NCBI RefSeq assembly: GCF_000737315.1
Contig: NZ_JMCB01000013.1
Coordinates: 1 to 64,000, forward strand
Length of the DNA: 64,000 nt
DNA from: Hyalangium minutum
GTDB lineage: Bacteria > Myxococcota > Myxococcia > Myxococcales > Myxococcaceae
Direction: 5' to 3'
How positions within the stretch are numbered: position 1 is the stretch's first letter; every line of letters begins with the position of its first letter. The notes below the pieces were generated by a model. The model was not told the origin of the DNA. It saw only the letters and a program-made list of their open reading frames with translations, and did no database searches. Positions 1-64,000 of this stretch are shown piece after piece. The translations under genes were made by a program, and so were the position numbers.

Positions 1-2
1 CC

Positions 3-281
3 GGCCGCTTCGCGCCGGGCCTGAACATCGGCATCGCGGCGCTGGACGCGGGCATCGCCGCGCGCACCTGGGCCGACCCCAAGTCGAGCACCGCCGCCAA
101 GGTGACCTCCACCATCACGGCCGCTGGCTCGGCCGCCGCCGCCACCAACATCCCGATCGTCTCCCAGGTCGGCGCGGGCATCTCCGCGGTCTCCTCCATC
201 ACCGGCCTGGCCATCGAGAACGCCGGGAAGATCAAGGAGGGCTTCAACAAGCTGGGCGACAAGATCAAGAGCCTCTTCTAG
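3..281 (+). CDS. 3' end of a gene cut by the window edge; Ala/Gly-rich amphipathic/hydrophobic C-terminus, putative membrane-inserting (pore-former/translocator-like) protein
   Basis: Not in the ORF track. Frame 3 is open from the window start to TAG 279-281 with GC3-biased codons: GRFAPGLNIGIAALDAGIAARTWADPKSSTAAKVTSTITAAGSAAAATNIPIVSQVGAGISAVSSITGLAIENAGKIKEGFNKLGDKIKSLF*. Confidence 0.8.
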   Translation, partial: GRFAPGLNIGIAALDAGIAARTWADPKSSTAAKVTSTITAAGSAAAATNIPIVSQVGAGISAVSSITGLAIENAGKIKEGFNKLGDKIKSLF

Positions 282-332
282 TCCTCCCTGTCTCCACCCC
301 TCCACTTCTCCAACCCCTCGAAAAGACTCGCC

Positions 333-1349
333 ATGAACTCCTTCCACGTGACTGAGCTGGCCGGCCCGATGCAACTGCCGCAGGTGCAGGCGCCCTCCCT
401 GGAGGGGCTGAGCGTCACCATCCCCGCCCAGGCGGGCTTCAGCGCCGAGGAGGTGCAGCAGCGGTTCCTGGAGGTGGCCCGGCCGCACGCCACCGAGCGC
501 TACCGCTACCCGAGTGAGGGCACGGAGTGGATGGACGAGGTGCTGCTGAGCATCGCCGGGTACGTCCACGGCAAGCTGATCCCCTTCAGCGTCCGCAAGG
601 AGGTGTGGCTGCCTCTGGAGCCCGAGCCGCTTCTGCCCGGGCTGTACGAGACGCTGGTGGGCCGCAAGCCCAACGAGACGGTGGTGGTGGATCTGGTGCT
701 GCCGGAGACGTACTTGATGGAGTCGCTGCGCGGCGTCCAGGCCCGCTTCGTGGTCCACATCCACGCGGCGCGTCAGGTGAAGTACCCCGAGCTGGAGAGC
801 CCGGCATTCCTCCAGGCCTTGGGCCGGGGCGCGACGCTCCAGGAGGCCATGCGCAGCATCCTCCAGCAGATGGAGCAGGAGCGGGTTCAGGATCTCGCGT
901 ACCAGGCCCGGCAGCGGGTGCTGGACGAGGTGGCCGCGCGGACCGAGGTGAAGATTCCCACCGGGCTGATCGACCAGGAGATCCAGCTGCGCTGGAATGC
1001 CAGTGAGGGCGTGACGGTGCGCGAGCTGGAGCTCTCCGTGCAGGACCAGACGGAGTCGCTGAACAACTGGCTGAAGGATCCGCTCACCCGGAGCCGGGTG
1101 GAGCAGCAGCTGCGGCTGGGGCTGGCCCTGGGCGCCATCTGCAAGCGGGACGGGCTCCAGCTCACCCCCGAGTACGTGGAGGGGATGCTGAAGGAGCAGG
1201 CCGCGGCCGCCGGGGTGTCGCTCGAGGCGCTGGCGCAGTCGCTGCGCGCCGAGCCCGAGAACCTGGCCCGCATCGACCAGACGGCGTGGCACCTGATGGC
1301 CGTCGAGCACGTCATGAGCCGGGCGCAGATCCACTTCGTCCCGGCCTGA
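333..1349 (+). CDS. Trigger factor-like protein (FKBP-like plus C-terminal chaperone domain) lacking the N-terminal ribosome-binding domain
   Basis: LLPGLYETLVGRKPNETVVVDLVLPETY..SLRGVQARFVVHI..PEL matches the TF FKBP segment (IPGFEE.L.G.K.GE...VTFP.DY..LAGK.A.F.V). The C-terminus is helical and TF-like. No GFRxGxxP motif; only 338 aa. Confidence 0.75.
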   Translation: MNSFHVTELAGPMQLPQVQAPSLEGLSVTIPAQAGFSAEEVQQRFLEVARPHATERYRYPSEGTEWMDEVLLSIAGYVHGKLIPFSVRKEVWLPLEPEPLLPGLYETLVGRKPNETVVVDLVLPETYLMESLRGVQARFVVHIHAARQVKYPELESPAFLQALGRGATLQEAMRSILQQMEQERVQDLAYQARQRVLDEVAARTEVKIPTGLIDQEIQLRWNASEGVTVRELELSVQDQTESLNNWLKDPLTRSRVEQQLRLGLALGAICKRDGLQLTPEYVEGMLKEQAAAAGVSLEALAQSLRAEPENLARIDQTAWHLMAVEHVMSRAQIHFVPA

Positions 1350-1388
1350 GTGGCTGAAGTCCCGACCCGGTCCGCCCCCCTGGGAGCT

Positions 1389-1404
1389 TGGCACTGAATC
1401 TGCA
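1389..1404 (+). promoter_or_regulatory. Putative sigma-54 (-24/-12) promoter for the 1477 gene
   Basis: TGGCACTGAATCTGCA: GG-N10-GC with TGGCAC and TGCA matching the consensus TGGCACGNNNNTTGCW, 72 bp upstream of ATG 1477 (RBS AAGGAG). Confidence 0.6.
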
Positions 1405-1476
1405 TTCTCCAGACAGCGGCGGGCCCGGGAGACCCCGGCAGCACCCCCCGCCGATTTCTCGCAAGGAGCATCCATC

Positions 1477-2280
1477 ATGAACGGCGCACAGGCACAGCGG
1501 GACGGAGAGATGAACAGCACCCAGGCCGAGCAGATCCGCGCGATGCTGCGCGAGGCGCTGGTGGAGCGGGTGGCGGGCGGCCTGGAGGACGTGCTCGAGC
1601 GGCTGTCCGAGTTCCTGAAGAACCCGGGCCGTCTGGGCGCCGTGAACCTGTCGATGGTGCTCAGCGAGAGCTCCGTCACCTACGAGGTGTGGCAGGAGCC
1701 GAGCGCTGTCCCCGAGCGCCGCGCCCGCATGGCCCAGACGATGGGCGTCTCTCCGGAGGCGGATGACGCCACGCTGCTCCAGGCGGTGATGGCCCAGGTC
1801 CACCAGGCCTTCGTGGAGTTCCAGAACAGCCCCCGGGGCCGCGCGGCCCGGCAGCGCTACGAGGAGCTGCTCTCCGCCTGCGAGCGCTTGGATGTGCTGC
1901 CCATCATCCCCGCGCACGACACGGGCCCGATGGTGGCGGAGCTCGAGCGGGTGGGGTTGCCGGTGGACAAGGAGTTCACCTGCTCGTTGCTGGTGGACGC
2001 GCGCATCCTCTCGGTGGCGGTGAGCCCCGAGGAGTGCTCGGCCAGCCCGCTGATGATCGCCGGCCAGTCCGTGTCGCAGCTGGGCGCGCTTGTGGCCCAC
2101 GTGCGCAGCCTCAACCCCCGGCTCACCAACCGTCAGGTGCGCAAGATCCTCCTGCGCGCCTCCACCACCGACGACAGGCAGCCGGTGCGCAAGAGCCTGG
2201 GGCAGTCCGAGATCGAGCGGGTGATCGAGTTCACCCGCCAGCTGCTGCGCTTCCAGGTCGTCGAGCTGCTGTTCGTCTGA
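1477..2280 (+). CDS. Hypothetical protein (267 aa, predicted helical, cytoplasmic)
   Basis: Strong GC3 bias and an AAGGAG RBS; no family motif recognised. Confidence 0.8.
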   Translation: MNGAQAQRDGEMNSTQAEQIRAMLREALVERVAGGLEDVLERLSEFLKNPGRLGAVNLSMVLSESSVTYEVWQEPSAVPERRARMAQTMGVSPEADDATLLQAVMAQVHQAFVEFQNSPRGRAARQRYEELLSACERLDVLPIIPAHDTGPMVAELERVGLPVDKEFTCSLLVDARILSVAVSPEECSASPLMIAGQSVSQLGALVAHVRSLNPRLTNRQVRKILLRASTTDDRQPVRKSLGQSEIERVIEFTRQLLRFQVVELLFV

Positions 2281-2290
2281 GGCCGCCAGT

Positions 2291-2797
2291 TCACTCCTTC
2301 ATGACGCGCAGCCAGTTCTGGGCTTCCTGGCGGCGCGAGATGCGCTGGGTGCGCCGCTCCTCGGCCTCGTGAGCAGCGAGGCGCTCCTCCTCGGTCTCCA
2401 GCTTCAGCGGAGGCACCTGAACCCGGCCCCGTTCCTGATTCAGAGCCACGAACGTCATCAGCGCGCTGGTGGTGAGCGAGCGCTCGCCGGTGAGCGGGTT
2501 CTCCGCGTGCACGGTGACGCCCACCTCCATGGAGGTGCGGAAGGCGGCCAGCACCCGCGCTCGCAGCTGGGCAATCCACCCCACGCGGATGGGCGAGTGG
2601 AAGTGCAGGTCATCGATGGAGGCCGTCACCACCACCTGCCTGCAGTGGCGCTGGGCGGCCACCGCTCCACAGATGTCGATCCACTCCATCACCTTGCCGC
2701 CGAACGCCGAGTTCAGGTTGTTGGCATCGGACGGGAGGATCAGCTGCGTCATCACCACTTCGGAGTCGCGCGCGCTCTTGGCCGCAGTGTGTTCCAC
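2291..2797 (-). CDS. Acyl-CoA thioesterase (hotdog fold, YciA-like)
   Basis: ILPSDANNLNSAFGGKVMEWIDICGAVAAQRH..VVTASIDDLHFHSPIRVG..AFRTSMEVGV are type II thioesterase motifs. Confidence 0.9.
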   Translation of the reverse strand: MEHTAAKSARDSEVVMTQLILPSDANNLNSAFGGKVMEWIDICGAVAAQRHCRQVVVTASIDDLHFHSPIRVGWIAQLRARVLAAFRTSMEVGVTVHAENPLTGERSLTTSALMTFVALNQERGRVQVPPLKLETEEERLAAHEAEERRTQRISRRQEAQNWLRVMKE

Positions 2798-2952
2798 GAG
2801 ACAGCTCCTTCACTCGTTGTGCAAAAGGGGAGGGATGTGTCGGGCGGTCGATAGAGGACCCCCCTGTGGGTCCAGGTTTTCAGGGTCCCAGTTGCCCGAG
2901 CCACGTTTGCTCCTTATCAGTGGGGTTGCCGTTTTACCCCCGGAGGAACCCC

Positions 2953-3396
2953 GTGGCTGCTCTTCCTGCCGCTTCCCTGTCGTCGAGCGCTTTGGGCGTG
3001 AACGCCCAAGCCGATGATCTGCTCCGGCAGATTGACGAGCTGACAGCCGGGGACATGGACACGCTGCCGTTCGGGCTGATTCAGCTCGACCGCACCGGCC
3101 GCATCCTCAAGTTCAACCAGACCGAAGCGAACCTGGCGCGGATCAACCGCGACCGGCAGCTCGGCAAGAACTTCTTCGACGAAGTGGCTCCGTGCACGAA
3201 GGTGAAGGAGTTCTACGGCCGCTTCCTGCAGGGCCTGCGCGAGCGCTCGCTCTACGAGACGTTCGGCTTCGTCTTCAAGTTCGACCACGGCTGGCGCAAC
3301 GTGGCCATCACCCTGTTCTACAGCGAGAAGACGGACTCGGTGTGGGTGCTCATCTCGCAGACGTCGGTGACGCCGCCGCCCAAGGCCCAGCGCTGA
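2953..3396 (+). CDS. pyp: Photoactive yellow protein (PYP) family PAS-domain protein
   Basis: DTLPFGLIQLD..G.IL.FN..E....GKNFFDEVAPCT...EFYGRF..G...WV aligns without gaps to H. halophila PYP residues 24-124, including chromophore-binding Cys69 and Glu46. Start reassigned to GTG 2953, which follows the RBS GGAGGA. Confidence 0.9.
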   Translation: MAALPAASLSSSALGVNAQADDLLRQIDELTAGDMDTLPFGLIQLDRTGRILKFNQTEANLARINRDRQLGKNFFDEVAPCTKVKEFYGRFLQGLRERSLYETFGFVFKFDHGWRNVAITLFYSEKTDSVWVLISQTSVTPPPKAQR

Positions 3397-3427
3397 GCGC
3401 CGGGCGGCCGCTCCGAGGCGTGCAACC

Positions 3428-4207
3428 TCAGGCGAGGAAGGTGGAGACGCGATCGAGGAACTCTTCGCGTCCCTTCCCGCGCCGGATGTCCTGGGTGGAC
3501 ACGTCGATGGAGAGGCAGTCCACGCCGTACTTCTCCTGCAGCACGTGGGGGAACGAGGTGTAGTAGCCGTTGAGCCCGAGCAGAAACTGGCTCTGGATGC
3601 CGCGCTCCTCCTGGCGGCCGCGCGTGCGGATGCGGTCGAGCAGCACCTCCACCGAGCCCACCGAGAAGCAGATGACCTTGTCGGGCGGGGTGATGTTGCG
3701 GGACAGGCGCTGGAAGTACTCGTAATAGAGGTCCAGCTCCTTGTTCGTCATGTGCCCCAGGCCGTGGAGGTACTTGGCGAAGATCTCCGGATCCTCGTAG
3801 AGGGTGCGGTCCTGCACGCAGCTCTTCTTCACCGAGTGGATCAGCTCGTGGTGCTCCACGCGGCGGATGAGGAACTCCAGCTGGAGGGTGAAGCTCCAGC
3901 GGCGCATGTCCGCGTAGTAGTCCTTGAGGAACCGGTTATCGATGACGGGCTCGTCGAAGAGCTCGAAGCCGAAGTTCTGGCTGATCAGCTTGGCCGCCGT
4001 GGTCTTCCCTGCGCCGATGTTGCCGGCCAGGGCTACGAAGCGCTTGGCCTTGGGCAGGCGGGCGCGCAGGGCGTTGCGGGCCTTGGGCTCGGGAGCGGAG
4101 GCCTCCTCGGGCGCGGGAGCAGGAGCGGGCTTCGCGGCCGGGGGAGCGGCGACTTCAGGAGAGGCGGAGGCGGGCGTGGGGCGCTTGCGCGAGACGTTGC
4201 GAGGCAT
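3428..4207 (-). CDS. Deoxynucleoside kinase (dAK/dGK family) with a Pro/Ala-rich N-terminal extension
   Basis: Walker A AGNIGAGKTT, EPV, FTLQLEFL.RR, VQDRTLYED, LLDRIRTRGRQEE lid. Confidence 0.9.
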   Translation of the reverse strand: MPRNVSRKRPTPASASPEVAAPPAAKPAPAPAPEEASAPEPKARNALRARLPKAKRFVALAGNIGAGKTTAAKLISQNFGFELFDEPVIDNRFLKDYYADMRRWSFTLQLEFLIRRVEHHELIHSVKKSCVQDRTLYEDPEIFAKYLHGLGHMTNKELDLYYEYFQRLSRNITPPDKVICFSVGSVEVLLDRIRTRGRQEERGIQSQFLLGLNGYYTSFPHVLQEKYGVDCLSIDVSTQDIRRGKGREEFLDRVSTFLA

Positions 4208-4220
4208 GGGCTCCAGGTGG

Positions 4221-5033
4221 TTACGGCGCGGGTGAAGAGGCGTCGAGGATCTGGCGCAGCAGATCCGGACGGTCCGTCATGATACCTCCAACGCCCTCGG
4301 ACACGAGGCGGCGCATCTCTTCCGGATCATCCACGGTCCAGACGTTCACCCACTTGCCGTGGCGCGTCGTGGTGCGGAGGAACTCCTCGTCCACCAGGCG
4401 CACCTCTCCGAAATACAGAGGCATGTCGAGCACGGTGTAGCGCGGATCCTCGGGAGGCGCCTCGCCCGAGCGGATGGCCAGGACGATCGCCGTCAGGGCA
4501 TCCCGAGGGTAGAAGTGGCAGGCGTCCGGCATGCGAGCCACCAGGCGCTCGCCTACCTCATCCAGCTCGCTTCCCATGCAGACGCGGTCCAGCGCGTGCT
4601 CCTGGCGGAGCACCTCGTAGAGCACCTCCTCGGTGCCCGGGGTGTCTGGCTTCATCTCCAGGTTGATGGGCAGACCCGGAAAGGCGCGGAGGACCTCGGA
4701 GAGGGTGGGGATGTGCACGCCCTGGCCTCGGAAGGGGAAGGTGCGCCCGCCGTCCGGGGTGAAGCGGTAGCCGGCATCCACGCGGCGCAGCTCGGAGAAG
4801 GAGCGGGCGGAGATGGGGCCCTGGGCGTCGGTGCAGCGATCGAGCAGGGCATCGTGGGCGACGACCACCTCGCCATCGCGTGTGAGGTGGACGTCGAGCT
4901 CCAGCATCTGAGTGCGGTAGCGCTCCACGGCCATGCGGAAGGCGGGGAGGGTGTTCTCCGGAGCCAGCAGGGCGCCGCCGCGGTGGGAGATATGGAGGGT
5001 GGGCTTGAGCCCTCGGAAGAAGGGGAGGTTCAC
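4221..5033 (-). CDS. Glycerophosphodiester phosphodiesterase
   Basis: ISHRGG...PENTLPAF, ELDVHLTRDGEVVVAHD, NLEMK, VWTVDD, GIMTDRPD. Confidence 0.92.
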   Translation of the reverse strand: MNLPFFRGLKPTLHISHRGGALLAPENTLPAFRMAVERYRTQMLELDVHLTRDGEVVVAHDALLDRCTDAQGPISARSFSELRRVDAGYRFTPDGGRTFPFRGQGVHIPTLSEVLRAFPGLPINLEMKPDTPGTEEVLYEVLRQEHALDRVCMGSELDEVGERLVARMPDACHFYPRDALTAIVLAIRSGEAPPEDPRYTVLDMPLYFGEVRLVDEEFLRTTTRHGKWVNVWTVDDPEEMRRLVSEGVGGIMTDRPDLLRQILDASSPAP

Positions 5034-6067
5034 AGGGGCGAGGGGAGCAGGACGACGTTGCCGAAGTGGTTCCGGTTCTGGAGCAGCTGCTGGGCCTGGG
5101 CCGCTTCCTCCAGCGGCAGCGTGCGGTCCAGCACCGGCTTGAGGCGGCCCTCCTCCACCAGTTGGAGGATGCGGAACAGGTCGCCCTTGCTGCCCATGGT
5201 CGAGCCCAGCAGGGAGATGCGCTTGTAGAAGAGCACCCGGAGATCGATCTTCACCTCATGGCCCGCCGTCGCCCCGCAGGTGACGAGCCGCCCGCCGTAG
5301 GGCAGGCACGCCACGCTCTTCTCGAAGGTGGAGGCGCCCACGTGCTCGAAGACGACGTCCACCATGCGGCGCTCGGTGATCCGCTTCACCTCCGCCAGGA
5401 AGTCCTTCTCCGCGTAGTTGATGACGTGGTCCGCCCCGAGCGCCTGGGCTCGCTTCAGCTTCTCCTCGGTCGAGGCGGTGGCGATGACCTTGGCGCCCAG
5501 CAGCTTGCAGATCTGCACCGCCGCGCTGCCCACGCCCGAGCCTGCGGCCTGTACCAGCACCGTCTCGCCCGGCTTCACGTCGGCGCGGCGCACCAGCATC
5601 GTCCACGCGGTGAGGAACGTGAGGGGCAGGCAGGCGGCCTCGGGGAAGGAGAGCTTCGAGGGCTTGGGCAGGATGTTCTGCCGGGGCACGGAGACGAACT
5701 CCGCGTACCCGCCGCGCGTGTGCTCTCCAATGATCCGATACTTGGGACACAGGTTGTCGTCCCCCTTGAGGCACGCAGCGCACGCGCCACAGGACAGGCC
5801 CGGGTTCACGAGCACTTCGGTGCCCGGTGACAGATCCGTCACCTCCGGCCCCACCTTCTCGACGACTCCGGCAATGTCGCTGCCGAGGATGTGCGGCATC
5901 TCCAGTTTGAGCCCCGGCCACCCCTGGCGGACCCAGAGGTCCAGGTGGTTGAGCGCCACGGCCTTGACTCGCACCAACACGTCTCGTGCGCCCACGGTGG
6001 GGTCCTGAAACTCCGTCAGTTTCAGGACCCGCTCATCCCCGTGCTCATGGAACACGACCGCCTTCAT
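5030..6067 (-). CDS. Zinc-binding alcohol dehydrogenase / NADPH:quinone reductase (MDR family)
   Basis: Starts MKAVVFHEHG at ATG 6067. LNHLD, ILGSDIAG, structural Zn motif CGACAACLKGDDNLC, AAGSGVG. Overlaps the GDPD start by 4 nt. Confidence 0.92.
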   Translation of the reverse strand: MKAVVFHEHGDERVLKLTEFQDPTVGARDVLVRVKAVALNHLDLWVRQGWPGLKLEMPHILGSDIAGVVEKVGPEVTDLSPGTEVLVNPGLSCGACAACLKGDDNLCPKYRIIGEHTRGGYAEFVSVPRQNILPKPSKLSFPEAACLPLTFLTAWTMLVRRADVKPGETVLVQAAGSGVGSAAVQICKLLGAKVIATASTEEKLKRAQALGADHVINYAEKDFLAEVKRITERRMVDVVFEHVGASTFEKSVACLPYGGRLVTCGATAGHEVKIDLRVLFYKRISLLGSTMGSKGDLFRILQLVEEGRLKPVLDRTLPLEEAAQAQQLLQNRNHFGNVVLLPSPL

Positions 6068-6176
6068 GTGACGTCCCTCCGGATGGCCCACGGGGAGGTG
6101 ATGGCGTATAAGCCCCCGTATCGAGGCGCCGGACTCTATGGAGCGCCATGTCGGGAAATCCATAGGAGAAAACGAG

Positions 6177-7274
6177 ATGTCTCTCCGCAAGACGCTGGGG
6201 GCAGCGGTCCTGGCGGCGGTGGCCACCATCGGGTGTTCGGGCCTCGATGATCTCATCCCGGACGCGGGACCGGACAACGGCTGCACGGGCGCCTGCAACC
6301 CGAGCGATGGGGGCTCCACGCTGCCGGATGGCGGCACGCGGATCTGCCCAGCGCCAGACAGTCAGGGCCGGGGCCCCGTGGGCATCGTCCGGAATACGTA
6401 CACGCAGGGCCAGCCGGTGACGCTGGAGCACGTGGTCGTCACGGCGGTGGATGATCTCCACCGCGGCGCCCAGGGCGACTCCATCGCCCAGTTCTGGGTC
6501 GTGGATCCGTGCTTCCGCCGGGAGGGCATCTGGATCGACAAGAACGACGCGGACACGCCCACGACGTATGTGCCGCAGCTCGGGGATGAGCTGACGATTC
6601 AGGGCCTCTTCCGGCACATCAACCGCACCGCCTCGGACATCAGCCCTTCCTCCACCAACACGCAGGTGAAGACCCGCTCCGCGTACCGCCCCACGGTCAA
6701 GAACAACGACCAGCTCCCGGGCGTCAGCGGCACCCTCTCCATCACCAAGACGGGCACTGTCCCGGTGCCGCAGGACCTCACGGTGCCTACCACCTTTGGC
6801 AACGCCCATGGCGGTGCGGCCAAGCCCAACGCCAACTATGGCGGTGCCCGTGTCCACATCCCCGGCCCCATCACCATCACCAACCCCGATCCCCTGGCCC
6901 TCACGCAGCGCCCGGACCTGCCGGAGAACGGCACCTCCCTGGGCTTCGAGGTGACAGGCGGTGTCTTGGTCAGCAACGACAAGACGTTCGGCGTGACGTT
7001 CGACGGCGGCACTCCCCGCTGTGACTGGCGCGCGCTCGTCAAGGATGGCGGCTCGGTCAACTTCCCCAATGGCATCCGAGGTGTGTGGGATACGTACAGC
7101 TATGTACCCTGCGCGGACGGCGGCTTCACCTCCGCCGACGGGGGCACCTTCTCCAGTTGCACCTTCTCCTACCGGGACGCTGGGTACGTGCCAGGCACCA
7201 GCAACGACTACACCTACATCCTCTACCCACAGGATTGTGCCACGGACTTGCCGGGGGTCGCTGGCTCGCCCTGA
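6177..7274 (+). CDS. Lipoprotein of unknown function, possible OB-fold domain(s)
   Basis: AGGAGAA RBS before ATG 6177. Signal peptide MSLRKTLGAAVLAAVATIG-C (lipobox). VTLEHVVVTAV...FWVVDP...GIWI...PQLGDELTIQG resembles extracellular OB folds. Repeated PDAG/DGG motifs typical of myxobacterial lipoproteins. Confidence 0.75.
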   Translation: MSLRKTLGAAVLAAVATIGCSGLDDLIPDAGPDNGCTGACNPSDGGSTLPDGGTRICPAPDSQGRGPVGIVRNTYTQGQPVTLEHVVVTAVDDLHRGAQGDSIAQFWVVDPCFRREGIWIDKNDADTPTTYVPQLGDELTIQGLFRHINRTASDISPSSTNTQVKTRSAYRPTVKNNDQLPGVSGTLSITKTGTVPVPQDLTVPTTFGNAHGGAAKPNANYGGARVHIPGPITITNPDPLALTQRPDLPENGTSLGFEVTGGVLVSNDKTFGVTFDGGTPRCDWRALVKDGGSVNFPNGIRGVWDTYSYVPCADGGFTSADGGTFSSCTFSYRDAGYVPGTSNDYTYILYPQDCATDLPGVAGSP

Positions 7275-7395
7275 TCGGCCAGCCTACCCCTTGCGGTAGA
7301 GCCTCCACCCATCGCGTTTTTGCGGGTAAGCTCTGGAAACCTCGGGCCTGTTCAGCCCGAGCCACCCTTTTCTGATCCATCCACGGCGGACGCCC

Positions 7396-10005
7396 ATTTC
7401 CTCCACCTCCCCCCAAACCGCCATCCCGTTTGGCAAATACGTCCTCATCAAGCGGCTCGCGGTGGGAGGCATGGCGGAGCTTTTCCTCGCACAAGAGCCG
7501 CCCAGCCCTGAGCTGGTGGTGCTCAAGCGCATCCTCCCGTACCTGTCGGAGGAGCCGGAGTTCGTCCAGATGTTCCTGGACGAGGCCCGCATCGCCGCCC
7601 AGCTGCACCACCCGAACATCGTGCAGGTGTACGAGCTGGGGAAGCTCGACAACACCATCTTCATCGCGATGGAGTTCGTCGAGGGTGTGGACCTGCGCCG
7701 GGTGGTGCAGGAGGAGAACAAGTTCGGCGCCACCGTGCCCTACGGGGTCGCCGCCGCCATCTGCGCCCAGGTGGCTCAAGGGCTGGACTATGCGCACTTC
7801 TCCAAGGGCGTGGACGGCATTCCGCTCGAGCTGATCCACCGCGACGTCAGCCCGCAGAACGTGATGATCGCCTACGATGGGCGGGTCAAGATCGTCGACT
7901 TCGGCATCGCCAAGGCGGGCACCTACGTCAACCGCAGCAAGCCCGGCGTCATCAAGGGCAAGTTCCTCTACCTGGCCCCGGAGCAGGTGGCGCAGGAGAA
8001 GCTGGATCACCGGACCGACATCTTCGCGCTCGGCACGATGATGTACGAGATCACCACGGGGAAGAGCCCGTTCGCCAAGCCCACGACGGAAGGCATCCTC
8101 TACGCCATCCGCTCCGAGGATCCGTCTCCGCCGCACCTGCTCAAGGACGACTATCCCACCGAGCTGTCGCGCATCATCATGCGCTGCCTGGTGAAGGACC
8201 GGAACCAGCGCTACCAGCGCGCCTCCGAGGTGCAGCGAGACCTGGAGGCGTTCCTCGCCTCCGGGGTGATCAAGCAGAGCACGGACATCTCCGACTACAT
8301 CGCGCGGCTCATGGGCGAGGAAGAGGAGCGCACGGTGCTCCACATCCCTGTCGCCTCCGCCGCGAAGAAGGATGCCACCCGGGCCATGGCTCCTGGGCTC
8401 ACCGCGCGTCCGGGCCGTCGCATCACCGGAGAGGGCGTGCCCGCGCCGCCGAGCTTCGACAACGAGCCGGAGCCGCCCACGCAGATGGCCCGGCCCCGGG
8501 AGATCCTGGCGCAGAAGCCGCCGGTGGACGACACGCTGGACGAGTCCATTGAGGCCGAGGTCAGCGAGCTGGGCGATACGGCCGAACCGACAGGAAATCA
8601 GCCCGCGGAGTTCGATGACGAGGAAGAGATGAGCACCGCCATCGGCACGGTGCCGGTGGGCTTCGTGCCGCCTCCGCTCGAGCCCGGCGAGTCCACGGTG
8701 CAGGAGCGCAAGAGCGGGCGCACCTCCTCTTCGAAGGGGACCGTCGTTTCCCGGCGCCCCACACCTCCCGTCGAGCGGGACACGGAGCCTCGCGCCCGCC
8801 GCCCGGTGTCCTCGCCCTCGCGCCCCAAGCTCGCGGATGCCGAGGTGGATCCGTCCAATCCGTCCATCTCCCTGACCCAGCCGACGGGCACTGGGGGATT
8901 GTTCGAGGACGAAGGCGAGGAGCAGGAAGAGTTGGGAGAGGTAGAGGCGCCCGACACCGATGAGCGCGGCGCCGAGTCCATCTCCGTCACGCCGCCTGCG
9001 ACGGGGCATCGCCGGCGCGTGGCCGAGGCCGCCTCGCAGCCGCCCGTGTCCTCCACCACGGGCCAGCGGCGGCGCGTGCTGGATGAGCCCTCGTCCGCCT
9101 CGCTGTCGGAGCCCACGGTGAACCAGCGGAACTCCCGGCAGCGGCAGGTGCTGCGCCAGGAGGAGGAGGAGCCCGCGAACACCGAGTCGGGCTTGTCCGA
9201 GATGGATGACGACTCCTATCCCACGGAGGGCATCCGGTCCGAGCCCGAGGATGACGAGTCCACCGCGGGCTATGACCAGGAGCTCGAAGAGCGCGCGCCG
9301 CAGAGCCGCTGGCTCTGGGTGGCCGTCGTCGTCGCCGTGGCGCTGGTGATCGGCGGGCTGGGGATCTTCTGGGCGCTGCGCCCGTTCGCCGAGGGGACAG
9401 GTGAGTCCAACGGACCGCCCCCTCCGCAGCCCGTCCTGGGGGCAGGTGCAGTGGCGCCCACGAAGCAGCCCGCACCTCCCTCGGAGGCGAACCCGGCCAC
9501 CCCCACGGAAGGCACGCCCACGGAGACCGAGCCTCCCGCTGGCTCCGAGGCTGTCGCTGCGGCGCAGGACCCCGCGCAAACGGATCAGGGGCAGACGGAT
9601 CCGGCGGGCACCTCTGCGGCGGGCGAACAGGACAACCCGGCGGGTGGGGCCTTGGCCGCTGCGGACACCGAGGGGAAGACTCCGGAGGAGGCCTCCTCGG
9701 CCAACCCAGGAACGGGCGAGAACCCGCTGGGAACCTCCAGCACGAAGACGGGCGGTGGTGAGACCAAGGTGAAGCCCACCGGACCGCTCGCGGAGGTGAA
9801 GTTCAAGACCAACTTCGCGCTGATCAAGGTCAACGACAAGAAGGTGGAGCCTAATAAGGTCCTGACTTATCCCGCGGGCCGTATCGAGCTCGCCTGGTGG
9901 TGCCCTCCCAAGAAGAAGCGCGAGGGCAGCACTGTCAAGGTTCTCAAGGCCGGGCAACGCTCGCCCCAGGTCATCGAGATCCGCTGCAAGAAAAACTACA
10001 GATAA
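7396..10005 (+). CDS. Membrane-anchored Hanks-type Ser/Thr protein kinase; true start uncertain, upstream of the called GTG 7462
   Basis: FGKYVLIKRLAVGGMAELF, VVLKRI, FLDEARIAAQLHHPNIV, HRDVSPQN, DFGIAK, LAPEQ, D.FALG. Then a long acidic/Pro linker, a TM helix (WLWVAVVVAVALVIGGLGIFWAL) and a C-terminal external domain. The in-frame extension upstream of 7462 encodes kinase subdomain I. Confidence 0.92.
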   Translation: MSSTSPQTAIPFGKYVLIKRLAVGGMAELFLAQEPPSPELVVLKRILPYLSEEPEFVQMFLDEARIAAQLHHPNIVQVYELGKLDNTIFIAMEFVEGVDLRRVVQEENKFGATVPYGVAAAICAQVAQGLDYAHFSKGVDGIPLELIHRDVSPQNVMIAYDGRVKIVDFGIAKAGTYVNRSKPGVIKGKFLYLAPEQVAQEKLDHRTDIFALGTMMYEITTGKSPFAKPTTEGILYAIRSEDPSPPHLLKDDYPTELSRIIMRCLVKDRNQRYQRASEVQRDLEAFLASGVIKQSTDISDYIARLMGEEEERTVLHIPVASAAKKDATRAMAPGLTARPGRRITGEGVPAPPSFDNEPEPPTQMARPREILAQKPPVDDTLDESIEAEVSELGDTAEPTGNQPAEFDDEEEMSTAIGTVPVGFVPPPLEPGESTVQERKSGRTSSSKGTVVSRRPTPPVERDTEPRARRPVSSPSRPKLADAEVDPSNPSISLTQPTGTGGLFEDEGEEQEELGEVEAPDTDERGAESISVTPPATGHRRRVAEAASQPPVSSTTGQRRRVLDEPSSASLSEPTVNQRNSRQRQVLRQEEEEPANTESGLSEMDDDSYPTEGIRSEPEDDESTAGYDQELEERAPQSRWLWVAVVVAVALVIGGLGIFWALRPFAEGTGESNGPPPPQPVLGAGAVAPTKQPAPPSEANPATPTEGTPTETEPPAGSEAVAAAQDPAQTDQGQTDPAGTSAAGEQDNPAGGALAAADTEGKTPEEASSANPGTGENPLGTSSTKTGGGETKVKPTGPLAEVKFKTNFALIKVNDKKVEPNKVLTYPAGRIELAWWCPPKKKREGSTVKVLKAGQRSPQVIEIRCKKNYR

Positions 10006-10162
10006 CAAGGACTTAGCGCCATAGGCGCTGCTTTGCTCCAGTACCGGACAAGTGGGCAGGGGTACGGCTGAGTGTCCCTAAGTCGTTGGATTTCCTAGGA
10101 TTTCTGCTCCTTCCCTCCGTTTACACGGTGTCAGACCGGCTCTTAGAATCCCGCGCTGACCC

Positions 10163-10966
10163 ATGGCTCGCTCGACGAAGCAGAAAACCGTAGTCACCAA
10201 GCGGAGTTACCCCGTTGCGCGGCTCGCGCGGCAGCAACCCGTGGCGCCCGAGCCCAACCGTCTGCTGAAGGTCTGGCGCCGCGTGCTGGAGCGGCGCCTG
10301 CGCACGCGGTTGCGCGCGAAGGTCTCCATCGACATCCACGACAACACGCACACGATGCTCACGTTCCAGCGGCATCGCGCGCGCTTCCGGCTCCGGCTGC
10401 ACCACATGTTCCTGGCCGCGCCGGATGACGTGATCCAAGCCCTGGCGGACTTCGTGCGCCACGGGGATGCGGAGGCCAGCATCCGGCTGGACAAGTTCAT
10501 CGAGCGCAACAAGGCGTATATCCGCCGGTTGTCGCCCGAGAAGATGCGCAAGCGCCTCCGGTTGGATCCGGTGGGGCGGCACCATGACCTGGGGCGCATC
10601 TTCGACCGGCTCAACGAGCGCTACTTCCAGAGTCGGATCAGCGCGGCCATCACCTATGGCCCGGCGCCTCGGGTGAAGGGGCCTCGCAAGAGCATCAAGA
10701 TGGGCTCGTACTCGGCGGACTCGCGGGTGATCCGGATCCACCCGGCGCTGGATCAGCCGGTGGTGCCCCGGTACTTCGTCGAGTGGATCGTCTTCCACGA
10801 GATGCTGCACCACGTGTACCGCGCGAAGCGGGGCGACGATGGCCGGCGGTGCGTGCACCCGCCCGAGTTCCTCGACCACGAGCGGCGCTTCCACGACTTC
10901 AAGCGCGCCCAGGCGTGGGAGGACGACAACCTGGATCTGCTGCTGCGCGCCCGCGTCGACGGGTGA
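10163..10966 (+). CDS. SprT-like / M48-YgjP-like zinc metallopeptidase domain protein
   Basis: LGRIFDRLNERYF, MGSY...RVIRIHPALD, WIVFHEMLHHV (HExxH), HPPEF..ERRF. Confidence 0.8.
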   Translation: MARSTKQKTVVTKRSYPVARLARQQPVAPEPNRLLKVWRRVLERRLRTRLRAKVSIDIHDNTHTMLTFQRHRARFRLRLHHMFLAAPDDVIQALADFVRHGDAEASIRLDKFIERNKAYIRRLSPEKMRKRLRLDPVGRHHDLGRIFDRLNERYFQSRISAAITYGPAPRVKGPRKSIKMGSYSADSRVIRIHPALDQPVVPRYFVEWIVFHEMLHHVYRAKRGDDGRRCVHPPEFLDHERRFHDFKRAQAWEDDNLDLLLRARVDG

Positions 10967-10986
10967 CGCGGGGCGCCAGGCGCGGC

Positions 10987-12210
10987 TCACGGGAGGATGA
11001 GGCCTCCCGGGCTGCGCCGCTCCGTGGAGGAGGGAGCAGGCGAGGCGGGCGTGGGTGAGGTGCCCCCGCGCGCGGCCTCGGCGGCCGGGCTCAAGAGCTC
11101 TCCAAGCCGGATGATCTTCTCGAAGAGGGTCTCGGCGAACCGTGAGAAGGGCTCCTCGGGCCCGTGGAAGAGGCGGCGGGCCTCGGAGCGTGCGACGCGG
11201 GCAGCGGAGGCTCGGTCCGTGCGCTCGAAGAACTTCGCCATCCACCACAGGCGCAGCCCGTAGCGCTTGCGCTGCTCCGGGGTGAAGTAGGCGCGAGCCA
11301 GGGCTCGCACGGCCTGGAGCGTCTGCTCCTCACGTTGGGCCGGGGTGAGCGCCAGGGGGCTGTTAGCGATCTCCTCGGCCTTCTGCACCACCTTCCGCAT
11401 CTCTGGTTCGGGAGGCAGCCAGGCTTCGATCTCCATCGTCTCGTGGAGGGTGTGGCCTTCCATGACGCCCTTCACGTCCTCGGGCTCGGGCGGAGGGACA
11501 GTGAACTCGGCGGTTGCGGGCTGGACACCGTGGTGCCGCAGGGTCGGCTCCAGATCCTGGGGGAAGGGGGTCCGCGTGCGCAGGTTGAGCCCGGCGGCCT
11601 CGGAGAGCTGGGCTGCGGCCTCCTCGCGGGGCACCTCGATCGCATAGTGGGCCTCGGTCGCCTCCTTGAGGCGCTTGCGGTAGCTGCTCCGGGTCGCCTC
11701 CGTGAGGGTGAGCTCCAGCACGCCCAGCTCGTCCGTGAAGACGACCTGGGCTGCCTCCAGGCCTCCGCCCCGCAGGGGCCGGACGAGGATCAGCCCTCGC
11801 TTGCCGTCCGTGGTGATGCTGGTGGCGAGGCAGGGCCAGGCCTCGGGCTCCGGGACGCGGACGGGCTCGGGCTCGGGGCGGGGGGCCTCGGCTACCGCGA
11901 CGCCTCGGGAGCGCAGGCGGTAGAGCGCCTTCTTGGCGGCCTTGGCCAGCAGCTTGACGCTCGAGCGGGAGAGGGCCTCCGGGAGCGCAGTGCTGCCGGC
12001 GAGCACAGCACCCTCGAGGATGGCCTCGGCCAGTGCGGGAGGCAGGGCCTCGACGGCGGCGGAGGTGGCGGCGGCCGCGTCCTTCGCGAGGGTGCGGGCC
12101 TGCTCCACGGCTTCCGGGGCGAACTCAGGGAGCGGCGCGCCGGAGCGGAGCGCGTCGAGCAGGGGACGGGGCTCATGAGGATGGGGCATGGGCGCCACTT
12201 CATACTGCAC
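10987..12210 (-). CDS. Hypothetical protein (~400 aa; start may be ATG 12189)
   Basis: GC3-biased frame; no family motif recognised. Confidence 0.75.
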   Translation of the reverse strand: MQYEVAPMPHPHEPRPLLDALRSGAPLPEFAPEAVEQARTLAKDAAAATSAAVEALPPALAEAILEGAVLAGSTALPEALSRSSVKLLAKAAKKALYRLRSRGVAVAEAPRPEPEPVRVPEPEAWPCLATSITTDGKRGLILVRPLRGGGLEAAQVVFTDELGVLELTLTEATRSSYRKRLKEATEAHYAIEVPREEAAAQLSEAAGLNLRTRTPFPQDLEPTLRHHGVQPATAEFTVPPPEPEDVKGVMEGHTLHETMEIEAWLPPEPEMRKVVQKAEEIANSPLALTPAQREEQTLQAVRALARAYFTPEQRKRYGLRLWWMAKFFERTDRASAARVARSEARRLFHGPEEPFSRFAETLFEKIIRLGELLSPAAEAARGGTSPTPASPAPSSTERRSPGGLILP

Positions 12211-12246
12211 CCCACAAGAGAGGTGGGGACTGGCCTTCGTGAAGTG

Positions 12247-13809
12247 TCAGCGGCGCCGCACGAGCCAGCTGTTGCCCGTGTGCGCCACCACCGCCAGCTC
12301 CGTCTCGAGCCGGGCGCCGAAGATGCGCGCGGGGTGGGCGCCTCTCACGAGGAAGTGATCGTAGAAGCCGCCCATGGAGGCGTAGTCGAAGTCCTGGGGC
12401 CGCCATTCGGAGGGGAAGGTGGGCGGCACGGGGCCCACGTAGCGCAAGGGCGAGTGGGGCGTCAGCGCGAAGCTGAAGTTCGTGACGCCGCCTCGCGCCC
12501 GCGCCAGCACCGCCGCGCTGTGCAGGAACACCGGGAAGCGCACCACGTCCGAGTGGAAGTCGTAGATGAGCCCCATCACCCGGGGCTTGGGCGCCGTGGC
12601 CGCCACGAGCTGTTTCCACTCGGAGGCCTCGCGCGAGAAGGCACGGAAGCCTCGGCCGAGCACGAGGCACAGCAGCACGGCGCTCGCGGCGCTCGCCCAC
12701 AGCAGCAGGCGCCCGTGGCTCGGGCGCGTCACGGGCACGCTGGCGACGAGGAGCGCCGCGGCGAGGTGCGCGTAGCGCGTGTTCAGATAATAGATGTAGC
12801 CGCGGATATCGAAGGGCAGCAGGAAGAACAGCGCGAGCGCGATCACCCCCAGCCCGAGCATGCGGAAGCGCGCCACGGGCCCCTCGGGGCGAGGCCCTCC
12901 GAGCGCGAGCCCCAGCACCAGTCCCACCACCGCCACGCCGCCCACCGCATAGAGCGGCCACCGATCCGAGCCGTCATGGAACAGATTGGCGAGCACGGAG
13001 AGGAACTCGGCCCGGTTCTGCTCGAAGGACTTGTAGGCGAGGTTCTCCGGAGACAGGAGCGGTCCCCAGGCCTTCCACGGCTGGCCCGGCGCAATCTCCG
13101 CGGGCTGCCCGAGCCGCAGCGCCACCCACCCGAGGAACAGCAGGACGCCGGGAAGCACGCCCGCGAGCGCGGCGAGCCGAGGCTTCACCCGAGCACGGAA
13201 GCCCCGCGTGTCCCGGTCCTCGGGCACGGGCGTGGTGAAGAGCAGCCACGGCAGCCCCAGCGCAAGGAAGAAGAAGGCCTGCACGTGGAAGAGGAGCACG
13301 GCCACGAGGCACGCGGCCAACCCCGCTGCCCACGCGCGCCGCCGAGGAACCTCCGTGAGCGTGCGCACGAAGAGCCCGCAGCACAGGAACGCGAGCGGCA
13401 GGGACGCGCAGTAGTTCACGAAGCCCCAGGCGAAGCTGTCGCCATAGGCGAACGGCAGCGCGAGCAGCGAGGGCCACGTGGGACGGCCCAGCGCCCGCAG
13501 CAGGAACGCGAGGGACAGCGAGAGTCCCGCCACGTACGCGCTGAGAAAGAGCCGGTTGGCCACCTCCAGCGGCAGCAGCCAGTTCAGCGCGCTCACCAGG
13601 TAGTAGTAGCCCAGGTACGGCGTGAGCGCGTTCCGCGCGGCGAAGAACTCCGGGTAGAGCGTCGTCGGATCATCCAGCCGGTGCAGCACCGAGATCAGAT
13701 GCAGGTGCTGCGGCAAGTCCACCATGGGCAGGGCGCTCGCCACCCACAGCGGCGCCACGCCCAGCAGCAGGGCCACGGCATACAGGGCGCGATCGGTTCG
13801 CTCAGGCAC
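12247..13809 (-). CDS. Polytopic membrane protein, possible GT-C fold glycosyltransferase
   Basis: About 11-13 hydrophobic segments, a P..DLPQHL motif after the first TM, PY.GYY, GF.NY, and a C-terminal soluble domain. Confidence 0.65.
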   Translation of the reverse strand: MPERTDRALYAVALLLGVAPLWVASALPMVDLPQHLHLISVLHRLDDPTTLYPEFFAARNALTPYLGYYYLVSALNWLLPLEVANRLFLSAYVAGLSLSLAFLLRALGRPTWPSLLALPFAYGDSFAWGFVNYCASLPLAFLCCGLFVRTLTEVPRRRAWAAGLAACLVAVLLFHVQAFFFLALGLPWLLFTTPVPEDRDTRGFRARVKPRLAALAGVLPGVLLFLGWVALRLGQPAEIAPGQPWKAWGPLLSPENLAYKSFEQNRAEFLSVLANLFHDGSDRWPLYAVGGVAVVGLVLGLALGGPRPEGPVARFRMLGLGVIALALFFLLPFDIRGYIYYLNTRYAHLAAALLVASVPVTRPSHGRLLLWASAASAVLLCLVLGRGFRAFSREASEWKQLVAATAPKPRVMGLIYDFHSDVVRFPVFLHSAAVLARARGGVTNFSFALTPHSPLRYVGPVPPTFPSEWRPQDFDYASMGGFYDHFLVRGAHPARIFGARLETELAVVAHTGNSWLVRRR

Positions 13810-13950
13810 AGGGCGGGGCTTTGCTAGGAGGTGGGCAGAAGTGTGATAACATGCTTGGCAAGAAATGAGGCGCTGGGGTATAGGCGCTCGCGTCTCGGGT
13901 GTTCAGGTTGTAGAGGGCTGTTGCAGGGTATTGCCCGAAGGAGGAAGCAG

Positions 13951-14322
13951 ATGAAGCGCATCGGACTGACGACGGTAGCTGCCCTGAGCCTTGCGGGCGG
14001 TCTGCTGCTGGTGCCGAGCGTGGGGCATGCCTGCGAGGGCCATCGGAAGGCGGCCACGACGCAGACGGCCACGCCCACCGAGAAGAAGGAGAGCGCCCCT
14101 CAGGCTCGCCCCGCTCAGAGCCCGCTCCAGGAGGTGGACGAGCTCCTGTCGGCGAAGTGCCAGTGCGGCAGCAAGGCCGACTGCACCTGCAAGAAGGGCC
14201 AGTGCGAGTGCTCCAAGTGCAAGCACGGCGTCCGCCAGGTGATGGATGCCCTGCGCGAGCAGACGCCCGCGCTCAAGCTGGACAACGCGCGCTACGACGC
14301 GTCCGCAGGCGTCTTCATCTGA
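13951..14322 (+). CDS. Small exported protein with a metallothionein-like Cys cluster
   Basis: GAAGGAGGA RBS before ATG 13951. Signal peptide MKRIGLTTVAALSLAGGLLLVPSVGHA|CEGH. Cluster CQCGSKADCTCKKGQCECSKC. Confidence 0.8.
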   Translation: MKRIGLTTVAALSLAGGLLLVPSVGHACEGHRKAATTQTATPTEKKESAPQARPAQSPLQEVDELLSAKCQCGSKADCTCKKGQCECSKCKHGVRQVMDALREQTPALKLDNARYDASAGVFI

Positions 14323-14337
14323 AGCAGACGCGGTAAG

Positions 14338-14363
14338 CCCGCGGCGGTGAGACCGCCCGCGGG
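14338..14363. terminator. GC-rich hairpin between convergent genes, possible bidirectional terminator
   Basis: CCCGCGGCGGT-GAG-ACCGCC(C)GCGGG gives an 11-bp stem with one bulge; no clear U-tract. Confidence 0.35.
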
Positions 14364-14366
14364 TGC

Positions 14367-14975
14367 CTACTCCCGCGCAGGCTCCTTGCCGCGCGCGGAG
14401 GCGTCGCCGCCCTGGGACACCAGGACGGGCCAACCCCGAGCCATCGCCTCGCGGAAGAACGTGGCCAGCTCCCGGCGGCACTGGTTCACCGTCCCGAGGA
14501 ACGGATCAATCAGCGCCTCCTCGCCGAGGCTGCGCGTGGGGTTGAGCTCCACCGGCGTGCCGCACCGCTCGCAGAGGATGGACACCGTCCGCACCAGCGC
14601 CACCGGCACGGCGTAGCGCGCGTTGCACTCGCCGCACTTCCACACCAGCGCGCGCTCACCGGCCTCCATGCGCGCGAGCCCCTCCAGCTCATCCGCCAGG
14701 CGCAGCAGCGCCGGCAGATCTCCCGGAGGCTGGGCGAACACCGCCGAGGGGCCAAAGCCCACGCCAGGCGAGCCTAGCTTCGGCGGCCGGTCGCTCTGGA
14801 GCAGCGAGCGGAGCCGGTCCCGGGCTCGCGCATCGCGGAACTCGGCGCCCGCGAGCGCGCGCTCGACAGCCTCATGGATGGGCGGGAGGTCCGGCTCGAG
14901 ACGATCTTCATCCGGCTGAGTGCGAGGGTGGTCAACGACGCGATGGCTGGGGAGTGCAAGGAATCGGAAGCCCAC
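14367..14975 (-). CDS. Hypothetical protein with a zinc ribbon (CxxC-x17-CxxC)
   Basis: WKCGECNARYAVPVALVRTVSILCERCGTPV. Start reassigned to GTG 14975 after GGAG. Confidence 0.75.
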   Translation of the reverse strand: MGFRFLALPSHRVVDHPRTQPDEDRLEPDLPPIHEAVERALAGAEFRDARARDRLRSLLQSDRPPKLGSPGVGFGPSAVFAQPPGDLPALLRLADELEGLARMEAGERALVWKCGECNARYAVPVALVRTVSILCERCGTPVELNPTRSLGEEALIDPFLGTVNQCRRELATFFREAMARGWPVLVSQGGDASARGKEPARE

Positions 14976-15069
14976 GGCGTCTCCATCGCACCCCCGCCTC
15001 TCGCGTGCAAGCCGGGAGTTGGGATTTCCTGTGTTGGAGAACACGGAGGGCCCGCGTCGACGCCACGCG

Positions 15070-15999
15070 TCAGGACCACTCCAGCATGCGTTCCAGCGGC
15101 GCACGCGCAGCCGCCTGCAGATCCGCCGGGAGGATGAGCTCCGGTGTCCGATCCCTCATGCAGCGGTAGAGCTTCTCCATCGTGTTGAGCCGCATGTACG
15201 GGCACTCATTGCAGGCGCAGCCGTTATCCGGCGGCGCGGGGATGTACGTCTTGCCCGGCGCTTTGAGCTGCATCTGGTGGATGATGCCCGCCTCCGTCAC
15301 CACGATGAACTTCTGCTTCGGGCTGGCCACCACGTAGTCGAGGATGCCCTTGGTCGAGCCGATGAAGTCCGCGTGGCGCAGCACCGCCTGCTCGCACTCC
15401 GGGTGGGCAACCACCTCGGCGTCCGGGTGCTCGACCTTCAGCTGCACGAGCTTCTTCTCGCTGAAGATCTCATGGACGATGCAGCTGCCCGGCCAGAGCA
15501 CCATGTCCCTGCCTGTCTGCTTCATCACATGGCGGCCGAGGTGTTGATCCGGCGCGAAGAGGATCTGCCGATCCTTTGGCGCGCGGTTGACGATCTTTAC
15601 CGCGTTGGAGGACGTGCAGATCACGTCGCTCATGGCCTTCACCGCCGCCGAGCTGTTCACGTAGCTCACCACGAAGGCGTCCTGGTGCTTCTCCTTGAAC
15701 GCCTTGAAGGCCGCGGGCGGGCAGCGGTCGGAGAGCGAGCAGCCAGCCTTGAGGTCCGGCAGCAGCACCTGCTTCGTCGGATTCAGAATCTTCGCCGTCT
15801 CCGCCATGAAGTGGACACCGCAGAAGACGATGACATCCGCCTGCGTCTTCGCCGCCGCCTGCGCCAGCGCGAGGCTGTCACCCACGAAGTCCGCTACATC
15901 CTGTATTTCACTCTCCTGGTAATAGTGCGCCAGGATGACAGCGTTGAGTGAGCGCTTGAGCTCCTGAATCTTCGCCTCGAAATCCGTATCGCCGCCCAT
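15070..15999 (-). CDS. nadA: Quinolinate synthase A
   Basis: [69 protein letters not shown]; the three Fe-S cysteines are present. RBS GAGGAG before ATG 15999. Confidence 0.97.
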
Positions 16000-16337
16000 C
16001 GAATCTCCTCTGACGTTCATTTAATCGAACGGTGGAAGCGCGGCCAACCTCCGTAAGCGTGGCTCTCCCTGATCAAGCTCGACGCCCGGGTGAATCCGGA
16101 AGGCATGCCTTGTACGCGAGACGTATCAACTTCGTTCATTGGCACCCATGAATGGCACCCAATGGTGCAACTTTTCTTCACGGGGGAAAGCGGCTACCTT
16201 GCCGCGTCGCTGACTTTGTTCCCTGGCCCGCTCCCCCCGCGGTTGCTTGGGCGGTCCCTGGCGCGCATGCATGGAGAGGCTGTGATGAGGCAGGCCTGGC
16301 TGAGCCCCGAAGGTGCGCGCTGCAGCAGGAGGTGTTG

Positions 16338-18746
16338 ATGGTTGCGCACGATCAGTCGATCTTGATCGTCCACCCGGACCCCATGGTTCGCGCCGGCCTG
16401 GTGGCGGCGCTGGCCCCCCGGCAAATCATCGCAGTCTCGACTCGAGACGATGCGGCCCGCACCCTGGCGGAGCGGGTGCCCGACGTGGTGCTTGCCGATG
16501 CGATGGAGGCCCGGCGCTTCATCCGGGATCTGGATCGGCTGGCGCCCCGCGCCATGCGCGTCTTCCTGTGCCCCAAGTCACAGTCGGATGCCATGCGTGA
16601 GCTGGTGGACGTGGCCTCCGAGGGCCATGAGTTCCACACCGTGGATCCCACCCTCCCCGTGGACGAGATGAGCCGCAACCTGAGTGCGCTCATGCGCCAG
16701 CGCTCCTCGCGGCGCATCCCCACGGTAGGGCTCGAGGCCTCCTTCCAGGTGGACGGCTTGCAGCTGCAGGCCCAGTGCCTCAACGTCGGCAACGAGGGCT
16801 TCCTGCTGAAGCTGCCGGTGGATGCGCCCATCGAGCGCCTGCCGCCCGGTACCCGCCTCTTTGATCTGCGCGTGGAGCGCTCCGGCAAGATGGTGCTGCG
16901 CGCCGTGGGTGGCTTCGTGCGGCACATCGGACTGGAGCGCTCGCAGGGCGATGCGTTCTTCCGCGTCGGCGTCCAGATGGAGCGCCCGGGCGCCAGCATC
17001 GGGTACGTGGAGCTGGCGACCTTGGATGATCGGGTGCGCGTGCTCGCGGTGCTGCGGCGCGCGGTGCGGCAGGGCCTGCTCCAGTGCACGCTGGTGCAGG
17101 GCGTCCGGCGGCGGGAGGAGCTGGCTGCATCGCTCATCGAGGGCGAGGACGCCGCCCGGCCGGTGCTGCGGTGCGAGGGCCCCCAGCACTGGTCCGTCAC
17201 GGCCGGGGATGTGGTGGAGGTGGTCTTCGATCTGAGCGGCAAGAGCTACCGGGGGTTCGCCGCCGTGCTCCGGACCGAGCCGAGCGGCTTCCTCCTGTCG
17301 CTGCCGCGCAGCCTGTCTGTCTACCACCGGCGCTCCAGCACGCGCTTCCGGGCGGGGGAGGATCAGCCCTTCGCCGTCTCCTTCGTGTCGCCGCTCACCC
17401 AGGAGCGCATCATCCACCCGGTGATGGACCTGCACTCGGTGGGGCTGTCCTTCGTGTACGACGCGGCCCGCGAGGTGCTCCCGGCGGGGCTCGTCATCGA
17501 CGACTTCATGCTGGTGATGCCGGACGGGACGCAGGCGCGCTGCAGCGCGGAGGTGCGCGACAACGCGGCCTTGCTCGACCACACGGCGGGCGGCATGGCC
17601 CGTCCGTTCCGCTGCGGTGTGCGGCTGCTCAACGTGCAGCCCGAGGCCCGCGAGGCCGTCATCAACGCCTTCATCCAGGCCCGCTGCCCCCAGGTGCGCG
17701 ATGGAGGCGCCGAGCCCTTCCGGAACGTCTGGGACCTGGCGAAGACCGTGCACATGTTCCACCCGGACTACCCCTTCGAAGAGGGGCCCCACATGCAGGT
17801 GCTCGAGGATGCGCACCGCAAGCTGGGCGAGGCCGGCGAAGGGCTGATGCGCACGTTCGTCTACTGCGACGGGCCGAAGCTCCTGGGCCACATCTCCGGT
17901 GTGAGGACGCACTCGCGCACGTGGATGATCCAGCACCTCATGGTGCTGCCCACCGTGCGCCGCGGCGAGAGCATCTCGCGGGACCTGTCCTCCCTCTGCG
18001 TGGACTACGCCGAGGCCCAGGAGGATCTGAACTACCTGCGCATCTTCTGGCGCATCCAGAACAAGTGGCCCGATCGCATCTTCGGGTGGATCGCCCGCTC
18101 CATGGCGAGCGAGGGGCTCACGGAGCTGCGCAACCTCAACTACACGCGGCTGTCCTTCACCCAGCCGCTGCGCACGCGCAAGGGACTGCCCCCGGTGCGG
18201 CCCGCCACTCCGGAGGATCTGCGCTGGCTGGAGGCCCACATCCGCGGGCGTGGCGAGGTGGTGCGCCTGCTGGCGGATGATCTGCTCGCCAGCGAGGCCC
18301 AACTGCAGACGCTCTCCGCGCGCTACGCCAAGGATGGGCTGCGGCGCGGGCGCTCCATCTTCGTCGTGGATGGGGAGCAGGGGCCGCTGGCCCTGGCGCT
18401 GGCGGACGAGGCCACGCCGGGCCTGAGCTGGCCGGAGATGACCACCGGGTTCTCCTTCGTCGTGCCGGATCCGGCGCACCCCCGGGCGGCCGAGGCGCGT
18501 GAGGCGCTCGCGGCCCGCTGCGTGGAGCACTACCGCGAGCAGGGCAAGCGCTCGGCGCTGGCGCTCGTGCAGGATGACGAGGTGGAGGGGCTGGTGGCGC
18601 TCGGGTTCCGGTGGCACTGCCGCGTGGCCCAGTGGACCGTCCATCGCCGCGTCGCTCGCACCTGGCACATGCTGATGGCCGCCGTCTTCGAGCGCCTCCA
18701 GAACCGCGCCGCGCGCAAGCCGGAGGATGGAGACCGCAACGCGTGA
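16338..18746 (+). CDS. Degenerate receiver-like domain + two PilZ domains + C-terminal GNAT-fold acyltransferase; probable ortholog of M. xanthus PixB
   Basis: AGGAGGT RBS before ATG 16338. RxxxR motifs RSSRR and RSSTR are followed by NVGNEG and DLHSVG. GNAT-like C-terminus LLGHISGVRTHSRTWMIQHLMVLP..RR. The domain order matches my recollection of PixB, as does the position near nadA/uvrA. Confidence 0.7.
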   Translation: MVAHDQSILIVHPDPMVRAGLVAALAPRQIIAVSTRDDAARTLAERVPDVVLADAMEARRFIRDLDRLAPRAMRVFLCPKSQSDAMRELVDVASEGHEFHTVDPTLPVDEMSRNLSALMRQRSSRRIPTVGLEASFQVDGLQLQAQCLNVGNEGFLLKLPVDAPIERLPPGTRLFDLRVERSGKMVLRAVGGFVRHIGLERSQGDAFFRVGVQMERPGASIGYVELATLDDRVRVLAVLRRAVRQGLLQCTLVQGVRRREELAASLIEGEDAARPVLRCEGPQHWSVTAGDVVEVVFDLSGKSYRGFAAVLRTEPSGFLLSLPRSLSVYHRRSSTRFRAGEDQPFAVSFVSPLTQERIIHPVMDLHSVGLSFVYDAAREVLPAGLVIDDFMLVMPDGTQARCSAEVRDNAALLDHTAGGMARPFRCGVRLLNVQPEAREAVINAFIQARCPQVRDGGAEPFRNVWDLAKTVHMFHPDYPFEEGPHMQVLEDAHRKLGEAGEGLMRTFVYCDGPKLLGHISGVRTHSRTWMIQHLMVLPTVRRGESISRDLSSLCVDYAEAQEDLNYLRIFWRIQNKWPDRIFGWIARSMASEGLTELRNLNYTRLSFTQPLRTRKGLPPVRPATPEDLRWLEAHIRGRGEVVRLLADDLLASEAQLQTLSARYAKDGLRRGRSIFVVDGEQGPLALALADEATPGLSWPEMTTGFSFVVPDPAHPRAAEAREALAARCVEHYREQGKRSALALVQDDEVEGLVALGFRWHCRVAQWTVHRRVARTWHMLMAAVFERLQNRAARKPEDGDRNA

Positions 18747-19530
18747 GCGCTTATTTGATGGAGTCCGAGTTCGAGTCCCGTCGGCTCGCCGAGCAGGCGA
18801 GGGCGCTCTCGGTGCAGCACCAGCTGAGCACCACGGGCCTGAAGCCCGGGATGAAGGCCCTGGATGCCGGCTGCGGACCTGGCGTCATTACCGCGGACAT
18901 GGCTGGCCTGGTGGGTGCCCAGGGAAGCGTGCTGGGGGTGGACCTCCACCCTCAGCGGCTCGAGGAGGCGCGCGCACACTGCGCGGCTCTGACGCACTGC
19001 TCCTTTCTCCAGGGGGACGTCCGGAAGCTGGCACTCGACAGCGACAGCTTCGACTACGTCTGGTGTCAGTACGTCATCGAGTACCTGCGAGACCCCGAGG
19101 TGGCCCTGGCCGAGCTGCTCCGGGTCACCCGGCCCGGAGGGCGGTTGGTGATCTCCGAGGTGGATGGCCTGGGGCTGCACAACTGGCCCGTCCCTCACGG
19201 GTTCGAGGAGGACAGCCGGAAGTTCATCTCGGCGGTGAGCGCGGCCGGGTTCGACTTCTATATGGGCCGCAAGGTGTTTCACCTCTTCCGCCGGTTGGGC
19301 CTGGAACACATCCGCGTGCACATGTCCCCATTGTGGGTCGTCGCGGGCACCGCGGATGACCGCTTGGTCAGCGACTGGCGGATGCGCTTCACCGCCCTGG
19401 AGCCCATCGTGGCCCCTGCCTTCGGAGGCAAGGAGGCTTACTGGGCCTTCTGCCAGCGCTATCTGGCGCTTCTATCCGATCCAGACGCGTTGAAGTATTC
19501 TGTCCTCCTGATCACGGAAGGACAGAAGCG

Positions 19531-19534
<4 letters not shown>
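18743..19534 (+). CDS. Class I SAM-dependent methyltransferase
   Basis: Motif I ALDAGCGPG, GVDL, QGDVRKL, FDYVW, LRVTRPGGRLVI. The GTG start overlaps the upstream TGA (GTGA 18743-18746); alternative ATG at 18758. Confidence 0.9.
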
Positions 19535-22422
<2,888 letters not shown>

Positions 22423-22426
22423 TGGC

Positions 22427-24712
22427 TCAGGCCGGGACCTGCACGCCCGCCGGGAGATAGCCCTGGCGCTCCAGCCACAGCGCAAGGCCCTCGATGCTGT
22501 CCGGCTCCGGGAGCGGCTGGCCACTGTTCGGGTCCCACTCGCGGATCCGGTCCACGTCGTCACCGGCTTGCGGGAAGTGGCGATCATCCTCATCGCCCTC
22601 CAGCTCCACCTGATGGACGCCCTCCTCGATGAGCCGGTTCAGCTGATCCTCGGACAGCGTCTCCAGGTGCGCGACGAGCTGCTCGGGAGGAATGTTCAGC
22701 GCCTTGGCCACCTCCGCCAGCGCCGGGCCCGCGGGGAAGCCGTCACCGGTGTGGTTCGACAGCTCCTCGGCGAGCTTGGGCGACAGGCCCGCACCCTTGA
22801 GGAAGTCCTCCGCGGGGCCCTCGTGCTTGTTGGCCTCCTGCACGTGCGACCACTGCTGCAGGCCGAAGCCCACCGCGACCAGCACGCCCGCGGCGATCTG
22901 CCCCGCGACCGGCACCGCGTTGGAGAGCGCAGCCGCCGTCAGGATGGCCCCGCCCACCGCGGTGGCGGTGTAGCCCGCGCCGCCCACGTAGTCGCCGTTC
23001 TGGAAAGCCTCCGCCGCGCTGATGCCATCGAGCACCGCGCCCAGGCCTCCGAGCACGCCGGAGGCCCGGCCCGCCAGCGAGGAGATGGAGGCCGCCCGCC
23101 CCGCCACGCCGAGGATCGTCTCGTAGGCGCCGATCCCCGTCTCGAGCGCGCCGCTGATGGCGCCGATCTGATCCTTCAAGTCCAGCTCGTTCCAGTTGGC
23201 CAGATCGCCCGCCGCGCCGATCACCCCAAGCACCGTGGTGAACGCGCCGAAGGCTTGCCCGGCGCGGGTGCTCGGGTCGAGGAACTCCAGCTCCTCGGAC
23301 TGCGTGCGGATCTTGTCCTGGAGCCGCTGGATCTCCGCCGGGTCCGTGGCCGAGGCCAGCGCTGTCACGTCATCCGCCAGCGTCTGCAGCCTGGTGGGAT
23401 CCGTCCCGAGCAGAGCGGCGTGGGTCTTCAGGCCATCCAGCACCGCCTGCGAGCGCTCGGGGTGCACGGCGATGTGTAGGGTGGCGGACTTGAAGAGCGT
23501 CTCCGCCACGCCCTGCTGGAAGCCCACGAGGTCGGCGAAGCCCGCGGCCTCCGTCTCGTCGCTGGCGAGGTCCTTTACCTGCTCGTCGGTGAGGTTCTGC
23601 GCCAGGCCGTTCACCTGCTCGAGGAAGGAGGGCTCACCGCGGCCCTGCGCCTCCAGGGCCTGGGCGATGGCCTCGGAGCCCGCCTGGGTGTCACCCAGCC
23701 GCGGGAACACGTTCACCAGCGCCTTGTTGGCCTCTTCCTCCACGGCCTTCCGGTTCTCCTCGGACAGGCCCGAGGCCGCGCTGCCCTCGCTGGACAGCTG
23801 CGACACCGAGCTCAGCACCTGCGAGAACTCGGCGGCCTCGCGCTCCAGCGCGGCGTAGTCCTCCTGGTGGCGCTCCTTGAAGTCATCGACCGCGGCCTGG
23901 AGCTGCTCCGGGCTGAGCACGCCGCCATAGCTCTGCACCAGGTAGCCCAGCTCTTGATTGAGCTCGTCCACCTTGGCCTGCGCCTCCTCGAACTGGCTGC
24001 GCGCGGTGGAGATGCCCTGCGTCAGCACGTCGGTGAGCTCGTTGGCCGCCTGGGACTTACCCAGCTTGCCCAGCTCGGACACCACCGCCGTGGACAGGTT
24101 CAGCCCCAGCCCCTGCTCGGCGAGATCGTGGAGCGCATCGTCGAACTGGTTCAGGTCGCTCTGCTCCGGCAGGGCCTTGGCCAGAGACTCGCCGAGCTGC
24201 TGCGTCGCCTCGGAGCCGAGGATGTCCGTGGCCTTGGCGAGCGCGGTCAGCGTCTCCTGCGTCTGGCCATCGTCGTTCTCGGAGACGCGGCGGCCGAGAT
24301 CCGTGGCGATGTGATCGATCGTCTCCCGCGAGCCCTCGTAGAGCGCGGCCAGCGCCTCGGGATCCTCTTTGAGGGCCTCGGCCTCGCGCTGCAGAGTCTC
24401 GGCGGCGACGCGGGCGCGCTCGTCCGGAGACGCGTTCTCGTAAGCCTCATGGACACGCTCCGCCGCGGCGGCTCCGGGAGTGGAAGCAGCGGCCGGAGCC
24501 GCTGTATCGGAGGTGGCTGCATACGCGCGAGGGGCGAGGGTGGGGCTGAGCTCAACGGGGGCCTTGGCGCGGGCCGACTGGAAGGTGTCGGCGCGGGAAA
24601 TGGCGGGCGTGAGCGGGGGCGGCTTCACCGGCTCCGGGCGACGGAGCTCCTTCGGTGCTACCTGCTTCTGGATCGGTGGGGAACGGCGGGGGCTCTCGGA
24701 ACGGAGGGACAT
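22427..24712 (-). CDS. Large helical protein with a Gly/Ala-rich hydrophobic C-terminal region; putative secreted pore-former/effector
   Basis: Start reassigned to ATG 24712 (MSLRSESPRRSPP). Low-complexity Pro/Ala N-terminus, acidic helical middle, and a ~140-aa hydrophobic glycine-zipper-like stretch (AFGAFTTVLGVIGAAG...VPVAGQIAAGVLVAVGFG). No Sec signal. Confidence 0.7.
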   Translation of the reverse strand: MSLRSESPRRSPPIQKQVAPKELRRPEPVKPPPLTPAISRADTFQSARAKAPVELSPTLAPRAYAATSDTAAPAAASTPGAAAAERVHEAYENASPDERARVAAETLQREAEALKEDPEALAALYEGSRETIDHIATDLGRRVSENDDGQTQETLTALAKATDILGSEATQQLGESLAKALPEQSDLNQFDDALHDLAEQGLGLNLSTAVVSELGKLGKSQAANELTDVLTQGISTARSQFEEAQAKVDELNQELGYLVQSYGGVLSPEQLQAAVDDFKERHQEDYAALEREAAEFSQVLSSVSQLSSEGSAASGLSEENRKAVEEEANKALVNVFPRLGDTQAGSEAIAQALEAQGRGEPSFLEQVNGLAQNLTDEQVKDLASDETEAAGFADLVGFQQGVAETLFKSATLHIAVHPERSQAVLDGLKTHAALLGTDPTRLQTLADDVTALASATDPAEIQRLQDKIRTQSEELEFLDPSTRAGQAFGAFTTVLGVIGAAGDLANWNELDLKDQIGAISGALETGIGAYETILGVAGRAASISSLAGRASGVLGGLGAVLDGISAAEAFQNGDYVGGAGYTATAVGGAILTAAALSNAVPVAGQIAAGVLVAVGFGLQQWSHVQEANKHEGPAEDFLKGAGLSPKLAEELSNHTGDGFPAGPALAEVAKALNIPPEQLVAHLETLSEDQLNRLIEEGVHQVELEGDEDDRHFPQAGDDVDRIREWDPNSGQPLPEPDSIEGLALWLERQGYLPAGVQVPA

Positions 24713-24875
24713 AAGCTCGCTCTCGGGGGAGTGACTGCTCTCGAATTCCCAGTACGCAAGAAGGGGATATTCGGTTACAGGCACCCCAATCAGCCGAGAG
24801 GAGAGCAGATGTAGGTGAGAGGAATCCGACGAGTTTCCGAGGGCTTGGCCGTTCACCGGCGGCCTTGGCCGAATG

Positions 24876-26861
<1,986 letters not shown>

Positions 26862-26939
26862 GCGTGCCGCATCGAACCGGTCAGGTCACACCCCTGTCAA
26901 GCGCTCCTCCGGGTTCTGCTCCGAGTGAACCCTCGGCGC

Positions 26940-28394
26940 TCACGCCCCCTTGGGCGCGAGGTCCGGCGCGGCGCGCTCGCCCACGGGGATGGGGGCGGCC
27001 TCCTGGTAGTAGTCGCGCACCTGGTAGCCGCGCGCCATGAGCGCCATGCCCACGCCCGCCAGCGCCGCCAGCCCCGCGTAGAAGAAGAACTGCGCCGAGC
27101 CCGTGAAGATGTTGAGCGACGCGGCGATGGCCACCGCCACGTTGGCCAGCGTGGAGTTGAGCAGCCACAGGCTCTGCACCACGCTCTTCATCTCGCGCGG
27201 GGCCTGCGTGTAGGCGAACTCCAGGCCCGTGGTGGACACGAGGATCTCCGCCACCGTGAGTACAATGTACGGGAGGATCTGCCAGGCGATGTTGAGCTTC
27301 GTGCCGCCCTCGATGACGACCTGGTAGTAGCCGGCAACCACATACGAGAGCGCGCCGATCACCAGCCCCAGCGGCATGCGGCGCAGTGGGGTGAGCTCCC
27401 AGCCCATCTTCTGGAACGCGGGGTAGACCACGGCGGCGAGCACGGGGATGAGGATCATCACCAGCGCGGGGTTGATGAACTGCATCTGGCTGGCCTGGAA
27501 GGTGAAGTCGCCCACCTGCGGATCCATGGCCTTGGCCTGCACCACCCACGTGGAGGCCTTCTGATCGAAGAGCATCCAGAAGAAGGGGATGGTGGGCATC
27601 AGCAGCAGGTTGATGCGGAACACGGCGCGCACGCCCTCGATGGCCTCCTGGGGGTGATCCTTGCGCGCGGCCGACAGCCAGCCCTGGCCCGGTGTGCGCT
27701 CCTTGGGGTTGCGCAGCGCCGAGAGGACGACCTTGAGGAACGAGTGCGGGTTCTGTCCCGTGGGCGGGATCATCACGTAGTGATTCCGGCCAGCCCAGTA
27801 GATGACGGTGGCCACGAGCATCAGTGCGCCGGGAATTCCGAAGGCCACCGCGGGCCCGAACTTCTTGAGCGCCAGCGGGATGAAGAGCGAGGCGAAGAAC
27901 GAGCCCAGGTTGATGGACCAATAGAAGATGGCGAAGACCTTCTTCACCAGGTGCTTCTTCTCCGCGGTGAACTGGTCGCCCACCATGGCGGACACGCAGG
28001 GCTTGATGCCGCCCGAGCCCAGCGAGATGAGGAACAGGCCCGTGTAGAAGCCGTAGATGTTGTCCACGAAGAGCGCGAGGCAGAACTGGCCCACGCAGTA
28101 CAGCAGGCTCAGCCAGAAGATGACGCGGTACTTCCCGAGGAACCGGTCCGCCAGGTACCCGCCGAACAGCGGGAAGAAGTAGACCCCCGACATGAACAGG
28201 TGGAAGTGGGACTTGGCGGTGGCCTCCCGCATGGCCGGATCCGGGTTCACGTTCCTCAGCAGGTAGTCCATGAGGAACACCATGAGGATGTTCCGCATCC
28301 CGTAGAAGCTGAAGCGCTCGCAGATCTCCTGGCCGATGATGAAGGGGATCTGCGGCGGGAAGCGGTTGCTCGTCGCGGGGGTGGTCTCAGCCAT
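26940..28394 (-). CDS. POT/PTR family di-/tripeptide:H+ symporter (SLC15/PepT-like subgroup)
   Basis: QEICERFSFYGMR, GGYLADRFLGKY, GSGGIKPCVSAMVGDQF, FYWSINLGS, FDQKAS.W, GLEFAYTQAPREMKS. Confidence 0.95.
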   Translation of the reverse strand: MAETTPATSNRFPPQIPFIIGQEICERFSFYGMRNILMVFLMDYLLRNVNPDPAMREATAKSHFHLFMSGVYFFPLFGGYLADRFLGKYRVIFWLSLLYCVGQFCLALFVDNIYGFYTGLFLISLGSGGIKPCVSAMVGDQFTAEKKHLVKKVFAIFYWSINLGSFFASLFIPLALKKFGPAVAFGIPGALMLVATVIYWAGRNHYVMIPPTGQNPHSFLKVVLSALRNPKERTPGQGWLSAARKDHPQEAIEGVRAVFRINLLLMPTIPFFWMLFDQKASTWVVQAKAMDPQVGDFTFQASQMQFINPALVMILIPVLAAVVYPAFQKMGWELTPLRRMPLGLVIGALSYVVAGYYQVVIEGGTKLNIAWQILPYIVLTVAEILVSTTGLEFAYTQAPREMKSVVQSLWLLNSTLANVAVAIAASLNIFTGSAQFFFYAGLAALAGVGMALMARGYQVRDYYQEAAPIPVGERAAPDLAPKGA

Positions 28395-28753
28395 GCGGGG
28401 GCATCTCGGCGGAAATGTGGAGGTCCAAAGACGGGGCCCTTGTGCCTATCCCAGGGGTGAGGCTCGACACAACCCCCGGTGCCGGGAGGTTCAGCTCGGG
28501 CTGGGCGTGGCGACACTTTCGGGCTTGCTCGCTGGCGCCGGAGCCAGCGAGCGGCCCAGACAGTCCTGGTCCGGCAAGAGGGGTGGGGTCGCCCGAGGCC
28601 GGTACTCCCAGTGCCAGGGTTCAGAGCGCACCGTGCGTTTGATCTCGACTCCTGTCCGAGGGGACAGGACAGGGCTCTCGCGTACTTATTCCTATTTGAC
28701 AAAGGGCAGGGGAGTACGGGCCCGGCTGGCCGCCCGGTATTAGATAGGAGGGG

Positions 28754-29179
28754 ATGGACCTCACGAGACCCACGCCGACAGAGCCTGCCGTGACCGAGGT
28801 GGGGAGTCCGCGCGCCCGGTTCTTCTACAAGGTGCTCGGCTTCGTCTTCGTGGGGCTTGGGGTGCTGGGGGCGGTCTTGCCGCTGCTGCCCACCACGCCG
28901 TTCCTGCTCGTGGCGCTATGGGCCTTCTCTCGCAGCTCGCGCCGCTTCCACCACTGGCTGTACACGCACCCGCGCTTCGGGTCTCGGCTCCAGGAGTGGC
29001 ACGAGTACGGCATCGTGCCGGTCAAGGTGAAGGTGAGCGCCATCTCCGCGATGCTCGTGAGCCTGGCGCTCATGGTCTTCGTCATGCACGCGAAGTGGTA
29101 CGTGATTGCCACTTCGGGCGTGTTCATGCTCATCGGCGCCACGTACGTGCTCAGCCGTCCGAGCCGCCCGCGCTCCTGA
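28754..29179 (+). CDS. YbaN/DUF454 family inner membrane protein
   Basis: [42 protein letters not shown]; RBS GGAGGG. Confidence 0.9.
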
Positions 29180-29247
29180 GCAGGGGAGCGGTGGGGTAGA
29201 CCCAAGTCTGGCCCAGGGATTACCTTCTCAGGGTCAGGAGTCCCGCC

Positions 29248-29829
29248 ATGCGTTCCCTTGATGCGCTTGAGTCCAGCCTGATTGCTCCAAGGCGCTTCAC
29301 GCTCGAGGAGTATCACCGCCTGCTCCATGTCGGAGTGCTCGGAGAGGATGAGCACGTCGAGCTGTTGGAGGGGCTCATCGTCGATATGGCACCGCAGGGC
29401 CGACCACACGCGCTGGCGATCTCTCGATTGACGGAGTTCTTCATGGCCGCGCGCAGGCCCGACTGCCGGGTTCGTGTTCAGCTGCCGCTCTCGCTTCGTG
29501 AGGACAGCGAGCCGGAGCCTGATCTGGCGGTCGTGACCCGCGAGGAAGAGGATCGGGCGCAGGAGCATCCCCACACCGCGCTTCTCGTGGTGGAGGTAGC
29601 AGCGGAGTCGCTGCGCGCCGACCGCTTGCTGAAGGGCCGGGTCTACGCGCGCGCTGGCATCCCCGAGTACTGGGTAGCGGATGTGGAGGGCAGGGTGGTG
29701 GAGGTCTACACCGCACCGGATGCCGTCCAGAACCGTTACCTGGGGATGCGCACTGTGGGAGCGGGCGAGTCGCTGGGCTCACCCGCCCTCCCTGGACTGG
29801 CTCTTCGCGTAGGCGAGCTTTTCGCCTGA
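29248..29829 (+). CDS. Uma2 / DUF820 putative endonuclease (PD-(D/E)xK fold)
   Basis: FTLEEYHRL...VELLEG.IV.M, EPEPDLAVV, LLVVEVA..SL..DR..K..YARAGIPEYW. Confidence 0.9.
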   Translation: MRSLDALESSLIAPRRFTLEEYHRLLHVGVLGEDEHVELLEGLIVDMAPQGRPHALAISRLTEFFMAARRPDCRVRVQLPLSLREDSEPEPDLAVVTREEEDRAQEHPHTALLVVEVAAESLRADRLLKGRVYARAGIPEYWVADVEGRVVEVYTAPDAVQNRYLGMRTVGAGESLGSPALPGLALRVGELFA

Positions 29830-29844
29830 GCCAGACCGCAGGTC

Positions 29845-32769
<2,925 letters not shown>

Positions 32770-32789
32770 ATTGGGCGCGTGCTCTAGCA

Positions 32790-32806
32790 CTGAAAGGGTG
32801 TTCCGT
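32790..32806. promoter_or_regulatory. Possible Myxococcus-type LexA (SOS) box upstream of uvrA
   Basis: CTGAAAGGGTGTTCCGT matches 14/17 positions of the M. xanthus LexA consensus as I recall it (CTRHAMRYBYGTTCAGS); 20 bp upstream of the uvrA ATG. Confidence 0.35.
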
Positions 32807-32930
32807 TAGCGCACTTTCTGAAACTTGTGGCTGGAGTGTTCGGGAACAGCCCGGATTTCAAGGTGATTTCCAGCCGTACCGGTGGCCTCTGGGGCCCCAA
32901 GGCATTCCGCGTTACGGTGCGCGCACTTTC

Positions 32931-33845
32931 ATGAAGGGCTTCGACATCCCCGAGCGCTGGCGTGGCCTGCCGCTGCTCGTCTTCGCCAGCTTCCTCTTCG
33001 CCCTGATGGCGCTCTGCGCCCGCCTGCTCGCCGGTCTGCTCTCCGTGGGGCAGGTGGTGTGCGGCCGCTTCGTCGTCGGCCTGCTCTTCCTGGCCGTCTA
33101 CTACCCGGTCATGCGGCGCAAGCCTCGCTTCGGACGGCCCACCCTCTGGGCCCTGCGCGGCATCTTCGGCGGCGCCTCCGTCTACCTCTATTTCTATTGC
33201 ATCGAGCAGCTCGCGGTGGGGCCCGCTGTCCTCCTCAACGCCTGCTGGCCCATCTTCGGCTCCATCCTCGGCTTCTTCTTCCTGGACGAGCGCGTCAGCG
33301 GAAACCTGCTGGGCGGTCTCATCGCCGCCACCGTGGGCGCGGGGCTCGTCATCTGGGGCACCGCGCTGGAGATGCCCACGCTCTCGTTCGGCGTGGGCGC
33401 GGGGGCGGGTGTCCTCTCGGCCGTCTTCAGCGGCGCGGCCGTCGTCGCCATGCGCGCGCTGCGCAACGACACGGATGCGGCCACCGTCTTCCTGTCCTTC
33501 TGCGCCTTCGGCCTGCTGTTCGGCCTGCCGTTCGCGCTGGCGGACTGGCGGCCTCTCACCTCCTATACGGTGCTGGTGCTGGTGGCGCTGGGGCTCACCT
33601 CGGCGGCGGCGCAGATGATCTTCACCTACGCCATGGGCTACGTCACCACGGCCATGGGCGGCGTGGGCTCGCAGCTCACGCCTGTTTTCTCCTGGATGCT
33701 CGGGGCCTTTCTCCTCGCCGAGCCCGCGGCGCCGCTCGCGCTGCTCGGTGCGGCGGTGTGCGTGGGCGGTGTGCTCTGGGGCACAGGCATCTTGGGCAAG
33801 CTGCTCGCTCCAGCGCCCAAGCCCTCAGGCCGGCCCAGCACGTAG
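32931..33845 (+). CDS. EamA/DMT family transporter
   Basis: About 10 TM helices with an internal repeat; RF..G, LRG..G, A.LLN...PIF..ILG..FL.E. Confidence 0.9.
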   Translation: MKGFDIPERWRGLPLLVFASFLFALMALCARLLAGLLSVGQVVCGRFVVGLLFLAVYYPVMRRKPRFGRPTLWALRGIFGGASVYLYFYCIEQLAVGPAVLLNACWPIFGSILGFFFLDERVSGNLLGGLIAATVGAGLVIWGTALEMPTLSFGVGAGAGVLSAVFSGAAVVAMRALRNDTDAATVFLSFCAFGLLFGLPFALADWRPLTSYTVLVLVALGLTSAAAQMIFTYAMGYVTTAMGGVGSQLTPVFSWMLGAFLLAEPAAPLALLGAAVCVGGVLWGTGILGKLLAPAPKPSGRPST

Positions 33846-33994
33846 CGCGGTAAGAATTCTTCCGTCCACCGCCGAGCATTCCTGCAAAATTTTCCGCGAC
33901 GTGGGGTCTGGGTACTTTCTTTCCACACCCGGGCCGGGTTTTTACTCACGGTATCCGGCCCGTTTGCCTCGTTGACTCCTCGTCTCCTCCGAGT

Positions 33995-34010
33995 GGGCAT
34001 CAACGTTGCA
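33995..34010 (+). promoter_or_regulatory. Putative sigma-54 promoter for the VWA/Ig lipoprotein gene
   Basis: GGGCATCAACGTTGCA: GG(33996-97)-N10-GC(34008-09) with TTGCA, 38 bp before ATG 34049 (RBS GGGAGG). Confidence 0.55.
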
Positions 34011-34048
34011 CATGCCTCTCCCGACGCAGGTTTCGGGAGGCGGCGATT

Positions 34049-37015
34049 ATGTGGGGACGTCGGTGGGTGGTCCTAACGGCGTGGGCATGCGTGGCGGCGA
34101 TGGTGGGGGGCTGTGATCGGCCCAGCTCGAACGGGCGAGGCGCGCGGGCGGCGTTCGCGGCGCGCCCCGAGCTGCTCGACTTCGGCCCTGCGGCCGTGGG
34201 CTCGACGAAGACGGTGAAGCTGAAGCTGGCCAATGGCGGCCGCGCCCCGGTGCGCATCGAAGGCGCGCTCTCCAGCGTGCCCAACGTAGAGGTTCCGCCG
34301 TTCGAGCCCTTCTCGCTGAGCGCGGGTGGGGAGACGGAGATCGAGGTCCACTTCACGCCGGAGGTGGAGGGCTCGGTCAAGGGCGTGGTGGAGATCTTCA
34401 CGGACGCGGATGCCTCTGAGAAGACGTCACAGGTGGCCTTCACGGGCTTGGGCGTGAATGCGCTGGTGGAGGTGAAGACGCCCTCGCTGGACTACGGCAA
34501 TGTGACGCTGGAGACCGTGGCCATTCGCGACCTGGTGTTGCGCAACCCCACGAGCGTGGACAGCTCGATGCGGCTGGAGCTGAGGGGGCCGGACGCCGAC
34601 CAGTTCTCCTCCACGATGACCGGCAAGGACGTGGTGCTGAAGGCGGGCCAGGACTGGACGCTGCCCGTGGGCTTCAAGCCCAACCGGCTGGGGACCGCGT
34701 CGGCGGAGGCCCGCGTGAAGGTGTGCGACACGTGTGAGCCCGTCGTCGTCCCGCTCACGGGCATGGGCGTGGCCGCCGAGCTGGAGATCTCCCCGGTGCG
34801 CCTGGACTTTGGCCGCGTGGCCGTGAACGCCACCGCCGAGCAGAGCATCATCGTGCGCAACCAGGGCAGCGCGCCCATGTCCTATACGGGCGCCAACATC
34901 GTCTCCAACGCGGGCGGCGTCTTCCGCGTGGTGAGCACGCCGCTGCCGCAGGGCAACACGCTCAAGCCGGGCGATGCCGCGGAGATCCGCGTGGCCTTCA
35001 CTCCGGCGGCGGTGGGCACCGCGCCCGAGGGCAAGGTGGAGATCCAGGTCCGCGCCTCCAACTCTTCCGCGCCCGTGCCCAAGGTGGCGCTGGCGGGCGA
35101 GGGGGGCTCTTCCTGCATCGGCGTGCAGCCCAGCCTGGTCGACTTCGGTGAAGTGGCCGAGGGCATGGCGGCCACCCGGCAGGTGCAGGTCTACAACCGG
35201 TGCCGCACCCAGGTGCTGGTGAGTGACTTGCAGATCGCCACCCAGCGCGGCGGCTACTTCTCGCTGGCCCAGGCACCGGCGAGCCTGCCCATCGATCCGG
35301 GCAAGTCCGCGCCGGTAGGCGTCACCTTCACGCCTCGGGCCGGGGCGGGGGATGGCGTGGCGCAGCTGTTCGTGACGGTGCGCCAGGGCGCCTCCACCTC
35401 CACCGAGGGCGTGGCGCTCAAGGGCTCCGGCAAGCTCTTCCCGCCGTGCCAGTACACGATGACGCCGCAGGTGCTGAACTTCGGCCGCGTGCCGGTGGGC
35501 TCGGAGGTGGCGCTCGGGGTGTCCTTGCGCAACACCGGTACTACCCCGTGCTTCCTGGCCTCCATGCAGCTTGCGGGTGGCTCGGATGCGGTCTTCAGTA
35601 CGGGGCGCGTGGAGAACACCGTGGTGCTGCCCGGCATGAAGGCTTCGCTGCTGGTGCACTTCAAGCCGGACGCGGCCGCCACCTTCGGCGGGCTGGCCGA
35701 GGCCTGGGTGAATCACCCCAGCGCGGGCCACCCCACCGTGACCGTGCAAGGCGAGGGCTCCACGGGCTGCTTCGCCGTGCAGCCCACCCACGTCGAGTTC
35801 GGCCTCGCCAAGCTCACCTGCGAGCCGCGCGCCAAGGAGCTCGTCGCCTATAACCGCTGCGCTGGCCCCGTCACCGTACAGAGCATGGTGTTGGAGCGGG
35901 ACACCGAGGAGATCTCCCTGTCCGAGTCGCCCCACTTCCCGCTCACGCTGGAGGCCAACCAGAGCTTCCGCATCCACGCCAAGTATGAGCCCACGGACGA
36001 GGGCGAGGATCTCGCGGCGCTGCGCTTCGATCTCGGCCAGGGTTCCGTCTACACCGCGAGCCTTGTCGGCCGGGGCGCCTCCAACGCCAACCAGGTGGAC
36101 TCTTTCATCCAGGAGTCCGCTGCCAAGGTGGACGTGCTCTTCGTGGTGGATAACTCGGGCTCGATGATGGAGGAGCAGCAGAGCCTGGGCGCCAACTTCG
36201 CGGCCTTCATGAGCGCGGCCACCGCTTCCGGCGTGGACTACCACATCGGTGTCACCACCACGGGCCTGGACTCTTCCTCGGGCGGCTGGTCGTCGTGCCC
36301 CGGCGGCGCCGAAGGTGGCGAGAGCGGCCGGCTCTTCCCGGTGAACGGCTCCTCGCCGCGCATCATCACCCCGCTCACGCCGAACGCCGCGGGCGTCTTC
36401 GCCACCAATACCCACGTGGGCGTGTGCCACTGGAACGAGCAGGGCCTCGAGGCTGCCTACCGCGCCCTGTCGGATCCGCTCCTGCACAGCCTGGACGATC
36501 CGCGCACCCCGCAGACCAGCGACGGCAACGGCGGCTTCATCCGCGACGAGGCGCGCCTGGCCATCATCTTCGTCACCGACGAGGAGGACTTCTCCAGCCA
36601 GCCGGTGCCCTTCTATGAGACGTACTTCAAGGCGCTGAAGAGCAATGATCCGGGCAAGCTGAGCGTCTCCGCCATCGCAGGCCCGGTGGATCTGTCCTCC
36701 TGCTCCACCGCGAGCAGCTCCGGCACCCGCTACATCCAGCTGGCCAATGCCACCGGCGGCGTGGTGGAGAGCATCTGCACCCCGAACTGGGCCGAGTCCC
36801 TCAAGAAGCTCTCGGACACCGCGTTCGGCCCGAAGCGCTCCTTCCCGCTGTCGGATGTGCCGGCGGACACGAGCCAGATTGTCGTGAGCGTCAACGGCGT
36901 CCAGATCACCTCGGGCTGGGTCTACGACGGGGCCAGCAACTCCATCGTGTTCGACCAGGGCGCCGCGCCGCCTCCGGGCGCCTACATCGAGGTGACTTAC
37001 CCCCTGGGTTGCTAG
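34049..37015 (+). CDS. Surface lipoprotein with ~6 tandem Ig-like (choice-of-anchor D / ASH-type) domains and a C-terminal VWA domain
   Basis: Lipobox MVGG-C. Repeats of P..LDFG.V......L.N.G..P. MIDAS motif DVLFVVDNSGSM, EQGLEAA..AL, IIFVTDEED. Confidence 0.88.
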   Translation: MWGRRWVVLTAWACVAAMVGGCDRPSSNGRGARAAFAARPELLDFGPAAVGSTKTVKLKLANGGRAPVRIEGALSSVPNVEVPPFEPFSLSAGGETEIEVHFTPEVEGSVKGVVEIFTDADASEKTSQVAFTGLGVNALVEVKTPSLDYGNVTLETVAIRDLVLRNPTSVDSSMRLELRGPDADQFSSTMTGKDVVLKAGQDWTLPVGFKPNRLGTASAEARVKVCDTCEPVVVPLTGMGVAAELEISPVRLDFGRVAVNATAEQSIIVRNQGSAPMSYTGANIVSNAGGVFRVVSTPLPQGNTLKPGDAAEIRVAFTPAAVGTAPEGKVEIQVRASNSSAPVPKVALAGEGGSSCIGVQPSLVDFGEVAEGMAATRQVQVYNRCRTQVLVSDLQIATQRGGYFSLAQAPASLPIDPGKSAPVGVTFTPRAGAGDGVAQLFVTVRQGASTSTEGVALKGSGKLFPPCQYTMTPQVLNFGRVPVGSEVALGVSLRNTGTTPCFLASMQLAGGSDAVFSTGRVENTVVLPGMKASLLVHFKPDAAATFGGLAEAWVNHPSAGHPTVTVQGEGSTGCFAVQPTHVEFGLAKLTCEPRAKELVAYNRCAGPVTVQSMVLERDTEEISLSESPHFPLTLEANQSFRIHAKYEPTDEGEDLAALRFDLGQGSVYTASLVGRGASNANQVDSFIQESAAKVDVLFVVDNSGSMMEEQQSLGANFAAFMSAATASGVDYHIGVTTTGLDSSSGGWSSCPGGAEGGESGRLFPVNGSSPRIITPLTPNAAGVFATNTHVGVCHWNEQGLEAAYRALSDPLLHSLDDPRTPQTSDGNGGFIRDEARLAIIFVTDEEDFSSQPVPFYETYFKALKSNDPGKLSVSAIAGPVDLSSCSTASSSGTRYIQLANATGGVVESICTPNWAESLKKLSDTAFGPKRSFPLSDVPADTSQIVVSVNGVQITSGWVYDGASNSIVFDQGAAPPPGAYIEVTYPLGC

Positions 37016-37043
37016 CCCTGAGAGGGAAAACACGCAGGACCCT

Positions 37044-37080
37044 GGGGGCGTCCCGAGCGGGGCGTCCCCATCGTTATTTT
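37044..37080 (+). terminator. Probable intrinsic terminator after the VWA lipoprotein gene
   Basis: GGGGGCGTCCC-GAGC-GGGGCGTCCCC forms an 11-bp stem (2 G:U pairs), followed by ATCGTTATTTT. Confidence 0.45.
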
Positions 37081-37160
37081 CGCTTCTCACTGTTTCTGGA
37101 CAGACAGAGGAATTCTCCCTCGACATAGGGGTTGGCGCGCGGCAGTTTGAAAGGCGGTCA

Positions 37161-38090
37161 ATGCCTCCAGAATCCCTGCTTGTCGTTGGAGTAGGAGACA
37201 TCCATGGGCGCTTCCACCGGGTGGAGGCGTGGATGGATGCGCTGGAAGCGGCGCGCGGTCGCTCCGTGGATTTCATGGTGGCGGTGGGGGACGTGGAGGC
37301 GTTCCGGCGGGCGGATGACCACCGGCGCAAGGCGGCCAAGCGCGCCATGCCAGCCGAGTTCGCCGAGTACGCGGACGGCACGCGGCGGATGAAGCGGCCG
37401 CTGTACTTCATTGGCGGCAACAACGAGGACTTCGAGGCACTGCACGACCACCCCGAGGGTGTCGAGCTCGCACCGAACGTGCACTACCTGGGGCGGGCGG
37501 GGCTGCGGCACGTGAGGGGGCTGCGGGTGGGCTACCTGTCGGGCATCCACGCGCCGCGCTTCTTCGAGCAGCCCATAAAGCGGCCCACGTCGCTGGATTC
37601 GGCGAAGCAGGCGGGCTACTTCCGCACGCCCGAGGTGGAGAAGGTGACGGGGATAAGGGACGTGGACCTGTTCCTGGTGCACGAGTGGCCCCGGGGCATC
37701 GTCCAGCGCGCCCGGGACGAGGCGCTGCCCTCCTCGCGGCCGCTGCCGTCCTACTGGATTGGCAACCCCATCACCCGCAGGCTGGTGGACACCATCCGGC
37801 CGAGGTGGGTGCTGTGTGGGCACTCGCACAAGGGGTTCGCCGTGTCGCTGGGCGGCGAGGGCCACCGGCCGGTGACACGCATTGCCTGCCTGGATCAGGC
37901 TGCCCGGCCGGAGGAGGCCGTGTTCTGGCTGGAGTACGAGGGCCGCGAGCCCGTGCGTGCGGGGTGGGGCCTCTCGGGCGAGGTGGCGTGGAAGGCGGGA
38001 GAGACGTGGAACCTCACGCGCCTGCCGGCCACCCCGCCTCCCCGTGTCTCCGAGGACGCAGGCGAGATGGAGGAGCACGAGTCTCCCTGA
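37161..38090 (+). CDS. Calcineurin-like metallophosphoesterase resembling RNA lariat debranching enzyme Dbr1
   Basis: GDIHG, [18 protein letters not shown]..G...[22 protein letters not shown], IGNP....L...[11 protein letters not shown]. Order and spacing match the Dbr1/CWF19-type MPE domain. Confidence 0.85.
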   Translation: [309 protein letters not shown]

Positions 38091-38096
38091 GCGAGC

Positions 38097-41000
38097 TCAG
38101 GCGTTCGTGGTGGGCTCCTCCGGAAGGGAAGGCGGGCCCGCGGGCTGCAGCAGCACCTCGAAGGTGGTGCCCTGGCCGGGCGTGCTGCGCACACGGATGT
38201 CTCCGCCCATGGCCTTGACGTAGGTGTGGCACAGGGACAGCCCCAGCCCCGTGCCCATCCCCACCGGCTTGGTGGTGAAGAAGGGATCGAAGATGCGGGG
38301 CAGCACCTCCGGCGGAATGCCCGTGCCGGTGTCGCTTACCTCCACCCTGAGCGGGCCCGCCTCTTCCTGCCGCGCGGTGAGGCGGATCTCGTGCTGGTCC
38401 GCGTGGCCCTCGGGGATGGCCTGGGCCGCGTTCACCAGCAGGTTGAGGAACACCTGGCCCAGATGCGTCTCGTCTCCCATGACCCAGAGCGGCCCCGTGT
38501 AGTCCTTCACCAGCCGGGCCCGGTGGCGGATCTGCCCGCCCGCCATGGAGGCCGCCAGCTCCAGCACGGGCGCCAGATCCACCTGCGTGGGCTGCCGCGG
38601 CTTCGCTCGGGAGAACGTGCGGAGATCCTGGATGATGCGGCTCATCCGATCGGCACCTTGCAGTGCCTCGGCGAGCGCCTGCCCCACCTCCTCCATCCGC
38701 TCGCGGTCCTCCGGGGGCACGTGGAGCGCACGCACCTCCGAGTCCACGAAGTGCAGGTTGGAGATGACGAAGGACAGCGGGTTGTTCAGCTCGTGGCCCA
38801 CGCCTGCGGCCAACGTGCCCACCGCTGCCAGCTTCTCCGCGTGGACCAGCCGCTCCCGCGCGTCCTGCAACTCCTGGACGTGGGCCTGCAGATCCGCGTT
38901 CACCGTGGCCAGCTCCTCGGTGCGCTGGGCCACGTGGGACTCCAGCTGGCGCTCGCGGCGGCCGGCCTGGCGCAGGCGCAGCCACACCAGGCCCGCCACG
39001 GTCAGCACCACCGCCAGCCCGCCCATCGCCCGGAACCACCCCGTTTGGTGGAAGCGAGGTTTCAGCTCGAACATCAGCTCCACGCCCGGGGCCGCGCCAC
39101 CTCCGTCCGCGTACTCCGCCTCCACGAGGAACCGGTAGCTCCCCGGCGGCAGGCTCAGGTACCAGGCCTCGCGCCGGGTGCCGGCCTGGACCCAGTCCTC
39201 GTCCGCCCCCTCGAGCCGGAAGCGGAAGCGCACCTGCTGGGGTGCGCGCAGGCCCGCCGAGGTGTAGCGGATCTCCACCCGGCCCTCACCCCGGGGGATG
39301 GAGCCCCGCTCTGACGGAGGGATGGGACGTCCGTCTACCCTCAGCTCTTCAATGAGCACCGGAGCCGGGGGCAGCCGCGCGGCCTCGGGGCCCGGCGTAT
39401 ACGCGACAGCGCCGCGGATGGTGGGGAACCAGAGCCGGCCGCTGCGATCCCGCCACCCAGCGGGGGCACCCAGGGCGTTGCACTCCGCCGAGCGCATCCC
39501 ATCCTCCGCGCCATAGACGCGCGGGGTGAGGTGCACGAGCCGGCCCTCGGCCACCGCGTCCAGCTCCGCCTTCGACACGTGGGAGATGCCCTTGTTGCTG
39601 CTCATCCACAGGTCGCCCTGGCCGTCTTCGAGGAGCTGGAAGATGCGGTTGTCGTAGAGCCCGTCCGTCACGGAGAAGCGCCGGAACTGTCCCTCCTTCC
39701 AGCGGAAGAGCCCGTCATCGGTGCCGATCCACAGCACACCGTTGCTGTCCTCGTGGAGCGCCGCGACCTTGCTGTTCAGGGGCCCGCGCTCGGGCGCCAG
39801 CAGGGTGCTCCGCCCCTGGAGGAGGTGGGCCAGCCCGCCGTCCCGGGTGCCCAGCCACAGGCCTCCGGCGGCGCTGGCACGCAGCAAGCTCAGGTCCTTT
39901 CCAGGGAGCCCGCCCTCGGGCGTGAAGGGCTCGAAGCGCTCCCCGGTTCTGCGCGCCAGTCCCGTGGGCGTGCCCACCCAGAGGGTGCCCTGGGCGTCCA
40001 CCTCCAGGTAGAAGGCGCGCACGTCCGTCAGTCCCTGTGCCTCGCCGTATGCGGTGAACGTACCGTCGCGCCAGCGGTTGATGCCGCTGCGCGTCCCCAC
40101 CCACACGTTGCCTTCCGGGTCCTCCGCGAGCGTGCGGACGCGATCCAGGACGAGGCCGTCGCGCGGCGTCCAGGACGTCATCGTCCCGTCGCTCTGCATG
40201 CGGGTGACGCCGCCTCCCAAGGTGCCGAACCAGATGCTGCCGTCTCGCATCTGGCGGATGGTCAGCACCATGTCGCTCCCCATGCCCTCCAGTGGCCCGT
40301 AGGGCGTGAAGGGCGCGTCCTTGAGGCGGTGGAGCCCTCGGGCCTCCGTGCCCACCCACAGGTTGCCCTCGCGATCCTCGAGCAGCGTGCTCACCAGGCA
40401 GCCTTCCAGCGGGTGCCCGCGAGGCAGCTCCGAGAGCTGGCCGTGAGACCACCGCTGCAGCCCTCGGCCCAGCGTCCCCATCCAGAGTGTGCCAGCCCGA
40501 TCGAAGAGCATCAGGCCAATGGGAGCACCGGCCGTGCCTGCTCCCGGCACCGGCCGCATGACTCCGTCCACGAGCTGGTAGACGATCCCCGCCTCGGTGC
40601 CGGCCCAGAGCGTGCCCCGCGAGTCGAGGGTCATTGTCCGCACTGTGACGCGCTTCTGGCCTTCGAAGGGCAAGGGCGCCGTCCATGCGGTCCCATCCCA
40701 TCGCTGCAGGCCTCCCTCGCTGCCCGCCCAGATGCTGCCCTGCTCGTCCTCCACAAGCGCCAGCACCGTGTCGTTGGCCAGCCCGTTGGCCACGGTCCAC
40801 GTCCGCAGCTTCCCGTCGGAGACTCGCGAGATGCCGTGCCCATCCGAGGCCACCCACAGACTTCCGTCGCGGGTGGCCAGCAGCTCGTTGGGGCTGGAGA
40901 GGGCCTTGTCCGGCGGAGCGGCCAACGCGAAGAAGGTGCCCTCCCGGAAGCCTGCAATGCCCTCGGTGGTGCCGATCCACAGCGTCCCATCCGGCGCGAG

Positions 41001-41282
41001 CTCCAGGTTCCGCACGGAGCGGCTGGGCAGGGCGTGGGTGTTCGCCGGCTCGAAGACGGTGAAGTTCACCCCGTCGAAGCGGACCAAGCCCTCCCAGGTG
41101 CCGCTCCACAGGTAGCCGTCCGGCGTCTGGGCCATGTCCAGCACGCTGTTCTGCGGCAGCCCCTCCGCCGTCTGCCACGCCCGGTGGGGGAACTGGAGCA
41201 GGGCCTTGTCCGGGTCCAGCGCCCAGGCATGCCCCCAAGCTCCCAGCACGGCTCCCAGCAGCAGGATCCCCCGCAGGCTCAT
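38097..41282 (-). CDS. Sensor histidine kinase with periplasmic beta-propeller (Reg_prop) repeats and a Y_Y_Y domain
   Basis: Signal peptide, many D..G.LW.GT..GL repeats, LPPGSYRFLV, one TM, VGHELNNPL, QVFLNLLVNAAQA, DTGTGI, FFTTKP, GLGLS. Confidence 0.92.
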   Translation of the reverse strand: MSLRGILLLGAVLGAWGHAWALDPDKALLQFPHRAWQTAEGLPQNSVLDMAQTPDGYLWSGTWEGLVRFDGVNFTVFEPANTHALPSRSVRNLELAPDGTLWIGTTEGIAGFREGTFFALAAPPDKALSSPNELLATRDGSLWVASDGHGISRVSDGKLRTWTVANGLANDTVLALVEDEQGSIWAGSEGGLQRWDGTAWTAPLPFEGQKRVTVRTMTLDSRGTLWAGTEAGIVYQLVDGVMRPVPGAGTAGAPIGLMLFDRAGTLWMGTLGRGLQRWSHGQLSELPRGHPLEGCLVSTLLEDREGNLWVGTEARGLHRLKDAPFTPYGPLEGMGSDMVLTIRQMRDGSIWFGTLGGGVTRMQSDGTMTSWTPRDGLVLDRVRTLAEDPEGNVWVGTRSGINRWRDGTFTAYGEAQGLTDVRAFYLEVDAQGTLWVGTPTGLARRTGERFEPFTPEGGLPGKDLSLLRASAAGGLWLGTRDGGLAHLLQGRSTLLAPERGPLNSKVAALHEDSNGVLWIGTDDGLFRWKEGQFRRFSVTDGLYDNRIFQLLEDGQGDLWMSSNKGISHVSKAELDAVAEGRLVHLTPRVYGAEDGMRSAECNALGAPAGWRDRSGRLWFPTIRGAVAYTPGPEAARLPPAPVLIEELRVDGRPIPPSERGSIPRGEGRVEIRYTSAGLRAPQQVRFRFRLEGADEDWVQAGTRREAWYLSLPPGSYRFLVEAEYADGGGAAPGVELMFELKPRFHQTGWFRAMGGLAVVLTVAGLVWLRLRQAGRRERQLESHVAQRTEELATVNADLQAHVQELQDARERLVHAEKLAAVGTLAAGVGHELNNPLSFVISNLHFVDSEVRALHVPPEDRERMEEVGQALAEALQGADRMSRIIQDLRTFSRAKPRQPTQVDLAPVLELAASMAGGQIRHRARLVKDYTGPLWVMGDETHLGQVFLNLLVNAAQAIPEGHADQHEIRLTARQEEAGPLRVEVSDTGTGIPPEVLPRIFDPFFTTKPVGMGTGLGLSLCHTYVKAMGGDIRVRSTPGQGTTFEVLLQPAGPPSLPEEPTTNA

Positions 41283-41366
41283 GGCCCCATCATCCCAAGA
41301 AACACGAAGGGCCGGGCGCCACGATTGGCACGCCCGGCCCCTTGCTTCAGCCCCTACCGAGTGCGG

Positions 41367-42662
41367 TTACCAGGGGCAGTTGACCACTTCCACCGTGCGG
41401 GTGAGCGGGGCCGCGCTGTTGCCGCCGCTGTCCGTCAGCGTGTACTGCACCGTGTAGACGCCCTCGACCCAGCCGTTGGGGAAGCCCGTCCAGTGCGCCT
41501 CGGGGGTGATATCGCCGTAGCAGGTGTCGAACGCCGTCCAACCCGGATCCACCCACTGGCTGCCGCACTGGTGGACCATGTGCGTGGGGCCCTTGAGCGC
41601 GAACTGCGGCGGCTTGGTGTCGTTCACCGTCACGTTGCGGATGGCGCTGACCGTGCGGCCCTGAGCATCCCACGCGATGTACTGCACGGGGTAGGTGCCC
41701 TCGGCGCAGGTGGCCGGCCCGGGGCCGTACGCGTCGTGGCCCGAGTTGTAGTAGTGCACCTCGAGATCCGAGCAGTCCGCGTTGAACGCCTGGGCGCCCG
41801 GATCCGTCCACGTCGTCTCACCGCACTCCAGCGTCATGTCCAGCGAGCCGTTGGGCACCAGCAGCGGGCCCGAGCCCGGCGTGCACGCGGAGCTGGTGCT
41901 CATGTTGCTGCTGTTGCGGGTGAGGTTGTTCGGGTTGTTGCTGCACACCTGGCTGTTCACGCACGCCAGCGCCGCGTGGCTGCAGGTGCCGTCCGTGTTG
42001 CAGATGTCCGTGGTGCAGCTGTCGCCATCGTCGCAGCTCGCGCTGCCGCTGCAGGCGGTGGAGACCACCTCGCCGTTGAGCACCACGTCCGCGCGGCGCA
42101 GCCGGTTCTCCGAGCAGCAGTCATCCACCTGGGTGATGACCACGCGGTTGAGCTCGCCCGCCTTGACGTGCGAGGCCAGGTTCGTCGTGCCGCTGCCGCC
42201 CAGGTACACGTAGCTGCCGGGGATCACCAGGCCGCCCGGGTGCTGGGAGTTGTAGATGGTGACGCGCGAGCCGTCGTCCATGCCGGTGAAGCTGATGGTG
42301 AACGTCGTCACGGCCACGTTGGACGGGATGTTCACGAACGTCTGGAAGTAGGTGAAGTCGCCGTACGCCAGACAGGTGGTCGGCGCGCTACACACCCGAG
42401 AGGGAATGTCGAAGTTGATATAGTCCGGGTTCGGCGCCGACACCCAGTCCGGATCCGAAGCGGCCGGAACGCTGGCCACGTCGTACTCACAGTTCTGCCC
42501 GTGCTGCGTGGGGTTGCAGCTGAACCGCACGAGTCCCAGCGGATTGCTGGCCGTCACCTCGTTACCATTGTGCATCTGCCACGGCGAGCGGCTCTGGGCC
42601 GCCGCGGGCAGGGCGAAGAGAACGGCGAGAGTTCCTACCGCGCCTACCAACTTGTTGATCAT
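41367..42662 (-). CDS. Secreted protein: jelly-roll-like N-domain, a CTDC-type Cys repeat and two DUF5011/HYR-like Ig domains
   Basis: Start ATG 42662 (RBS GAGGGGG), signal peptide ...LFALPAAA|QS, CDDGDSCTTDIC, and two WxDPG.xAFxxC...G.Y.V.Y..xD..G repeats. Confidence 0.8.
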   Translation of the reverse strand: MINKLVGAVGTLAVLFALPAAAQSRSPWQMHNGNEVTASNPLGLVRFSCNPTQHGQNCEYDVASVPAASDPDWVSAPNPDYINFDIPSRVCSAPTTCLAYGDFTYFQTFVNIPSNVAVTTFTISFTGMDDGSRVTIYNSQHPGGLVIPGSYVYLGGSGTTNLASHVKAGELNRVVITQVDDCCSENRLRRADVVLNGEVVSTACSGSASCDDGDSCTTDICNTDGTCSHAALACVNSQVCSNNPNNLTRNSSNMSTSSACTPGSGPLLVPNGSLDMTLECGETTWTDPGAQAFNADCSDLEVHYYNSGHDAYGPGPATCAEGTYPVQYIAWDAQGRTVSAIRNVTVNDTKPPQFALKGPTHMVHQCGSQWVDPGWTAFDTCYGDITPEAHWTGFPNGWVEGVYTVQYTLTDSGGNSAAPLTRTVEVVNCPW

Positions 42663-42709
42663 CTGGTGTAGCCCCCTCGTCGGAGCGGCCAGCCCGTTCT
42701 GGCCAAACT

Positions 42710-42744
42710 TTTTGACGCCCAACGTCACAGTACCAGCGTCAAAA
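42710..42744. promoter_or_regulatory. Operator-like inverted repeat
   Basis: TTTTGACGC-N17-GCGTCAAAA (perfect 9-bp arms), about 48 bp upstream of the 42662 start. Confidence 0.4.
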
Positions 42745-42834
42745 GTGGTTCTTACTGTACCGGGAGAGCAGGCTCGATCTCAAGGGGGGAACAGGTATTA
42801 ATCGCGTTTTTCAGATCTTGATAAAGGCGGCCAA

Positions 42835-43075
42835 TCAAGGGGCAGGGAAGAGGTAAGTCTCAATAAAATCAAAGGCTTGCTGATCGTGGGTGATCTTTGC
42901 ATCCACATCCGCCTGCAAGAAAGTACCTCCTGCGCTGAAGGCCTCATCGAAGCTGTGGTGGACGTTGTGTTGGAGTTCGCCAGCAGCGCCATGAGGGTGC
43001 TGCCCCCGTGGGACCAGCCGAGCACGCCCACGCGGTTCATGTCGATGCCGGGCACGGTGGTGAGGACCTGCTGAA
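42835..43075 (-). pseudogene. Remnant of a dienelactone hydrolase / alpha-beta hydrolase
   Basis: One frame reads VPGIDMNRVGVLGWSHGGSTLMALL (nucleophile elbow). A different frame immediately continues NVHHSFDEAF...QQAFDFIETYLF* (catalytic His segment and C-terminus). The middle and N-terminus are missing, and the region is lower in GC. Confidence 0.7.
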
Positions 43076-43217
43076 AATCTTCCCGGCAGGCGGAGAGAGG
43101 AGCTCGGGCTGGGAGGTGACCGTCCGCTTTGACGGACAGGAATCCGCGCAACCGGCAGACGCCTCCTTCCGATAATGGAGGTATCAGCCACACTGAATCC
43201 CAAAGGCGGGGTCTGCC

Positions 43218-43355
43218 ATGAACCAGGCTTCCGAAGTCATCAACCTCGAAGAGTTCCGCAAGAGCCGCAACGCCAAGCCGGCCACCGTTCGCGCCACCCC
43301 TCCGACGACCTTCTGGTCGCCCGTCTGGGTGTGGGTCATGGTCTGGTCGGCGTAA
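43218..43355 (+). CDS. Small 45-aa protein with a Trp-rich C-terminal tail
   Basis: Below the ORF-track cutoff. MNQASEVINLEEFRKSRNAKPATVRATPPTTFWSPVWVWVMVWSA* with typical GC3-biased codons. Confidence 0.65.
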   Translation: MNQASEVINLEEFRKSRNAKPATVRATPPTTFWSPVWVWVMVWSA

Positions 43356-43361
43356 ACCCTC

Positions 43362-44192
43362 TTAGGTCGAGGAGGGCGCCAGGCCCGCGCTGTGTTTCAC
43401 CAGGATCGCCCGGGAGTACGCCATCGCGAAGCCGAGGCGCGCTGCATTGCGCTCCGTGGGAATGCCCGGCCCCGAGATGATGACGGCAAGCTGGCTGCCT
43501 TGCTCTCGGCCCCGCTCCATCCTGGCGGCGATCAGGGCCTGCTGGACGCCTCGTCCTCGCCACGCGGGCTTCACGGACGTTCCGAACAGGGCAGTGAGGC
43601 CGTCCCGGGACTCGCAGCCCCCCGCGCCAATGGGTTCGCGTCCCTGGCGAGCCAGGAAGGCGTCCTGCACGGGCCGGCGCACGGCCTTCATGCCCAGCTC
43701 CAGGAACGCCGGTGGCAGAGGCTCGCCGTCCTGGAGGAAGCCGCTCTCGGCGACCTCTACGTACTCGCGGACCGCGGCGTCATCCTCGGGGTTGACGCGC
43801 TCGACGGTGATGCCTGTCGGCCAGCCGAGTGGCAGCAGCTCCCGGTAGGAGTCCTTCTCCGAGAGCTTGCGGACCAGCACGTTGGCGAACTGCTGGAGCA
43901 CGAACCCGCGCTGCGCCAGCGCGTTGAGCAAGGCCGGGAGGACGAAGGGGCTCAGCTCCACACGCGGCTCGACGCCTCGGGTGGTGAAGAACGCGATGAG
44001 CTCATCCAGCTCCGCATCGGTGAGCGGCCGCTCGTACCCGATTCCGCAGGCCTTGTTCACGTAGGAGCCGGGGCCATCGCAGGCCAGCCAGCCCTCGGCC
44101 AGGGGGCGGCGTTCCCGGGCCAGCTCCGAGGCGGCGAGCGCCTGCCGGCGTTCCACGAGCCGGGCGATGTCGATGAAGCTCCAGTCATTCAT
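43362..44192 (-). CDS. GNAT family N-acetyltransferase
   Basis: LFGTSVKPAWRGRGVQQALIAAR (motif A R/QxxGxG), TERNAARLGF. Confidence 0.85.
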   Translation of the reverse strand: MNDWSFIDIARLVERRQALAASELARERRPLAEGWLACDGPGSYVNKACGIGYERPLTDAELDELIAFFTTRGVEPRVELSPFVLPALLNALAQRGFVLQQFANVLVRKLSEKDSYRELLPLGWPTGITVERVNPEDDAAVREYVEVAESGFLQDGEPLPPAFLELGMKAVRRPVQDAFLARQGREPIGAGGCESRDGLTALFGTSVKPAWRGRGVQQALIAARMERGREQGSQLAVIISGPGIPTERNAARLGFAMAYSRAILVKHSAGLAPSST

Positions 44193-44364
44193 GGGCGTAG
44201 GTCCTCTGGCAGTGCGGGTGGCAGGGCTGGGCGTTGAGCATCTTACGGTGACGGTGCGTTTCCACCCCCACCTGGGCGAGAGGGGTGGCTAACGTCACTG
44301 CGCCCCGGGACGCGGTGCCGGTCCGTCTGCTGACGGTGCGCGCCGGGGCGGGAGGATTCACCGA

Positions 44365-45393
44365 ATGCGTGGTGGCGAGAGGCAGCAAGTGTTCGCGGGG
44401 CTTGATCTGGGCGGGACGAAGATCCAGGCCGTGCTGGTGGACGTGGAAGGGAAGGTCGTCAGCCAGTGCCGCCACGCCACCCCGCAGCAGGGCGGCCCAC
44501 AGGTCATCATCGAGGAGCTGTTCGCCACGCTGCAGGAGGTGACGCGGATGGTGAATCTGGAGCCCTCGGCGCTCGCGGGCGTGGGGGTAGGGGCTCCCGG
44601 CGCGGTGGATCCGGTGGCGGGCGTGCTGCTGCAGGCGGGCAACCTCCCCGGCTGGCACGGGCCTCATCCCCTGGCCGAGATCTTGTCGAAGAAGGCGAAG
44701 GTGCCGGTGTTCCTCGGCAACGACGTGCAGGTGGCGGTGATGGCCGAGGCGCGCTTGGGAGCTGGGCGCTCGTACCGTTCGATGCTCGGGGTGTGGTGGG
44801 GGACGGGCGTGGGCGGAGGCATCTACCTGGACGGCCGGCGCTGGACGGGGCGCGGGGCGGCGGGGGAGATCGGCCACATTGTCGTGCGGCGGGGCGGCGC
44901 GAAGTGCTCGTGCGGGCGGCGCGGGTGCATGGAGGCCTACGCAGGCCGGGGCGCTATGGAGCTCAAGGCTCGCAAGGCCGTGGCGCGCGGGGAGAAGACG
45001 CGGCTGTTCGAGCTCATGGAGTCGCAGGGCAAGGACCGGCTCACCAGCGGCGTCTGGATGAAGGCGCTGAAGCAGGAGGATGGCCTGGCCGAGCGGCTGA
45101 TCGCCCGTGCCGTGCGGATGCTGGGGGCCGGCATCGCGTCGGCGGTAAATCTGCTGGATGTGGAGGCGGTGATCATCGGCGGCGGGCTGGGCACGCGGCT
45201 GGGCGAGCCGTACGTGGAGCGCATCATCCAGGCCATGCACCCACACCTCTTCGTGTCCCAGCGGCCTCCGGACGTGCGCCTGTCGGCCCTGGGCGAGCTG
45301 TCCGGGGCCATTGGCGCGGCACTGCTCTCCGAGCCTCCGGCGGCGGGGACTTCTTCGCACCGGAGCTCCCGGTCCGTGAAGGGTGAGGTCTGA
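44365..45393 (+). CDS. ROK family sugar kinase (glucokinase-like)
   Basis: GLDLGGTK, GVGAPG, LGNDV..A..AE, GTGVGGG, GEIGH, Zn motif CSCGRRGCMEAYA, IIGGG. Confidence 0.92.
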   Translation: MRGGERQQVFAGLDLGGTKIQAVLVDVEGKVVSQCRHATPQQGGPQVIIEELFATLQEVTRMVNLEPSALAGVGVGAPGAVDPVAGVLLQAGNLPGWHGPHPLAEILSKKAKVPVFLGNDVQVAVMAEARLGAGRSYRSMLGVWWGTGVGGGIYLDGRRWTGRGAAGEIGHIVVRRGGAKCSCGRRGCMEAYAGRGAMELKARKAVARGEKTRLFELMESQGKDRLTSGVWMKALKQEDGLAERLIARAVRMLGAGIASAVNLLDVEAVIIGGGLGTRLGEPYVERIIQAMHPHLFVSQRPPDVRLSALGELSGAIGAALLSEPPAAGTSSHRSSRSVKGEV

Positions 45394-45423
45394 TCCCGAG
45401 CCCTCAGAAACGGGCGGGCCGGC

Positions 45424-46320
45424 TCAGAACCGCCCGCTGAGCACCACGCTCCCAGGACCGCCCGACACACTCACCGAGGCCGCGCCTGGAGACGCCTGGG
45501 GCTCGCGGCCGTGGAGCAGCAGCGGCACGGCCACGCCGAACGCCGAGCCCAGCAGCGCGCCCGTGGCCACGTCCGTGAGGTAGTGCTTGTCCGCCGCCAT
45601 GCGCAGCAACGGCACGGTGGTGGCCAGCGGCAGCCCCACGCCCCAGATCCACTCGCGGTGCTTGTACCCGCGCAGCTCCGCCACCGTCCCCGCCGACACC
45701 ACCAGCGCGAACGCCAGGTTCGTGTGCCCGCTGTAGAAGGAGACGTTGTTGTCCGTGGGGTGCTCGGTGAGGGGCTTCTGGTCCTCGGGCAGCACGTGGA
45801 CGAAGGGCCGCTCGCGGTCGGCGAGGAACTTCACCGTCTGGTTCAACACCGAGGACAGCACCGCCGTCTGGATGATGATGCCCGCGTCCTGGAAGAAGAC
45901 GCTCCGGGGCGCGCCGCTCCCGTGACTCAGGGCGTACTGCGCTCCCAGCACACCCACTGGCAGCAGACCGAAGTCCACCACGTTGCTCCATGTGTCCGCG
46001 CGCTTGCGCTGGGCCTCGGTGCTGCCCGCGATACCCCGGCCCCACTTGTCCAGGCCGTTGAGCGAGTCCGTCCCGTCCGCGTTCCGGTCGCACCAGCCAC
46101 ATGTGGCCGAGGCCAGGTCCTTCTTGAGGAAGGCCTCGCTGCCAATCCAGATGAGGGCGCCAACGCCCGTGAGGGCCCCATCCCGGGCCCAGTTGAACCG
46201 CAGTTCATGAATGCCAGAAGCGGGGCTGGCGACGGGCGCAGCCTCGGGGGGCACGGGAGATGCAGCGAGCAGGGAAGCGAGCGCCAGGGCACACGGAGCG
46301 GGAAGCACGGAAGGAAGCAT
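45424..46320 (-). CDS. PAP2 family phosphatase (membrane)
   Basis: KFLADRERP, SFYSGHT, R.AADKHYLTDV (three PAP2 motifs). Start ATG 46320 or GTG 46332. Confidence 0.88.
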   Translation of the reverse strand: MLPSVLPAPCALALASLLAASPVPPEAAPVASPASGIHELRFNWARDGALTGVGALIWIGSEAFLKKDLASATCGWCDRNADGTDSLNGLDKWGRGIAGSTEAQRKRADTWSNVVDFGLLPVGVLGAQYALSHGSGAPRSVFFQDAGIIIQTAVLSSVLNQTVKFLADRERPFVHVLPEDQKPLTEHPTDNNVSFYSGHTNLAFALVVSAGTVAELRGYKHREWIWGVGLPLATTVPLLRMAADKHYLTDVATGALLGSAFGVAVPLLLHGREPQASPGAASVSVSGGPGSVVLSGRF

Positions 46321-46360
46321 AAACGGCCGCACCTCGGACGTTCTACACTCCGCTCACGGA

Positions 46361-49300
46361 ATGTCCCGTCCCAGCCGCACCCTCCAGGTCTTCCCCGACG
46401 CATCCCGTCGCCAGCAAGTGCTGTGCGCCGCACGGGAAAAGCGCGGCCTCGTGCTGGCCGCGGGTTGGCTCACGTGGGACGAGCTCGTCAACGCCCTGGG
46501 TGGAGCAGCCGAGCTCCAGCGTCGCCCGTGTCCGGCCTCTACCTCGCGCGTCCTCATGGGCGCGCTGGCGCAGCAGCTGGGGGAGACGCCCTTCGGAGAC
46601 TTTGTCCACGAGCCCGCCTTCGCGCGCGCCGCGGTGGAGCTGGCGCTCGACATGAAGGCGGGCCGGCTCACCCCGCGTGAACTCCATGATGCCGCCGAGT
46701 CGCTCCCGCCCGACCGCAGGGCCCGGGTTCGCGTGCTGGCCCGGCTGTGCGAGTCCTACGAGCGACGCATGGCCGAGCTGGGGCTCGCGGACCGCGAGGA
46801 CGTGGTGCGCGGCTCGCGCGAGGCGCTCATTCGCAAGCAGTGGCCGGCGGGCTGGGAGGACGTGGGGTCCATCGTGCTGCACGGGGTGTACGACGTGCGG
46901 CCCGCGGCGCTGGAGATGCTCCTGGCGCTGTCCTCGCTGTGCGAGGCGCGGAAGATCTCGCTCCGGGTGGAGACGCCGGTGGGCGGCTCACTGGCGGCGG
47001 ACGCGGCGCTGGCGTCGCTGTTCCGCGCGTTCGAGAGCCGTGGCGAGACCGTGGGCCACGTGGACCTGTTCAAGGCGGATCTCACCTTCGAGGGCCGCCC
47101 GTTGTCCGAGCTGGGCCGCCACCTCTTCTCTCCAAAGGTGGCCCGAGGGGCATTGGCGGCCACGGCGGCCGGCAACCTGCGCATGTGGAGTGTGGGCACC
47201 GCGCAGGATGAGGCGCGGCAGCTCGCTCGGGACGTGCGGCGGCTCATCGGCGAGGGTGTCTCTCCGGGGCGCATCGCCGTGGCGTGGCGCGAGCTGGGCC
47301 CGGAGGCGCGGTGGTTGGCGGCGGCGCTCGAGGAGCTTGGTGTGCCGGTGCGCCTGCCGTGGGGCGAGCCGCTGGTGCTCACGAGCCCGGTCCGGTTGGC
47401 GGTGGAGCTGCCGCTGCTCGTGGAGGATGGCTTCCCAGCCACGCGTGTGGCGGAACTCGTGGCCAGCCGCTACGCGCCCACGCTCTCGCGAGGGGCTCCG
47501 GATGCGCCCGCTACGCTCTTTACGCTGGCGGCTGTCCGGGACGATCGGCTCGGAGCGCTGCGTGGGCGCGGTGCGTATGACGTGCGCCTGGAGGGCTTGG
47601 CCAAGCGCTTGAGGAAGGCCCAGGACCCGCAGGCCCACTCGGTGAGCGTGCTGCGCGAGCGGTGCCTGAGGTTGATGGAGCAGTGCCGCCGCATCCCCGA
47701 GGCAGGCACGGCGCTGGAGCTGCTCGGGGCGTGGTGGGGCGTGGTGCGGCAGCTCGGGCTCCAGGATACGGAGGGACCGCTGGCTCAGCGGGACGAGGGA
47801 ATGCTGGGCGCGCACGCGCTGGAGGCCCGGGCTCGGGACGATGCCGCGCGGCAGGCGCTGCGCCTCCGGATTGGCGAGCTGGAGCGCTCTCTGCGCCGGG
47901 TGGGCGGAGGCCCGAGGCTCTCGCGTCGCCTCTTCGGGCGGTGGCTGGCGGACGCAGTGAAGGACTTGCACCTGCCCGCGCGGGGCCCGTCTTCGGGGGC
48001 GGTGGAGGTGCTCGACATCCGCGACGTGCCAGGGCGGACGTTCGGCTACCTGTTCCTGGCGGGGATGACGGAGGGCCGCTTCCCGGGGCACGAGGAGCCG
48101 CACGCGTTGCTGGGAGATGCGGATCGGTCGGGGCTCAACCAATACCTGCGGCGCGAGGCCTTCCGGCTCACGGGCGGCGAGTTCGAGGAGCGCGCGCCGT
48201 GGCGGCTGACGGAGGATCGGCTGCTGTTCGCGAGTGCGCTGGTAGCGGCCGAGCAGCGGGTGAGCCTGTCCTATTCGGTGGCGGGGGCGGGTGGGCAGGA
48301 GCAGGTGCCCTCATCGTTCCTGGAGGAAGTGCGGCGGCTGACGGGGATGACGTGGGAGGCGCGGGCGCTGATGGCGGTGCCTCCGCTGGACGACGTGCTG
48401 ACGGAGCCGGAGCTGCGGCAGCGGGTGGCGCTGGAGACGATGGCGCCGGCGCAGCTGCGCGTCACGGAGCCGGACGTGGCAGGCAAGCTGCTCAAGCGGC
48501 GCTTCGAGACGGAGGAGTGGTTCTTGGCGGCCCGGGAGCTGGCGCGGGTGGAGTACCAGCGGCTGCACTTCTTCAGCAATCCCACGAGCGAGGTGGGCCC
48601 CTACACGGGCGCGGTGGACGGCCCGGGGGTTCGCGAGGCGCTGCGGGAGACGTTCCGCTTTGACATTAAGAAGCCGCTGTCGGCGTCGGCGCTGGCGCGG
48701 TTTGGCAACTGTGGCTTCCAGGGCTTCCTGGCGTACGGGCTGAGGGTGGAGGAGCCGGAGGCGCCGGGCGAGGAGTTCGACGCGCGAGGCCGGGGCACGT
48801 TCTGGCACCGGGTGGTGGAGGAGGTGTTCATCCGGCTGAAGCAGAAGGGGCTGCTGGGTAAGGGGCTGCCAGAGATTCCGGACGAGGTGCTCACCGAGGC
48901 GTTGAACGAGGCGGTGGCCTACTTCGAGGAGCGCTACCACGTGGGGCACCCGGCGCTGTGGAAGCTGGCGAAGGAGCGGGCCCGGGCGATGGTGCGGCGG
49001 ATCCTCGCGCACGAGCGGCGCGGCCTCCCGTTCGATCGCTACGAGCCGGAGGGCTTCGAGCTGACGTTCGGGCCGGAAGCGGACCCGGGCCCGTGGCAGA
49101 ACGTGTTCCTGTACGCGGGCGACGAGGCCATCTACTTCGAGGGGAAGATCGACCGGCTGGACAAGGCCGCGGGGGACGTGGGGGTCATCGACTACAAGTC
49201 CGGGCGGCTGGACCGGAACACGTTGCGGGAGAAGCTGCTCTCGTCGGACTTCCAGCTGCCGCTGTACCTGTTCGCGGCGAGGGCGAGCGGGCACAAGGAG

Positions 49301-49579
49301 GCGCGCAAGGCGGCATGGTTCTCGTTGCGCACGGGCGAGGTGCTGGACTTGTCCAAGGTGCTTTCGGACGAGGAAGTGGACGGCATGCTGTCCACGGATC
49401 CGGAGGTGCGGGCGAAGCTGGCGGAGGAGGGCAAGCCGAATCTGGCCAACGCAGTGGAGGGCCTGGTGAAGAACACGCGTGAGGGCAAGTTCGGCATGCG
49501 TCCGAAGGACTGTGGCCGGTGCGGCTATCGCGCGGCGTGCCGGATTACAGAGCGGCGGGTGGTGGAGGAGAGTGCATGA
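46361..49579 (+). CDS. AddB/AdnA-like DSB-resection subunit: inactive helicase-like domain + PD-(D/E)xK nuclease with Fe-S cysteines
   Basis: LFLAGMTEGRFP, LSASAL..F.NC.FQ, RGTFWHRVVE, FEGKIDRLD, IDYKSG, FQLPLY, C-terminal CGRCGYRAAC. Start ATG 46361. Confidence 0.88.
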   Translation: MSRPSRTLQVFPDASRRQQVLCAAREKRGLVLAAGWLTWDELVNALGGAAELQRRPCPASTSRVLMGALAQQLGETPFGDFVHEPAFARAAVELALDMKAGRLTPRELHDAAESLPPDRRARVRVLARLCESYERRMAELGLADREDVVRGSREALIRKQWPAGWEDVGSIVLHGVYDVRPAALEMLLALSSLCEARKISLRVETPVGGSLAADAALASLFRAFESRGETVGHVDLFKADLTFEGRPLSELGRHLFSPKVARGALAATAAGNLRMWSVGTAQDEARQLARDVRRLIGEGVSPGRIAVAWRELGPEARWLAAALEELGVPVRLPWGEPLVLTSPVRLAVELPLLVEDGFPATRVAELVASRYAPTLSRGAPDAPATLFTLAAVRDDRLGALRGRGAYDVRLEGLAKRLRKAQDPQAHSVSVLRERCLRLMEQCRRIPEAGTALELLGAWWGVVRQLGLQDTEGPLAQRDEGMLGAHALEARARDDAARQALRLRIGELERSLRRVGGGPRLSRRLFGRWLADAVKDLHLPARGPSSGAVEVLDIRDVPGRTFGYLFLAGMTEGRFPGHEEPHALLGDADRSGLNQYLRREAFRLTGGEFEERAPWRLTEDRLLFASALVAAEQRVSLSYSVAGAGGQEQVPSSFLEEVRRLTGMTWEARALMAVPPLDDVLTEPELRQRVALETMAPAQLRVTEPDVAGKLLKRRFETEEWFLAARELARVEYQRLHFFSNPTSEVGPYTGAVDGPGVREALRETFRFDIKKPLSASALARFGNCGFQGFLAYGLRVEEPEAPGEEFDARGRGTFWHRVVEEVFIRLKQKGLLGKGLPEIPDEVLTEALNEAVAYFEERYHVGHPALWKLAKERARAMVRRILAHERRGLPFDRYEPEGFELTFGPEADPGPWQNVFLYAGDEAIYFEGKIDRLDKAAGDVGVIDYKSGRLDRNTLREKLLSSDFQLPLYLFAARASGHKEARKAAWFSLRTGEVLDLSKVLSDEEVDGMLSTDPEVRAKLAEEGKPNLANAVEGLVKNTREGKFGMRPKDCGRCGYRAACRITERRVVEESA

Positions 49580-52500
49580 GCGCGGTGTCGCCCCTGGCGC
49601 TGGAGCGCAACCTGGCGCTCATGGCGGGCGCCGGCGCGGGCAAGACGTACAGCTTGGTGACGATGGTGCTGCACCTGTTCGCGGGAGCGCGCGAGGGGCT
49701 CGCTCCGCTCAAGCCGTCGCGGCTGTGCATGCTGACGTTCACGGACAAGGCCGCGGCGGAGATGCGGGCCCGGACGCGCACCCGCTTGGACGCGCTGGCG
49801 CAGGGGGAAGCCGAGGAGCCGGAGCTGCGCGCCTCGCTGGAGCGGCTGGGGCGGCCATTTCCCTCGCAGGACTCGTGGCGGGCGCTGCGGGAGGAGCTCG
49901 GGGCTGCGACGGTGGGCACGTTCCATTCGCTCTGCGGACAGCTGCTGCGCCGGGCGCCTCCGGGGTTGGGGATTGATCCGGCCTTCGAGGTGCTGGATGA
50001 GCTGGAGGCGCTCGGCCTGGTGCAGGACGTGTGCGAGCGCGTGGTGCTGGACGGCCTGGAGTCGGGGGACCTCCGCGTCACGGAGCTGTGCCAGGAGCTG
50101 ACGTTCTCCGGCTCAGGGTTCTCGGACGGACTGGTGGCGTCACTGCGGCAGGTCTACGGCAAGCTGCGCGAGGAAGGATTGCGCGCGGCCACTGCGGCGC
50201 TGTCGAGCCCGGAGGAGGCCCGCGCGGAGCTGGTAACGCTCATCCAGGAGGGACTCAAGCACTGCCAGGAGGCGCGGGAGCTGGACGCGAAGGGCGAGTG
50301 GGGTCGGTTGATCTCCGCGTGCGAGCGAGCGCTCCAGCCGATGACGCCGGAGAACTTGGGCGAGCCAGACCGGCTGCCCTCGCTGAAGGCGGCGTTCATC
50401 GCGGATGGCCGGAACTTCGCGAGGCTGAGCAAGGGCGCGGCGGGCCCCATCCGCTCGCTGTACTGGCTGACCCGCGGCAAGAGCGACGGCTCGGTGATGC
50501 GGCTGGAGGATGCGTACGCCGCGTGGCGGACGGCGCCCTTCGAGGCCACCTTCCGGGACTTGCTCGGCAAGGTGGAGGTCCGCCACGAGGGCGAGTTCAT
50601 CCGCCGCAACGTCTTCGACTTCACGGCGCTGCTGGTGAAGGCGCGGGACTTGCTGAGAGACCACCCGAGCTTCCGCCGTCAGGTGCAGGAGCGCATGGGC
50701 GCGCTGCTGGTGGACGAGTTCCAGGACACGAACCGCCTGCAGCTGGAGCTGGTGCTGTTGCTCTCGGAGCTGCGAGAGGGAGGCCCTCGGCCGGTGCGTC
50801 CGGACGAGGATCTGCGCGCCAGGCTCCCATTGGAGCCTGCGTTCCTGTGCGCGGTGGGAGATCGCAAGCAGTCCATCTACGAGTTCCGTGGCGCGGACGT
50901 CTCGGTGTTCACACTGCTGGCGGACAAGATCGTCTCCGAGGGAGGTGTGAGGGATTTCCTCCGGTTCAACCGCCGCTCGGTGCCAGCGCTGCTGGACTTC
51001 TTCAACCGGACGTTCGCGGGGGTACTGGTGGCGAGCGATCCGCCGCGGCCCTACGAGGTGGTGTACGTGCCGGAGGAGGACGATCTCTCCCCGGTCCGCC
51101 GCGAGCTGGCCGAGGCGCCTGCGGTGGAGCGGTTGGTGCTCGGGGAGGCGGAGTCCTCGGCGGACGCACGTAATAAGGATGCGGAGGCCGTGGCGAGGCG
51201 CCTCCGGGTGATGTTGGCACCGGGTGCGGATCCTTGCGTGACGGACGAGGATGGCCAGCGTCTGCGGCCCGCTCGAGGCGGCGAGGTGGCCATCCTCCTG
51301 AGGACCTTCACGCACCTGGAGGTGTACCGGCAGGCGCTGATCCGGCACGGCGTGCCGCACAGGGTGCTGCGGGGCCGGGGCTTCTACGGTGCGCAGGAGG
51401 TGTTGGATCTGGCCTCCTTGCTGGCGCTGCTGGCGGACTCGGAGGACACGTTGGCGCTGACGGCGGTGCTGCGTTCTCCGCTGGTGGGGCTGTCGGACGC
51501 GTCGCTGTTCCGGCTCTCGGGCCCGAACGGACTCACGCTGGCGGAGATCCAGAAGAAGGACCTGGACACGTGCGAGCTCCCGCCTCGCGAGCGCCTGAGG
51601 CTGGAGCGATTTCTGGCGGCACTGCCCTCGTTGAGGCGCGAGCGGGATCGGCTCGGAGTGCGCGCGCTGCTTCAGGTCGCGCTGGAAGTCACGGGCTACC
51701 GGGAGGCGATGGCGGGCTCACCGTACGCGGAGCAGGCCAGCGCCAACATCGACAAGCTGCTGGCGCTCGCGGCCCGTCGCGACGAGCGAGGCACGGGAGG
51801 GTGCACGGCGTTCGCGAGGGAGCTGCGGATGCTCGCGGACGCGGACCCCACCGAGGCGCAGGCGGACCTGCTGGACGCGGGAGATCCCCGTGCGGTGCAG
51901 ATCCTCACGATCCACCGGGCGAAGGGGCTCGAGTGGCCGGTGGTGGTGGTGCCCGCGCTCGGGGGCAAGCGGCGCAACACGAGCGCGCGGGCGCACTTCG
52001 AGCGCACGCACGGGCTGGTGCTGCGCCCCTGGTTGCCGGACACGCTGGAGGACTTCCGCTCCCGGCGCTTCGACCGGGTGAGAGAGGAGCTCAAGTCCCG
52101 CGAGTTCGCCGAGTACCGGCGGCTCCTCTACGTAGCGCTCACGCGAGCCCGGGACATGCTGATCCTCTCGGGCTCGGCGGAGCGCGGCGCTTCGGACTCC
52201 TGGTGGCACATGATGGAGGCGCGCTTGGACGCGGACGCGGGCCTCCGGCGCCGGGTGCTGGACGTGGAGGTGGACTCACTTCCACCACCCGCCGACCCCT
52301 TGCCGCCGAGTGCAGAGGAACTCGCGGAAGCAGAGGCCCGGGTGGAGGCGGCCCTGGAGCGCGTCCGAGGCGGTGTCTCCCTGCCCGAGCCCGAAGAAGC
52401 CATCGTCTCGGCGGCGCAGCTCCAGGACTTCATGGCGTGCCCGAGGCGCTACCGCTACGTGCACCAGCTGGGAATGAGCGGGCCGCGGCCGTGGGAGCTG

Positions 52501-53214
52501 CCGGCGAGGACGGTGCCGCCATGGGTGGAGCTCGAGCCCTGGCTGGAGACGCGGGGCCCGGCGCAGCTGGTGCCGTTGCTGCTGCGGGACGTGGATCTTC
52601 AGATGGCGGAGGCCCCTGTCTCGGAGCGGCGCCCTCACTTGGAGAAGCTGCTGCGGTACATGGGGCGGCAGCCGGACGAGGAGGGGATGGACGAGGTGCT
52701 GGGGATGGTGGATCGCTTCCTCGGGACGGAACTGGCGCGGAAGCTGGCCGCGAGCCCGTCAGCGAGCATTCATCGGGAACTCTCCTACCTGCTGGATCTG
52801 CCTTCGGCGTCCGCGAGGGGCCGGACGGCCGTGAGCGGGACCTTGGATCTGTTGTGGGAGACGCCGGAGGGGGAGGCGTGGGTGTTGGCGTGGCGCCCAT
52901 CGAAGCGTCATCCGCTGGGCGTCTCGGCCTTCGCGAACGAGCTGATGGCCCAGGGGCTCGCGGCGAAGCGCCTGGTGCGCGAGGGTGTGGCGGTGCGGGT
53001 AGGGGTGGTGTTCTTGGGGGAACCCACGCTGGCGGCGGAATTCCTGACGTTGCCGGGAGGCTGGGAGGAGCGGGCGGGGCGGCTGGCGGAGGCGGTGCGG
53101 GCCCTGGTCCGAGGGGAACTCCGCAGGGAGTGGCCGGGGCGGGAGCGGGAGACCTGCCAAGCACTGCATTGTGGCTTCGCGGAACACTGTCACGGCGCCC
53201 CAGGGGCGTGCTAA
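49576..53214 (+). CDS. AddA/AdnB-like UvrD-family helicase with a degenerate C-terminal nuclease domain
   Basis: MAGAGAGKT, LTFTDKAAAEM, TFHSLC, LVDEFQDTN..Q, VGDRKQSIYEFRGAD, NRRS, TIHRAKGLEW, LYVALTRARD. The ATG overlaps the upstream TGA (ATGA). Confidence 0.93.
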   Translation: MSAVSPLALERNLALMAGAGAGKTYSLVTMVLHLFAGAREGLAPLKPSRLCMLTFTDKAAAEMRARTRTRLDALAQGEAEEPELRASLERLGRPFPSQDSWRALREELGAATVGTFHSLCGQLLRRAPPGLGIDPAFEVLDELEALGLVQDVCERVVLDGLESGDLRVTELCQELTFSGSGFSDGLVASLRQVYGKLREEGLRAATAALSSPEEARAELVTLIQEGLKHCQEARELDAKGEWGRLISACERALQPMTPENLGEPDRLPSLKAAFIADGRNFARLSKGAAGPIRSLYWLTRGKSDGSVMRLEDAYAAWRTAPFEATFRDLLGKVEVRHEGEFIRRNVFDFTALLVKARDLLRDHPSFRRQVQERMGALLVDEFQDTNRLQLELVLLLSELREGGPRPVRPDEDLRARLPLEPAFLCAVGDRKQSIYEFRGADVSVFTLLADKIVSEGGVRDFLRFNRRSVPALLDFFNRTFAGVLVASDPPRPYEVVYVPEEDDLSPVRRELAEAPAVERLVLGEAESSADARNKDAEAVARRLRVMLAPGADPCVTDEDGQRLRPARGGEVAILLRTFTHLEVYRQALIRHGVPHRVLRGRGFYGAQEVLDLASLLALLADSEDTLALTAVLRSPLVGLSDASLFRLSGPNGLTLAEIQKKDLDTCELPPRERLRLERFLAALPSLRRERDRLGVRALLQVALEVTGYREAMAGSPYAEQASANIDKLLALAARRDERGTGGCTAFARELRMLADADPTEAQADLLDAGDPRAVQILTIHRAKGLEWPVVVVPALGGKRRNTSARAHFERTHGLVLRPWLPDTLEDFRSRRFDRVREELKSREFAEYRRLLYVALTRARDMLILSGSAERGASDSWWHMMEARLDADAGLRRRVLDVEVDSLPPPADPLPPSAEELAEAEARVEAALERVRGGVSLPEPEEAIVSAAQLQDFMACPRRYRYVHQLGMSGPRPWELPARTVPPWVELEPWLETRGPAQLVPLLLRDVDLQMAEAPVSERRPHLEKLLRYMGRQPDEEGMDEVLGMVDRFLGTELARKLAASPSASIHRELSYLLDLPSASARGRTAVSGTLDLLWETPEGEAWVLAWRPSKRHPLGVSAFANELMAQGLAAKRLVREGVAVRVGVVFLGEPTLAAEFLTLPGGWEERAGRLAEAVRALVRGELRREWPGRERETCQALHCGFAEHCHGAPGAC

Positions 53215-54537
<1,323 letters not shown>

Positions 54538-54555
54538 CACAGCCAGGAGTTACCC

Positions 54556-55929
54556 ATGATGGCCCGTTGCCTCGTCATCGGTCTCACGGTCGCGCTCCTG
54601 GGCGCGGCACAACCGTCGGCTCCGGCCGAGGCGGCCTTCCTGAAGGGGGAGAAGGCGCTCGCGGCGAACAAGCTGGACGATGCAGCGGCGGCCTACCGCA
54701 AGGCGTTGGATGCGACGCCCAACTGGGCACCGGCGATCAACGGCCTGGGCAGCGTGCTCTTCAAGAAGGGCCAGTCGGTGGAGGCCATCGCGCTCTTCAA
54801 GTCCGCGACCGAGGCGGATCCGGACTTCAAGCTGGCGTGGTTCAACCTGGGCTACGCGGCGCGCAAGTCCGGGGACTTCGCCACGGCGGCGCGGGCCTAC
54901 GAGCGCTACACGCAGCTGGATTCGAATGATCCGGATGGCTTCTACGGGCTGGGGGAGAGCTACCGTCAACTGGGCGAGCCCGCCAAGGCGATCACCGCCT
55001 ACGAGACCTATGTCTCGCGCGAGAAGCGCCCCAGCGAGCAGAAGTGGGTGGAGAAGGCGCGCGAGCAGGTAACGGCCCTGCGCGCCCAGACCGCGGCCCC
55101 TGCTGCGGCTCCTCCTGCGGCTCCGGCCCCTGCTGTGGCGGTGGTGGCCACTCCGGCGCCCGCGGCCTCCCCTGCGGCGGGCCCGGCCGTTGCTCCCGCC
55201 CCCCTCATCCCAGCCAGTCAGCTGAACCGGAACCTCTCCATCACCCGGGCGCGTGATGGCGATGCGCTGATGAAGGAGCGCCGGTACCGCGAAGCGACCT
55301 TTGCCTACTTGGACGCGGTGCACGCGGATCCGTTCAACACGGAGGCGCTCTTCAAACTGGGGAACGCACTGGCGGTGCTGGGCTACTACGCTCAAGCCGT
55401 GGAGTACTGGAGCCGTGCGGCGGGCTCCACCCAGGACGCGGCCATCCGCCAGAGCGCGCTGGACAACGTGGCCAAGGCGCAGGGGCGAATCGCGCAGCAG
55501 GGGGGCTCTCCGCAGGCACAGGGCGTGGCTCCCGGCTTCGGGCCGCTGGCGGACACGACGCGCACCCAGGCGCGCGGGGCCTACGAGCAGGGAGTTCAGC
55601 GCATCCAGGCGCGGGACTATGCGGGAGCGCTGCAGAGCCTCACGCAGGCCATCCAGTTGGAGCCGACGCTGGCGGTGGCCTTCATCGCGCGTGGGAGTGC
55701 CTACATTGGCCTGCGCCGGTACGCAGAGGCGGCGGTGGACTACGAGTACGCACTTCGTCTGGCACCGGACATGGCCTCACCGCTGTATGGGCTGGGGGAG
55801 AGCTACCGGATGCTCGGGCGGAGCGCGGAGGCGCGCGCCAGCTACGAGCGTTATGCCACCTCGACGGCCAAAGACGTGCGGCCCGAACTCCAGGCCGAGG
55901 CACGGCAGAACGCCGAGCGCCTGCGCTGA
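54556..55929 (+). CDS. Exported TPR-repeat protein
   Basis: N-terminal signal peptide; three TPR clusters (A..NLG, A.F.LG, LYGLG..Y) separated by Pro/Ala linkers. Confidence 0.85.
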   Translation: MMARCLVIGLTVALLGAAQPSAPAEAAFLKGEKALAANKLDDAAAAYRKALDATPNWAPAINGLGSVLFKKGQSVEAIALFKSATEADPDFKLAWFNLGYAARKSGDFATAARAYERYTQLDSNDPDGFYGLGESYRQLGEPAKAITAYETYVSREKRPSEQKWVEKAREQVTALRAQTAAPAAAPPAAPAPAVAVVATPAPAASPAAGPAVAPAPLIPASQLNRNLSITRARDGDALMKERRYREATFAYLDAVHADPFNTEALFKLGNALAVLGYYAQAVEYWSRAAGSTQDAAIRQSALDNVAKAQGRIAQQGGSPQAQGVAPGFGPLADTTRTQARGAYEQGVQRIQARDYAGALQSLTQAIQLEPTLAVAFIARGSAYIGLRRYAEAAVDYEYALRLAPDMASPLYGLGESYRMLGRSAEARASYERYATSTAKDVRPELQAEARQNAERLR

Positions 55930-55994
55930 ATATGCAGACGTTATCCGCTGAGGGATGGGTGGCGGATGTCACACCCGTGCCTTAGCTTGTCTGC

Positions 55995-56423
55995 ATGGAC
56001 GGGCGTAATTCCGAAGCTGCGGGCCGGCAGGTGTTTCGTCCTCGGCGTGTGCTCGCGGCGCTGATGGCGGCTGCGGGGCTGCTGTGGGTGATGGTGTTGG
56101 TGTACCTGCTGAGCTTCGAGGGCGTCCCGCTCAAGACATTTCTGGCGGTGATCTTCTTCGTCGTCTTCTTCGGTGTGTCGGTGATGTACTACGCCCGGAC
56201 GCGGATCGTGGTGGACGCGGGAGGCATCACCTACCGGGGCATGGTGCGCACGAAGCGCTTCTCCTTCAAGGAGATCCGCAAGGTGGACGTGCTGCCGGGT
56301 CCAGTCACGGTGTACGCCATCCGGGACACGGGTGGTGGCCTGGTGCACTTCACGAGCTTCTTCACGCACCACCAGCGGCTCGCGGCGCTGCTCGTGGAGC
56401 GAGCGGGTCTCAGGCCGGTCTGA
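55995..56423 (+). CDS. Membrane protein, 2 TM + bacterial PH-like domain
   Basis: Two hydrophobic helices followed by RIVVDAGGITYRGMVRTKRFSFKEI. Confidence 0.7.
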   Translation: MDGRNSEAAGRQVFRPRRVLAALMAAAGLLWVMVLVYLLSFEGVPLKTFLAVIFFVVFFGVSVMYYARTRIVVDAGGITYRGMVRTKRFSFKEIRKVDVLPGPVTVYAIRDTGGGLVHFTSFFTHHQRLAALLVERAGLRPV

Positions 56424-56440
56424 CCCGAGGCCCATAGGCT

Positions 56441-57286
56441 TCACCCTACCAGCGCATACGTCACGAGCACTCCAGCCACGGCTGACGCCACGCCCAGGCC
56501 GATGAGCCACCACTCGGTCAGTGACGGCTGATGGGCGGTCTCAGCCATGGGCGGTGGGGACATGTCTGAAAGCTCGGCGGGCAGCGGAGCGGGCTCAGAG
56601 TCTGCAGAGGGCTCGGAGGCTGGAGGCGGCTCTTCCACGGCGGCCTGGAAGCGCAGGAGCGTCTTCCCCATCTCAATGACGTCCCCATCCGAGAGCAGCT
56701 CGGATCCCTGTACACGGCGGCCGTTGAGGTACACGCCATTGGGACTGTTCAGGGCCACGAGGGTGAACTGAGCGCCCTGACGTAAGACGCGGCCATGAGA
56801 GCGCGAGACGGTTCGGTCTCTCAAGCGGAAGGTCATCTGGGCTCCGCGGCCGATGTCGGTCTTCTCTTCGGCCAAAGGAAAGGTGCGGCCCACATCCAGG
56901 CCCGTGAGGCAGGTGAGGGTGGCGGCGCGAGAGCGGACCAGGCCATCACCATCGGTGAGCAGGTGCTTGAGCACGGCCACAGTGCCCATTCCCCGAGAGC
57001 CTCCTTTCGAGGAGTCGAGGATCTTCAGGCGCATGTCCTCGGGCAACCCCACCACTTCGCCGGGGAGCACCAGCCGAGGCACTCCCGGCGGAACGAGCAC
57101 GCCATTCACGGTGAAGGTCTGCGAGGTCCCCACTGTCAGGCGAGAGCCCTCAATGGTCAGCTTGAGGAAGCTGGGAGGCAGTGCCTCCAGCCGGACATGG
57201 TCGTTGGGGCCTCCTCCCAGCAGGTGCTGGCCGTCGGTCAGCTCGAACGGAGTGGCCGTTCCCAAGTGCTCGAATTCGAAGTGCAT
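56441..57286 (-). CDS. FHA domain protein with a C-terminal TM anchor
   Basis: IGRG...LRDRTVSRSHG...NSPNGVYLNG...GDVIEMG, plus an N-terminal degenerate FHA-like domain. Start reassigned to ATG 57286. Confidence 0.85.
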   Translation of the reverse strand: MHFEFEHLGTATPFELTDGQHLLGGGPNDHVRLEALPPSFLKLTIEGSRLTVGTSQTFTVNGVLVPPGVPRLVLPGEVVGLPEDMRLKILDSSKGGSRGMGTVAVLKHLLTDGDGLVRSRAATLTCLTGLDVGRTFPLAEEKTDIGRGAQMTFRLRDRTVSRSHGRVLRQGAQFTLVALNSPNGVYLNGRRVQGSELLSDGDVIEMGKTLLRFQAAVEEPPPASEPSADSEPAPLPAELSDMSPPPMAETAHQPSLTEWWLIGLGVASAVAGVLVTYALVG

Positions 57287-57513
57287 GCGTCGGGACTGAG
57301 CAACCTTGATGCCAACCCAGGTCCGCTCGTAAACGCCCCCACCGACCGTCCATGGCCGTGGACGGACCGTCTCCGTCGCGAGACGCTTCACCCCCAGTCT
57401 CCCCTCGCACTCCAGCCCAAGTGGTCTGCTTGTCAGACCAGTTTGCGGGCAGCACGGCCAGCCCCGGGGTTTTCTGCACCCACCGAGGCCACTCCGTTAG
57501 GATTCCGGCGCCG

Positions 57514-58725
57514 ATGGGCCTCCCCCGACCGTTCGTCCTTCCCCTGCTGACGTTATCGATGCTCCTCCTCGTGGCCTGCCGGGATGAGCAGGCGGGCCCG
57601 CGCCCGCGCACCCAGAAGATGCCCACCGTCGAGCAACTGCAGCCTCGCACCCTGGACACTGTGCCGGGGGACCTCACGTTCCGCAGTGGGGCCACGTTTG
57701 CCGGCGGGGCGATCGTCTACTTGGGCTCTCGGGTAACCCCGGCCCAGGCCACACCCGGCCAGCAGGTGACGCTGTCGCACTACTTCCAGGCGGCGCGCCA
57801 GGTTCCACCCGGATATGGCTTCTTCGTCCACATCATTGATCCGTCCACCGGGCAGATGCTGATCAACGCGGACCACGAGTTCCAGAATGGCCTGGCGCCG
57901 CTCGGCACGTGGCCGGTGGGCAAGATCATCGAGGACACGCATGCCATCCAGCTGCCGCAAGCCGCCGCGCGGGTAGTGCTTGGATTCTGGCGCGACGACC
58001 AGCGCCTGCCGGTGGACGACCCGAGGGCTCAGGATGGGCAGAACCGCATGATCGGGCCGGAGCTGGGCGGCAAGGCGCCAGAGCTCCCCGAGTACAAAGC
58101 CCCTCGAGCCCAGAAGCCGCCGGTCATCGACGGGGTGCTGGACGACGAGGCGTGGAAGTCGGCCCCTGTGGCGGTCTTGCAGGGCAGCTTTGACGGCCGT
58201 CCCGTGGTTCTGCGCACCGAGGCTCGGCTGACCTATGACGATGCGAACCTCTACGTCTCTTTCGACGCGGAGGATCCGGACATCTGGGGCACGCTGCTCA
58301 AGCGGGACGAGCCCATCTACGAGCAGGAGGTGGTGGAGATCTTCCTCGACGCCAACGCGAACGGGAGGACCTACAACGAACTCCAGGTGTCACCGCACAA
58401 CGTCATCTTCGACGCGTACTTCCCGGCCCGGAGGCAGGGAATGGACACGGGCTGGGACTCGGGGATGAAGACGGCGGTGAAGGTGAAGGGGACGATCGAC
58501 GACCCCTCCGATCGGGACGAGCGCTGGACGGTGGAGCTGCAGATCCCCTTCGCGCGGCTGGCGGAGGTGCCGAACGTGCCGCCCAAGAAGGGCGACCGCT
58601 GGCGCTTCAACCTGTACCGGCTGGAGCACCTGGGGCGCACCAACGTCGAGGGCCAATCCTTCTCCCCGGTCTTCGTGGGAGACTTCCACGCGCTGCCGCG
58701 CTTCGGCTGGCTGACCTTCGACTAG
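57514..58725 (+). CDS. Lipoprotein with a CBM9-like (DOMON-like) sugar-binding domain
   Basis: Lipobox LLVA-C. PVIDGVLDDEAW, YDDANLYV.F...D, EVVEIFLD, WTVELQIPF, WRFNLYR. Start ATG 57514. Confidence 0.85.
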   Translation: MGLPRPFVLPLLTLSMLLLVACRDEQAGPRPRTQKMPTVEQLQPRTLDTVPGDLTFRSGATFAGGAIVYLGSRVTPAQATPGQQVTLSHYFQAARQVPPGYGFFVHIIDPSTGQMLINADHEFQNGLAPLGTWPVGKIIEDTHAIQLPQAAARVVLGFWRDDQRLPVDDPRAQDGQNRMIGPELGGKAPELPEYKAPRAQKPPVIDGVLDDEAWKSAPVAVLQGSFDGRPVVLRTEARLTYDDANLYVSFDAEDPDIWGTLLKRDEPIYEQEVVEIFLDANANGRTYNELQVSPHNVIFDAYFPARRQGMDTGWDSGMKTAVKVKGTIDDPSDRDERWTVELQIPFARLAEVPNVPPKKGDRWRFNLYRLEHLGRTNVEGQSFSPVFVGDFHALPRFGWLTFD

Positions 58726-58976
58726 GCGTGGGGAGTGATCTCCCAGTGCGCGTCCGCGACGGAGCGCTCGGAGGGGTCCCCCAGGAAGCGAAGGAAGCCG
58801 CGGAGCTCGAGGGTGTCGATGAGCTCTTCGGACTCCAGCTCGGAGAAGCCCTTCATGTGCACGAGCATGTCCCGCATCATGGACTTGCCGCGCAAGTAGC
58901 CTACGGGCTCACCAGGTCCCAGTGCGCCCTTCAAGTCCTCAGTCAGCTGCCTCAAATCGAGATCATCCGAGATCAT
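58722..58976 (-). CDS. Small conserved hypothetical protein
   Basis: MISDDLDLRQL..PVGYLRGKSMMRD..SELE.EELIDTLE.RGFL.F; GC3-biased, directly downstream of comEC. Confidence 0.7.
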   Translation of the reverse strand: MISDDLDLRQLTEDLKGALGPGEPVGYLRGKSMMRDMLVHMKGFSELESEELIDTLELRGFLRFLGDPSERSVADAHWEITPHA

Positions 58977-58980
58977 CCCT

Positions 58981-61446
58981 TCAAGGCTGGGGATGGTGGG
59001 CGACTGGGGCAACGGGGGAAGTGGAACGCGGCTTCTCGCGTGTCAGGTAGCCATGCAAGCGGACCTGACGGCCGTCGCTCTCCAGGGTAACGGCACCGTC
59101 CAGATCCGTACGAAAGCACTCGCTGCCCAGGGACTGGTAGCGCTCGAAAACCTCCGGGTGAGGGAAGCCGAACCGATTGCGGAGCCCCACGCAGAAGACG
59201 ACGTACTTGGGCTGGGTCCGCGCCAGCATGGGTTCAGTGGATGACGTGCGAGAGCCATGGTGAGGCGCCTTGAGCACCGTCACGGGCCCCAGGCGGTCGA
59301 GCAGCAATTCCTCACCGGCCTCCTCCACATCGCCCGTCAGCAGCACGGTGACGTCGCCATGGCGCACGAGCAGCACCACACTGCGGTCATTCACTCCTTC
59401 GAGCAGCTCGCGATCTTCGGGGAGGGGAGGTGCCAGCACTTCGAGCGTGGCCTCGCCCAGCTGGAACGAGGGCCACTCGGCCTGGACCTCCTCGACCTTG
59501 GCGCCACCGGCCGCGGCGATGAGCTTCCGGGACAGGGCGCCATCCGTGCTGCTCGCGGGTAGCCAGAGGCGGTCCGTGGGCACCTCGGCCAGCGTGGAGA
59601 TCATCCCCAGTGCATGATCCGGATGGGGGTGGGAGAGGACGGCGAGATCCAGCCGATCGATATGCTCGTGCTGGAGAAAGGGGATGACGTAGCGCTGGCC
59701 TGTGTCCGCGCCACCGGGCGCTCCACCGCCATCCACGAGCGCATGGTGTCCCCGTGAGCTGAGGACCATGGAGTCTCCCTGGCCCACGGAGAGGAAGGTG
59801 ATGCGCAGAGGCGGCTGAGGTGTGAACACCGGCAGCAGCACGGCCATCACGAAAGCCGCCGGTGTGAGCAGTCCTCCGAGCCGCCAGCGTCCCCTGCCGA
59901 GCGCCCACATCGCGAGCCCCAGGGCATACATCGCCGTGAGCCACGGCCCGAACGTGGGCAGCTTCACGGTGGCGAGCGGCATCGCCGCGAAGAACCGCGT
60001 GAGGATGATCAGCAGCTGGGACACCCAAGCCCCAGCCCACAGCACCGGAGTGGCCAGCATCGGTGAGACGATGAACAGCGCCACACCGCCTGCGGCGAAT
60101 CCGGTGAGCAGGCCGCACAAGGGCAGGCAGACGATGTTGGAGATCAATCCCGCGAGGCTCGCACGGCCAAAGGCGCTGGCCACCAAAGGCACACTGGCTC
60201 CGGTGACTGCGGCGCTGGCTCCGAACGTCTCCAGGATGGTCTCTCGCGCCTGCCCCCAGAGTCGCATGAGCCTGCGCTCCTCCTTCGGATCCGGAGGCGC
60301 AAGGGGAACAGCCGCACGCAGCGCCGGCGTGAGCAGCAGCAGGCTCAGCACCGCGAGGAAAGACAGCTGCAGCGACAGATCCACCACGCTGGAGGGCGCC
60401 CAGATAACCAGCAGGAGCGCCGCGGCAGACAGGCTGTTGAGCCCATCCGCGCGCCGCCACAGGGCCAGCCCCAGCAGCACCACCGTGGCCATGACCGCCG
60501 AGCGCACTGCCGGAGGCTGGTTGCCCGTAAAGACAACGTAAGCCCAGACAAACGGCACGGAGGCGGGAGCCGCCACCCGCCGTGCCTCGATGCCACGGAA
60601 ACGTATCCCCACGCGCACCAGCAATCGCCGCAGCAGTGCAAGCGTCATCAGCGCCAGCGCCGCCACGTGCAGTCCGCTCACGCTGAGCACGTGCGCGAGG
60701 CCGCTCCGCGAGAACGCATCCTCCAGCGAGTCATCCAGCGCCGCCCGCTGACCCGCGGCGAGCGTGAGGAACAGCGCCGCCGCATCCTCCGAAGGTGCCA
60801 GCCTCCGCACCGCCGCGGACAGCCCCTCCTGCGTCCGCGCAATGGCCTGCCACCCCGTGGAAGGGGGCGACAACACCAACAGCCGTCCCGCCACCACGCT
60901 GCCGGAAAACACAAAGGCCTGACGTCTGCGAGCCGCCGTGAAGTTCTTCTCACCCGGGTTGGCCGGAGGGGCCAGGGGCTGCAACTTGGCCTCCGCCCAG
61001 ATGCGTTGTCCCGGCAGCAGCGTGGGCCCAGCACCGTGCACGTAGAGGCTCGCGCGGAAGCGGACCGGAGCTGTCGCGTCGGCCTTCACACCCGCCCGAG
61101 CCACCGCCAAGTGGATCCGCGTCGAGTCCTCGAACGGATCCACCCGTTCGATCTCTCCCTCCAAAATAACGGATCCACCGCTGATCAGCTCCGGCGGCAC
61201 CTCCACGCGGGCCTCGAGCGCCCCGAGCCCCGCGCCCGCAACTCCCAGTGCCACCAGCAACACCAGGTGAGCACCAGGCAACCGAGCGAGCGATAGCACG
61301 GCCGCACTCATGAGAGCCGCGATGATCAGGAATACCCAGCCTCCGGAGCCCGTTCCCAACGGGCTCAACGCAGCACCGAGCATCACAGCTAATGCAGGAA
61401 AGAAGAGAGGGCGCGCCGAGAGGTCGCCCCATACATAACGATCCAC
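58981..61446 (-). CDS. comEC: ComEC/Rec2 DNA-uptake channel with a metallo-beta-lactamase domain
   Basis: F.RSGLAHVLSVSGLHV, P.AVRS.VM, SLQLSF, ITFLSVGQGDS, LSHPHPDHALG, NDRSVV, LLTGDVE, KAPHHGSRTSS, RTD.DGAV. Confidence 0.95.
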   Translation of the reverse strand: MDRYVWGDLSARPLFFPALAVMLGAALSPLGTGSGGWVFLIIAALMSAAVLSLARLPGAHLVLLVALGVAGAGLGALEARVEVPPELISGGSVILEGEIERVDPFEDSTRIHLAVARAGVKADATAPVRFRASLYVHGAGPTLLPGQRIWAEAKLQPLAPPANPGEKNFTAARRRQAFVFSGSVVAGRLLVLSPPSTGWQAIARTQEGLSAAVRRLAPSEDAAALFLTLAAGQRAALDDSLEDAFSRSGLAHVLSVSGLHVAALALMTLALLRRLLVRVGIRFRGIEARRVAAPASVPFVWAYVVFTGNQPPAVRSAVMATVVLLGLALWRRADGLNSLSAAALLLVIWAPSSVVDLSLQLSFLAVLSLLLLTPALRAAVPLAPPDPKEERRLMRLWGQARETILETFGASAAVTGASVPLVASAFGRASLAGLISNIVCLPLCGLLTGFAAGGVALFIVSPMLATPVLWAGAWVSQLLIILTRFFAAMPLATVKLPTFGPWLTAMYALGLAMWALGRGRWRLGGLLTPAAFVMAVLLPVFTPQPPLRITFLSVGQGDSMVLSSRGHHALVDGGGAPGGADTGQRYVIPFLQHEHIDRLDLAVLSHPHPDHALGMISTLAEVPTDRLWLPASSTDGALSRKLIAAAGGAKVEEVQAEWPSFQLGEATLEVLAPPLPEDRELLEGVNDRSVVLLVRHGDVTVLLTGDVEEAGEELLLDRLGPVTVLKAPHHGSRTSSTEPMLARTQPKYVVFCVGLRNRFGFPHPEVFERYQSLGSECFRTDLDGAVTLESDGRQVRLHGYLTREKPRSTSPVAPVAHHPQP

Positions 61447-61563
61447 AACCTACCCCGCCCGTCCTATCCCCGGCGCGGTACCCACAGCAGTGGGCGGCGC
61501 GCATGAAATCCGACACGGTAGTAGGGCAGTTCTGAGATGGTCAAGAGTTCATCGGCGGAAACG

Positions 61564-61592
61564 TTGCTGGAACGTGTGGTTTGTGGTAGTAG
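61564..61592 (+). promoter_or_regulatory. Possible primary-sigma promoter of cdnL
   Basis: TTGCTG-N17-TAGTAG with a TG extension; lacks the final -10 T. Weak evidence. Confidence 0.3.
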
Positions 61593-61642
61593 TGCCGTGC
61601 GTCCGTAGGCCGGAGCCGGAATTTTCAAGGAGGCGGTAACGA

Positions 61643-62140
61643 GTGCAGACCAGCTTCAAGACTGGTGACAAGGCGGTTTATCCGGGCCAAGGGGTCGGCG
61701 AGGTGATGGGCATCGAGCACACCGAGGTGGCCGGGCAGCGCCAGTCGTTCTACGTGCTGCGCATCCTGGAGAACGGGATGCGGATCATGATCCCCATCAA
61801 CAAGGTCGGCTCGGTGGGCCTTCGCGAGATCATCAGCGAGGAGGACGTCAAGCAGGTCTATTCCATCCTCAAGGAGAAGGACATCTCCGTCGACTCCACC
61901 ACCTGGAACCGCCGGTACCGGGAGTACATGGAGAAGATCAAGACGGGCTCCGTCTTCGAGATCGCCGAGGTGCTTCGCGATCTGTACCTCCTGAAGGGTG
62001 ACAAGGATCTCTCCTTCGGTGAGCGCAAGATGCTGGATACGGCGCGTTCGCTGCTGATCAAGGAGCTGTCGCTGGCCAAGGACTGCTCCGAGGAAGAGAT
62101 CGAGTCGGACCTGAAGAAGATCTTCAACATCACCGCCTAG
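61643..62140 (+). CDS. cdnL: CarD/CdnL family RNA polymerase-binding transcription factor (stand-alone, no HMGA domain)
   Basis: FKTGDKAVYPGQGVGEV, IMIP..VGLR, WNRRYREY.EKIKTGS.FEIAEV.RDL, LSFGERKML..AR.LL..EL; AGGAGG RBS, GTG start. Confidence 0.93.
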   Translation: MQTSFKTGDKAVYPGQGVGEVMGIEHTEVAGQRQSFYVLRILENGMRIMIPINKVGSVGLREIISEEDVKQVYSILKEKDISVDSTTWNRRYREYMEKIKTGSVFEIAEVLRDLYLLKGDKDLSFGERKMLDTARSLLIKELSLAKDCSEEEIESDLKKIFNITA

Positions 62141-62168
62141 CAGAAGCAGCGCCGCTGGCGCATGCTCG

Positions 62169-62202
62169 GCCCCGGGCTCCTCAGAGGAACCCGGGGCTTT
62201 TT
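62169..62202 (+). terminator. Intrinsic terminator after cdnL
   Basis: GCCCCGGGCTCC-TCAGA-GGAACCCGGGGC followed by TTTTT. Confidence 0.7.
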
Positions 62203-62203
62203 C

Positions 62204-62887
62204 ATGTCCGAAGAGCAGCTCATCCGAGAGGAGCGCGAGCGGCGCATCGCCGAGCTGGAGGCCCGCCAAGCGCGGAGGCCTCGCAGCCCGCTGAGGGTAC
62301 CGGTGGCCTTGGTGGGGATCGGCGTGGCCACTGCGCTGCTGGTGATGCAGTGGCGCGAGGTGAGCTATTTCTTCTCGCCGCGCACGCCGCTGTCCCTGGG
62401 CGCCGAGGGCGAGTACCGCTATCCAGAGCGGGTCTCCAACCGCTACGCGCAGCTTCACGGTGTGCCCACCACTCAGGGCGCCTATGAGCGGGAGGGGGAC
62501 GCGGTGTTCGTCCTGGTGGGGCTCCGGGACTCACCGTTCCTGGTGCGCAGGCCCGCCTTGCCGGGAGAAGAGTGGTCCCAAGGGAGGAAGCCGCCTCAGC
62601 CGGATCAGCGGCCCTTCGCGGTGCGAGGACGGCTGCTCGCGGAGGAGGACGCCTCTCGGTACAGCGAGGCATTCAAGCTGATGCGCGAGAAGGGCGAGGT
62701 GCAGCCGCTGCAGGGGCGCCTGTGGATCATCATCGAGGGACAGCGGCCCGGAGAGGACTTGGGGCGCTTGGTGGTGACGCTGCTGCTGGTGCTCGTCATC
62801 GCCGCGAACGGGCTGTTCCTGGTGCAGAACCTGCGCCGGCCCACGGCCTCGAAGAACGGGGACGAAGGCGGGGCTACTTCCCGTTGA
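62204..62887 (+). CDS. Hypothetical membrane protein (2 TM flanking a periplasmic domain)
   Basis: TM VPVALVGIGVATALLVM and a C-terminal TM LVVTLLLVLVIAANGLFLV. Start ATG 62204 (alternative 62162). Confidence 0.7.
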   Translation: MSEEQLIREERERRIAELEARQARRPRSPLRVPVALVGIGVATALLVMQWREVSYFFSPRTPLSLGAEGEYRYPERVSNRYAQLHGVPTTQGAYEREGDAVFVLVGLRDSPFLVRRPALPGEEWSQGRKPPQPDQRPFAVRGRLLAEEDASRYSEAFKLMREKGEVQPLQGRLWIIIEGQRPGEDLGRLVVTLLLVLVIAANGLFLVQNLRRPTASKNGDEGGATSR

Positions 62888-64000
62888 GCTGCTGCAGCTC
62901 TGTCTTGGCCCACGTGTTCGAGGGATCGTACTTGAGGGCCATCTCGAAGGACTCGCGCGCGGCGGCCTTGTCCTTGGCCTTCAGCTGATCCTGGCCCAGC
63001 TGGGTGTAGAGCTTGCCCACCTGCCTGCGGATCGCTTGCACATGCTTCGCCCAGCCCTGGGACAGCTCTTGATCCACGGCCAGCGCGGTGGCGAGGTTCT
63101 GAATGGCCCGGGCCGAGTCCTTCGCATCCAGGGCCTTCTGGGCGGCGTCACGGGCGTTCTGGAACTCAGAGAGCTTCTTGGTCAGCGGCTCGAGCTGTCC
63201 GCTGCGGGCCAGATTCAGCGCGCCGGCCACATCTCCGGACTCGTACAGCGAGAGGACCGCGTCACGGCTCACAGGAGCCGCAGCAGGGGCGGGGGCCTTC
63301 TCAGCGGCGCTCGAGGGCGCCGAGTCCTCCGAGCGAGCGGTGGCGGCCTTGGTGCTCGCCTTGGTGCCCTTCCGGGACGCCAGGGGCTTCGCGCTCACGG
63401 ACGAGGCTCGGGGTCCCTGGGAAGGCTTGAGGGGCTTGAGCGCTCGAGGAGATTCCTCGGCCACCACCTCCTCCTGGGGCGCAGCGGTCTGCTCCTCCTC
63501 GTTGGCGGAAGGCGGAGGGACGTACTCCGTGGCCTGCGGCGCTGGAGCGGTGGCCTCGGGAGGCGTAGCGCTCTCGGTGGACGGGGCTGGCGCGGGCGAG
63601 GGGCTGCGCTGAGCCGGGCCCGAGAACTTCAGGAATGCGAGAGTGAGCAGCGCCGCCACCCCCGAGCCCACGGCCGCCGCTATGAGCGCGACGCGCGAGA
63701 GGCTCATGCGGCGGCGGGTGTGTGACGCCGGTGCCGTGCGGGTCTCGGTGACCACCGAGGGCGCCGCTTCCTTCTCCGCAGGCGCGCCCGGGCCCCGCAG
63801 CTTCAGCACCGCGTTGCCCAGGGAGATCTCGTCCCCGACGACAATCTCCTGGTCCGCGGAGAGCTTGATGCGGTTGACGAAGGTGCCGTTCTGGCTGCCC
63901 AGGTCTCTCAGCGTGAAGCGCTCGCCCTGGCGCATGAGCTGGGCGTGGCGGCGGCTGATGGACGGATGCTGCAGCCGCAAGTCACACGCGGAGGCCCGGC
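62874..64000 (-). CDS. FHA domain protein with TM and C-terminal TPR; 5' end lies outside the window
   Basis: CDLRLQHPSISRRHA...DLGSQNGTFVN...GDEISLG, a TM helix, a Pro/Ala linker and ARESFEMALKYDP. The frame stays open to the window edge. Confidence 0.88.
   Translation of the reverse strand, partial: RASACDLRLQHPSISRRHAQLMRQGERFTLRDLGSQNGTFVNRIKLSADQEIVVGDEISLGNAVLKLRGPGAPAEKEAAPSVVTETRTAPASHTRRRMSLSRVALIAAAVGSGVAALLTLAFLKFSGPAQRSPSPAPAPSTESATPPEATAPAPQATEYVPPPSANEEEQTAAPQEEVVAEESPRALKPLKPSQGPRASSVSAKPLASRKGTKASTKAATARSEDSAPSSAAEKAPAPAAAPVSRDAVLSLYESGDVAGALNLARSGQLEPLTKKLSEFQNARDAAQKALDAKDSARAIQNLATALAVDQELSQGWAKHVQAIRRQVGKLYTQLGQDQLKAKDKAAARESFEMALKYDPSNTWAKTELQQLNGK

Follow-up and report, generated by a model that had tools for sequence, protein, structure and literature searches.

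Dbr1, the RNA lariat debranching enzyme, is described as the sole known hydrolase of 2'-5' RNA branches and has been treated in eukaryotes only (PMC10470207, PMC9202583, PMC12238851). The lariat-recognition loop was defined in Entamoeba Dbr1 (PMC4176325), and the motif-I cysteine and the C-terminal domain are each required in the Entamoeba/yeast enzyme (PMC4176325, PMC5113202). In yeast Dbr1, the C11D exchange is almost null in vivo, and the exchanges H86N, H86Q and H86A at the general-acid histidine are all null in vivo, H86N being a phenocopy of dbr1-null for intron accumulation (PMC5113202). On bis-pNPP, H86N retains 42% phosphodiesterase activity, exceeding both H86A and H86Q, since the low-pKa leaving group of this substrate needs no general acid (PMC5113202). 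Dbr1-H86A binds branched RNA with a Kd of about 54 nM, and Mn is needed for high affinity (PMC5113202). In eukaryotes, Dbr1 is paired with an inactive homologue, Drn1, which enhances debranching (PMC4105757). We found no publication on bacterial Dbr1-type proteins, in agreement with the first-pass annotation of this DNA, which had called the function undescribed in bacteria.

A Dbr1-like metallophosphoesterase gene

The window, i.e. the entire 64-kb stretch of DNA that was analysed, contains an open reading frame (ORF) that starts at ATG and encodes 309 amino acids (Table 1). Its coordinates had been given exactly in the first-pass annotation, and every peptide segment quoted there is found in the ORF. 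The coding frame on the + strand has a GC3 of 0.887, compared to 0.72 for an antisense ORF of 306 amino acids, and comparison with four orthologues gives a dN/dS of about 0.3-0.5. The ORF is a real gene on which purifying selection acts. Its product is cytoplasmic, with no signal peptide and a first β-strand from residue 5. PF00149 is the sole Pfam match (E 2e-13, 51.7 bits, cut-off 21.5 bits), and the protein contains the DxH / GD / GNH(D/E) / H / GH motifs and the β-α-β-α-β fold of the calcineurin-like metallophosphoesterase (MPE) superfamily. Motif III departs from the PF00149 pattern solely at a non-ligand histidine.

By sequence and by fold, the protein resembles Dbr1 far above chance and beyond generic MPE motifs, as had been claimed for it. 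A phmmer search of all PDB chains (E<=10) matches only E. histolytica Dbr1 and CWF19L1, with E-values of 1.2e-21 for Dbr1 (4pef_A, chain residues 12-239 against query residues 9-228) and of 1e-7 and 1e-4 for CWF19L1. In a Foldseek search with the AlphaFold2 model (pLDDT 89, pTM 0.89), Dbr1 occupies ranks 1-9 (E 2e-20, TM 0.74) and CWF19L1 ranks 10-11 (E 1e-17 and 1e-13; TM 0.72 normalised to the target). The next MPE is LpxH (E 6e-7, TM 0.41, 14% identity), so that 13 orders of magnitude in E, and TM-scores of 0.74 and 0.41, lie between the Dbr1/CWF19L1 matches and other MPEs. The structural neighbours that follow Dbr1 and CWF19L1 are LpxH and purple acid phosphatases. Both searches place Dbr1 and CWF19L1 ahead of other MPEs and support a specific Dbr1/CWF19L1 homologue rather than a generic Icc/CpdA-type MPE. 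The refuting outcome named in the first-pass annotation, unrelated MPEs as the top structural matches, did not arise. The human Dbr1 strings quoted in the first-pass annotation are absent from the representatives compared, in which shorter motif strings such as FSAHLH are present; the equivalent alignment, to Entamoeba Dbr1, was computed with HMMER.

Table 1. Positions of the gene, its active-site motifs and an upstream hairpin in the window.
Feature	Position	Strand	Basis
Terminator-like hairpin, 12-bp stem with 9 G-C pairs, then TCGTTATTTT	37043..37080	+	Sequence
Dbr1-like metallophosphoesterase gene, 309-aa product	37161..38090	+	ORF, PF00149, PDB matches, Foldseek, GC3, dN/dS
Motif I, D13-I14-H15 (aligned with Entamoeba Dbr1 C14-V15-H16)	37197..37205	+	HMMER alignment to 4pef_A
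Motif II, G43-D44 (= Dbr1 Asp45), bridging metal ligand	37287..37292	+	Alignment; D in 123/123
Arg61, position of Dbr1 Tyr64	37341..37343	+	Alignment register; R in 122/123 clade members
Motif III, G85-G86-N87-N88-E89	37413..37427	+	N87 and N88 each in 125/125
Residues 127-155, counterpart of the Dbr1 lariat-recognition loop (Eh 130-158)	37539..37625	+	Gapless alignment
Motif IV, H174-E175 (= Dbr1 His180-Asp181)	37680..37685	+	H in 125/125
Motif V, G220-H221-S222-H223 (= Dbr1 His230/His232)	37818..37829	+	Both His in 125/125
Clade-specific Trp-rich C-terminal segment (W256...W269-G270...W277...W283)	37926..38009	+	Invariant or near-invariant alignment columns

Conservation was counted in up to 125 members of the clade, reaching down to about 51% identity. 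In motif I, which has the canonical Asp, every one of the 102 clade sequences covering this site has both the D and the H. N87 of motif III corresponds to the metal ligand Asn90 of Dbr1, and N88 stands where Dbr1 has its general-acid His91; GNHE is kept here by nearly all other relatives, bacterial and eukaryotic, compared to GGNNE in the clade. All seven metal ligands are invariant across the clade. As neither the ligands nor N88 vary among the 125 members, at the dN/dS given above, the metal site and the Asn are both under selection. The exchanges of Dbr1 Cys for Asp13 and of the catalytic His for Asn88, noted in the first-pass annotation, are real, and two further differences had been overlooked there, namely Arg61 in place of Tyr64 and the absence of the C-terminal domain. 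For this domain (PF05011), the protein gives no match at E<=10, whereas a eukaryotic control (P0196) matches at 2e-31. The place of the helical domain is taken by the Trp-rich tail, which AlphaFold2 models as short β-strands (254-260, 263-269 and 275-278). The loop counterpart is modelled with a pLDDT of 87-97, and Arg155 at its end (= Dbr1 Arg158) is found in 125 of 125 clade members; the alignment points to a lariat-recognition loop of the same length as in Dbr1, complete with the anchoring Arg. Two further histidines, H54 and H130, are conserved in 114/123 and 104/125 members, respectively.

Bacterial family and genomic neighbourhood

The nearest relatives are bacterial Asp-type Dbr1-like proteins of about 250-290 amino acids (32-42% identity, E 1e-42 to 1e-20), with hosts among the Planctomycetota, Myxococcota, Acidobacteriota, Cyanobacteria, Abditibacteriota, Bacteroidota, Chloroflexota and Gammaproteobacteria. 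The profile of this family matches Dbr1 at E 2e-53. Its members share with the protein the motif-I Asp and an insert of lariat-recognition-loop length, and likewise have no Dbr1 C-terminal domain. They differ from the clade in carrying GNHE and a K-Y motif (Tyr64) instead of GGNNE and K-R (Arg61), and in having about 45 residues after motif V, compared to about 80 in the clade, which is about 35 longer. The alignments show a large bacterial family that specifically matches Dbr1 and appears to carry its recognition loop. As GNHE and Tyr are retained in the Asp-type family, a debranching enzyme of bacteria is more likely to be sought among its members than in the clade. Degenerate members also occur, two of which (P0132, P0153) have lost metal ligands. 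Many homologues are automatically labelled 'lariat debranching enzyme' by the JGI pipeline, and some orthologues are named 'serine/threonine protein phosphatase' at NCBI. A short Cys-type protein (P0234) was considered as a prokaryotic Dbr1 and rejected, as its contig is eukaryotic.

In neighbour-joining (NJ) bootstrap trees, monophyly of the clade is recovered in 100/100 replicates. Bacterial Asp-type proteins stand next to it in at least 91/100, and a grouping with eukaryotic Dbr1 occurs in 2/100. The evolutionary link to Dbr1 proposed in the first-pass annotation is real, but it belongs to the wider Asp-type family, within which the clade is derived and not a sister of Dbr1. Horizontal transfer from eukaryotes was rejected, since the clade groups with the bacterial Asp-type and not with the Cys-type clade. 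Archangium lansingense possesses both types, an Asp/GNHE paralogue (L030) and a GGNNE protein (P0038). We regard the protein as a paralogue specific to the Myxococcaceae and inherited vertically, nested in the widespread Asp-type family and best placed in a derived subfamily.

The gene is monocistronic and lies in the core chromosome. An ASH/Ig lipoprotein gene ends upstream at 37015, and the hairpin lies between this stop and the start of the Dbr1-like gene, which implies that the latter would have its own promoter. An operon partnership with this 988-aa lipoprotein was rejected despite synteny in three genomes: a strong terminator hairpin lies between the two genes, the pair is absent in one genome (L085), and the lipoprotein has a lipoprotein signal whereas the MPE has none. 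Rfam finds no match in the 64-kb window, neither a group II intron nor a retron, in line with the earlier statement that the window holds no retron. Pfam, run on the 41 likely window genes except four short ones and the ROK-adjacent unknown, finds no reverse transcriptase. Around 80 Asp-type loci, ORFs were called up to 5 kb from the match and clustered by all-against-all BLASTP. No neighbour is common to several phyla, and those that recur are of generic kinds, namely Ser/Thr kinase, pentapeptide repeats, response regulator, RND pump and aldo-keto reductase. Only six loci, all from Myxococcus/Pyxidicoccus, have a DEAD-box helicase directly downstream. A PAP2 lipid-phosphatase gene recurs as a neighbour of the Dbr1-like gene on the opposite strand. 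None of the 80 loci contains a tandem or operon pair with a paralogue; apparent doubles of intact and degenerate MPEs proved to be single-linkage or read-through artefacts. PADLOC gives no significant defence-protein match, its sole hit being PDC-S10 (E 9e-4, 16.5 bits), and membership in anti-phage defence was rejected, this match being a weak generic MPE similarity. Gene context yields no clue to the function of the protein.

Candidate functions

Because the proton-donating His is an Asn in the whole clade, the protein is unlikely to be a debranching enzyme of the classical type. We tentatively favour, at a probability of about 0.45, a metal-dependent binuclear MPE with changed chemistry that hydrolyses an activated nucleotide or nucleic-acid phosphoester. 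Such an enzyme would still bind two metal ions, and its Dbr1-like pocket would hold the phosphoester of a nucleic acid or nucleotide. Asn88 may form a hydrogen bond to the scissile phosphate there, and the substrate may be bound by the basic helix H54-R61. Without a general acid, we infer, it could not protonate a 2'-alkoxide leaving group, and for that reason it would not debranch lariats or msDNA in the classical manner. The likely substrate would be a phosphoester whose leaving group can depart unaided by a general acid, candidates being a 5' end linked through a pyrophosphate or phosphoanhydride, or some other activated ester. This activated-ester idea is extrapolated from a single mutant study in a distant orthologue.

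Less likely than a metal-dependent enzyme with changed chemistry, and on the whole doubtful, is a metal-dependent binder or regulator that does not cleave; binding of branched nucleic acids had been the other option in the first-pass annotation. Acting like a bacterial Drn1/CWF19L1, it would read 2'-5' branches in retron msDNA or group II intron lariats and leave them unhydrolysed, or partner the Asp/GNHE paralogue. The metal ligands could then be kept for binding without cleavage: the His-to-Asn exchange abolishes debranching by yeast Dbr1, and the H86A mutant binds branched RNA in a Mn-dependent manner (PMC5113202). Eukaryotic Dbr1 with its inactive Drn1 offers a precedent (PMC4105757). Motif III of human CWF19L1 is likewise Asn-Asn (GANNQE), intact Asp/GNHE paralogues exist in Myxococcaceae too, and degenerate bacterial members (P0132, P0153) arose independently. 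Furthermore, the Tyr64-to-Arg61 change would suit msDNA, whose branch nucleotide is G, a base commonly read by Arg. However, the metal ligands are all invariant in the clade, unlike those of the known pseudo-MPEs (human CWF19L1, P0132 and P0153), and neither a retron in the window nor a paralogue pair in the 80 loci accompanies the gene; the paralogue partnership and the pairing of Arg with G are steps that we infer. A more elaborate proposal, which we hold to be quite improbable, combines the two bacterial types into a Dbr1/Drn1-like pair. The Asp/GNHE proteins would then constitute the first 2'-5' debranching enzymes from bacteria and the stock of eukaryotic Dbr1, with retron msDNA or group II intron lariats as their substrates, and the GGNNE paralogue would be a metal-dependent, non-cleaving branch reader, tuned to the msDNA guanosine by the Tyr-to-Arg change, that protects, senses or hands over msDNA and leaves it intact.

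The first-pass annotation had proposed that the protein debranches 2'-5' linkages in msDNA or group II intron lariats, for which it would have to use another proton donor or a metal-bound water. The Dbr1-type fold and the recognition loop speak for it, as do the automatic JGI name and the myxobacterial setting, a group that carries Mx162-type retrons by vertical descent; H54 or H130 might serve as a substitute acid. We regard this activity as improbable in the GGNNE protein. Asn88 reproduces the yeast H86N change, all three yeast exchanges at this position are null in vivo (PMC5113202), the Cys and C-terminal domain required in Dbr1 are both missing (PMC4176325, PMC5113202), and the Tyr64 equivalent is gone. 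Paralogues with an intact GNHE/Tyr set in the same genera are better candidates, and neither the Rfam search of the window nor the 80-locus survey links the gene to a retron, reverse transcriptase or intron, or reveals a neighbour that hints at one. Very improbable, finally, is an MPE for a phosphoprotein, lipid-linked or small-molecule phosphoester, with a likeness to Dbr1 that reflects ancestry only. The NCBI phosphatase names, the rank of LpxH and purple acid phosphatases in Foldseek, and the recurrent PAP2 neighbour would fit such a substrate; yet the names are generic and automatically assigned, the loop that contacts RNA in Dbr1 and its anchoring Arg are strictly conserved, and the Foldseek gap to other MPEs is wide in both E and TM.

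Comparison with LpxH, CWF19L1 and Dbr1

The protein is a natural counterpart of the classic H86N mutant, with the metal site intact and under selection, and offers a clean test of whether a Dbr1 scaffold without its general acid acquires new chemistry or binds without cleavage. If GNHE members debranch, they would reveal how lariats of group II introns, or msDNA, are turned over in bacteria, and an enzyme associated with the spliceosome would gain a concrete source among bacteria.

Among described systems, the MPE LpxH (UDP-2,3-diacylglucosamine pyrophosphatase) has a natural substitute for the motif-III His (GNRD), and the bond that it cleaves is a pyrophosphate. Its likeness to the protein is distant, and it has a lipid-binding cap where the latter has the putative lariat-recognition loop. 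The N-terminal pseudo-MPE domain of CWF19L1/yeast Drn1 (8RO2 chain L1) shares the Dbr1-like fold and, in the human protein, the Asn-Asn of motif III. The metal ligands of human CWF19L1 are lost (GDVEG/VGN/TSPWP), whereas the protein keeps all seven. CWF19L1 also carries the C-terminal domains CwfJ_C_1 and CwfJ_C_2, which Pfam detects in a CWF19-like control (P0252) and not in the protein. Dbr1 of Entamoeba histolytica (4PEF, 5K78 and others) has in common with it the MPE fold, five motifs in register, the HxWP of motif IV, and a 29-residue loop of the same place and length, in which R155 equals R158. In contrast, the signature Cys of motif I (Eh Cys14/yeast Cys11) is Asp13, and the general-acid His (Eh His91/yeast His86) is Asn88. 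Dbr1 stacks the branch-point adenine between His16 and Tyr64, where the protein keeps H15 and has Arg61 for the Tyr, and its helical C-terminal domain (Eh 262-354) is replaced by a short Trp-rich β tail. The protein described here is of bacterial origin and groups with the Asp-type proteins of bacteria instead of the Cys-type clade.

The gene and its chromosomal setting

The reading frame of the Dbr1-like metallophosphoesterase (MPE) has GC contents of 0.72, 0.49 and 0.89 at codon positions 1, 2 and 3 and is the coding frame. All peptide segments quoted in the first-pass annotation are found in it, with GGNNE at 37413-37427. The antisense ORF at 37158..38078 (-), 306 aa, was rejected as a gene, its mirror codon-position GC pattern marking a shadow ORF. 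Long antisense shadow ORFs overlie real genes across the whole ~69% GC window (e.g. 34427-37423 (-), 998 aa); they show mirror codon-position GC, with GC1 high and GC3 lower, and should not count as genes. Compared with its four orthologues in Myxococcus stipitatus (L081), in Stigmatella aurantiaca (L082) and in a pair of MAGs (L084, L085), the gene gives a Nei-Gojobori dN/dS of ~0.3-0.5, with dS probably underestimated.

Features, residue equivalences and motif groups of the Dbr1-like MPE (residue equivalents are those of Entamoeba Dbr1)
Feature	Position	Strand	Description or equivalent
Dbr1-like MPE gene	37161..38090	+	ORF, ATG start, 309 aa
Upstream lipoprotein gene	34049-37015	+	988 aa, predicted lipoprotein, N-terminus ends ...MVGGC
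Terminator-like hairpin	37043-37080		between lipoprotein gene and MPE start; 12-bp stem and T-run
Window residue	D13		Cys14
Window residue	H15		His16
Window residue	D44		Asp45
Window residue	R61		Tyr64
Window residue	Y70		Tyr73
Window residue	N87		Asn90
Window residue	N88		His91
Window lariat-recognition loop (LRL)	127-155		LRL 130-158, gap-free
Window residue	R155		Arg158
Window residue	H174		His180
Window residues	H221, H223		His230, His232
Group (a), GGNNE clade			GDIHG, GGNNE, GYFR; ~80 residues past motif V
Group (b), short Asp-type			seventy-odd proteins, ~250-290 aa; GDxHG, GGNHE, xH(D/E)WP, CGHxH; ~45 residues only past motif V
Group (c), Cys-type			45 proteins; GCxHG, CGDF, GGNHE, YHxR, SHDWP, SAHLH; mostly long C-termini
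Example group (b) locus L001	6001-6801		
Example group (b) locus L004	6001-6783		
Example group (b) locus L064	6001-762+6000		

The gene is located in the core chromosome, in a window encoding NadA, PurA, UvrA, an AddAB-like helicase-nuclease pair, ComEC, CarD, dNK, GDPD, two PTR2 transporters and kinases, among others. The earlier remark that no retron lies here is borne out, as Pfam showed no reverse transcriptase among the likely genes scanned and the 64 kb contain no Rfam family at gathering score. The block UvrA(-) / EamA(+) / ~988-aa Ig-repeat lipoprotein(+) / MPE(+) is shared by M. stipitatus, Stigmatella and a MAG at 61% identity, and is absent from a MAG at 58%. The lipoprotein, whose gene keeps its place beside the MPE in three further Myxococcaceae genomes, features repeated Ig domains of the ASH / Cep192 / HYDIN / TMEM131-like kind and, in its C-terminal region, a vWA-like DxSxS motif (VVDNSGSM). 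With the hairpin upstream and a convergent sensor kinase gene downstream, the MPE gene is therefore most likely monocistronic. An opposite-strand PAP2 gene and the AddAB-like pair recur downstream. Relative to Stigmatella L082 (8931-10401; MPE - CBS - PAP2 - AddB-like - AddA-like), the interval 38097-44192 of the window holds extra genes before the PAP2/AddAB-like block. Their products are a sensor histidine kinase of 1061 aa (Reg_prop/Y_Y_Y), an Ig-like surface protein of 453 aa, an unrecognised protein of 276 aa and a ROK-family protein; gene content downstream of the MPE thus varies. PADLOC gave only a weak generic match to the protein, and its neighbours are uninformative on function.

Kinship with Dbr1 and the bacterial family

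Pfam assigns only the generic Metallophos domain (PF00149, 2e-13), and NCBIfam gives no match. A phmmer search of every PDB chain at E<=10 returned just two proteins, Entamoeba histolytica Dbr1 (1.2e-21; residues 9-228 aligned with 12-239 of the chain) and CWF19L1 (1e-7 and 1e-4), and no other MPE. The AlphaFold2 model, built from 30 homologues, is confident (pLDDT 89, pTM 0.89). In a Foldseek comparison with the PDB, Dbr1 entries occupy ranks 1-9 (best E 2e-20, TM 0.74) and CWF19L1 ranks 10-11 (1e-17 and 1e-13), followed by LpxH (6e-7, TM 0.41). The resemblance to Dbr1 is thus real and specific, and the precedence of Dbr1 and CWF19L1 over other MPEs, which the first-pass annotation put forward as a check, holds in both searches and favours its observation. 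Pipelines had already picked up this similarity through automated KO-style labels in JGI, where many homologues are named 'lariat debranching enzyme'; the NCBI names are 'metallophosphoesterase' or 'serine/threonine protein phosphatase'. A full-text literature search found no paper describing a bacterial Dbr1-like family, an unindexed description being possible, and the words bacteria and prokaryote do not occur in a 2025 DBR1 review.

A word-indexed search gave 331 homologues, the best 120 at 57-94% identity. Named sources among these 120 are Hyalangium, Stigmatella, Archangium, Cystobacter, Corallococcus, Myxococcus, Aggregicoccus and Myxococcaceae/Myxococcales MAGs, and the nearest named relatives among the matches listed are Hyalangium species (83-84%). 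Against 1.84 billion cluster representatives, phmmer produced 1340 matches at E<=1e-3, of which 601 reached E<=1e-10. Among the top 150, the 130 longest were tabulated by motif and fall into three groups: the GGNNE clade (a), short Asp-type proteins (b) and Cys-type proteins (c). Group (b) carries an insert of LRL length (~34 residues in the tabulated span). In spot checks of group (c), one protein carries the DBR1 C-terminal domain and one short example sits on a eukaryotic contig.

In neighbour-joining trees (259 trimmed columns, 100 bootstraps), the GGNNE and Cys-type clades were each monophyletic in 100/100 replicates. In at least 91/100, the closest neighbours of the GGNNE clade were between one and five bacterial proteins of the Asp type, which speaks against a direct sister of Dbr1; GGNNE and Cys-type sequences grouped together in just 2/100, and a recent import from eukaryotes was likewise rejected. 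This pattern points to a derived Myxococcaceae paralogue within the bacterial Dbr1-like family.

A 12-sequence profile of group (b) matched Entamoeba Dbr1 across the whole MPE domain (2e-53) and CWF19L1 (7e-14), and no further solved MPE scored below 0.01. The profile retains the 'PAKYRxLGDF' motif, site of the Tyr64 equivalent (K-Y). A single pattern scan of one genome per GTDB species confirmed 105 loci of group (b), which is also represented among proteins P0131-P0260, in at least eight phyla. The best 80 (L001-L080) include Planctomycetota, Myxococcota (Myxococcus, Corallococcus, Pyxidicoccus, Archangium, Sorangium, Polyangium, Nannocystaceae), Acidobacteriota (Sulfidibacter, Acanthopleuribacter, Holophagae, Blastocatellia), many filamentous or colonial Cyanobacteria, Abditibacteriota, Bacteroidota, Chloroflexota and some Gammaproteobacteria. 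In Archangium lansingense a group (b) gene (L030) coexists with one of the GGNNE type (P0038), and Myxococcus and Corallococcus species appear in both sets. Group (b) proteins, with their intact GNHE and Tyr64 equivalent, are better candidates than the window gene for bacterial 2'-5' debranching.

No neighbour is conserved between phyla around the 80 loci. The only RNA-related neighbour seen encodes a DEAD-box RNA helicase of the DeaD type. In six Myxococcus/Pyxidicoccus species (L009, L011, L016, L047, L048, L049; e.g. L048 6901-8691) it directly follows the Asp/GNHE paralogue on the same strand, ~85 nt beyond the match; the pairing is limited to a single genus group and may therefore reflect inherited synteny. 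Locus L007 (BNCN01000008.1, 'Comamonas sp. KCTC 72670'), 48% identical to the profile's first sequence, resembles Myxococcus L003 and L006 and MAG L005 in sequence as well as in flanking gene order, and the record may carry a wrong genus label or derive from a contaminated assembly. Some Asp-type members are enlarged: P0144 (510 aa) is fused to a SAM-methyltransferase domain, P0139 (757 aa) has a 490-aa N-terminal extension of no recognised kind, and P0177 and P0199 bear ~210-aa unrecognised C-terminal extensions. P0164 (801 aa) has Asp in motif I, but its CGD / YHxRR motifs are eukaryote-like and its C-terminal 575 aa are unrecognised. P0132 (GEVHG/VGN/GGAHE/CGRLQT) and P0153 (GDLNG/TGN/GGSDE/CGRMKK) have independently lost metal ligands, so pseudo-enzyme forms arose in bacteria, as in eukaryotic CWF19L1/Drn1.

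Active site and proposed activity

Residues were compared in a HMMER alignment to the Entamoeba Dbr1 chain 4pef_A, whose numbering is that of the literature. The hallmarks of Dbr1 among MPEs are the invariant Cys14, a C-terminal domain (residues 262-354) and an LRL built around the invariant Arg158 and 'not found in other MPEs'; His91 is the catalytic acid, and His16 and Tyr64 sandwich the branch adenine by stacking (PMC4176325). Deletion of the LRL or the C-terminal domain, or mutation of Cys14, abolishes complementation (PMC4176325). The window protein keeps the fold, the LRL and its Arg, but lacks Cys14, His91 and Tyr64; the two differences noted at first pass, Asp for Cys14 and Asn for His91, are thus confirmed. 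Asp is the ancestral MPE ligand. The C-terminal domain PF05011 gives no match at E<=10 (eukaryotic control P0196, 2e-31); its place is taken by a short tail rich in Trp, which is conserved and which the model folds into beta-strands. Four Dbr1 features and both CWF19L1 features are absent, and we class the protein as a variant among the Dbr1-like members of the MPE superfamily, not a Dbr1.

Within the GGNNE clade (125 sequences, including the four deepest 50%-cluster representatives), N87, N88, E89, R155, H174, H221 and H223 are each present in 125/125, D44 in 123/123, D13 and H15 in 102/102 and R61 in 122/123. This invariance marks the His-to-Asn change as old, fixed and selected, not as decay, and the metal centre as strictly constrained. 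The protein has a Dbr1-type scaffold, an LRL and an intact, selected binuclear metal site; its losses of general acid and adenine-stacking Tyr are fixed.

In yeast, where H86 corresponds to N88, the H86A, H86N and H86Q mutants accumulate introns as in dbr1-null (PMC5113202). They keep activity on bis-p-nitrophenylphosphate (Asn 42%, Gln 26%, Ala ~20%), attributed by the authors for H86N to the low pKa of p-nitrophenol, for which no general acid is needed; C11D, in this eukaryotic background, is nearly null in vivo with 7% bis-pNPP activity (PMC5113202). By analogy, the window protein would be unable to expel a 2'-alkoxide efficiently, so it would not be a classical debranching enzyme. Our tentative preference (probability about 0.45) is an active enzyme with changed chemistry, whose substrate would be a phosphoester of a nucleotide or nucleic acid that has a good leaving group. 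A metal-dependent binder or regulator without cleavage appears distinctly less probable: H86A, grossly poor at debranching in vitro, still binds branched RNA in a Mn-dependent manner (Kd ~54 nM; PMC5113202), but the pseudo-MPEs CWF19L1, P0132 and P0153 lose ligands, whereas the GGNNE clade keeps all of them plus the invariant Asn, which favours an active enzyme.

Genuine debranching by way of a substitute acid, a role that H54 or H130 might fill, is doubtful beside the null-like phenotype of H86N, and a substrate other than a nucleic acid, set against the retained LRL and its Arg, is more improbable still. Of the first-pass interpretation, homology to Dbr1 and the undescribed status stand, the latter insofar as no paper was found; debranching by this protein is unlikely, given the lost general acid. 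Much of the interest lies beyond this gene, in the wider bacterial GNHE family. The window gene itself represents an H-to-N form of the Dbr1 scaffold that occurs in nature and is under selection. The human pseudo-MPE CWF19L1 (8ro2_L1; GDVEG/VGN/GANNQE/TSPWP) shares the Asn-Asn pair of motif III with GGNNE but has lost its other metal ligands, and the pair is probably convergent.
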